Shown here: positions 1 through 23,440 of the stretch, in pieces | Layout of the letters: every line of letters starts with the position of its first letter | How positions within the stretch are numbered: position 1 is the first letter of the stretch | Source: a virus | Length of the DNA stretch: 23,440 bases | Virus genome (UHGV): UHGV-0099579 | Direction: 5' to 3' (one strand) | The notes under the pieces: model-generated | The model's input: only the letters and a program-made list of their open reading frames with translations | Database searches by the model: none | What the model was told of the DNA's origin: nothing | Translations under genes and position numbers: made by a program

Positions 1-350
1 TCCCATTCATCGTATGGCGTTAACGGGGCGATAGTGGTTGTATTTTCAGGGTAATTACCCGGAGCTGTGATTTCTTTTGATTCTCCCGTTTCGGTGTTAT
101 AGACAACTTCACCGCGATGGTCTGGCACATATTCCCATGAGTTTAAATCTGCCGAACGGCAGATTGCATAACCAGCCTTATGTGTTCCAGGAGCATCTAA
201 ACAGGAACATGCCGGGATACCGACACCCACAGCAAGATATTCAGTTGATGTGGAAATATATTCTCGTGTCTCACCATCATAATTGTAAACGGTAATGTCT
301 CCCGCCTTTGTGGTGATGAGTTCGCTATTTAATACAGCTTTATTCATCAT
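1..350 (-). CDS. Tail fibre assembly chaperone (P2 gpG/Tfa-like), 3' end truncated by the window edge
   Basis: Minus-strand frame open from 350 to the window start, translating MMNKAVLNSELITTKAGDITVYNYDGETREY...; ATG overlaps the stop of the upstream tail fibre gene (ATGA); position immediately after the H-like gene. Confidence 0.7.
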   Translation of the reverse strand, partial: MMNKAVLNSELITTKAGDITVYNYDGETREYISTSTEYLAVGVGIPACSCLDAPGTHKAGYAICRSADLNSWEYVPDHRGEVVYNTETGESKEITAPGNYPENTTTIAPLTPYDEW

Positions 351-1450
351 GCGGCCCTCACAATATAATTAAAGGCGATGTTACGTGGACGATTTTCATT
401 TGCTGTTGGAACAACATTTGCCGCCGAGAAGTGAACATCTTGTCGGATTTTTCGGTCATTAGCGTATGTCATAGATACGTTGATGTTATTCCGGACTGAG
501 GTACCTCCGTAAAAAGCACCACTCACACTTTGAACATCAACAATTGCATTTATTTCGCTGTTTACGCGCAACTGACCAAAACCGCCAGTAATGTTTCGAA
601 TAGCATCTTCTTGCGATGAAAGCAGAGTTCGCCCACTATCCACACCACGTTCATCATCCCAGCCACGAATAAACTCACCACGTAAATCAGGCAATTTATT
701 GGTCGGGTAAGCCTTTGCCAGTTCCGGGTATTCTTCAGCAGAAAAAGCCGCACCATTGCATTTCAGCCAGCCTGTTGGCGGAGTGGCTGAAGGCCACGGA
801 ACAGGCACACCAACGGGTAATGCCGAACCTTCTCCCAAACCAAGGTTTTTAAGAACGTCGCCGGCCAGTCCCGCGTCAACCATTTCTTTCAGAGCATTAG
901 CGATTAACGGGTACTGCTTGTGTGGATTGGCGGCCTCAACATGTTTTTTCATCAGGTCATCAGCATATCCTTTCACCTCGATAATCTTGTCGTCGACATA
1001 CTGGCGCGTTGCCAGCACGACTGCCGGGTCGATTTTCAGGGTGATTGCCGATGTGCTCGACACAATCAGAATCATGCGAATGGTCTGCGTGCGACCGCTT
1101 CCCTCCTGCAGTTGTGGCTTGTAGGTCTCCGGACAGTTCGCCACGGCAATCAGAATACCATCATCGTCATAGAGACCAATCTCGCGGATCCAGAAACCAC
1201 CTTCATTCTCGGGAATAATCTGTTCCGCGATAATCTGACTGGTATTGGCCGGGTCAACGGTCAGCAGGTTCAGCGGCGCGATGCGTTTCTGGTTAATGAG
1301 CTTCGTCTGCGCCGGGTCAGGGGTCGGCAACGTACCATTCGCATCACCGACGGCCATCTGCGTCAGGTTGAGTTTGGTACCGAGTGCCGCCGCGTTCGCC
1401 AGCCGCGCCGCGCCCTGATTGGTCAGAATGGCAAAATATTTTGCGGTCAT
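347..1450 (-). CDS. Tail fibre protein (P2 gpH-like N-terminus, collar-like C-terminal region), 367 aa
   Basis: N-terminus MTAKYFAILTNQGAARLANA... is typical of P2 H; C-terminal part with PVPWP...GWLKCNG...LPDLRGEFIRGWDD resembles phage tail collar domains; start overlaps the stop of the gpI-like gene. Confidence 0.85.
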   Translation of the reverse strand: MTAKYFAILTNQGAARLANAAALGTKLNLTQMAVGDANGTLPTPDPAQTKLINQKRIAPLNLLTVDPANTSQIIAEQIIPENEGGFWIREIGLYDDDGILIAVANCPETYKPQLQEGSGRTQTIRMILIVSSTSAITLKIDPAVVLATRQYVDDKIIEVKGYADDLMKKHVEAANPHKQYPLIANALKEMVDAGLAGDVLKNLGLGEGSALPVGVPVPWPSATPPTGWLKCNGAAFSAEEYPELAKAYPTNKLPDLRGEFIRGWDDERGVDSGRTLLSSQEDAIRNITGGFGQLRVNSEINAIVDVQSVSGAFYGGTSVRNNINVSMTYANDRKIRQDVHFSAANVVPTANENRPRNIAFNYIVRAA

Positions 1451-2055
1451 GCGTTCACTCTCAGATTATCAATCAAATGGATGGCCGAGGCCGGGTAATA
1501 TTCACCGCCGACGACAATCTCCTCGGGGGTGTAGGGGTAAACAGTCAGCGCGTCGCCGTGATAGCATCCCGCGCCGACATACAGTTCGCCGGTCGAGCTC
1601 AGACTGATAGCCAGCCCGGTCAGGTGGCGACTTGCCGGTTTGGCGTCTTCAATCAGGCGCTCAAGCTCCTGATACATTTCGTCAGTGATGCCGCTGTCGA
1701 GGACGCCAACAACGAGGCGGAATGTGCCTGGCTCCTCGTCGAGTTGCCACCACTCGCGCACCTCAATCAGAAAGCCGAGCGGCTCGACGACCCGACGCAA
1801 TGCGCTGATGGTGCCTTTGTGCTGATGGACGAAAAACGAGGCCGCGCAGACGCTGCGCTTTGTCGCCTCCGGCCATTTCTCATCCCACCTGTCGACCGAC
1901 AGCGCCCACGCCAGATACGGCAGCAGCTTTACCGGGCAGGTGCGCCAGTTCCACAGGGTGCGCAGCGGTACCGGCACGCGCTGAATCTCAGAGAACGCAG
2001 CGGCGGCGGCGACCTCCAGCGGCGACGAGCCAACGGGTAATAGCCGGTCATTCAT
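1447..2055 (-). CDS. Baseplate/tail protein (P2 gpI-like), 202 aa
   Basis: ORF translation and position between the J-like and H-like genes; overlapping start/stop with neighbours. Confidence 0.85.
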   Translation of the reverse strand: MNDRLLPVGSSPLEVAAAAAFSEIQRVPVPLRTLWNWRTCPVKLLPYLAWALSVDRWDEKWPEATKRSVCAASFFVHQHKGTISALRRVVEPLGFLIEVREWWQLDEEPGTFRLVVGVLDSGITDEMYQELERLIEDAKPASRHLTGLAISLSSTGELYVGAGCYHGDALTVYPYTPEEIVVGGEYYPASAIHLIDNLRVNA

Positions 2056-2956
2056 CCGAGCCCCCGATAGTTATCTGGTACTCGGTACAGTTCGACGCCT
2101 GCGACTTACTCAGCACTATGTCGGCCTGCGGTGATGTCAGCTCGACACGCTGCACCCCCTCAACATGCAGCGCCGCATAAATGGCTGACAGACGGATATC
2201 ACGCCCGAGGCGGTGCTGCGCGCTGATGTAGCTCTGCAGCTTCTGCTCTGACGCCTGCCTGATGGGTTCAGATTCGGGGCCGGGGTAAACATAGATCGTC
2301 GCGTCAATCTGGTACGGCACAATCTCGGCTGACTGGACGGTCACCCGGTCAGCTACCGGGCGCACATCTTCGGCGTTCAGCGCTTTATCAACAATCGCCA
2401 GTAGCTCAGGGCTGGCAGTGCCGTCCCCCTCACGCGATAGCACGGTAATCGTCACGCAGGCTGGCGACGGGCTGGCGACCGAAACGTCAGCGACCCGCCC
2501 GTCGGCGCTGCGGCCGTGATACTCATATGCACCGACCGGACCCGCCACGCTCAATCCCTCAAACGCCTGTTGCGTGCGCAGTCGCAGGTCGGTATCAGAT
2601 TCCATAACGGCAGGTGTCGGCGGGATGGTGGTATCATCCGCCGGGGTGATGGTCAGGCGTTCGGTATTATTGTTCCCGGCTACGACGTCGAGGTCGTTAC
2701 CGGCGGAGTAGGCCAGCGTCACCGCCTGCGCGGCTTCGTTCACCCGCTGACGCCAGATAACTTCACGGTAGGCGTTTTCCTGCAGCAGCTTAACAACCGG
2801 CTCTGACTCAAGTGTGAGCGTCCGGGCAATGGCCTCCTGCTGGTCTTCTGGATAGAGCGATATCAGCGTCGCTTTGCGTTCCGCAAGGATGGTTTCATAG
2901 TCCAGTTCCTCAACCACATCGGGAACGGGTAACTGACTCAGGTCAACGGTTGCCAT
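2048..2956 (-). CDS. Baseplate assembly protein (P2 gpJ-like), 302 aa
   Basis: ORF translation MATVDLSQLPVPDVVEELDYETILAERKA... and conserved position after the W-like gene. Confidence 0.9.
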   Translation of the reverse strand: MATVDLSQLPVPDVVEELDYETILAERKATLISLYPEDQQEAIARTLTLESEPVVKLLQENAYREVIWRQRVNEAAQAVTLAYSAGNDLDVVAGNNNTERLTITPADDTTIPPTPAVMESDTDLRLRTQQAFEGLSVAGPVGAYEYHGRSADGRVADVSVASPSPACVTITVLSREGDGTASPELLAIVDKALNAEDVRPVADRVTVQSAEIVPYQIDATIYVYPGPESEPIRQASEQKLQSYISAQHRLGRDIRLSAIYAALHVEGVQRVELTSPQADIVLSKSQASNCTEYQITIGGSDE

Positions 2957-2962
2957 AGTTAT

Positions 2963-3310
2963 TTAACTCAGTGAAACAGTGGTTGAAACTGACGCACCGG
3001 TATCGGTACGCATCCCGGTAATATCGACATACATCTCGCCAGCGTCGCCGGCCTCAAAGCTGATGGATGTAAGCCTGATGCGCGGTTCCCACTTCTGGAT
3101 AGCCGAATAGCACGCCACCATAATTTGCAGCCTGAGCGCCGGGTTTTGCGGCATATCAATCAGCGCCGACAGAAGCGAGCCATATTCACGACGCATCACC
3201 CGCGAGCCGACCGGCGTCAGCAGAATATCGCGCATGCTCTGGCTGATATGCTCGGTATCGCTGATGCCAAGGCCGGTATTTCGGTTCATCCCCTGATAGC
3301 GCGCCGTCAT
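2963..3310 (-). CDS. Baseplate wedge protein (P2 gpW-like, GPW/gp25 family), 115 aa
   Basis: ORF translation MTARYQGMNRNTGLGISDTEHISQSMRDILLTPVGSRVMRREYGSL... closely resembles P2 gpW; ATG overlaps the V stop. Confidence 0.9.
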   Translation of the reverse strand: MTARYQGMNRNTGLGISDTEHISQSMRDILLTPVGSRVMRREYGSLLSALIDMPQNPALRLQIMVACYSAIQKWEPRIRLTSISFEAGDAGEMYVDITGMRTDTGASVSTTVSLS

Positions 3311-3942
3311 AACGGTGCCCCCGTTTGCCCGCCGCTGTCGCCCGGGTGTTTATGGGTGTGGAGTACCTTGCCATTAGACGACAGTGACCCGCCGGTATGT
3401 TCGATATTGCCGCTCATCTTGCCGCCTTTCTGCACCTCAAGCGTCGCCGTCGTTAGCTTATTGGTGCAAATCACCTCCGGGGTGTCGAGGGTGATACTGG
3501 TCGAGGCTTTCACCAGTACCAGCGGTACGGTTGCGGTGATGGACTCCGATGCCGTCACGTCGGCCGTTTTTATGCCGCTGACCGTCAGCGCGCCGGTTTC
3601 GGGCTCGTACTCAATGACCGCACCATCAGGGAAAGCCACATGCCACGCATCCGCCGAGGCAGACGGGGCGGGGTTATCGTCGGAGAAAATACCCGGCAGC
3701 ACGAAAGCGGTATCAAGCTCGCCACCGATTGCCAGCAGCAGAACCTGCTCACCGACCGAGGGAGCCCACCACGTCCGCGAACGACCGGCGCGGGTGGTCA
3801 GCCAGTTCAGCCATGTAGTCTGGATCCCGCCGCTTTGTACGCGGCACAGCCCCTGCACAGTATCGACCTCAGTCACCACGCCTGAGCGGATGAGGTTGCG
3901 AATGGCACGTGCTAACTCTTGAATGGTGTTTAATGTGTTCAT
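3307..3942 (-). CDS. Baseplate spike/assembly protein (P2 gpV-like), 211 aa
   Basis: Translation from the first ATG (3942) gives MNTLNTIQELARAIRNLIRSG...HTHKHPGDSGGQTGAPL, typical of gpV; the ORF-track start at 3948 is a TTG two codons upstream. Confidence 0.9.
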   Translation of the reverse strand: MNTLNTIQELARAIRNLIRSGVVTEVDTVQGLCRVQSGGIQTTWLNWLTTRAGRSRTWWAPSVGEQVLLLAIGGELDTAFVLPGIFSDDNPAPSASADAWHVAFPDGAVIEYEPETGALTVSGIKTADVTASESITATVPLVLVKASTSITLDTPEVICTNKLTTATLEVQKGGKMSGNIEHTGGSLSSNGKVLHTHKHPGDSGGQTGAPL

Positions 3943-3988
3943 GAACAAAGAATGCCGATTGTTAAAGCCAAGAGCAAAACGATTCAGC

Positions 3989-4006
3989 TGTATGCTCTTC
4001 TACACA
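3989..4006 (-). promoter_or_regulatory. Candidate late-activator (Ogr/B-type) box TGT-N12-ACA upstream of the V-W-J-I-H-G tail operon
   Basis: Sequence tgtatgctcttctacaca has TGT and ACA separated by 12 nt, about 50 bp upstream of the V start codon; P2-family late promoters carry such a dyad. Spacing to the start codon is short, so this is tentative. Confidence 0.35.
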
Positions 4007-4079
4007 ATTCGGTGTGCATTCATGTATCATTTGAGTGTTGACTCATTCGAAAATCACACAAAACATATGGCAGGTAGTA

Positions 4080-4916
4080 ATGAAAAGAACTTCATCTTTT
4101 AGGCGTACAATAAGCAATATGAAATATATTATAGGTATCTTTTTTTTATACTCCGGGCTTATAGTAGGGTTGTCTGTTTATAATGATAACTACAACTCAA
4201 AATTCATGGAGAATTTTCTTGTTAATGCAAATTCTTCAATTTTAGACTTTCTTGTTTTGGGTGTGATTCTTTACTATTTTGAAAATAAAAGGCAAAATAA
4301 AGATGCTATTCACGAACTAATTGAAGATCTTGAAAATCTGGCAAAGCATTCTTCTGCAGAACTGAATATTATGAAGATAAAAATCATACGTCAGTTAAAT
4401 GCTAAAGGAATATATAACATTCAAGTTCCAAGGATTGAACTTGATAAAATGTCCACTATCAAATATTTACATTTTAAAGACGCTGACTTAAACGGCTTGA
4501 ATATGAGCGAATCATACATTAGAGATTGTTCTTTCGATAATTGCACAATTCAAGCTCTAAATATTACAGGCAATAGAGTTAAGAGTGTTAAATTCAAAAA
4601 CTGCAAGCTAAGAAATATTAAGGCATTTAATACATGTTTTCAAAATGTCACTTTCGAAAACTGCAGTTTTGAAGGGGGGTATTTTACAGATAGCGAAATG
4701 AAAAGCTGCATATTAAAAGGATGTGATTTTAAATCCGTTACTTATGAAGGGGCTAACATGCGGAATGCAAATCTATTAAATTCAATTAACATTAGCGTTA
4801 AAGAACTTGTTAAAGCAAAAAACATAGATTATTTAATTTGTGATGAGCAAATTAAAAATGAAATAAGAAAGGAAAACCCAGCAATAAAAATATCGAGAGG
4901 AATAATACGAGGTTAG
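4080..4916 (+). CDS. Membrane-anchored pentapeptide-repeat protein, 278 aa; compositionally foreign cargo gene (moron)
   Basis: AT-rich ORF on the opposite strand to the flanking late genes; start ATG at 4080 preceded by AGGTAG (the ORF-track start at 4035 is GTG); basic N-terminus MKRTSSFRR then two hydrophobic segments (IIGIFFLYSGLIVGLSVY, ILDFLVLGVILYYF); C-terminal half shows 5-residue periodicity (RDCSF DNCTI QALNI ... KNCKL ... FNTCF QNVTF ENCSF ... KGCDF) typical of pentapeptide-repeat beta-helices. Confidence 0.75.
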   Translation: MKRTSSFRRTISNMKYIIGIFFLYSGLIVGLSVYNDNYNSKFMENFLVNANSSILDFLVLGVILYYFENKRQNKDAIHELIEDLENLAKHSSAELNIMKIKIIRQLNAKGIYNIQVPRIELDKMSTIKYLHFKDADLNGLNMSESYIRDCSFDNCTIQALNITGNRVKSVKFKNCKLRNIKAFNTCFQNVTFENCSFEGGYFTDSEMKSCILKGCDFKSVTYEGANMRNANLLNSINISVKELVKAKNIDYLICDEQIKNEIRKENPAIKISRGIIRG

Positions 4917-4970
4917 GGAATCGAACCCAACTCAGTGGGCACGCCCACCTAGACACCAGTCCACCTCTAT

Positions 4971-4997
4971 CGCTGAGTTATATAATAATTCTCAGCG
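4971..4997. terminator. Inverted repeat (7-bp stem, 13-nt AT-rich loop) between the convergent pentapeptide-repeat gene and gene S; possible weak bidirectional terminator
   Basis: cgctgag-ttatataataatt-ctcagcg; no clear U-run, so terminator function is uncertain. Confidence 0.3.
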
Positions 4998-5006
4998 AAT
5001 CCAAAG

Positions 5007-5462
5007 TCAATGGCGTTGACATAAAGCATCCATAATTAAACTCTCAACTTTTTGTAAGTCTGATGAAGAGTATCCGAGCAACGGTCGCGCCTCGTACTGC
5101 ACATCCCGGCTGTTGCGGTTTGGCCGGTCTTTTAGGCCGTACTGATGCACCCGCGCCATGCGCTGCACCTTGCCGGTAAACTCCACCACCGCCGCACTGT
5201 CGCTGCCTTTGGCTTTCATAAAGCGACTGGTGCGCAGTTTGGCGAACATTTCACGTTTAATCCGACCTTTCTTGCTCCTCACCGGCTGGCGCTTTCGTGC
5301 CGCATACGGGGTGCCGTCTGGTGTCTGCTGGCGCTTGATACGCTGTTGCTGACTGGTACGCAGCTTTTTCGCAATCTCAGCCGCCATTTGCCGACGCGCC
5401 GCCGGTGACAGGCTGGCAATCAGACCGGCAAGGCGTTCCTGCAGTGCGGTTAACTCACTCAT
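5007..5462 (-). CDS. Tail completion / virion morphogenesis protein (P2 gpS-like), 151 aa
   Basis: ORF translation MSELTALQERLAGLIASLSPAARRQMAAEIAKKLR...; overlaps the 3' end of the R-like gene. Confidence 0.9.
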   Translation of the reverse strand: MSELTALQERLAGLIASLSPAARRQMAAEIAKKLRTSQQQRIKRQQTPDGTPYAARKRQPVRSKKGRIKREMFAKLRTSRFMKAKGSDSAAVVEFTGKVQRMARVHQYGLKDRPNRNSRDVQYEARPLLGYSSSDLQKVESLIMDALCQRH

Positions 5463-5931
5463 CCCACTTACTCACCAGTTCGCCGTTAACGTACAGCTCG
5501 ACCGGGCGCGTCACCGGCTCAGGCAGCGGCGGCTCAGGGGCATAGCTGACATGCAGCGCGCCGTCGACCTCTTTGACGAGCGTGCGCTCGGTGAGCCTCA
5601 GGCTGATACTGATATCGAGCGAATCGTCGTTATTGATATCAATAATCCAGGTGAATCCTTTTTCCCGCCCGTCGTCGGTGGTCATAATGTCCGGCTGATA
5701 TTCACGCAGCCACGCCTGCACCGGCACGAATATCAAATCAAGGTCACCGGTGAAGTCGGTCACCACCACGTTAAGCACGTACACCTTTTCAAACGACAGC
5801 GAGCTCGCCAGTCTGGAATCGGTATGGCCGTTGTCGGCAAAAAGGCGCAGCATATCGGGGTTGTTTCGGAGCTGCGGCACGGCGTTAATCAGCGCTTTGC
5901 GCAGGCTTTTGTGCTTCTGCATCGAGTTCAT
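5455..5931 (-). CDS. Tail completion protein (P2 gpR-like), 158 aa
   Basis: ORF translation and position between the lysis genes and S. Confidence 0.9.
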   Translation of the reverse strand: MNSMQKHKSLRKALINAVPQLRNNPDMLRLFADNGHTDSRLASSLSFEKVYVLNVVVTDFTGDLDLIFVPVQAWLREYQPDIMTTDDGREKGFTWIIDINNDDSLDISISLRLTERTLVKEVDGALHVSYAPEPPLPEPVTRPVELYVNGELVSKWDE

Positions 5932-6175
5932 CCTGACAGTGTTTGACGGTTTTGACCTGTAGCGCGCAGGCGATCAGCGCGCCCTCAAGGCGGCGGATAT
6001 CTGCGCTCAGGTCACCATTGGTTTTCGGGTCACTTCCCGGCATCGGGCAAAGGCTCACTCTCGGGCATCCGTTGACCACAATCACCGGCGCTGGCGCAGG
6101 CGGTGCGGATGTGCAACCGACGCACAACATCAGGTAAAGCAGCGTTATACCAGCGGCGAAAGGCTTCATTTTCAT
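5885..6175 (-). CDS. Outer-membrane spanin (LysC/Rz1-like lipoprotein), overlapping the end of lysB and the start of R
   Basis: Short ORF in an alternative frame; hydrophobic N-terminus with Cys residues (MKMKPFAAGITLLYLMLCVGCTSAPPAPAP) followed by a proline-rich segment, typical of o-spanins; exact start (6175 or 6169) uncertain. Confidence 0.6.
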   Translation of the reverse strand: MKMKPFAAGITLLYLMLCVGCTSAPPAPAPVIVVNGCPRVSLCPMPGSDPKTNGDLSADIRRLEGALIACALQVKTVKHCQDELDAEAQKPAQSAD

Positions 6176-6443
6176 TAAGTAACCTCGTTATTGATTGCTC
6201 GCGGCGGCTGGTTTCCTCGCTGGCCTTTGCGAGCTGTTCACGCAGTGCCACTTGCGCAGATTCATTACGTCTGGCAAGCTGACCGGCAACAGTGAGCTGA
6301 TTTTTCAGCATGCCAATCGTCGTCTTTTGTTCGCTCGCGACGCGGTTTGCTGTCTCAAAGGAGCGGGATAAATTGCCGTTCTCATGGCGCAACCACAACA
6401 TCCCGAGCACAGTCAGCACCAGAAGTGTAATCAGGATTTTCAT
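6030..6443 (-). CDS. Inner-membrane spanin (LysB/Rz-like), 137 aa
   Basis: Start at the internal ATG overlapping the endolysin stop (ATGA); N-terminal TM segment MKILITLLVLTVLGMLWL then a charged, coiled-coil-like region; position after the endolysin. Confidence 0.7.
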   Translation of the reverse strand: MKILITLLVLTVLGMLWLRHENGNLSRSFETANRVASEQKTTIGMLKNQLTVAGQLARRNESAQVALREQLAKASEETSRREQSITRLLNENEAFRRWYNAALPDVVRRLHIRTACASAGDCGQRMPESEPLPDAGK

Positions 6444-6937
6444 TCCATTACCCCGCCAGCGGTGCGCCATACGGTGACCAGTTTGTCGAGGCTGTGCTCA
6501 CGTTGGCCGTAACCGGCACCCGGTAACGACGCCCAGATATTGCGGCACCGTGAAATTGCCCGCTCAATACGCCCCGCCTTAATATCCTCAATGGCACCGC
6601 GTTCGCGGATTAACTGAATCGCAAGTTTGTCCTGCGACAACGGGCTGAAATCAGGCAATGCGAGTTGTTTCTGATAGTGCGGCCAGTAGAGATAAAGCTG
6701 CTGGTAACGCCCTGATGCCGTGGATTTTTCGCCGCGTCGATTAAACACTTTCGCTGGTCTGCCATGTGCGAAAGGGTGGTCGGTGTAGTCGGTGAAAATT
6801 TCCGGCTTGCCATCAAGGCCAGTGACAATGACGTCGTAACCACGATTTTTCGTCAGCGGATGCGTCGCCGTCCCTTCGGAATAGGCCAGCATGTCCAGAA
6901 ATGCGGCGATATTCTGGTGAGTATTAATGACCGGCAT
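6440..6937 (-). CDS. Endolysin (P2 gpK-like lysozyme), 165 aa
   Basis: Translation from the internal ATG at 6937 (GGGGGA RBS upstream) gives MPVINTHQNIAAFLDMLAYSEGTATHPLTKNRGYDVIVTGLDGKPEIFTDY..., typical of P2 K; the longer ORF-track version (to 7168) is an upstream extension overlapping the holin. Confidence 0.9.
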   Translation of the reverse strand: MPVINTHQNIAAFLDMLAYSEGTATHPLTKNRGYDVIVTGLDGKPEIFTDYTDHPFAHGRPAKVFNRRGEKSTASGRYQQLYLYWPHYQKQLALPDFSPLSQDKLAIQLIRERGAIEDIKAGRIERAISRCRNIWASLPGAGYGQREHSLDKLVTVWRTAGGVME

Positions 6938-7220
6938 CGCTATCCCCCTGTTGTGACTTAAAGCGGCGCTGAATGGCGATTTCCACCACCTGATAACCTG
7001 CAATGCCGAGCATGGATCCAATCCCACAAACGGCAGGCAGTGACATATCTGGAAACTGCACCAGAACAACACCGGCGACCATTGAAACAAAACCGCCGAG
7101 CAGCATGCGGCCGATAAACAGGCGCGGGGTAATGGGCTCACCACCCGCCAGCACTTTTCCGACAACAATCATCACGCCAATCACAAACAGTGACAGGACG
7201 CCTTTTTCCCCTTCTGTCAT
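6924..7220 (-). CDS. Holin (P2 gpY-like), 98 aa
   Basis: Small protein with hydrophobic segments (VLSLFVIGVMIVVGKVLAGG, LLGGFVSMVAGVVLV, AVCGIGSMLGIAGY) and a charged C-terminus, immediately upstream of the endolysin. Confidence 0.8.
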   Translation of the reverse strand: MTEGEKGVLSLFVIGVMIVVGKVLAGGEPITPRLFIGRMLLGGFVSMVAGVVLVQFPDMSLPAVCGIGSMLGIAGYQVVEIAIQRRFKSQQGDSDAGH

Positions 7221-7223
7221 GGT

Positions 7224-7427
7224 TTACTCCCAAAGGTTGATAGTTTCTGTTACGGGTGACGATGCCACGTCGGGCAGGTCAATCGCCGTGCCATGCGGCA
7301 GAATGACGCCCAGCTCAGACAGACCGGGATTAGCCTGCAGCACCGTCTCGACCACGCCCTCAGTGCGCCCGTAATACCGGGCGCAAAGCGCGTCGAGGGT
7401 GTCGCCCTGCATCGCGTAGACTTTCAT
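7224..7427 (-). CDS. Tail protein X (P2 gpX-like, LysM-like), 67 aa
   Basis: Translation from the internal ATG at 7427 gives MKVYAMQGDTLDALCARYYGRTEGVVETVLQANPGLSELG...ETINLWE, typical of P2 X; this ATG overlaps the stop of L (ATGA). Confidence 0.85.
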   Translation of the reverse strand: MKVYAMQGDTLDALCARYYGRTEGVVETVLQANPGLSELGVILPHGTAIDLPDVASSPVTETINLWE

Positions 7428-7936
7428 CAGAGCTGACCCACGATGCAGCGCGGCTTGTCCTGCAGACGCGAGACCGACCAGCGCATATCCCGCCACAGGT
7501 CATCAATGGTGGTTTCGACGCTGTCGGCTTTTTTGTCACCCTTGCCCGTGGCCTCAACCCCGCGATAACGCTCATACAGGGTGGCGGTCGCCATCGCCGT
7601 CACGGCGCTGAGGTAGTGGAAAACGCGCACATTCTCGCCGTCGATTTCCTCGGCGTCAGGCACGTCGGCCAGTGTCTTAAACCCTGCTGCAATCTGGCGC
7701 AGCCGGTAGTCGTAAAGCTCCGCATTGGTTTCCGCCATGCCGGTCTTGATGGCGTTGCGCAGGCGCGCATCGGAAACCGTCTGCTCAAGGCGCATCAGTT
7801 CGCGCACCCGCTTCGGATCCACATCAGGGAAAAAGAACGTGTTTTTAATCACTGCGTCGCCCGTCTCCGGTGCGGGAATCACCACGCCCGGTACGTCCTG
7901 CGGTTCGTCGGGCTGATTCAGTATTACTGTCGTCAT
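7427..7936 (-). CDS. Head completion/stabilisation protein (P2 gpL-like), 169 aa
   Basis: ORF translation and conserved position between M and X. Confidence 0.9.
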   Translation of the reverse strand: MTTVILNQPDEPQDVPGVVIPAPETGDAVIKNTFFFPDVDPKRVRELMRLEQTVSDARLRNAIKTGMAETNAELYDYRLRQIAAGFKTLADVPDAEEIDGENVRVFHYLSAVTAMATATLYERYRGVEATGKGDKKADSVETTIDDLWRDMRWSVSRLQDKPRCIVGQL

Positions 7937-8029
7937 GACAACCTCATTAGGTTGGGCGGTGGACGCCGGTTGCCGTCAGGGTCAAAACCCGCTTTGACCG
8001 GCGTGCCGCCCGGCTCGGGGAGCGTTCAG

Positions 8030-8779
8030 TTAACCGGCGGTTTTTACCGCCTTTGGTGGACGCCCGCGCTTTGCCGCCGGTTTGTTGGCAGGTTTGCGCG
8101 TGCGCGGTTTAGTCGTTTTACGGGATGCTGCCTCTGGCTTTGGCTTCAATGCGCGCTCCAGTCGCTCAATCTCTTTGCGCACACCGGCATTGCGGTCGAG
8201 CTGCATCGCGCGCTGAAACTGTGCCAGTGCTTCGGCGCTCTGACCGGCATCGCGCAGGGTTAGACCGGTCACCTTATGCAGTCGAGCGCGCACCATATCG
8301 GGAACGTCAGCGCCGTCGGTCAGGCTAAGGGTGGTCAGCAGTAATGCGAGGTCGACAGGCTCACCGGCATCGCGCAGGCGCAGCGCGGCAAGCGCCACCT
8401 CCTCAACCAGCATGTAAGGTGTCGTGCGGCGATAGTCAGAGGTGAGGCCGTACTTCAGCGCGTATGGCGCAACTTCCAGCGCGCCAGCGATATCACCGGC
8501 ATCGAGACGCCACAGCATGACTGTCATCAGAATGTCATCCTGCGCACCACGGCCATCAGCCAGCACACCGGCGACCCACGGCGCATAGAACGGCAGCAGC
8601 TCACGCTTTTTCGCGGCTTTCAGTTCGTTTGAACGGATGGTTTTCAACGTGCGGCGGTCATCGGCCAGCTTTACCAGCATCTGCTCGTAGGCGGTTGCAT
8701 GGCGCAGCGGGGCTTGTTCCCGCTGCGCGGCTTGAGAGGCCGAGACCCGCATCATGTGACGCTGTGCGGGGCTCGTCAT
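8030..8779 (-). CDS. Terminase endonuclease/small subunit (P2 gpM-like), 249 aa
   Basis: Translation from the internal ATG at 8779 (GGAG RBS, 4 nt after the capsid gene stop) gives MTSPAQRHMMRVSASQAAQREQAP...; basic Lys/Arg-rich C-terminal tail; position after the capsid gene. Confidence 0.9.
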   Translation of the reverse strand: MTSPAQRHMMRVSASQAAQREQAPLRHATAYEQMLVKLADDRRTLKTIRSNELKAAKKRELLPFYAPWVAGVLADGRGAQDDILMTVMLWRLDAGDIAGALEVAPYALKYGLTSDYRRTTPYMLVEEVALAALRLRDAGEPVDLALLLTTLSLTDGADVPDMVRARLHKVTGLTLRDAGQSAEALAQFQRAMQLDRNAGVRKEIERLERALKPKPEAASRKTTKPRTRKPANKPAAKRGRPPKAVKTAG

Positions 8780-8783
8780 GGGC

Positions 8784-9851
8784 TTACTCTCCGCTTTCCG
8801 GTGCTGCAGGTGCGGTGAAATCGCCCAGGGTGATGTTTTCCAGCAGACACCCGGCGGCATACGCCTCGACCACATAGTCGATATTCATTGACTCGTAGTT
8901 TTCCACGCGGTCTTTTTTCGGGTTTTCATCAATGCTGCGGCGGTGGCTCTCATCCATGAAATAGATAGAGAGATTTTCCAGCGTTGTCACTAACACGGCA
9001 TTCGCCGGGAAGTACGGCACACGCACAGCAGGCAGGTTGCCGATTCGCTTCTGGCTGATGATGATATCTGCCGCGAGCGCTTCGCTGTTTTCTTGCGGCT
9101 TGTTCACCAGCGGGAAATATTTGTCGGCCAGCAGCTTACGGCCAACGATGGCAACGAGTTTCGGGTCATCCTGATAAACCTCGTCAATCAGGTTGTTGGT
9201 AGCATCCATCACCAGCGCGTCGAGGTTCTCATAGTCGCCGTTTTTACCGACGCGAATCACTGCCGAAACGACCTTACCGTCAGCATCGGTGATATTGCTC
9301 ATCACACGCGTCGGGGCTTCGTTGCGGTATTTCTGCAGCCAGCCGACGGCTACATCCTGCAGCATCGGATTTTTGGTGCGGTCAGAGGTGGCGGCGCGGG
9401 TGGTACCGTTAAAACCGGCCATGATGAAATCGAGCGCCTGACGCTTAACAATGGCGTCACGGATGCGGCGCTGAAAGTCCTGAAAACGCGCCCACAGGTC
9501 GAGGGTTTTATATTTCAGATGGAAGTCAAAGTTAATCTGGTCGCACTCGTACTTGTTGGACTCAAGCGCGGTGAAGTCTGCGGTCTTACGCTCATCATCG
9601 CCCGAGGTGTCGGTCGTGCTGGCGATAGTACCGGTCACACCGACGCCGATTTTCTCACCCTTCATTTCTGCGACCGGCAGAATGTTAATCGTCTGCAGAA
9701 ACGCGGATGACTCCTGCACTTTGTTCATCAGCGTTTGCGTGACGGACGGCTCGACGGTGAATTTTTTACTGACGTCATCAGTGCTGATGCCGTTCAGCTC
9801 AGCGACGCGGGTCAGATAGGCATTGAACTTAAAACGGGTTTCCGGGCGCAT
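8784..9851 (-). CDS. Major capsid protein (P2 gpN-like), 355 aa
   Basis: ORF translation MRPETRFKFNAYLTRVAELNGI... typical of P2-family major capsid precursor; AGGAAA RBS. Confidence 0.95.
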   Translation of the reverse strand: MRPETRFKFNAYLTRVAELNGISTDDVSKKFTVEPSVTQTLMNKVQESSAFLQTINILPVAEMKGEKIGVGVTGTIASTTDTSGDDERKTADFTALESNKYECDQINFDFHLKYKTLDLWARFQDFQRRIRDAIVKRQALDFIMAGFNGTTRAATSDRTKNPMLQDVAVGWLQKYRNEAPTRVMSNITDADGKVVSAVIRVGKNGDYENLDALVMDATNNLIDEVYQDDPKLVAIVGRKLLADKYFPLVNKPQENSEALAADIIISQKRIGNLPAVRVPYFPANAVLVTTLENLSIYFMDESHRRSIDENPKKDRVENYESMNIDYVVEAYAAGCLLENITLGDFTAPAAPESGE

Positions 9852-9927
9852 AGTATTTCCTGTTTGAATTTATCGGTTAGTCACTGCATCGGGCGGAGTT
9901 ACCGCCCGGTTTCTGGTCTGCGGTTTA

Positions 9928-10782
9928 TCAGCAGTCGGTCAGTAGCTCATCGCCACCACCGCCGCTGGCTTTCGTGCGTCGCGGCTGGCTGAAACTTTCG
10001 GTTTTGTCGAGGGTGGCTTTCAGGGCGGAAAATGCCTGGCTGGTTTCTTCAATCTTGCCCGTCAGTTCCTGTTTAAAGGTGGTAAGTGCGGCCTCCATAG
10101 CGGAAAGACGCTTATCCTGCGCAGTGAGGTTGGTCTGCACATGCTCGCTGACGGTGGTCACCGCTTCATGCACATCATTCAGGCGCGCATCGTCGCTGAC
10201 CTGCTTACGGCTGAAAATGGCTTTCACCTTATCTGCCAGGCTGTTTAGCACCGTATCGGGAACGTCTTCAAATTCCAGTTCGGCCAGCGTGGCAGCGGAA
10301 AAGACGTTTTCAGGGTTGGCCTTAAAGCGCTGCAGAGGGTTGTGCTTCGCGTTGCGGCAGAATTCGAGGTATTCAGTGCCGAGGCTCGCCGGGTCATCGG
10401 TGACAGCAAGGCCGACGAGGTAGCATTTGCCGGTATTGGCAAAATTCGGCTGAATTTCCATTGAGGTGTAGACCTTCTGCAATTTTTTATTCATCGCAAT
10501 CAGGTCGTCGGTTGGGGTGATTCTGGCGAACAACGCCCATTTGCCGTTAAGCGCAGAATCGTCGTCAATTATTTCAGCTTTCAGTTCAACCACATCGCCT
10601 AAGCGTTTGAAGTCGCCATCAGGAAAGAGACCGCGAATATGCTCAAGGTTAATGCGGCAACCGTAGACGCGAGGGTCAAACGATTCGGCCATTTCCTGAA
10701 TATCGTTGCTGCTGATAATGCGGCCGTCGCAGGTGTCACCCTCGACGCCGATGCGAAAGAATTTTGAGACTTTTTTTGCCAT
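9928..10782 (-). CDS. Capsid scaffolding protein (P2 gpO-like), 284 aa
   Basis: ORF translation MAKKVSKFFRIGVEGDTCDGRIISSNDIQEMAESFDPRVYGCRINLEHIRG... typical of gpO; divergent from the terminase gene. Confidence 0.9.
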   Translation of the reverse strand: MAKKVSKFFRIGVEGDTCDGRIISSNDIQEMAESFDPRVYGCRINLEHIRGLFPDGDFKRLGDVVELKAEIIDDDSALNGKWALFARITPTDDLIAMNKKLQKVYTSMEIQPNFANTGKCYLVGLAVTDDPASLGTEYLEFCRNAKHNPLQRFKANPENVFSAATLAELEFEDVPDTVLNSLADKVKAIFSRKQVSDDARLNDVHEAVTTVSEHVQTNLTAQDKRLSAMEAALTTFKQELTGKIEETSQAFSALKATLDKTESFSQPRRTKASGGGGDELLTDC

Positions 10783-10947
10783 TGTCAGGAGTCCTGAGGT
10801 TGAGGTTACTGGTCACCGCCAGTTTCCAGACTCAGGACACGCCAGACCACCAATGACGACTGGACAACCGCCCACACAACAGCACCTTAGCGAATCACTG
10901 ACGGCCATTAAGTAGCCTTGCCCTGAATCCATTACGGCGAGGCATCA

Positions 10948-12717
10948 ATGACCATTTCCACCGATACAACCTTGTTGCATGACCCGCGACGGCAGGCATC
11001 GCTGCTTTACTGGCAGGGCTTTTCCGTGCCACAGATTGCCGAAATGCTGCAGGTCAAGCGCCCGACCGTGCAGAGCTGGAAGCAGCGCGACGGCTGGGAC
11101 GGCATCGCGCCGATTTCCCGCGTTGAAAGCAGCCTTGAGGCTAGGCTGATTCAGCTCATCGCCAAGCCGCAAAAGACAGGGGGGGATTTCAAAGAGATTG
11201 ACCTGCTCGGACGGCAGATTGAACGGTTGGCGCGAGTCAACCGCTACAGCCAGACCGGCAACGAAGCCGACCTTAACCCCAACGTTGCCAACCGCAACAA
11301 AGGGGAGCGCAAAAAGCCGAAAAAGAATTTTTTCAGCGACGAGGCTATCGATAAACTAGAGGAATTATTTTTCGACCAGTCTTTCGAGTACCAGTTGCAG
11401 TGGTACCGCGCAGGACTGGAGCACCGTATTCGTGACATTCTCAAATCCCGCCAGATTGGCGCGACATTCTATTTCTCCCGCGAGGCACTGCTGCGCGCAC
11501 TCAAAACCGGCCATAACCAGATATTTTTATCAGCCAGTAAAACGCAGGCTTACGTGTTCCGCGAATACATCATCCAGTTTGCGCGACTGGTCGACGTTGA
11601 CCTGACTGGCGACCCGATTGTCATCGGTAACAACGGCGCAAAACTGATTTTTCTCGGTACCAATTCCAACACCGCGCAGAGCCATAACGGCGATCTGTAT
11701 GTCGATGAAATATTCTGGATCCCGAATTTTCAGAAACTGCGCAAAGTCGCCTCGGGCATGGCCTCGCAAAAGCACCTGCGCTCGACCTATTTTTCGACAC
11801 CTTCCACGCTGGCGCACGGCGCTTACCCCTTCTGGTCTGGCGAGCTGTTCAACAAGGGGCGCAGCCGGATTGCCGACCGCATCGAAATCGACATCAGTCA
11901 CAGCGCGCTCGCCACTGGCCAGCTCTGCGACGATGGCCAGTGGCGGCAGATTGTCACCATTGAGGACGCCCTTGCGGGTGGCTGCACCCTGTTCGACCTC
12001 GACCAGCTCAAACGCGAAAACAGTGATGAGGACTTTAAGAACCTGTTTATGTGCGAGTTTGTCGACGATAAAGCGTCGGTATTCCCGTTCGAGGAGCTGC
12101 AGCGCTGCATGGTCGATGTGATGGAGAAATGGGAGGACTTTGCCCCGTTCGCCGACCATCCGTTCGGCTCTCGTCCTGTCTGGATTGGCTACGACCCGTC
12201 ACACACCGGCGACAGTGCCGGGTGCGTCGTGCTCGCGCCGCCGGTGGTCTCTGGTGGCAAGTTCCGCATGCTGGAGCGCCACCAGTGGAAGGGCATGGAT
12301 TTTGCAGCACAGGCAGAGGGCATCCGCAAGCTGACCGAGAAATACAACGTCGAATACATCGGCATTGACGCAACCGGCCTCGGTCTCGGCGTGTTCCAGC
12401 TGGTGCGCTCATTTTACCCGGCGGCACGCGGCATCCGTTACACACCTGAAATGAAAACCGCAATGGTACTCAAGGCGAAAGACACCATTCGCCGTGGCTG
12501 TCTGGAGTACGACGCCGGAGCAACCGACGTCACGCAGTCGTTTATGTCCATCCGCAAAACTATGACCAGCAGCGGGCGCAGCGCCACCTATGAGGCCAGC
12601 CGCACCGAGGAAGCCAGCCACGCCGATATCGCATGGGCGACCATGCACGCCCTGTTAAACGAACCGCTTTCTGCTGGTAGCGGCATGCAGCCTAAATCTA
12701 TTCTGGAGTTCAACTAA
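10948..12717 (+). CDS. Terminase large (ATPase) subunit (P2 gpP-like), 589 aa
   Basis: ORF translation; GAGG RBS 8 nt upstream of the ATG; divergent arrangement with O as in P2/186. Confidence 0.95.
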   Translation: MTISTDTTLLHDPRRQASLLYWQGFSVPQIAEMLQVKRPTVQSWKQRDGWDGIAPISRVESSLEARLIQLIAKPQKTGGDFKEIDLLGRQIERLARVNRYSQTGNEADLNPNVANRNKGERKKPKKNFFSDEAIDKLEELFFDQSFEYQLQWYRAGLEHRIRDILKSRQIGATFYFSREALLRALKTGHNQIFLSASKTQAYVFREYIIQFARLVDVDLTGDPIVIGNNGAKLIFLGTNSNTAQSHNGDLYVDEIFWIPNFQKLRKVASGMASQKHLRSTYFSTPSTLAHGAYPFWSGELFNKGRSRIADRIEIDISHSALATGQLCDDGQWRQIVTIEDALAGGCTLFDLDQLKRENSDEDFKNLFMCEFVDDKASVFPFEELQRCMVDVMEKWEDFAPFADHPFGSRPVWIGYDPSHTGDSAGCVVLAPPVVSGGKFRMLERHQWKGMDFAAQAEGIRKLTEKYNVEYIGIDATGLGLGVFQLVRSFYPAARGIRYTPEMKTAMVLKAKDTIRRGCLEYDAGATDVTQSFMSIRKTMTSSGRSATYEASRTEEASHADIAWATMHALLNEPLSAGSGMQPKSILEFN

Positions 12718-12718
12718 A

Positions 12719-13765
12719 ATGGGTAAACAAAAATCCCGTAAAGCCAACGCACAAAAGGCCAGCAAACCACAACAACTGACCGCCAGTGCACCGCCAAAAA
12801 CGACAGCGTTCACCTTCGGCGAGCCGGTGCCGGTACTCGATAAGCGCGACATTCTGGATTACGTCGAGTGCATCAGTAACGGCAAATGGTACGAGCCGCC
12901 GGTCAGCTTCTCAGGGCTGGCAAAGAGCCTGCGCTCTGCCGTGCATCACAGCTCGCCAATTTATGTTAAGCGTAACGTGCTCGCGAGCACCTACATTCCG
13001 CACCCGTTGTTATCCCGTCAGGATTTCAGCCGCTTTGCGCTCGATTATCTGGTGTTCGGTAACGCCTTTCTTGAGCAGCGCCACAGCGTCACCGGCCAGT
13101 TAATCAAACTGCTGGCCTCGCCAGCCAAATACACCCGACGCGGAGTCGACGATTCGATTTTCTGGTTTGTGGAAAACTTCACCCAGCCGCACGAGTTCGC
13201 GCCTGATACCGTGTTTCACCTGCTGGAGCCCGACATTAATCAGGAGATTTACGGTCTGCCGGAATATCTCAGCGCGCTTAATTCCGCTTGGCTGAATGAA
13301 TCCGCGACGCTGTTCCGCCGCAAGTATTATCAGAACGGCGCGCACGCAGGCTACATCATGTATGTGACTGACCCGGCGCAAAGTGCGACCGACGTCGAAT
13401 CGCTGCGCGAGGCGATGCGTAACTCGAAGGGACTCGGCAACTTTAAGAACCTGTTTTTCTACGCCCCCGGCGGAAAACCGGACGGCATCAAAATCGTGCC
13501 ACTGAGCGAGGTCGCCACAAAGGATGACTTTTTCAACATTAAGAAAGCCAGCGCCGCCGACCTGATGGACGCGCACCGCGTGCCGTTCCAGCTCATGGGC
13601 GGCAAGCCCGAGAATATCGGTTCACTCGGTGACGTTGAGAAGGTGGCAAAGGTCTTTGTCCGCAACGAGCTGTCACCCCTGCAGGACAGGTTCAGGGAGG
13701 TAAACGACTGGCTCGGCATGGAGGTCATCAGGTTCAAAGAGTACACCCTCGACAACCCGGAATAA
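12719..13765 (+). CDS. Portal (capsid portal vertex) protein (P2 gpQ-like), 348 aa
   Basis: ORF translation MGKQKSRKANAQKASKPQQLT...; start 1 nt after the P stop. Confidence 0.95.
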   Translation: MGKQKSRKANAQKASKPQQLTASAPPKTTAFTFGEPVPVLDKRDILDYVECISNGKWYEPPVSFSGLAKSLRSAVHHSSPIYVKRNVLASTYIPHPLLSRQDFSRFALDYLVFGNAFLEQRHSVTGQLIKLLASPAKYTRRGVDDSIFWFVENFTQPHEFAPDTVFHLLEPDINQEIYGLPEYLSALNSAWLNESATLFRRKYYQNGAHAGYIMYVTDPAQSATDVESLREAMRNSKGLGNFKNLFFYAPGGKPDGIKIVPLSEVATKDDFFNIKKASAADLMDAHRVPFQLMGGKPENIGSLGDVEKVAKVFVRNELSPLQDRFREVNDWLGMEVIRFKEYTLDNPE

Positions 13766-13773
13766 CCCCCTCA

Positions 13774-13796
13774 AGCCGCCATAATGGCGGCTTTTA
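13774..13796 (+). terminator. Rho-independent terminator after the portal gene
   Basis: GC-rich hairpin agccgcc-ataat-ggcggct followed by TTT, 9 bp after the Q stop codon. Confidence 0.5.
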
Positions 13797-13812
13797 CATA
13801 CAAAACTTAAAC

Positions 13813-15030
13813 TTAGGCTTTGCTATTTATCATTCTGATATAACTAGGCATGCGAGGATCTGAAATTTTATATACCCCTCTGGCAGCCTTTGTAAGGATC
13901 GCTCCTTTATCAGCCCTAGTAAAACGCCCAATATAGTTACTCATGTGATAGTTACTCAATGAAATTCCCGTATCTTCTCGAATTTGGGTAATCCATTCTT
14001 GAATGGTAAATTTATTATCTTTGAATTTTGCTGCTGCATAAAGTATTGATGGATAAATATCAGTTCTGGATGAAGTAACTGCGTTCTCATAGTCTCTTTT
14101 AAGTTGTCCCTCGGTGTTTATTACAGCTCGCTTCAAAGCTTCAGGAAGAATGTCGGAATTTACTTCGCTTTTACCAGATGATAAAGCTATATCTGCAGAT
14201 TCCTTTCCTATAAGATGTGTAAAATATGGAAAACCATTGCTAATTTCAACTATAGAGTTTTTAACTTCACGACTAAATGTTATACCCAAGCCATGCTCGC
14301 CAGTCTCAATTATTTCATGTAAATATTTATCTTCAATTCGAGAGAGTTGAATTTCATGGAGGCATCTGTTCACAGAAGGATGACCTGCTATCAACGAAGC
14401 ACCGTCACTGGAAATGCCAACTAACAAAATCTTCAAAGGACTATTGGAATCACTAAGTTGTTTAACAAACTCAGCGACATCATGCTTAACTTCATCACTG
14501 ACAACATCAAATTCATCTATTAAAAGTATTGCATTCAATTCTTCAAGCGCAAAACAGGCTTTACTTGGAGTAAGGTCTTCTTTTTCTATCGTGATTTTCT
14601 CTTCGGCAGAAACGTCCGCTCTAAATAATTTCAAAACATTAAGCCCAATACCTGCTTTTTTGGTAGTCTCTCTTTTATTTGCGGCATATTCACTATCAAT
14701 AAATATAGCTGGCCTTGCAATTATATCTTTGAATTTTGTTTTTTTATCACATCGCACTACAAAAATGTTACTAGGTAACACACCTTCATTTTTCCCTCCC
14801 TCTAAAGTTGATAAGGCGAGCGAGCTTTTCCCAATCCCTCTCTCTCCATAAATCATGCAATGCTTACCATCAGTAGTTAAGGTGTCGAGGATATGTTCCA
14901 CCTCGTTATCACGCCCTTTCAAATGGGTAGGTGCCTCAATAGGTTTAGACGGTGTAAAATATAAATCAACATTTTTAATTTTATTTTTTTTGGCTTTAAA
15001 ATTACTGAATATACTGCTGGTAGTTGTCAT
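13813..15030 (-). CDS. AAA+ P-loop ATPase (ORC/Cdc6-like or STAND-like fold suspected) with winged-helix-like C-terminal region, 405 aa; AT-rich cargo gene between portal and cos
   Basis: Walker A GERGIGKSSL and Walker B LLIDEFD are visible, preceded by the ...LKGRDNEVEHILDTL... helix typical of AAA_16/ORC-like NTPases; first ATG at 15030 (the ORF-track start at 15048 is TTG); by eye much more AT-rich than the flanking phage genes; flanked by terminators on both sides. Confidence 0.8.
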   Translation of the reverse strand: MTTTSSIFSNFKAKKNKIKNVDLYFTPSKPIEAPTHLKGRDNEVEHILDTLTTDGKHCMIYGERGIGKSSLALSTLEGGKNEGVLPSNIFVVRCDKKTKFKDIIARPAIFIDSEYAANKRETTKKAGIGLNVLKLFRADVSAEEKITIEKEDLTPSKACFALEELNAILLIDEFDVVSDEVKHDVAEFVKQLSDSNSPLKILLVGISSDGASLIAGHPSVNRCLHEIQLSRIEDKYLHEIIETGEHGLGITFSREVKNSIVEISNGFPYFTHLIGKESADIALSSGKSEVNSDILPEALKRAVINTEGQLKRDYENAVTSSRTDIYPSILYAAAKFKDNKFTIQEWITQIREDTGISLSNYHMSNYIGRFTRADKGAILTKAARGVYKISDPRMPSYIRMINSKA

Positions 15031-15150
15031 TTCCGCATCCCATTGCAAAAAGTTAACTCATTAAAAGAAAAATTTAGAGTAAGTGCAACACCTATTTTCG
15101 GAGCTTGTCACAAGATTTACTACTGAAGTGTAACCGCTTTGGCGCGCAAT

Positions 15151-15169
15151 GCTTTCCCCGCCACGCCTG
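15151..15169. other. cos site (19-nt cohesive-end sequence of P2/186-type phages)
   Basis: Plus strand atgctttccccgccacgcc is the reverse complement of GGCGTGGCGGGGAAAGCAT, which matches my recollection of the phage 186 cohesive end (P2 differs at two positions); located between the portal gene and the replication region as expected. Confidence 0.7.
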
Positions 15170-15327
15170 CCCGCTTTATGGGTCGGTTTTAATGCAGTTG
15201 CATGACAACTCTGGATCCGCGCTAGCTCTGGCGGCGCACGGACAGAACGGGCAAGACTGACGCATGCAAAACCATGCACCTGATGCATGCACGACTAAAA
15301 AACGGGAAGTTCGCGGAAAAATGGCAT

Positions 15328-15360
15328 AAAAAAACCGGCATTCAGGGTGCCGGTTTTAGT
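15328..15360. terminator. Bidirectional rho-independent terminator
   Basis: Perfect 10-bp stem aaaaccggca / tgccggtttt with 7-nt loop, flanked by an A-run on one side and a T-run on the other; ends the minus-strand SOS operon and insulates the ATPase gene. Confidence 0.6.
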
Positions 15361-15375
15361 CTGGTTTTGTCGCGA

Positions 15376-15477
15376 TTAATGGCCGCGCAATGCGCCAATA
15401 ACACTGTTGAGGCACATGCTGGCGACAATCATCAGAAAAATCGTCGTCCACGGATTTTCATAAACGAGAGATAACAT
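15376..15477 (-). CDS. Small hydrophobic peptide, 33 aa (MLSLVYENPWTTIFLMIVASMCLNSVIGALRGH); not in the ORF track because it is below the size cutoff
   Basis: ATG preceded by AAGAGGAA Shine-Dalgarno; single predicted TM-like segment; last ORF before the terminator of the LexA-controlled operon. Could be a chance ORF. Confidence 0.3.
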   Translation of the reverse strand: MLSLVYENPWTTIFLMIVASMCLNSVIGALRGH

Positions 15478-15493
15478 ATTTATATAGTTCCTC

Positions 15494-15688
15494 TTATTTG
15501 CGCATTCTGATGTGATTTAACAGGTGTTTGATAACGACTGATAGCTCATCTTTACCGGCCTGCTCGACCATTTTTGCGGTGTAGCTTTCCACCTCGCGAG
15601 AGCTCAGATCGTTATTTAAAGCCATTAAAGTCAGATTCTTTGCCCAATCGGCAAACGGGTCATTTTTCGATGAAAGGGGATTTTGCAT
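15494..15688 (-). CDS. Hypothetical small protein of the SOS operon, 64 aa from the first ATG
   Basis: ORF-track frame 15494..15778 begins with TTG inside the repeat element; the first ATG is at 15688 (MQNPLSSKNDPFADWAKNL...). Confidence 0.4.
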   Translation of the reverse strand: MQNPLSSKNDPFADWAKNLTLMALNNDLSSREVESYTAKMVEQAGKDELSVVIKHLLNHIRMRK

Positions 15689-15752
15689 GTCCAAAAACCT
15701 CGAATTATTTAACCAGCAGACGGTTGAAGTATTTGCGACGCTATGACCGGCT

Positions 15753-15819
15753 AACGCCTCGCGTAGCTCGTTGTTCAACCCCGCCAGACCTGAAATCGAG
15801 TTTCAGCTCCGGCGGCGTT
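15753..15819. repeat. Copy 1 of a ~67-bp intercistronic stem-loop repeat
   Basis: About 80% identical to 16158..16224, with shared cores gttgttcaaccccgccag, ctgaaa, agtttcagc and ccggcggcgtt; contains an imperfect palindrome (outer CCGCC/GGCGG, inner TGAAA/TTTCA). Confidence 0.6.
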
Positions 15820-15821
15820 AT

Positions 15822-16031
15822 CTATGGTCGACGTGGTGGCGGTGAGTAATGTGTCGGCTTGCTGATGCTATCCAGCGTGCCGTAATTATCCCTGACTATT
15901 TCGGCACACCCGACCAGCTCGGCGGGTGTCAAATTCTCATTGACCATTATCTGCTGCAGACGATGAACGATGGCCATCAGTTTGATGCTTTTAGTTTTGT
16001 GCTGCGGAATTTCGCCCGGTAGTCGATGCAT
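15822..16031 (-). CDS. Hypothetical small protein of the SOS operon, 69 aa
   Basis: ATG at 16031 preceded by GAGGG RBS; no recognisable motifs. Confidence 0.45.
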   Translation of the reverse strand: MHRLPGEIPQHKTKSIKLMAIVHRLQQIMVNENLTPAELVGCAEIVRDNYGTLDSISKPTHYSPPPRRP

Positions 16032-16157
16032 ATTATCGCCCTCAATGAATTTTATTTAGTGCTGCCACAGCGCCACTATAAAACCCGCTAAGGTAACGTC
16101 CCATTCATCACTGGTGTGTAACCAATAAAACATCGAGAAACTTTGAGAGGAAGAACT

Positions 16158-16224
16158 AGCGCCTCGCGGTGCGAGTTGTTCAACCCCGCCAGCACTGAAA
16201 GCAAGTTTCAGCACCGGCGGCGTT
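16158..16224. repeat. Copy 2 of the ~67-bp intercistronic stem-loop repeat
   Basis: See copy 1; begins 3 bp after the stop codon of the DinI-like gene. Confidence 0.6.
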
Positions 16225-16226
16225 TG

Positions 16227-16460
16227 TTAATGCAGCCAGCTATCGTCCTCCCATACCTGCTGCATGATTTCCATTACTCGTTTTTTATCTTCGTCCAGTT
16301 TCAAACCGCTTAGTTCAACGCCATTAGCGGAGCCCTTGCGAATTCGGATAGCAGTCTTTGGGTAAATAGGTTGAAGATTGCGGTACAGTTCAGCCTCAAG
16401 TGCATCCAATGTTGCCTGACTAATTTTTTGCTCTTTATCCAGCGTGATATTGATTCTCAT
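16227..16460 (-). CDS. DinI-family protein (DNA-damage-inducible protein I-like; possibly the C-terminal module of a Tum-type antirepressor), 77 aa
   Basis: MRINITLDKEQKISQATLDALEAELYRNLQPIYPKTAIRIRKGSANGVELSGLKLDEDKKRVMEIMQQVWEDDSWLH matches the DinI pattern (MRIxVTxxK...LxxALxxEL...ILQETWE); downstream of a LexA box. Confidence 0.8.
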   Translation of the reverse strand: MRINITLDKEQKISQATLDALEAELYRNLQPIYPKTAIRIRKGSANGVELSGLKLDEDKKRVMEIMQQVWEDDSWLH

Positions 16461-16463
16461 AAT

Positions 16464-16646
16464 CTAATCAGCCTTATAAAAATTATCATCTTCGGTTTCG
16501 TTATTTTCGCTGTTTGCTAGGTCTGCAATGAGAGTGAGCGCGAGCTTTAAGTCTGATGGCTTGCAGTTTGCAATCAGAGATACCTCGGCAATAAATTGCA
16601 CACAAGCCCACTTTTGCTGCGTTCGGCTGAAATGTTCGCCAACCAT
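16464..16646 (-). CDS. Hypothetical protein, 60 aa; first gene of the LexA-regulated operon, possibly the N-terminal part of a Tum-like antirepressor
   Basis: GGGAGGG RBS; ATG 22 bp downstream of the LexA box; in the same frame as the DinI-like ORF, separated only by TAG plus one codon. Confidence 0.5.
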   Translation of the reverse strand: MVGEHFSRTQQKWACVQFIAEVSLIANCKPSDLKLALTLIADLANSENNETEDDNFYKAD

Positions 16647-16665
16647 GAAATCCCTCCCAAAGGGT

Positions 16666-16685
16666 TACTGTATATTTATACAGTA
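16666..16685. promoter_or_regulatory. LexA operator (SOS box) of the tum-like operon
   Basis: tactgtatatttatacagta matches the SOS box consensus TACTGTATATATATACAGTA at 19 of 20 positions (CTGT-N8-ACAG intact); located between the A stop and the first ORF of the operon. Confidence 0.8.
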
Positions 16686-16759
16686 GCACGTATTAGCAAA
16701 AGATGGGAAGAAAAAATACGAATAGAGCGATTGCTGTATGTGCATGATATGGATATGAA

Positions 16760-18982
16760 TTACTCATGTATTGGTTTTGATGCTTCAGCCATCGCCGCAA
16801 CACGATTAAGGATTTTCCGAGCTTTAGCCTCATGCGATGGTGCTGCGGAAAATATTTCTCCTTTGGCCGTTCCGCGTAGCCATTTACCATCAAAACAACT
16901 TTTACCACCGGCCATCAGGTGCAGGGCTTCGCCCCGGCTGATATTAATGCCGGTTGTCAGATGTATCTCATCGATAGTTTTAGCTATAGCTGCGTTTTGC
17001 TCATCCGTTCCGTGGATGAATTTTCGCCGTACTGCTGGCTTTTGCTTCCTGAGTCGGTTGGTCAATTCTCGTCTTTCACGCCGACTCAGTGGTTTTGTTA
17101 AATCCAGTATCGGTGGATCGCTTTCGCTTCCCGTACAGTTATTGACAGAACTCCGAGGGACGGCTTTGCCGTCCTGAAGGTCAACGGCCAAATCAACAGC
17201 ACGCTTCGGAACAATCTTCCACTGAGTGAGCCGGGTTAAAATCGGGCTTCCTGCACCTATGGAGGAATCGTAGACCCCCTTAATACATACCGTTTCCTCA
17301 CCGTACTGATTAAGCTCGGTACGCGGTTCATACAGTGTGCGCACCTGTAAATCATCGCGACGGACAAACGGCCCACCCTGAGCATTAACATAACCAGCCC
17401 AGTCACCAGCGTCGGCGGCATCATGGACGGCGGCAAACTCAACGCTCAGACCGTGCGCGGTTTCGGTATCAGCGAGGCGACGCAACTCACGGTAAACCGT
17501 CACCGGCGCACCACCAATAAACTGAAACTGACGGATGTGCCAGCGCGCAGCCCATGCTGAAACGGCGGGGGCTGTCTCTTTCAGCAGCTCACCGCTTTCA
17601 TCATCGGTTTCACCATCGAGAGCATAACCGTCGATATTTTTTGAAATGTATTTAGCAACATAGCCGGTTGCGCTGCCTTTCTCCGGGTCAATGGACTCGG
17701 CGTGGAAACGTGCTTTTTTGGATTTATCGCTTTTCAGTTCGTGGCGGTCTTCTTTCCATGCGTATTTACGGACGATGGAGCGAACATATTCAACATCTTC
17801 CGGCAGCATGAACATCAGCATGTGCCAGTGTGGAGTGCCGTCGTGATGGGGCTCGGCGACACGAATACCGAAAATACGGACATCTTCCCGATGTAGTTTG
17901 GCACGGATACGCGCCCAGATACCGGTTAGATAGTTTTGCGTGTCAGCCGGGCTGGCACCGCTCCATTTGCTGTTACGGTAACCGGCTTTAGTCGTGGCGT
18001 GATATTTTGACGGCGCGGTTAGAGTGTAAAACTCACCGACATAACCGAGCTCATTACAGATGTTTTCAAACCCACGAATGCGGGTCATGAGCTCACAGCG
18101 GCGAATCGCAGGGTTAGCAACTGAGCCATCATATTTTTCAATTAGGCTGATACGGTTGCCGTCTTCGTCTTCGAGATCCAGACCTTTGAGAAATTCACGA
18201 GTGCGGCGCTTTTGTTCACGCCAGTCAGTCACGCAGTTTTTACTCGCGTAAGTGTTTTTTTTCTTACTGACGTTGCCGACTGCAATTTGCAGGTGTTCGC
18301 GCCACGTAGCTGCAACACGGCGCAAACGACCGCGCCACCACCCATCGTTAAACATTTTGGCGATAGCCGGTGCGATTTCATCCGCACCGACATATTTTTT
18401 TTCAACCCGCTCCCAATGTGGTGGGATAACGTTGAATTGGAGGGAAATAAAGCCAGCACGAATATACCAGGTGTACAGCGTTTTAAGCTCGCCGAATCCG
18501 TGGTCATTAATGTTGGCAAGTTCACCACGAATGAAATTAGCAATATCAGCGGCCAACAGGTCAACATCAGCGCGCGACATGTCCGGGAGACGGTTATATT
18601 GGGCGACCATATTAACCATGCGTGATGACAGATATTGCATTTGCTGAGTATCAAAATGACTTCCAAAAACAGCGGTTGATACCTTGCTGTTGATACCAGC
18701 GCATTCGTATTTTTTTGCGACCAGTTCAAGACGCGGCAATGCCTTTTTGCAGAAGCTGATTAAAAATGCATTGGCTCGTTGACTACCCTGATTTTGCTCC
18801 AGCACCGCAGCAGTGCGATAAACATCTAACCGCACGCAGTCGGGCTGGAGAGAAAGCACCTTTTTTGCATGCAGCAAAGCCGCGAACATACGGTCGCGGC
18901 GATGCTGTTGCTCATAAGTAAGGTATGGGCTGGAGATTGCCGACCGTGGGACGTTCCACGGATAAGCGAATTGAACAGCCAA
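16760..18982 (-). CDS. Replication initiation protein (P2 gpA-like rolling-circle nickase), 740 aa
   Basis: ORF translation with HHDGTPHWHMLMF and GYVAKYISKNIDGYAL motifs typical of gpA; the ORF-track start codon is TTG with a GGGGGG RBS, and there is no in-frame ATG upstream. Confidence 0.95.
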   Translation of the reverse strand: MAVQFAYPWNVPRSAISSPYLTYEQQHRRDRMFAALLHAKKVLSLQPDCVRLDVYRTAAVLEQNQGSQRANAFLISFCKKALPRLELVAKKYECAGINSKVSTAVFGSHFDTQQMQYLSSRMVNMVAQYNRLPDMSRADVDLLAADIANFIRGELANINDHGFGELKTLYTWYIRAGFISLQFNVIPPHWERVEKKYVGADEIAPAIAKMFNDGWWRGRLRRVAATWREHLQIAVGNVSKKKNTYASKNCVTDWREQKRRTREFLKGLDLEDEDGNRISLIEKYDGSVANPAIRRCELMTRIRGFENICNELGYVGEFYTLTAPSKYHATTKAGYRNSKWSGASPADTQNYLTGIWARIRAKLHREDVRIFGIRVAEPHHDGTPHWHMLMFMLPEDVEYVRSIVRKYAWKEDRHELKSDKSKKARFHAESIDPEKGSATGYVAKYISKNIDGYALDGETDDESGELLKETAPAVSAWAARWHIRQFQFIGGAPVTVYRELRRLADTETAHGLSVEFAAVHDAADAGDWAGYVNAQGGPFVRRDDLQVRTLYEPRTELNQYGEETVCIKGVYDSSIGAGSPILTRLTQWKIVPKRAVDLAVDLQDGKAVPRSSVNNCTGSESDPPILDLTKPLSRRERRELTNRLRKQKPAVRRKFIHGTDEQNAAIAKTIDEIHLTTGINISRGEALHLMAGGKSCFDGKWLRGTAKGEIFSAAPSHEAKARKILNRVAAMAEASKPIHE

Positions 18983-18983
18983 T

Positions 18984-19205
18984 TTATACCCCCCGATAGT
19001 GTTTGTTTTTTAGCTCTGCTATTTGCTGGCAGGTTACGCAAAAAGCCACGCCCGGAATCGCAATGCGGCGAGCTTCCGGGATTGGTGTGTCACATTCCTC
19101 GCAAAGAAAACGGGAAGGTGCAGCGATACGGGTGCGTGCGTTGCTGATGTGGCGTTCGCGGTCTTCCTGCTCGCGCAGTTGTGCTAAATCCATTGCGTCG
19201 GCCAT
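18984..19205 (-). CDS. TraR/DksA-type C4 zinc-finger protein (P2 orf82-like), 73 aa
   Basis: CEEC...CVTC zinc-finger spacing in the translation; sits just upstream of A as in P2-family phages. Confidence 0.8.
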   Translation of the reverse strand: MADAMDLAQLREQEDRERHISNARTRIAAPSRFLCEECDTPIPEARRIAIPGVAFCVTCQQIAELKNKHYRGV

Positions 19206-19432
19206 TAGTGCAGCTCCTGTGATTCATTCTCAAAGCGGGTTGCTTCACGGCGCAGCAGTTCGGCAGCTTCGGTGCCGCTCATACCCTCTCTGGTAATATG
19301 AATAGCCAGCGCCTCAAGGCGGATGGAAACAGCGAGCGCGCGGTCTTTACGCTCTTCTTTTTTTGCATCGGTCAGCAATACGGCCAGCGCATCGCTATCA
19401 GTGTTAAAACTGCGGATTTCGGTATTACGCAT
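19205..19432 (-). CDS. Hypothetical early protein (P2 orf81-like), 75 aa
   Basis: ORF with strong AGGAGAG RBS; TAATG overlap with the downstream gene. Confidence 0.6.
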   Translation of the reverse strand: MRNTEIRSFNTDSDALAVLLTDAKKEERKDRALAVSIRLEALAIHITREGMSGTEAAELLRREATRFENESQELH

Positions 19433-19499
19433 AATTAACTCTCCTGCTTTCGGGCAATAAGATGCCCGGCGGGTTTACGCCATTAAATTTCTGTTTGGA

Positions 19500-19838
19500 T
19501 TAATTCGGCATGGTTAGCCGTTTGGGAAATAAGCTCACTACTGCACGAAAATGATTCATCGCTGTAATAAGCGCCTTTTTCTCGTCAGTAGTCAGCTCAC
19601 TTAATTCGAGTTCATGACGAGCCGCCGGTATTTTTGCCAGAAAGAAAATAGCGGCCAGCGCCCGATTATTTTCTTCAAATTGTGGGTCACGTTTATCGCG
19701 CATATCATCGACAAAACGTTCAACCTCTTTCCAGCTATCGCCCCAATATCTCGCGCGCAATTCGGCAACATGATTGAGACCGGCCAGACGTTCACCCGCT
19801 TTTAGCGGAACAGTCGCGGAAACAGCTTCGATAGCCAT
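19500..19838 (-). CDS. Hypothetical early protein, 112 aa
   Basis: ORF with GGGGGGGA RBS in the early operon between cII and A. Confidence 0.55.
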   Translation of the reverse strand: MAIEAVSATVPLKAGERLAGLNHVAELRARYWGDSWKEVERFVDDMRDKRDPQFEENNRALAAIFFLAKIPAARHELELSELTTDEKKALITAMNHFRAVVSLFPKRLTMPN

Positions 19839-20002
19839 GATCCCCCCCGCTTTTGAGTAGAGAGGCCAGCCAGTAAATCAGCCTGCGAGTGGCTCGGGTG
19901 CCAGCGCTTGCCGTCCTTACCTGCGATCCAGCCGTGGCCGTAGTGCATGCCGGGGCTTTGCTTAACGAGCAGAGATGCGAATGACGGTTCACTTTTCAGC
20001 AT
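19802..20002 (-). CDS. Hypothetical small early protein, 66 aa; overlaps the next gene by 37 nt in another frame
   Basis: First ATG at 20002 with GAGGTG RBS immediately after the cII stop; could be spurious. Confidence 0.3.
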   Translation of the reverse strand: MLKSEPSFASLLVKQSPGMHYGHGWIAGKDGKRWHPSHSQADLLAGLSTQKRGGSWLSKLFPRLFR

Positions 20003-20009
20003 ACGCACC

Positions 20010-20519
20010 TCAAATCAGACCAAACGATGCGCCAATACCGCTCATGGTATCGACCACGCTCGACATAGCTGGATTAGTCTGCAGACGTGCATGCAGCGCC
20101 AGAGCCGACAATGACAACATGCGAATGCCGGAGTTAACGCTTTCAATCATGTTGTGCTTACGGGCAGTGGTCAGGCGTTCATCAGATACCGCGCCGCTCG
20201 CCAGTTCGCCGAGTTCACGCATTGCGCGCATGACATAAGACTGCAATTTGTCTTTAGCCAACTCATTAACCGGCACGCATGGTAGGCAGTGAATCTGCGC
20301 TAAAAAACCATCAATGAGGGTTGAGTCTTCGGTCAGGTCAGTCAGCAGCCACAATTCAGGCGGCGTGAACTGGTGAGGCTGTTCCGGGTTGAGCTTGTTA
20401 CGTAACGTTTGAACGTTCATACCTGCACGCTCGGCCAGCTTCGCCATGTTGTGACGCTGTGCGAAAATGCGGCATGCTTCGTCATAGTGGGGATGTTTGG
20501 AAACCTGAAAATCAAACAT
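20010..20519 (-). CDS. cII: CII-like transcriptional activator for establishment of lysogeny (phage 186 CII homologue), 169 aa
   Basis: Translation from the internal ATG (GAGGGA RBS) begins MFDFQVSKHPHYDEACRIFAQRHNMAKLAERAGMNVQTLRNKL..., with an HTH motif; length and sequence agree with my recollection of 186 CII. Confidence 0.85.
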   Translation of the reverse strand: MFDFQVSKHPHYDEACRIFAQRHNMAKLAERAGMNVQTLRNKLNPEQPHQFTPPELWLLTDLTEDSTLIDGFLAQIHCLPCVPVNELAKDKLQSYVMRAMRELGELASGAVSDERLTTARKHNMIESVNSGIRMLSLSALALHARLQTNPAMSSVVDTMSGIGASFGLI

Positions 20520-20551
20520 GGTTAAATTCCCTCTAACTTGCATAATCAAAT

Positions 20552-20923
20552 TCAGTTAAGAGCGGTGCGCTGGTCGATGTAGCGACAATCAATCGCTTGT
20601 TGAGTCAGCTTATCGCGCCATGCTTTTACATTTACGAGGGTTCGGCTTCGTTTAGCAGCTTCCTCTTTGTTGGAAAAGTCTTTGGTCGGAGCTTTGAGAA
20701 GGACTCCCTCATCGAGCCATTGCCAGACCAGACGCTCGCTAACACCGCGAGTAGCGGCGAAGTCTTTCACAGTCATCGTGTCTGACATAGCGGAGCGAAT
20801 CATTGTCTGTAGAGCTGGCAGCATGGCGGTAACGATGGCATCAAACTGTGTTGGGTCTAGCAGCACAGTTTGATTTTGTGAGTTTTGCGAGTCGTGCGTC
20901 GAGATTGATTTTGCATCTGACAT
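20552..20923 (-). CDS. Apl/Cox-like excisionase and repressor of the lysogenic promoter; start uncertain
   Basis: First lytic-operon gene, divergent from cI; HTH-like segment MTVKDFAATRGVSERLVWQWLDEGVLLKAP; the 123-aa version starts at 20923 with AGGAGA RBS, but internal ATGs at 20803 and 20788 would give a size closer to known Apl/Cox. Confidence 0.6.
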   Translation of the reverse strand: MSDAKSISTHDSQNSQNQTVLLDPTQFDAIVTAMLPALQTMIRSAMSDTMTVKDFAATRGVSERLVWQWLDEGVLLKAPTKDFSNKEEAAKRSRTLVNVKAWRDKLTQQAIDCRYIDQRTALN

Positions 20924-21036
20924 ATCGCATTATCTCCTGTTGTTTGAAATGTAGTGCAGTGGTGTGCATCTTGGTCGGTGAGCACCAATATAGATCGCTA
21001 AATTTTGGTTGTAAACAAAATTCTTGTTGGTGTCAT
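20924..21036. promoter_or_regulatory. Lysis-lysogeny switch region between apl and cI (promoters and operators expected)
   Basis: Intergenic region between divergent immunity genes; repeated TTGGT/ACCAA motifs including the inverted repeat ttggtcggtgagcaccaa. Confidence 0.5.
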
Positions 21037-21882
21037 ATGTCTAAAAATGATGTTAATGCGTCTGCCGCATTGGAACGTGTCCTTTCTGCATACGGCTTTA
21101 AGCAGCAAAAGGAACTAGCCGAAAAGCTTGGCATACATGCAAACAACGTGAGTAGCTGGCTTGCTAGAAACGTAATCCCTAGCAACGTTTTCGTTGAGTG
21201 TGCTCTTGATACTGGAGCTGACCTGCGATGGCTAATTAATGGTGAGCTTGCAAATGCAAGATTTGAAGTGGTGAAAACTAAGCTTAAAGGTAAGCAACTC
21301 TATGATGAAATCATGGCAAATGGAGGGAGGGCGGTTCTGCGTCGGATTCTCGATGCGTATGGTTTTACTCTGCAAAAAGAGCTTGGAGATTTATTAGGTA
21401 TATCTTCCGGCACTATAAGCACTTGGGTTAGACGCGATTTTTTCCCCGGTGACGTGGTTGTCACTTGCGCCCTTGATACTGGCGTATCGTTAGAATGGTT
21501 ATCAACCGGAAAAGGCCAGATGCGTAACAGTAATGATGGTGAACCGGCAAATGCTTTAACGATTAGAAAGTGCCGCCTCGAGGCTGGCGAACTCAAAGAT
21601 ATCGGACGCTGGACTCCTGATATATCTATGGTTCCATCAAATACTGATGATTTAGTGTTTATTGATGGTGTGAGCACATCTTGGCTTGTTGATAGTTCTA
21701 ACTCGAAGATAGGAAATGGTCGCTGGCTTATTGGTATTGATGGCGCACTCGATGTTTTTGACGTAATCAGGTTGCCAGGCGGAAAGGTCAGGTTATCAAA
21801 TAAGTCTGCTGAGTTTGAATGTAATATTTCAGATATCACACCATCAGGTGCGGTTATTTTTACTTTGGAAAAGCATGTTTAA
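21037..21882 (+). CDS. cI: CI-type immunity repressor with two tandem N-terminal HTH domains, 281 aa
   Basis: Translation from the ATG at 21037 (MSKNDVNASAALERVLSAYGFKQQKELAEKLGIHANNVSSWLARN...CALDTGADLRWLINGE) contains a second copy of the same domain (VLRRILDAYGFTLQKELGDLLGISSGTISTWVRRD...CALDTGVSLEWLSTGKG); gene is divergent from the lytic operon and upstream of int. Confidence 0.8.
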   Translation: MSKNDVNASAALERVLSAYGFKQQKELAEKLGIHANNVSSWLARNVIPSNVFVECALDTGADLRWLINGELANARFEVVKTKLKGKQLYDEIMANGGRAVLRRILDAYGFTLQKELGDLLGISSGTISTWVRRDFFPGDVVVTCALDTGVSLEWLSTGKGQMRNSNDGEPANALTIRKCRLEAGELKDIGRWTPDISMVPSNTDDLVFIDGVSTSWLVDSSNSKIGNGRWLIGIDGALDVFDVIRLPGGKVRLSNKSAEFECNISDITPSGAVIFTLEKHV

Positions 21883-21891
21883 GGAGCAGTA

Positions 21892-22230
21892 ATGAAAAAG
21901 TTTATATTTGCGATAGTCTGCATTGCACTTTCTTCCTCAGCCATAGCCGCTGAGAAGTTTAAAGAGATAGACGGCGCTGCATATGGTGACAAGTGGCCTC
22001 TAACCTTTGAAAAGGCAAAGGTATCATGTGTTAACCGTGCTTATGCTTTTGTGTATGACATCAAAACTGATGATAGATATCCTCTGAATGGCATGGCGGT
22101 AGATGCTGTTAAATCAGGAAAGCTGGAGGGGTCTAACTTAGATGACGTATGGAAGGATGACCCTGAGTATGACGGCGTTAAAATTTCAATTTCACCGGTG
22201 ATTGATGCCGCTACAGCCCTTTGTAATTAA
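21892..22230 (+). CDS. Small secreted/periplasmic protein with signal peptide, 112 aa; cargo gene in the lysogenic cI-int operon
   Basis: GGAG RBS; N-terminal signal peptide MKKFIFAIVCIALSSSAIA followed by AEKF; two Cys in the mature part; lies between cI and int where 186/P2 have no gene. Confidence 0.7.
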   Translation: MKKFIFAIVCIALSSSAIAAEKFKEIDGAAYGDKWPLTFEKAKVSCVNRAYAFVYDIKTDDRYPLNGMAVDAVKSGKLEGSNLDDVWKDDPEYDGVKISISPVIDAATALCN

Positions 22231-22254
22231 TTTTCTTTTAGCCTCGGTATCACA

Positions 22255-23304
22255 ATGACTGTAAGTAAACAAAAAAGTGGAAAATGGTTGTGTGAACTCT
22301 ATCCAAATGGTCGAGAAGGGCGGCGTATACGTCGGCAGTTCAATACCAAAGGTGAGGCCGAGGCATTTGAAGCATTTACCAAAAGCGAGAGTGAAGATAA
22401 GCCGTGGCTCGGCAAGAAAGAAGACCGCCGACGCTTAAGCGAGATTATTCAGCTTTGGCACAATTTGCACGGTCAAGCGTTAGTCGCCAGTAAGTCGAGG
22501 TTTGCAAAGCTTCAAATCGTATGTAATGGACTTGGCGACCCGATTGCATCTCGCCTTACCGCGAAAGACTGGGCTCATTATCGTGACCGTCGATTACGTG
22601 GTGAAATAGACAATGGTTATCATAAAGACCCCTCGAAATGGATCGCCAAACCTATAACCGTCAATCGCGAACAACAATACCTAGAAGCAGTGTTTAATGA
22701 GCTCCGCCGGTTAGGGGAGTGGAGCCTACCCAATCCACTTGATGGGATCCGAGTATTCAAAGAAGCTGAGAAAGAAATGTCCTGGCTAACTTTGTCTCAG
22801 CTCCCGGAGCTGTTTCGAGCCTGCGAGCAATACGGCAAAGAAGACCTCACCATGATTGTTAAGGTGTGCCTTGCAACCGGCGCTCGATGGGGGGAAGCGG
22901 AGAGATTGACCCGACCTCAACTTTCTCCATATAAACTAACGTTCACCAAAACCAAAGGTAAGAAGAATCGCACAGTTCCTATTCCTAAATGGCTGTACGA
23001 CGAGTTGTCCGTACGTCAAGGCAGAATGTTTAAACCCTGCTATCAGGAGTTTAAAAAGATGCTCAAACTAACGAATATTGAATTGACGGAAGGGCAGAAG
23101 ACGCACGTTTTGCGTCATACTTTTGGTGCGCATTTTATGATGAACGGAGGGAATATACTGGTGCTGCAGAAAATTCTCGGACATGCCAATATTCGAGAAA
23201 CAATGAAGTATGCGCACTTTGCTCCTGACCACCTTGAACAAGCTGTAACCCTCAATCCGTTATCGCTGTATGTTGGCGACAATGTGGCGGCAGAGGTTGC
23301 ATAA
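22255..23304 (+). CDS. int: Tyrosine site-specific integrase (P2/186 Int family), 349 aa
   Basis: ORF translation with the conserved catalytic region (ARWGE..., HVLRHTFGAHF..., KILGHANIRETMKYAHF); last gene before the window end. Confidence 0.95.
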   Translation: MTVSKQKSGKWLCELYPNGREGRRIRRQFNTKGEAEAFEAFTKSESEDKPWLGKKEDRRRLSEIIQLWHNLHGQALVASKSRFAKLQIVCNGLGDPIASRLTAKDWAHYRDRRLRGEIDNGYHKDPSKWIAKPITVNREQQYLEAVFNELRRLGEWSLPNPLDGIRVFKEAEKEMSWLTLSQLPELFRACEQYGKEDLTMIVKVCLATGARWGEAERLTRPQLSPYKLTFTKTKGKKNRTVPIPKWLYDELSVRQGRMFKPCYQEFKKMLKLTNIELTEGQKTHVLRHTFGAHFMMNGGNILVLQKILGHANIRETMKYAHFAPDHLEQAVTLNPLSLYVGDNVAAEVA

Positions 23305-23440
23305 CACTGCAATTCACTGCATTAAAAATTACTTTAACTAGTTGTTTTATATGGTAAGTGTTTGTTCGCTGTGGGGTGTTAATAGGAGCGTCTTAACTAA
23401 GATTTCGCTTAAGCGACATCCTGTTAAGAAGGGCTGGCCA

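Follow-up and report, generated by a model that had tools for sequence, protein, structure and literature searches.

Why does a P2-like prophage carry an AT-rich gene, turned against the direction of its neighbors, between the tail genes S and V? The question is raised by UHGV virus genome UHGV-0099579, a stretch of viral DNA of 23,440 nucleotides (hereafter called the window), in which gene V (baseplate assembly/spike; positions 3307-3942) and gene S (tail completion; positions 5007-5462) both lie on the minus strand and are separated by only one coding sequence, located on the plus strand. This cargo gene runs from an ATG start codon at position 4080 to a TAG stop codon at positions 4914-4916, and it encodes a protein of 278 amino acids. 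Its GC content is 0.29-0.34, compared to 0.55-0.62 in the flanks, and the S-V spacer as a whole has a GC content of 0.323. Thus, the AT-rich gene on the opposite strand that had been noted at this boundary in a sequence-only reading of the window is indeed present. The product corresponds to RefSeq entry WP_115196335.1 (‘pentapeptide repeat-containing protein’) and to PHROG 12514 (unknown function), and RefSeq calls the identical coding sequence in an E. coli chromosome that matches at 100% identity. Few carriers of anti-phage genes have been mapped as well as the P2-like prophages. Whereas recent studies of them have centered on the slots of old/tin and Z/fun, the slot between S and V (the orf30 slot) has been little explored, and its type gene, orf30, has no known function.

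Genes S and V had been taken to be adjacent in P2, but P2 orf30 (261 amino acids, nonessential, opposite strand) sits between them. Because orf30 occupies this position, and because its region is one of three documented sites of horizontal transfer in P2-like phages (PMC3091744), the location of the cargo gene is not unusual. Like the cargo gene, orf30 is a single AT-rich gene (35% GC) of similar size and opposite orientation in the S-V slot, and its function is likewise unknown. However, we rejected homology between the two because their products share no sequence similarity (BLASTP E 0.38) and belong to different PHROGs (2407 for orf30, 12514 for the cargo gene). In addition, orf30 differs in having neither a Pfam domain nor the tRNA-like element described below.

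We then compared the slot among 59 informative E. coli loci whose S and V genes are near-identical. In 25 of these loci the slot is empty, and the remaining 34 carry cargo of six types: the present allele (12 loci, representing 12 of its 14 genomes), a second allele (four loci) and four further types (18 loci). This makes the S-V slot of E. coli prophages a genuine site of cargo exchange, occupied in six different ways or left empty, and the 3′ end of gene S (approximately its last 15 codons) varies according to the cargo type that follows. The gene itself is present in 14 of 5,426 complete E. coli genomes. Its rarity, its optional presence and its base composition all agree with the earlier suggestion that it is prophage cargo. 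The segment between positions ~4007 and 5006 is best explained as a cargo cassette that a P2-like prophage of E. coli, of the PSP3/186 type, acquired horizontally and carries in its orf30 slot. Furthermore, neither lysis nor assembly requires the gene, since prophages that are nearly identical may lack it.

What function might such cargo provide? The most reasonable guess is a role in excluding other phages, because the same slot holds alternative cargoes that include a PD-T4-7-like gene (E 1.7e-9). P2 hotspots carry many defence systems (PMC13586616), and slot sharing of this type, in which most of the alternative cargoes are likewise uncharacterized, is weak evidence, by hotspot association, for a defence role. 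The cargo gene resembles old, tin and fun(Z) of P2, as well as PD-T4-7, in that all are morons consisting of a single AT-rich gene, at a fixed site flanked by conserved P2 genes. It differs from them in that it shares no homology with any of them, and in that they occupy, or have been described from, other slots (A-Q, G-FI). Each of the characterized P2 morons, namely old, tin and fun(Z), serves in phage exclusion.

Homologues that are 52-82% identical occupy the same S-V slot in prophages of Klebsiella, Salmonella, Enterobacter and Yersinia, which is where the sequence-only reading had proposed to look for them, and a 64%-identical variant resides at the cargo end of another prophage type. 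In the Salmonella locus, the W, V, S and R genes are 86-97% identical to those of the window, with the cargo protein at just 53%. This cargo is therefore recurrent, being found in at least five enterobacterial genera. The gene is real and under strong purifying selection, with dN/dS values of 0.05-0.15 and synonymous sites near saturation. Beyond these relatives, sequences with the N-terminal module of the protein form at least 661 clusters when grouped at 50% identity, and pentapeptide repeats are also present in 82 of the 88 that were sampled. A word-indexed search of proteins with residues 1-117 as the query returned no match. We found no study of this family in the literature searched on P2-like phages, anti-phage defence, superinfection exclusion and abortive infection, and the cargo protein belongs to a large family that is entirely uncharacterized.

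The breadth of this family also bears on a different reading, wherein the gene would provide a lysogenic-conversion or phage-fitness function other than defence, such as ion or stress homeostasis at the membrane to the advantage of the host, the timing of lysis, or a phage anti-defence activity. Proteins with two transmembrane helices plus pentapeptide repeats are also encoded by Paenibacillus chromosomes, outside any evident prophage, the gene adjoins lysis and tail genes, and a pentapeptide-repeat protein of a Vibrio phage has been proposed in the literature to be an anti-defence factor. We nevertheless consider such a function unlikely, given that the gene is optional among near-identical prophages, lies on the strand opposite to the late operons with a promoter-like site of its own, and shares its slot with a PD-T4-7-like gene.

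The architecture of the protein offers more direct clues. The sequence-only reading had described a basic N-terminus and two hydrophobic segments, and both are evident. Residues 1-34 (positions 4080-4181, plus strand, as are all parts of the protein given here) include the basic residues K2, R3, R8, R9 and K15 and a first transmembrane helix at about residues 15-34. M14 is invariant, and it is the annotated start in some homologues. The second hydrophobic stretch, ENFLVNANSSILDFLVLGVILYYFE, spans about residues 44-68 (positions 4209-4283) and forms transmembrane helix 2. In the AF2 model, the linker to the repeat domain (residues 69-117; positions 4284-4430) begins with a continuation of helix 2 to residue 87, predicted to be cytoplasmic, which is followed by a second helix at residues 93-108. 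Pentapeptide repeats occupy residues 118-238 (positions 4431-4793), and a C-terminal cap with helices completes the protein (residues 239-278; positions 4794-4913). The periplasmic loop of the model has only about 5-9 residues. On the sole basis of the positive-inside rule, we infer an inner-membrane hairpin with both termini inside and a cytoplasmic repeat domain.

The five-residue periodicity of the repeat domain is well supported. Hydrophobic autocorrelation is 0.35 at a lag of five residues and 0.41 at a lag of ten, and is negative at most other lags. Measured against the gathering thresholds of Pfam PF00805, PF13599 and PF13576, the protein is a pentapeptide-repeat family member, scoring 60.4 bits for Pentapeptide_4 (cut-off 38; E 1.8e-16), 37.1 bits for Pentapeptide (cut-off 20.2) and 36.4 bits for Pentapeptide_3 (cut-off 27). 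We count ~22-23 pentads rather than the approximately 17 repeats that had been estimated. Structure prediction, which had been suggested as a check, yielded an AF2 model (pLDDT 85, pTM 0.70) with short strands at five-residue steps from residue 118 to about residue 235, and the predicted fold of residues 118-238 is a right-handed quadrilateral beta-helix. The protein is predicted to be a membrane-anchored pentapeptide-repeat protein.

Pentapeptide-repeat proteins such as Qnr, MfpA, AlbG and McbG are soluble, acidic DNA mimics that protect topoisomerases, and the sequence-only reading had drawn an analogy to Qnr and MfpA. By this account, the cargo protein would be a membrane-tethered mimic of the Qnr/MfpA/McbG type that binds gyrase or another DNA enzyme. 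Although the predicted fold matches, this match is generic to all pentapeptide-repeat proteins, and the other evidence counts against the analogy. The repeat domain has a net charge of +3 and a pI of 8.5 in the protein of the window, and it is basic in all 26 relatives (net +2 to +8, pI 8.2-9.5), as determined by counting residues in the sequence rather than by mapping the surface. In contrast, the MfpA and EfsQnr fragments carry net charges of -1 to -5. Scores against the NCBIfam models are far below the cut-offs, at 28.3 bits for Qnr (cut-off 240) and 27.9 bits for MfpA (cut-off 360). Moreover, the cargo protein has two membrane helices, and in a set of at least 661 clusters its N-terminal membrane module hardly ever occurs without repeats, indicative of a separate family. 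DNA mimicry is thus a very improbable function for this protein. Its basic repeat domain fits nucleic-acid binding or membrane-proximal binding, to judge from composition, and not DNA mimicry.

The closest characterized protein is HalA, the tetrameric, DNA-gated channel effector of the anti-phage system Hailong (NCBIfam NF051894, PDB 9nyi), which is the best NCBIfam match (E 1.3e-11). According to a review (PMC13434031), HalA is a pentapeptide-repeat ion channel that is gated by oligo-dA and is toxic when alone. For its architecture we drew on this review, a 2026 paper in NAR and the PDB and NCBIfam alignments. However, the cargo protein is not a HalA representative, and we ruled out membership on three grounds. 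First, the match covers only the repeat domain (profile positions 22-130 of 338), and its score of 44.3 bits does not reach the equivalog cut-off of 250. Second, the order of the domains is reversed. The cargo protein has its membrane helices at residues 15-68 followed by the repeats at 118-238, whereas the match in HalA lies at chain residues 82-156 of 371, and the profile and chain suggest that its repeats are N-terminal to the rest. Third, HalA has an operon partner, the nucleotidyltransferase HalB that makes oligo-dA, and no HalB-like nucleotidyltransferase is annotated anywhere in the prophage. Pentapeptide repeats are also listed in the literature among the sensor repeats of bacterial NLR-like defence proteins. 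We considered as well whether the N-terminal module is SLATT-like, and rejected this possibility. PADLOC has no model for the protein, its sole match was to RTasSLATT (E 0.0027) in one of the 26 members, and Pfam SLATT gave no match at E<=1.

Conservation is distributed unevenly along the protein. Helix 2 is the best-conserved part of the family, with 87% mean pairwise identity and a dN/dS of 0.01-0.06. Within it, N49, S53 and D56 are invariant and spaced at i, i+4 and i+7, and D56 is nearly invariant even in the wider family of 88 sequences. The least conserved part is the C-terminal cap (41% identity, dN/dS 0.2-0.6).

The explanation that we tentatively favor, although our confidence in it falls short of even, is that the protein is a lysogen-expressed effector in the inner membrane that causes exclusion or abortive infection of other phages by means of a gated pore. 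A promoter of its own, pointing away from the late operons, would drive transcription of the gene in the lysogen, and the protein would act alone as an exclusion or abortive-infection factor against other phages. Near-invariant helix 2, with its polar stripe of N49, S53 and D56, would form an oligomer whose ion-conducting pore serves as the effector, and the basic repeat domain would be a cytoplasmic sensor or gate that keeps this pore shut until its ligand changes. The ligand might be derived from the phage or depleted by it, and is possibly a nucleic acid. Finally, a tRNA-like RNA that is antisense in cis would probably limit the expression or the activity of the protein. If the cargo protein is a single-protein, channel-type defence, then a family of at least 661 clusters would gain a function, and the Hailong principle, in which a repeat domain gates a membrane channel, would extend to a design that needs no partner. 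Several observations are counted against this explanation. PADLOC has no model for the protein, the domain order is the reverse of that in HalA and no HalB-like partner is annotated, and hotspot association is weak evidence. In addition, selection on the repeat domain is purifying and not diversifying, unlike that expected of a sensor engaged in an arms race.

Exclusion could also occur with no ion channel and no cell death. In this case, the repeat domain, whether cytoplasmic or membrane-proximal, would block the entry of a phage genome, for instance by attaching to the phage's ejection or tape-measure proteins or to a host factor in the inner membrane that the phage needs. Prophage exclusion proteins of similar logic include HK97 gp15 and P22 SieA. 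The same arguments from context apply as for the gated pore (optional cargo, slot, and a PD-T4-7-like alternative cargo), and the small membrane anchor joined to a protein-binding solenoid in the model would suit this role. But the conservation of helix 2, with an Asp as well as Asn and Ser within the membrane, exceeds the needs of a passive anchor, and a periplasmic loop as short as that of the model leaves nothing exposed to an incoming tail tip. We therefore judge exclusion of this kind to be unlikely.

The gated-pore explanation calls for a promoter in the lysogen, and the sequence between V and the cargo gene contains a candidate. A TGT-N12-ACA dyad, TGTATGCTCTTCTACACA (positions 3989-4006), is centered about 55 nucleotides upstream of the V start codon and recurs in the loci of Klebsiella, Salmonella and Enterobacter. 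We read it as the candidate late-activator site of the V promoter, following P2, in which the activator site of pV and the start of V transcription are annotated. The -35 element (TACACA) of the candidate cargo promoter (positions 4001-4030, plus strand) overlaps the ACA half of this dyad and is separated by an 18-nucleotide spacer from a -10 element (TATCAT), a site proposed by consensus match only that would place the transcription start near position 4037. The Klebsiella locus retains the block ACATTCATGTATCATTTGA at this site, and the corresponding position in Salmonella and Enterobacter reads TATAAT or TGTAAT.

At the other end of the cargo gene we encountered a new side finding, which is a conserved, tRNA-like element that has a promoter-like site of its own and travels with the gene. 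The element (positions 4903-4974, minus strand) is antisense to the 3′ end of the cargo gene and overlaps its last three codons and stop codon. Its predicted fold comprises an acceptor-like stem of 5 bp, a small D-like arm, a central hairpin that carries compensatory changes and differs in length (with loops of 4-9 nucleotides, where a tRNA gene would have a 7-nucleotide anticodon loop), and a T-arm, GGTTCGATTCC. Among the 10 sequences available, a small set, 88.8% of cells are paired in this fold compared to 51-59% when it is slid, and five pairs exhibit compensatory changes. The promoter-like site (positions 4982-5010, minus strand) matches the consensus at 10 of 12 positions, the best in the region, with a -35 element TTGACT (5010-5005) that contains the S stop codon, a 17-nucleotide spacer, a -10 element TATTAT (4987-4982), and a predicted start near position 4975, which would give an RNA of ~70-100 nucleotides. 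The nine loci tabulated have TTGACT, a 17-nucleotide spacer and a -10 element of the form xAxxxT, with the site located 3-6 nucleotides upstream of the fold. Two other loci inspected by eye (L084 and L088) have TTGACA and a -10 element of CACCCT. An inverted repeat, TCGCTGAG-N13-CTCAGCGA (positions 4970-4998), also lies between the cargo gene and S. It is not followed by a T-run on either strand, and our scan for a canonical intrinsic terminator after the cargo gene found nothing else.

The tRNA-like element accompanies every enterobacterial homologue examined, regardless of the host element, and is not found with the Paenibacillus relatives. In E. coli it is confined to the 14 genomes that carry the gene, and so we rejected the possibility that it is a common E. 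coli repeat. Nor is it a general feature of the S-V slot, as it is absent from the five other cargo types and from P2 and PSP3.

This arrangement would resemble that of lambda OOP RNA and cII, and those of type I or III toxin-antitoxin systems, in that a short RNA with a promoter just 3′ of a gene would be antisense to the end of that gene, and in that the protein partner could damage the membrane. Unlike these systems, the RNA is tRNA-shaped with a canonical T-loop, and its transcription is only predicted. The likeness raises the possibility of a type I/III-like addiction module, in which a protein toxin and an antisense tRNA-like RNA antidote would stabilize the cassette or the prophage, with defence being secondary. 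The conserved promoter-like site and the predicted structured RNA at every enterobacterial locus examined would be expected of such a module, as would a protein whose two modeled hydrophobic helices make it membrane-active by design, and HalA alone is toxic according to the review cited above (PMC13434031). However, at 278 amino acids the protein is far larger than a typical type I toxin, the element might operate at the DNA level as a relic of recombination, and the Paenibacillus relatives lack it. Taken together, these points make addiction distinctly unlikely as the primary function.

A more elaborate form of the gated-pore explanation gives the RNA the central role. The protein would be a HalA-like inner-membrane channel, gated by its pentapeptide repeats, that is silenced or held closed by the short-lived antisense tRNA-like RNA and not by oligo-dA. 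A phage that shuts off host transcription, or that degrades or sequesters tRNA-like RNAs, would cause the RNA to be lost, whereupon the channel would open and the infection would abort. Although we regard this proposal as a long shot, it would, if true, represent an RNA-guarded channel of a new kind, whose operating principle is that by which type III toxin-antitoxin systems abort infections.

Apart from any mechanism, the element provides a testable regulatory hypothesis and a marker for the movement of the cassette between prophage types. ARAGORN reported no tRNA at positions 4903-4974 and Rfam gave no match for the 3′ element at E<=1, and on this basis we rejected a real tRNA or a known RNA family as its identity. 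Some real tRNAs, such as a tRNA-Met (L071) and a tRNA-Thr (L034), do align over the full length of a model built from the element, with scores of 20-23 bits, and the other tRNA-Met matches cover only positions 9-65 of the model.

The window is an E. coli prophage of the P2-like group, PSP3/186 type. Its identity is 99.6-100% both to phage vB_EcoM-613R3 and to a prophage that strain VG888-46E9 carries between rplS and yfiB. On the minus strand, V (baseplate; 3307-3942) and S (tail completion; 5007-5462) are separated by a spacer of 1,063 bp with a GC content of 32%, in a backbone of 55-62%. The only open reading frame in this spacer, hereafter the cargo gene (4080-4916), runs opposite to S and V and encodes 278 amino acids. 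A TGT-N12-ACA dyad, TGTATGCTCTTCTACACA, lies at 3989-4006 with its centre approximately 55 nt ahead of the start codon of V, and the annotated layout of the P2 V promoter matches this arrangement. The cargo gene is thereby flanked precisely by the V promoter on one side and the end of the S operon on the other. These coordinates, the GC content and the dyad agree with the sequence-only reading, which described an AT-rich, opposite-strand gene at this boundary. That reading also held that S and V are adjacent in P2, but P2 carries orf30 there, a nonessential gene on the opposite strand with 35% GC and a 261-aa product. The orf30 region is one of three recognized horizontal-transfer sites of P2-like phages (PMC3091744), and S and V are 68-100 bp apart in PSP3, EtG, Midge and Yersinia phages. 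The position of the cargo gene is not unusual. Homology of its product to P2 Orf30 was considered and rejected; the two are unrelated.

Occupancy of this S-V slot was surveyed in 70 E. coli genomes whose S and V share at least 90% nucleotide identity with the window; 60 were listed and, with one partial match set aside, 59 were classified. The slot is empty in 25 of these 59 and holds the window's cargo gene in 12 (14 genomes in all), a second allele only 53% identical in four, a HIT-domain protein plus a hypothetical protein in seven (locus L092), a 287-aa PD-T4-7-related protein in six (PADLOC, E 1.7e-9), two small hypothetical proteins in three (L091), and a 347-aa hypothetical protein on the late-gene strand in two (L089). 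PD-T4-7 is a validated defence gene; its 287-aa relative in E. coli PKF8 (L090:943-1806; NZ_CP156813.1) is annotated simply as ‘hypothetical protein’. When the 3′ end of S (window 5007-5060) is compared with that of L003 and L088-L092, the last 15 or so codons differ with each cargo type, and also in PSP3 with its empty slot, S being conserved elsewhere. This pattern suggests that cargo is probably swapped by recombination inside S and V, and the C-terminus of S seems to be carried along.

Homologues 52-82% identical, sought at the S-V position of other P2-like prophages as had been proposed, are indeed present in this slot in Klebsiella, Salmonella, Enterobacter and Yersinia prophages and in IMG/VR contigs. 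At the Salmonella locus, identity to the window is 86-97% for W, V, S and R but only 53% for the cargo. Among 50,697 phage records, just one carries the cargo gene. The gene is already annotated and catalogued, and a literature search for a paper on it found none. A 339-aa variant (L009:5001-6020, a Citrobacter metagenome scaffold, and L027) is 64% identical and has an N-terminal extension of about 60 residues. Its setting is not a P2-like phage: an SRAP (YedK-like) gene and umuDC-dinI flank it, and tail-fibre genes of another prophage type lie nearby, by purB in Citrobacter.

Pairwise dN/dS values for the cargo gene are 0.05-0.15, with synonymous sites near saturation even between proteins that are 81% identical, and judged by these rates it is a real, constrained gene. 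Its product has a basic N-terminus and two hydrophobic segments, as originally described: five K/R residues precede two stretches of membrane-spanning hydrophobicity (residues ~15-34 and ~44-68), and the intervening loop has none on balance. Under the positive-inside rule, this distribution predicts a hairpin with both termini (N-in/C-in), and hence the repeat domain, in the cytoplasm. The five-residue periodicity is likewise evident, both in the spacing of hydrophobic positions and in three Pfam pentapeptide-repeat models above threshold, although the repeats number approximately 22-23 rather than the 17 or so first counted. An AlphaFold2 model built from 26 homologues (pLDDT 85, pTM 0.70) contains a helix at residues 15-34, a single long helix at 40-87, a further helix at 93-108, the anticipated beta-helix from 118 to ~235 with one strand per five residues, and then a small helical cap. 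Conservation is concentrated in the second hydrophobic helix (ENFLVNANSSILDFLVLGVILYYFE; dN/dS 0.01-0.06), whose mean pairwise identity of 87% compares with 67% for the linker, 55% for the repeat domain, 42% for helix 1 and 41% for the C-terminal cap. N49, S53 and D56 are invariant even in a 27%-identical Paenibacillus relative, and their i, i+4, i+7 spacing places them on the same face of the helix.

A profile of residues 1-117 (E<=0.001) recovers 661 clusters, as 50%-identity representatives, among 1.84 billion proteins. Pentapeptide repeats follow this module in 82 of 88 sampled clusters, D56 is nearly invariant across this wider family, and all named members are labelled solely ‘pentapeptide repeat-containing protein’; the phage family is PHROG 12514. 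By these searches, two membrane helices joined through a helical linker to pentapeptide repeats constitute a large, distinct and uncharacterized architecture.

A candidate promoter, TACACA-18-TATCAT (4001-4030), points toward the cargo gene, and its -35 hexamer (4001-4006) overlaps the ACA half-site of the V late-activator dyad. Loci from Klebsiella, Salmonella and Enterobacter have the same geometry, with good -10 hexamers at equal distance. This overlap suggests that cargo and late genes are controlled reciprocally, and we speculate that activator binding could turn the cargo gene off late in lytic growth.

The earlier proposal that the protein is a DNA mimic resembling Qnr or MfpA, and hence might target gyrase, now appears very improbable: the repeat domain carries a net positive charge in each of the 26 relatives, in contrast to the negative MfpA and EfsQnr fragments, Qnr/MfpA family models score far below threshold, and the likeness in fold is generic. 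What survives of that interpretation is that the gene is cargo with a possible exclusion function; the mimic and the unusual position do not. PADLOC returned nothing beyond a marginal SLATT match in one family member. HalA, described as a tetrameric channel kept closed by oligo-dA made by HalB (PMC13434031) and as joining pentapeptide repeats to a potassium-channel-like domain (PMC13586616), is a precedent for a nucleic-acid ligand gating a membrane effector via a repeat domain. Membership of the HalA family was rejected, since the protein has its domains in the opposite order and a plain hairpin as its membrane part, and a HalB-like gene is absent from the prophage. It is best filed among known kinds, as P2-slot cargo and as a HalA-style effector that combines repeats with a membrane part.

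The characterized P2 morons old, tin and fun are all exclusion genes. P2 hotspots are also defence-rich (PMC13586616). With this prior, and given the PD-T4-7-like alternative cargo in the same slot, an orientation and a promoter-like site that set the gene apart from the late operons, and the extreme conservation of helix 2 with its intramembrane aspartate, we tentatively favour a lysogen-expressed anti-phage membrane effector. Such a protein would be made in the lysogen and act at the membrane against other phages, with helix 2 oligomerizing to give an ion path and the basic repeat domain serving as sensor or gate. Non-lethal exclusion at the membrane is less likely, and a non-defence role in conversion or phage fitness seems equally so.

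Directly 3′ of the cargo gene, and covering its last three codons, is a 72-nt tRNA-like element (4903-4974, minus strand: ATAGAGGT-GGACTGGTGTCT-AG-GTGGGCGTGCCCAC-TGAGT-TGGGTTCGATTCCCTA-ACCTCG). It accompanies every enterobacterial homologue examined, including that in the non-P2 Citrobacter context, occurs among 5,426 E. coli genomes solely with the cargo gene, and is absent from all other slot cargo types, P2, PSP3 and Paenibacillus loci. With a variable hairpin set aside, copies of the element share 66-91% identity with that of the window, against 63-80% for the coding sequence. Some homologues lack the stop codon, such that the reading frame runs through the element in differing frames, which indicates conservation at the nucleotide level. 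Across ten distinct sequences, a cloverleaf-like fold comprising an acceptor-like stem, a small D-like arm, the variable hairpin and a T-arm with a TTCGATT loop has 88.8% of cells paired versus 51-59% in slid controls, with compensatory changes at five pairs; ten G·U pairs form on the minus strand versus one on the plus strand. TTGACT-17-TATTAT (5010-4982, minus strand), which scores best among promoter-like sites in the region, has as its -35 a conserved AAAGTCAA block that includes the S stop codon, and its predicted start near 4975 coincides with the 5′ end of the fold. In the nine loci tabulated, the TTGACT and 17-nt spacer are retained, as are A at position 2 and T at position 6 of the -10; by eye, L084 and L088 have TTGACA with a -10 of CACCCT at equal spacing.

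The element is probably a small antisense RNA gene belonging to the cargo cassette, an unexpected RNA companion that adds interest to it. An addiction module formed by the protein and this RNA, for which their constant association might speak, is nonetheless doubtful, and we hold it slightly less probable than either exclusion or a non-defence role. Alternatively, the element could be a tRNA-derived recombination relic. Genuine tRNA or tmRNA genes make up roughly half of what its core pattern matches in IMG/VR, and its covariance model aligns end-to-end with some real tRNAs at ~20-23 bits, other tRNA-Met matches being partial. It contains no anticodon loop, and neither ARAGORN nor Rfam calls it. 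In L028:4819-4909 (IMGVR_UViG_2627853930_000003), the 14-nt unit ATCGAGGTTAGGGA from the acceptor/T-arm side is present in three tandem copies, a possible sign of slippage or recombination there.

Elsewhere in the window, a second cargo gene (13813-15030, minus strand) adjoins the portal gene at the classical old/tin hotspot and is annotated by RefSeq as a 405-aa nSTAND1 domain-containing NTPase; it has a weak PADLOC match to defence candidate PDC-S59 (E 7.7e-8). Further accessory genes, from the RefSeq annotation of NZ_CP128581.1, are a DUF2511 gene (~21890-22230) between the CI repressor and integrase genes, and a DinI-family gene and several small hypotheticals between the NTPase gene and replication gene A.

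Follow-up and report, generated by a model that had tools for sequence, protein, structure and literature searches.

The hotspot defined by Rousset et al. (2022) is the entire gpA-gpQ interval, in which 1,650 arrangements were distinguished among 18,150 loci and old, tin and several new systems have been validated. In a functional screen, 4 of 21 systems came from this interval, and 6 of 8 randomly picked unknown loci of the equivalent P4 hotspot gave protection. The interval also holds cargo that is not defensive, namely partition systems in approximately 25% of P2-like phages and, in some, a cytolethal distending toxin, and cos is the only region common to P2-like phages and P4 satellites. 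In OLD, a TOPRIM nuclease domain is joined to an ATPase of the ABC type (Rousset et al. 2022), and nSTAND1 forms the central module of multidomain conflict proteins whose N-termini carry effectors or adaptors (Kaur, Burroughs, Iyer and Aravind 2021). The locus described here holds a lone AAA+ ATPase gene in the gpA-gpQ interval of a 186-like prophage, a credible candidate for an anti-phage defence gene of a new kind.

The window, that is, the whole 23,440-nt stretch of the virus genome UHGV-0099579 that was analysed, contains the portal gene Q at 12719-13765 and the replication gene A at 16760-18982, with cos between the two. As the original prediction had it, a 405-aa open reading frame starting from an ATG lies on the opposite strand between Q and cos (13813-15030, minus strand), and the PGAP annotation of identical E. 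coli genomes has the same CDS (WP_130553851.1); a TTG-started alternative of the same frame would comprise 411 residues and reach 15048. The gene lies in a cassette of approximately 1.33 kb (13796-15132), delimited by blastn against loci L002-L005. Homology with gene-less relatives ends at 13795-13801 and restarts at 15133, and the cassette takes the place of approximately 125-131 bp of non-coding DNA in empty 186-like prophages. Phage 186 itself (NC_001317) has 144 bp from cos to tW and no gene, which bears out for 186 the short non-coding stretch that had been expected at this site. In other prophages, the same slot is occupied by a DUF2188 gene, a 334-aa hypothetical gene or a 66-aa open reading frame, or is empty. 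The comparison of the Q-cos interval across related prophages that had been proposed as a check confirmed the insertion and found the gene absent from most of them, with 4 of 5,426 complete E. coli genomes carrying it as against 122 with matches to its flanks.

The AT-richness for which the gene had been singled out is evident from a GC content of 0.35-0.36 over 13800-15000, compared to approximately 0.56 in the flanks, and from a GC3 of 0.27 in the ATPase gene, compared to 0.715 in P and 0.716 in Q. With a dN/dS of 0.06 at a dS of 0.40 relative to the Salmonella orthologue, the gene is under strong purifying selection, and approximately 46 columns are invariant among 50 homologues; the low GC3, the low dN/dS and these invariant columns together characterize a gene that is foreign, but maintained. 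There is no space in the cassette for a second gene. Supported by the blastn boundaries, the empty relatives and the published hotspot, the cassette is a horizontally acquired, autonomous single-gene accessory ('moron') module of a 186-like prophage, as had been proposed. It lies between A and Q, adjoining cos, in a P2/186-like prophage, and the variable defence hotspot named in the prediction is the gpA-gpQ interval of Rousset et al. (2022).

The left edge of the variable slot is formed by the intrinsic terminator of the portal (Q/W) transcript (13775-13795, plus strand), a hairpin of the sequence GCCGCCATAATGGCGGC followed by TTTT, with the stem-loop GCCGCC-ATAAT-GGCGGC, which is homologous to the annotated tW of 186. 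On the other side, where a terminator had likewise been anticipated, a bidirectional intrinsic terminator (15328-15357), whose stem is 12 bp long and which has runs of T on either strand, shields the cassette and cos from the A-DinI operon, which lies upstream on the minus strand. The 186-type cos between them is represented by the 19-nt cohesive-end sequence ATGCTTTCCCCGCCACGCC, which when reverse-complemented is identical to positions 1-19 of NC_001317, the cos annotated in 186; the claim of its presence holds, and its position is corrected by 2 nt, from 15151-15169 to 15149-15167. Only 16 bp separate the end of the cassette from this 19-mer. A Shine-Dalgarno-like GGGA precedes the ATG at a spacing of 7 nt (TGCGGAA; 15028-15041, minus strand), and the start and this spacing are kept in orthologues, with AAGGA in L090 and AAAAGGAAT in L099, L100 and L102. 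Further upstream, TTGCAC-17 nt-TTTAAT (15060-15088, minus strand) is a candidate for the gene's own promoter that agrees with the sigma-70 consensus at 8 of 12 positions, a score under the threshold of the promoter scan, which made no call at this site. The orthologues of Salmonella (L009) and Enterobacter (L090) retain the candidate. A promoter travelling with the gene across contexts was also considered and is rejected, the upstream regions being clade-specific.

The 405-aa product is an AAA+ ATPase of minimal build, Orc1/Cdc6-like or nSTAND1-like, that possesses a lid and a winged helix and for which a confident structure model was obtained (all coordinates that follow are on the minus strand). 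Its conserved N-terminus presents an FTPxxPI motif (residues 25-31; 14938-14958) ahead of GRxxE, which resembles the lead-in to the ATPase at the N-terminus of Cdc6/Orc1; T26, P27, P30, G39, R40 and E43 are invariant in alignment A1. The Walker A motif GERGIGKSSLA (residues 62-72; 14815-14847) and the Walker B motif ILLIDEFD (residues 168-175; 14506-14529), with its invariant D172, E173 and D175, were both named in the prediction and are invariant in the 50 homologues. Between β2/α2 and β3 lies an insertion of approximately 43 residues (14569-14697) that is predicted to be disordered, with pLDDT values below 50 over residues 119-149, and that varies in length and sequence in alignment A1; it occupies the position of the initiator-specific motif of initiator-clade AAA+ proteins. 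A box VII or 'SRC'-like motif, GHPSVNRC (residues 216-223; 14362-14385), follows, of which H217, S219, R222 and C223 are invariant in alignment A1 and the Arg also in the distant set A5, and by analogy with the clamp-loader/initiator AAA+ pattern R222 is a candidate trans-acting arginine finger. The alignment and the structure model place a GxP-type lid motif, SNGFPYFTHL (residues 264-273; 14212-14241), in the sensor-2 region. The winged-helix domain, of the DNA-binding type, that closes the modelled protein (residues 337-405; 13816-14022) has a net charge of +6, predicted helices at 343-354 and 360-371 and predicted strands at 379-383 and 386-389, and ends in an invariant GxYxxxDPRM motif comprising G385, Y387 and D391-M394. 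Conserved Cys and His residues, which might contribute to a metal site, are found at C94, C223, H57, H217 and H272. Judged by its motifs, the ATPase is catalytically intact. Profile searches and the structure model reveal neither an enzymatic effector domain nor a repeat-type sensor domain in the 405-aa protein, and any killing or blocking activity is therefore hypothetical. The ORC/Cdc6- or STAND-like arrangement that had been anticipated, in which the ATPase ends in a winged helix and lacks an effector, is thus the one to which profile and structure searches both lead.

The assignment of this ATPase within the P-loop proteins depends on the level of comparison. The Pfam nSTAND1 model (PF20703) is matched at 35.5 bits against a gathering cutoff of 27.1 (E = 1.2e-8), in an alignment that covers only model positions 18-217 of 379 and residues 39-262, that is, the ATPase core rather than the full length. 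A precomputed PF20703 match is present in most homologues. The likeness to nSTAND1 thus consists in the passing of this cutoff, in the PGAP name and in the ties of some relatives to NB-ARC/TPR proteins, whereas nSTAND1 proteins are multidomain, with effectors and super-structure-forming repeats (Kaur et al. 2021), and the protein here is a bare core of approximately 400 residues. The STAND layout of an NTPase core, a GxP lid with an invariant GFP (residues 266-268) and a winged helix (Leipe et al. 2004) is present, but does not discriminate, since Orc1/Cdc6 proteins have the same layout; the ATPase is not nearer to STAND proteins (NB-ARC, NACHT, MalT) than to initiators and clamp loaders of the classical AAA+ type. 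Its AAA+ base, lid and C-terminal winged helix adopt the fold of Orc1/Cdc6, and its structural matches identify the ATPase fold as that of replication initiators and loaders, with CED-4 and plant NLR NB-ARC modules also among them. Scores for the corresponding profiles nevertheless fall below the cutoffs for membership in TIGR02928 orc1/cdc6 (12.4 bits against 181.3), PF24389 ORC-CDC6-like (16.2 against 27) and PF01637 ATPase_2 (21.2 against 33.2), and a profile search of the PDB returned no solved relative below E = 1e-3. Identity to the archaeal ATPase_2 proteins (2qen, PABY2304; 2fna, SSO1545) and Orc1/Cdc6 proteins (1fnn, 2qby and 1w5s) is only 14-17%, and unlike these the ATPase here is bacterial and phage-borne, lacks an origin or MCM context and bears its own invariant motifs, GHPSVxRC, GFPYFTHL and DPRM. 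Nor is the gene associated with a replication origin or origin repeats in or beside the cassette, and the phage has its own A-protein gene for rolling-circle replication (16760-18982).

Comparison with known defence systems likewise yields resemblance without membership. Searches of PADLOC, NCBIfam (including the DS-8 and DS-41 models of the 2026 DefensePredictor paper), Pfam and PHROGs returned no validated defence family, only matches at the P-loop level or of 'unknown function'. The description of the gene as undescribed needs qualifying, in that PGAP names the protein an nSTAND1 domain-containing NTPase, PHROG 6841 (function unknown) contains it, and WP_130553851 is entered in Table S5A of Rousset et al. 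(2022) as an unannotated hypothetical; with only that designation in the published hotspot survey, defence is a function that we infer on good grounds rather than a demonstrated one. P2 old and tin and the other validated gpA-gpQ cargo share with this gene the cos-proximal variable hotspot and the format of short prophage-borne cassettes, but no homology (Rousset et al. 2022; Vassallo et al. 2022). Pfam and PADLOC give no match in the 405-aa protein to TOPRIM, nuclease or ABC/AAA_15/AAA_21 domains, its fold being AAA+. On the P2 map, old and tin are found on the A side of cos, whereas the ATPase cassette is on the Q side. With Avs/AVAST and NACHT or NB-ARC-TPR proteins, the ATPase has in common a P-loop oligomerization module followed by a winged helix and an occurrence in phage or satellite hotspots, but it lacks the N-terminal effector and the C-terminal sensor repeats of Avs/AVAST and bacterial NLR-like proteins; no significant match to the PADLOC Avs models was obtained for the 405-aa protein, and only 1 of 84 distant members matches Avs1b (E = 2e-4). 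PDC-S59, a profile of 428 positions and thus of similar length, shows weak similarity over the ATPase domain only (residues 47-266; E = 7.7e-8, 29.8 bits), far below family level; it is a PADLOC candidate only, of which no mention was found in the literature. The match to mad8 is weaker (E = 9e-4), and mad8 belongs to the eight-gene MADS operon, whereas the ATPase here is a lone gene. Among the 84 distant members, 38 match PDC-S59 and 61 match mad8, with best E-values of 6e-14 and 1e-8, respectively. The DNA-loading AAA+ proteins TnsC and MuB, which select targets, show negligible sequence similarity to the ATPase (1 of 84 members matches PADLOC TnsC, at 6e-4), and the ATPase differs from them in having no transposase or partner genes nearby and an additional C-terminal winged helix. 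The AAA_22/NB-ARC single-gene system in the P4-hotspot table of Rousset et al. is a different, longer KAP/NLR-like protein.

The family to which the ATPase belongs comprises approximately 1,400 clusters of rare, stand-alone proteins with a uniform length of 390-440 aa. Orthologues of 51-96% identity occupy the Q-cos slot in E. coli, Salmonella, Enterobacter, Pectobacterium, Citrobacter and Lonsdalea, in Klebsiella prophages a homologue of 60% identity occupies the moron slot between Q and holin of the lambdoid type, and relatives of approximately 26% identity are found in the central variable region of the Cluster N mycobacteriophage Kevin1 and of Gordonia phage Cashline. Members are also found at integrase-adjacent sites of temperate phages, and the 103 relatives in IMG/VR are flanked by portal/terminase, antiterminator/holin or integrase genes. 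Single viral contigs have AbiH, Zeta toxin or DUF4238 next to a family member, and copies in Aeromonas and Pectobacterium are found in small chromosomal islets with ordinary surroundings. When 475 neighbours drawn from 75 loci were clustered all against all, no conserved partner gene emerged, and no cluster occurred in more than 6 loci. One member, a single metagenomic open reading frame, is fused C-terminally to an NB-ARC-TPR protein, and NB-ARC/TPR genes lie immediately upstream of the family member in three Pseudonocardiales loci (L034, L036 and L042); this fusion and adjacency, with the weak, superfamily-level matches to mad8 and PDC-S59, link the family to immune-type STAND proteins. A further locus, L041, has an 863-aa open reading frame in the corresponding upstream position. 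Around distant chromosomal homologues there is a weak defence-island signal: a handful of the 148 open reading frames within three genes on either side at approximately 31 loci, a set of crude calls without a background rate, match defence models (AbiLi/RloB, DrmD, SspH, PD-Lambda-2_B and methyltransferases) and are mixed with housekeeping genes. A search of the literature on nSTAND1, PDC-S59, Cdc6-like anti-phage proteins, Kevin1 gp30 and DefensePredictor found no functional test of the family; Kevin1 gp30 is noted there only as an orpham AAA-ATPase that might be of interest for immunity.

The likeliest role of the ATPase, which we put at about an even chance, is to protect the lysogen, and with it the prophage, from mobile DNA or other phages. 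This reading draws on the validated hotspot, the precise variable slot, the foreign but maintained gene, its recurrence as cargo and the NB-ARC/TPR link. For its operation, we infer expression in the lysogen, a defence phenotype, DNA binding, oligomerization and a target. The ATPase would be made in the lysogen from its own weak promoter and be triggered by foreign DNA, a DNA-protein structure or a phage protein, upon which it would bind ATP and oligomerize through the trans-acting R222, as do AAA+ proteins of the initiator clade. The winged helix and the insertion at the position of the initiator-specific motif might then engage DNA, such that replication initiation or packaging of the invader would be blocked, or the host arrested (abortive infection), without need of a nuclease. 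In its boldest form, this reading makes of the effector-less Orc1/Cdc6 mimic a new immunity class that would assemble in an ATP-dependent manner on foreign DNA that enters the cell or on an intermediate of phage replication or packaging, physically blocking initiation or packaging rather than degrading anything, would in some lineages serve as the executing module downstream of an NB-ARC/TPR sensor, and would represent a widespread, overlooked family in P2-like, lambdoid and actinobacterial phages; this extension is a long shot.

Against defence speak the weak and mixed defence-island signal, the ordinary surroundings of the Aeromonas and Pectobacterium copies, the non-defensive cargo of the hotspot, the promoter candidate that the scan did not call, the absence of an effector domain and the origin of the NB-ARC-TPR fusion in a single metagenomic frame. 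A fold of the initiator type would, moreover, suit replication, maintenance or regulation equally well. A prophage ATPase that aids replication, partition or maintenance in the plasmid state, or that acts on transcription or the lysogeny switch, would resemble the Orc1/Cdc6 homologues employed by some archaeal viruses. Such a role, which we consider unlikely, accords with the fold of replication initiators and loaders, with the homologue on plasmid pMT1 that directly follows parAB, with the ParB/ParA neighbours of a family member on one viral contig and with the partition systems held by about a quarter of P2-like hotspots, and a haloarchaeal virus paper mentions Cdc6 in relation to control of the switch between lysogeny and induction. 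The gene is nevertheless dispensable, as its rarity among E. coli genomes with the flanking prophage sequence indicates; in and beside the cassette, neither iterons nor repeat arrays nor transposon ends were found, only repeats at the level of chance; neither the lambdoid moron slot nor the lone chromosomal islets provide a setting of replication or partition genes; conserved partner genes are absent; and the 186-like carriers of the gene are mostly integrated prophages.

The passing of the nSTAND1 gathering cutoff, the GxP-type lid motif, the fusion and adjacency with NB-ARC/TPR STAND proteins and the CED-4 and plant NLR NB-ARC modules among the structural matches would also suit a defence protein that acts as a sensor or switch in the manner of STAND/NLR proteins, oligomerizing on a phage protein and leaving execution to an effector elsewhere, such as a host nuclease or protease or an adjoining NLR-like gene, or forming a toxic ATP-consuming oligomer; we regard this as doubtful. 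The distance of 16 bp from cos, the sole region shared with P4 satellites, brings to mind a factor of lytic growth that guards cos and packaging against P4-like satellites or antagonizes a host defence, and the lambdoid homologue lies downstream of the late antiterminator gene, from which late expression is possible. Set against this is the occurrence of the family in chromosomal islets, plasmids and actinophages without a P2/P4-type cos, and the terminators in the window insulate the gene from both early and late operons; the anti-defence proteins known to us are small, and the size and ATPase architecture found here are atypical of them. Such a counter-defence or anti-satellite role is very improbable. 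That the frame is a decaying or functionless hitchhiker, as its rarity in E. coli and its very high AT content might suggest, is effectively refuted by selection and conservation, namely the dN/dS of 0.06, the intact catalytic motifs, the uniform length across approximately 1,400 clusters and the confident structure model.

Should the gene prove not to be defensive, the locus would still provide a clean example of cargo exchange in the 186-like slot 16 bp from cos. If lysogens are protected, the ATPase would add to the known prophage-encoded defences a widely distributed single-gene system, whose approximately 1,400 clusters span many phyla and no fewer than four temperate-phage lineages unrelated to one another, and in which a bare initiator-type AAA+ ATPase with only a winged helix halts a virus in spite of having no nuclease, NADase, pore or other effector that can be recognized. 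The actinobacterial fusion offers a handle on the possible coupling of an NLR-like sensor to this ATPase module, and protection of lysogens would also tie to immunity the abundant but functionally obscure stand-alone proteins of the 'archaeal ATPase' or Orc1-like type in prokaryotic genomes.

The 405-aa ORF of the original prediction, on the minus strand at 13813-15030 with a TTG-extended version reaching 15048, is called as the same CDS by the NCBI pipeline in two E. coli chromosomes with 100% identity over this region. It follows the P terminase (10948-12717) and Q portal (12719-13765) genes and is as AT-rich relative to its neighbours as had been claimed, with GC falling from ~0.56 in P and Q to 0.35-0.36 across the ORF, and GC3 from 0.715 (P) and 0.716 (Q) to 0.27. 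The bracketing terminators are likewise visible in the sequence, as a hairpin after Q (13775-13795) and a bidirectional terminator (15328-15357). The cos 19-mer is present and, once reverse-complemented, is identical to the annotated phage 186 cohesive end, although it lies at 15149-15167, 2 nt from the position first assigned to it. In phage 186, cos and the portal terminator tW are separated by only 144 bp of non-coding sequence, as first described, and comparison of the Q-cos interval across related prophages bears out an insertion: blastn homology between the window and prophages lacking the gene ends at 13795-13801 and restarts at 15133, and the empty prophages carry 125-131 bp at this slot. 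Given these observations on the ORF, its composition, the terminator, cos and the blastn boundaries, the feature is a sharply delimited 1.33-kb single-gene cassette, comprised of the ORF and a 102-bp leader. Its edge at 15133 is 16 bp from the cos 19-mer, which implies that terminase needs very little sequence flanking cos towards the portal gene.

The leader bears a candidate weak promoter (TTGCAC-17 nt-TTTAAT; 15060-15088) that, together with the Shine-Dalgarno sequence of the ATPase gene, is kept in the closest orthologues. A consensus promoter scan made no call at the leader, and the predicted promoter is best described as plausible and weak. Other 186-like prophages carry alternative cargo in the Q-cos slot, including a DUF2188 protein gene (locus L002, 4105-4416), a gene for a 334-aa hypothetical protein on the other strand (locus L003, 4144-5148, +) and a 66-aa ORF (locus L005, 3086-3286); none of the three has an assigned function.

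The window itself is a 186/PSP3-like prophage bearing CI, CII, Fil, a DinI/Tum region and the replication endonuclease A, and in strain VG888-46E9 the integration site adjoins yfiB. The ATPase gene occurs in 4 of 5,426 complete E. coli genomes, every time beside the portal gene, whereas the flanking sequence is matched by 122 genomes of the same set. It was found in none of the sequenced P2/186-like phages of the phage collection, while a copy of 95.8% identity occupies the corresponding site of a Salmonella 30-kb circular "plasmid", really a 186-like genome. Further cargo is seen elsewhere in the window. An AT-rich gene at 4035-4916 (GC ~0.30 against ~0.58 around it), listed on the + strand and opposite to the genes either side, lies between the baseplate gene V (3307-3948) and a virion-morphogenesis gene (5007-5462); its product of ~280-290 aa, named "pentapeptide repeat-containing protein" by PGAP, combines N-terminal hydrophobic segments with pentapeptide repeats, and pentapeptide/TM proteins occur among the P4-hotspot systems in published tables. 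A DUF2511 gene at ~21892-22230 (+), with coordinates inferred from the annotated E. coli locus L001, lies between the CI repressor and integrase genes at a local GC of ~0.41-0.44 and may be another accessory gene expressed in lysogeny. Two Citrobacter-type P2-like prophages with a homologue of the ATPase (L100, 1-609; L101, 1-433) also bear candidate defence cargo adjoining the CI repressor, where one encodes a SNIPE/T5orf172 protein and the other an OLD-like AAA_15/TOPRIM protein.

The original assignment to an Orc1/Cdc6- or STAND-like ATPase that ends in a winged helix and lacks an effector agrees with profile and structure analyses. The Pfam nSTAND1 match is just above threshold (35.5 bits against a cutoff of 27.1) and aligns only the ATPase half of the model, with weaker matches to AAA_22, AAA_16, ATPase_2, ORC-CDC6-like, NB-ARC and NACHT. 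PADLOC returned only a weak match, of 29.8 bits, to the candidate PDC-S59; NCBIfam gave no meaningful match, and no PDB sequence scored below E = 1e-3 in a profile search. PHROGs places the protein firmly in phrog_6841, a function-unknown group. In an alignment of 50 homologues (33-90% identity), Walker A and Walker B are invariant, as are the family-specific motifs FTPxxPI and GRxxE at the N-terminus, GHPSVxRC, GFPYFTHL and the C-terminal GxYxxxDPRM; the arginine of GHPSVxRC may correspond to the trans-acting arginine finger of clamp-loader/initiator AAA+ proteins. The confident AlphaFold2 model from this alignment (pLDDT 86.5, pTM 0.81) displays an ATPase domain, a helical lid, a short helical linker and a winged helix, with no additional domain beyond these and a disordered insertion of ~30-40 residues between β2/α2 and β3. 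The winged helix and N-terminal tail are both basic, at +6 and +5. As modelled, the ATPase is structurally closer to the initiator clade than to the STAND clade, and it does not fit the definition of nSTAND1 by Kaur et al., in which this NTPase forms the centre of multidomain conflict proteins.

In a profile search against 1.84 billion cluster representatives, 1,416 family clusters scored E ≤ 1e-30 and 3,283 reached E ≤ 1e-10; almost all measure 390-440 aa. Relatives range across numerous phyla of bacteria, with a few in archaea, but at the pattern stringency applied were found in only 217 of ~186,000 species genomes, a patchy distribution typical of horizontally moving genes. Comparison with the Salmonella orthologue (dN/dS 0.06 at dS 0.40) indicates strong purifying selection, and the entire Enterobacterales/Aeromonas clade stays at 35-38% GC, whatever the host.

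Context across the family is the most informative result. Salmonella, Enterobacter, Pectobacterium, Citrobacter and Lonsdalea have orthologues of 96% to 51% identity in the same slot of P2/186-like prophages, convergent with the portal gene. In Klebsiella lambdoid prophages, a 60% homologue (8001-9224 in loci L095-L098) lies between the antiterminator Q gene and holin, the classic lambdoid moron slot; a strong terminator precedes it, and ~780 bp with no called gene separate it from the holin. Relatives of ~26% identity are present in the central variable regions of Gordonia phage Cashline and of the Cluster N mycobacteriophage Kevin1, where gp30, located between the lysis genes and integrase/repressor, was flagged in the genome announcement as an orpham with a possible bearing on immunity. 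The main groups of immediate neighbours of the 103 IMG/VR relatives are portal/terminase; antiterminator, DUF1133, DUF968 and holin; and integrases, with one instance each of AbiH, Zeta toxin and DUF4238, the last a validated P2-hotspot defence. Aeromonas and Pectobacterium also carry copies as lone chromosomal insertions, and the Y. pestis plasmid pMT1 bears a 463-aa homologue (28% identity; 6947-8338 in the CO92 locus L006), annotated as an AAA family ATPase, directly after parAB and represented in ~60 Y. pestis plasmid records. No conserved partner gene emerged among 475 neighbours from 75 loci, the largest cluster covering 6 loci. Around distant chromosomal homologues, the signal of a defence island is weak, a few known defence proteins lying amid many housekeeping genes, as counted from crude ORF calls and with no background rate.

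One clade of the family is tied to NLR-like sensors. The 1,191-aa representative P0123 (L185, 595-4170), from one 6-kb metagenomic contig, joins NB-ARC, DUF7779 and TPR repeats to the complete family module in one continuous fusion protein, and three Pseudonocardiales loci encode an 877-912-aa NB-ARC/TPR protein directly upstream of the family member on the same strand (L034, 7251-9881; L036, 7197-9887; L042, 7140-9875). A fourth has an 863-aa ORF at this position. This link, which is confined to one clade and includes a fusion that is anecdotal, hints that the module is able to act downstream of a sensor; in actinobacteria the gene pair may form a two-component NLR-like system. Distant members also resemble PADLOC mad8 and PDC-S59 weakly, at superfamily level.

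That the gpA-gpQ interval adjoining cos is a variable defence hotspot, as originally described, is established in the literature. Rousset et al. resolved 18,150 E. coli loci into 1,650 arrangements and validated old, tin and several new systems; they also recorded cargo unrelated to defence, including partition systems, present in ~25% of P2-like phages, and a cytolethal distending toxin. Four functionally selected systems came from the same interval (Vassallo et al.), and in a 2026 study of the equivalent P4 hotspot, six of eight randomly chosen unknown loci were protective, one being a single-gene ATPase system. The window locus and its ATPase (WP_130553851) are already included in Table S5A of Rousset et al. 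as "hypothetical", with no sign found of curation or testing, and a literature search found no paper testing the family.

The original observation is thus confirmed and its interpretation partly supported. The cassette is regarded here as established accessory cargo in a defence hotspot. That the ATPase gene is itself a defence gene is the best-supported reading, at about an even chance, in view of the prior for hotspot cargo, the recurrence in accessory slots of unrelated temperate phages, the foreign composition coupled with strong constraint, a fold class widely used in immunity, and the link to NLR-like genes. In the proposed mechanism, such a protein would oligomerise, driven by ATP, with its winged helix engaging foreign DNA or a replication/packaging intermediate, and would act with no enzymatic effector. 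A main rival is a maintenance or regulatory role for the mobile element, suggested by the initiator fold and the parAB neighbourhood on pMT1; however, the gene is dispensable, a repeat search in and around the cassette found no iterons, and the slots are diverse. The other main rivals hold that the ATPase is only a sensor with its effector encoded elsewhere, or that it serves an anti-satellite or counter-defence role. The strength of purifying selection rules out an ORF without function. While the hotspot, and the ATPase as a catalogued unknown within it, were already known, the defence reading makes this protein a good, concrete and cheaply testable candidate for an effector-less variant of NTPase-based prophage defence, which would be new if true.

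Follow-up and report, generated by a model that had tools for sequence, protein, structure and literature searches.

The immunity repressor gene (cI) and the integrase gene (int) are adjacent in phages 186 and P2, and in 186 the pair is transcribed from a maintenance promoter and from a CII-dependent establishment promoter. About 45 bp and no gene lie between them in RE2010 and Cartapus, the two phages that were checked for this adjacency. Repressor and integrase of the 186-like Salmonella prophage BTP5 are transcribed in 22 of 22 RNA-seq conditions (PMC7067206). PSP3 carries a further gene between the two, gp28 (orf28, NP_958085), whose context was remarked on by Hadley et al. (2021; PMC8689200) and whose product belongs to the DUF2511 family. 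Another member of this family is E. coli YebY (PDB 7N0J), the product of the third gene of the yobA-yebZ-yebY copper-uptake operon, which is periplasmic by experiment and contains a Cys48-Cys113 disulfide demonstrated by the same authors (Hadley et al., 2021; PMC8689200). The YebY fold recurs in MlbQ (PDB 2MVO/6QFP), the NAI-107 self-resistance lipoprotein of Microbispora, which combines a lipoprotein anchor with a long linker and is encoded in a lantibiotic/ABC-transporter cluster.

The window analysed here, the whole 23,440-nucleotide stretch of virus genome UHGV-0099579, is a PSP3-type member of the P2/186 group (genus Eganvirus). The gene between its cI and int is almost certainly the orthologue of PSP3 gp28, encoding a soluble protein of ~10 kDa with the YebY/MlbQ fold, a predicted C46-C111 disulfide and predicted Sec export to the periplasm, and forming the middle gene of a cI-gp28-int lysogeny module in PSP3-type P2/186-like prophages. 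The two proteins have the same length of 112 aa and the same place between cI and int, and are 66% identical over their full length; they belong to different allele types (dN 0.27). Gene, family and context have all been catalogued before, as PSP3 gp28, PHROG 2950 and DUF2511, and are not peculiar to the window.

Layout of the lysogeny module and its surroundings

The initial annotation had described an ORF with a ribosome-binding site of its own, inserted between cI and int on the same strand, and the features collected in Table 1 bear this out. The cI stop codon is a TAA at 21880-21882 and the ATG of the DUF2511 gene stands at 21892; the ORF begins 9 nt downstream of cI and ends 24 nt upstream of int. 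A sequence scan found no terminator-like sites between cI, the DUF2511 gene and int, and promoter-like matches in this region were no more frequent than in shuffled sequence. Judged from the sequence, the packing is tight enough for a single operon. Because the two gaps are this short and no terminator intervenes, the three genes are probably co-transcribed: in lysogens, transcription from the maintenance promoter would cover the DUF2511 gene along with cI and int, and after infection a CII-dependent establishment promoter would raise the level of the cI-DUF2511-int transcript, as for cI-int in 186. It is from this operon structure, by analogy with 186-type biology and from the transcription of repressor and integrase in BTP5 that we infer expression of the gp28 orthologue in lysogens. 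GC content is 42% in the DUF2511 gene and 43.5% in cI, and averages 51% across the window.

Table 1. Features of the cI-int region of the window, and contexts of four more distant relatives of its DUF2511 gene.
Feature	Position	Strand	Remarks
apl/cox-like gene, 123 aa	20552..20923	-	ORF; first gene of divergent lytic operon; cI neighbour in 76/80 viral loci
Promoter-like site TTTACA-17-TATATT	20987..21015	-	10/12 matches; faces apl/cox-like gene; consensus match only
cI immunity repressor, PSP3 type, 281 aa	21037..21882	+	Pfam Phage_CI_repr (two matches) and Phage_CI_C; first gene of operon
Shine-Dalgarno AGGAG	21882..21886	+	Overlaps cI stop codon; 5-nt spacer to ATG; read from sequence
DUF2511/YebY-family gene, 112 aa	21892..22230	+	Orthologue of PSP3 gp28/orf28, PHROG 2950; coordinates include stop codon
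Predicted Sec signal peptide, residues 1-19	21892..21948	+	MKKFIFAIVCIALSSSAIA; n/h/c regions; small-x-small|AEK site
Mature domain, 93 aa	21949..22227	+	~10.2 kDa; pI ~4.6; C46 and C111, predicted disulfide
Tyrosine integrase, 349 aa	22255..23304	+	Pfam Int_N and Phage_integrase; third gene of operon
Relative P0025			After CI, in a prophage remnant
Relative P0026			Between single-HTH CI (upstream) and int (downstream)
Relative P0027			Between double-HTH CI and int
Relative P0028			Adjoins small HTH gene in another P2-like phage

The best promoter-like match of the switch region, the minus-strand site in Table 1, is probably the early lytic promoter of the switch; the consensus scan gave no comparable match for a maintenance promoter upstream of cI. 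The gene in the apl/cox position matches no Pfam family. Its counterparts in related loci fall mainly into two classes, ~93-100% and ~66-77% identical to the window copy, which combine freely with CI and DUF2511 types.

The window CI is 73% identical to PSP3 CI. The extra length of the PSP3 repressor was ascribed to a longer C-terminal domain in an earlier comparative paper (PMC3448106); in the window, the 281 residues result from a tandemly duplicated HTH domain, residues 9-70 aligning with residues 98-159, and PF07022 is matched twice.

Elsewhere in the window, a minus-strand gene (13813..15048) for a P-loop NTPase of 411 aa lies in the interval from the portal gene (12719..13765) to the replication gene A (16760..18982). 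The protein matches Pfam nSTAND1 (E=1.2e-8) and, weakly, the PADLOC model PDC-S59 (E=7.9e-8), and the GC content of the gene is 36% compared with 51% for the window. P2-like phages have their main defence hotspot at this position (PMC13586616), and because of this siting we regard it as a candidate defence gene.

The cI-int junction and the distribution of the module

The place taken by the gp28 orthologue is used by other genes in related phages. Klebsiella phage KP12 carries PD-Lambda-1 in the cI-int slot (L010, 1047..2723; PADLOC E=7e-120). This gene is like the gp28 orthologue in occupying the cI-int cargo position of a 186-like phage, but its product is an unrelated cytoplasmic protein of 558 aa with DUF4041 and T5orf172/MUG113, and the likeness is one of position alone. 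Phage 4LV2017 has an unrelated 349-aa ORF in the slot (L009, 1851..2900), with no Pfam or PADLOC match. Some PSP3-type modules hold a second cargo gene in the same operon, beside the DUF2511 gene, which encodes in one case a 134-aa signal-peptide protein without known family, between cI and the DUF2511 gene (L018, 4570..4974), and in the other a 168-aa bPH_3 and SHOCT protein, between the DUF2511 gene and int (L026, 5355..5861). Judged by these genes, the space between cI and int serves related phages as a cargo slot. The integrase-primase interval counts among the minor defence hotspots of P2-like prophages in a survey of 2026 (PMC13586616).

A 2.5-kb region of the window is 76-88% identical in nucleotide sequence to Salmonella phages SW9, SI22, SEN1 and PSP3, Escherichia phages Midge and vB_EcoM-613R3, and Klebsiella phage RCIP0057. 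Each of these seven phages has an annotated gene at the same place, entered as PSP3 gp28/orf28, 'DUF2511 domain-containing protein' or 'putative periplasmic protein'. The same seven phages account for the ten matching entries among 50,697 phage records, all of which hold a PSP3-type CI (67-91% identity), a gp28-type gene (63-84%) and a PSP3-type Int (91-99%, with PSP3 Int itself at 91%), while the next most similar integrases (~60%) occur without a DUF2511 gene. Within the genomes of these ten records, the gene is absent from all other positions. Other phage lineages with DUF2511 were sought by tblastn with two distant family members, which returned only the same ten PSP3-type records, and ten diverse family members searched against PHROGs matched only phrog_2950.

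The arrangement is fixed. The order cI-DUF2511-int was found in 10 of 10 phage records and 80 of 80 IMG/VR loci, with spacings of 9-12 nt and 22-27 nt that are constant save in loci with an extra gene (L018, L026-28 and L032). The window carries the PSP3-type lysogeny module in full, its protein matching phrog_2950 over the whole length (E=1.8e-55) and its gene being syntenic with a PSP3-type CI and Int. Hosts of the module include Salmonella, Escherichia, Klebsiella, Enterobacter and Pantoea-like bacteria; a scan of GTDB species representatives gave three loci. In Salmonella enterica, 919 contigs encode the exact window protein, within prophages that border at their int end on an ompA-family gene and a GGDEF gene, followed further on by DAHP-synthase and chorismate mutase/prephenate dehydrogenase genes, which we take to be aroF/tyrA. 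At the nucleotide level, the same allele (100% identity) occurs both in S. enterica and in E. coli, where 17 of 5,426 complete genomes have it, and this indicates a recent spread of the module across genera. The nearest relatives beyond the module, found in a library of 1.8 billion proteins at 35-39% identity (P0025-P0028, Table 1), are all located in P2-like immunity regions.

Export signal, fold and divergence of the protein

A Sec signal peptide and two cysteines in the mature part had been proposed from the first look at the ORF, and both were confirmed at the level of prediction. The segment MKKFIFAIVCIALSSSAIA|AEKF has canonical n/h/c regions: the n-region contains two basic residues, the h-region spans 12 residues with a mean Kyte-Doolittle hydropathy of 2.3, and the residues at -3 and -1 are small. 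Cleavage is predicted at AIA|AEK; 53 of 56 unique orthologues retain AEK as the mature N-terminus, the signal peptide being the most variable part of the protein. In alignment, C46 and C111 fall on Cys48 and Cys113, which form the disulfide of E. coli YebY; C46 does not vary among the orthologues, and 55 of the 56 unique ones have C111. The third cysteine, C10, lies inside the signal peptide. A lipoprotein was ruled out, as there is no lipobox (A-I-V precedes C10) and C10, which is not conserved, falls within the hydrophobic core of the signal peptide. After cleavage, no transmembrane segment is found in the gp28 orthologue.

The initial annotation had also voiced a vague impression of a small periplasmic DUF-type protein, to which homology and structure searches have now given a name, DUF2511/YebY. 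The only Pfam match is DUF2511 (PF10709), at 67.8 bits against a gathering cutoff of 21 (E=1.1e-18) and covering profile positions 5-87 of 87, and the solved structure of E. coli YebY (7N0J) is matched by sequence at E=3.8e-8. Family membership is indicated jointly by this score, by the aligned cysteine pair with its predicted bond and by the predicted signal peptide. An AlphaFold2 model built with 88 family members reached a mean pLDDT of 89.5, and >95 across the mature domain; an earlier run on 22 close homologues (pLDDT 66) was set aside in its favour. The model has the YebY/MlbQ fold, a four-stranded antiparallel sheet packed by helices. Beyond YebY and MlbQ, no structural relatives were found in PDB or BFVD, and no BFVD viral protein matched with E<0.1. 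Export by the Sec route, a disulfide bond and a soluble periplasmic YebY fold are thus strongly supported predictions for this protein from the middle of the cI-int operon.

One allele departs from the cysteine pattern. In the P0009 allele (an E. coli cluster of 101 member sequences; L066/L067, match at 1913-2203 and 5001-5291), the C-terminal disulfide cysteine is replaced by tryptophan (C111W), giving ALWE for ALCE. Loss of either cysteine abolished the expression of YebY (PMC8689200).

All 88 of the 88 copies collected are intact and encode 57 distinct proteins of 112-113 aa. The median pairwise dN/dS is 0.16 (1038 pairs), compared with 0.12 for cI and 0.03 for int. By these measures, the DUF2511 gene is real, conserved and under purifying selection. 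It is also, from nucleotide comparison, a divergence hotspot: between the window and L038, identity is 97% in cI, falls to 47-80% in the DUF2511 gene and returns to 98% in the 3' part of int. At 85% amino acid identity, there are ten allele types alongside nine CI types and three Int types, and the allele types are reassorted freely among CI types on a near-invariant int. A linkage of allele type to immunity type is ruled out by this free reassortment, and because of it the gp28 allele is not tied to immunity specificity.

The phage clade has a set of invariant positions of its own, comprising G32, W35-P36-L37, F39, A42, S45-C46, N48, F53-V54-Y55, T59, R62-Y63-P64, G67, A69, V73, G76-K77, G80, V86, P91, P102 and L110, from which the signature motifs WPLTF, FVY, RYP and GK..G can be read. 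Identity is ~33% to E. coli YebY and 30% to YebY from a genome with an additional, phage-type copy. The possibility, raised at the outset, that the phage had freshly captured a fragment of a host housekeeping gene does not hold: recent capture is ruled out because the protein is only 30-33% identical to host YebY, and the GC content of the gene is close to that of cI. Deep nodes were unresolved (18% support) in a neighbour-joining tree of 46 family members, and the donor lineage was left unassigned. One side observation concerns L091/L092 (1..5000), a degraded P2-like prophage with CI, the phage-type YebY homologue P0025 and a bPH/SHOCT gene, located directly beside chromosomal copD-yebY, so that two YebY paralogues, 32% identical, lie 3.5 kb apart. 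This neighbourhood may be a coincidence, or it may hint at the origin of the phage gene.

Candidate roles in the lysogen

We tentatively favour the reading that the gp28 orthologue is a lysogen-expressed periplasmic binder protecting against other phages, and that it is accessory cargo and not a part of the switch; we put the probability of this at roughly 35%. The protein would bind a partner in the periplasm, most likely either something that the incoming phage brings with it (its tail tip, proteins that it ejects or an activity that penetrates the cell wall) or, alternatively, a host envelope factor that the incoming phage requires, and the outcome would be protection of the superinfection-exclusion type, independent of repressor immunity. 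We prefer this reading because the slot is common with a defence gene, because allele diversity is combined with recombination at the borders of the gene, and because the surface signature is unlike that of host YebY. Since the phage clade has invariant motifs of its own and does not keep the residues of the copper-operon clade, its partner probably differs from that of host YebY. Several points count against a protective binder. The dN/dS values show purifying and not diversifying selection, and allele diversity and recombination are equally expected from ordinary mosaic phage evolution. Moreover, sharing a slot with a defence gene is guilt by position alone.

A comparison with known exclusion systems cuts both ways. 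T4 Sp/Imm, P22 SieA, HK97 gp15, TP-J34 Ltp, T5 Llp and phi80 Cor are envelope-acting exclusion proteins made alongside or independently of repressor immunity, and the gp28 orthologue is likewise small and predicted to be an envelope-located product of the resident phage. In most known cases, exclusion proteins are anchored in the membrane or are lipoproteins, and those just named are membrane proteins or lipoproteins, whereas the gp28 orthologue is predicted to be soluble and has no sequence or fold similarity to any of them. None of the 5027 PADLOC defence models matched it at E<=0.01, which rules out a known defence gene, and PADLOC, Pfam, PDB and BFVD gave no homology to known anti-phage defence or superinfection-exclusion families. 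Nothing found ties the protein to superinfection exclusion or to a change of the host surface, the two roles proposed at the outset.

A role in copper homeostasis is the strongest competitor, and we consider it unlikely. As a case of lysogenic conversion, the phage protein would, like YebY, damp import through the CopD-type YebZ (with YobA), lowering copper uptake by the lysogen and possibly altering mar-dependent antibiotic tolerance. Among Gram-negative family members, functional data exist only for YebY, and they point this way: YebZ-dependent copper accumulation falls when YebY is co-expressed (PMC11923076). Weak copper binding in the reduced state is a further mark of the copper-operon (AZY-type) YebY subgroup. 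The phage protein has its fold, its predicted disulfide and its predicted compartment in common with YebY, all hosts seen belong to groups with yobA-yebZ-yebY (PMC8689200), the phage and copper-operon clades are sisters in the neighbour-joining tree (at 18% support only), and one P2-like remnant has a phage-type copy directly beside chromosomal copD-yebY. The genetic setting is nevertheless different: the phage copy stands in an immunity operon, its neighbours are cI and int in 88 of 88 loci, and copC (yobA) and copD (yebZ) never adjoin it. Identity to host YebY is low, as given above, and the phage clade lacks the residues conserved within the copper-operon clade (among them W-x-F, EEV and ERA), having a different signature that coincides with the AZY-type subgroup only at family-wide core positions and at T59, P64 and G76. 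The hosts, furthermore, already carry a yebY of their own, and a highly conserved host partner would not account for ten divergent, reassorting alleles.

Still less likely, in our view, is that the gene serves the phage's own life cycle or is a near-neutral passenger wedged in an essential operon. If co-expressed with Int from the establishment promoter, the protein could act at infection or induction, through envelope conditioning or through restraint of premature lysis or of lysis from without. The strict linkage to the PSP3-type cI/int module, in the same ten of 50,697 records and never elsewhere in those genomes, agrees with either version, and the circulating C111W allele suggests that the gene is dispensable. 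The dN/dS of 0.16 and the uniformly intact reading frames argue against neutrality, and phages of the 186, P2 and RE2010 types complete the same cycle without the gene.

Immunity of the MlbQ kind, in which an envelope-targeting peptide (a bacteriocin, a microcin or a lipid II-binding peptide) would be sequestered in the periplasm to protect the lysogen from competitors and not from phages, is improbable: lantibiotics seldom cross the Gram-negative outer membrane, identity to MlbQ is ~20%, the gp28 orthologue lacks the lipobox with its lipid-modified cysteine, the anchor and the long linker, its neighbours are phage genes with no lantibiotic cluster, ABC transporter or toxin gene nearby, and no candidate ligand is known; allelic diversity could nonetheless track diverse peptide ligands, and MlbQ has been proposed to bind NAI-107 directly, as cited in PMC8689200.

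A protective periplasmic binder stays the reading that we favour for a gene that is otherwise a well-conserved, ordinary and already annotated phage gene with a putative role only. A broader proposition is that phage YebY-fold proteins form an unrecognised class of soluble periplasmic exclusion or defence factors in P2/186-like immunity operons, the approximately ten alleles reflecting different phage targets, or else that they are mimics of host YebY that reprogramme copper uptake by the lysogen; we hold this to be less likely than not. The two studied members of the family are linked to copper import with antibiotic tolerance (YebY) and to self-resistance to an antibiotic peptide (MlbQ), and here a member would be made by a resident prophage and would reach, as predicted, the envelope of lysogens of Salmonella, E. 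coli and Klebsiella. If it modulates copper uptake, it would represent a new kind of lysogenic conversion, with a bearing on survival in macrophages and on copper-supplemented farms. If it protects from other phages, the exclusion proteins known so far would gain a soluble periplasmic type, and the cI-int junction of 186-like phages would be a place to seek more such genes.
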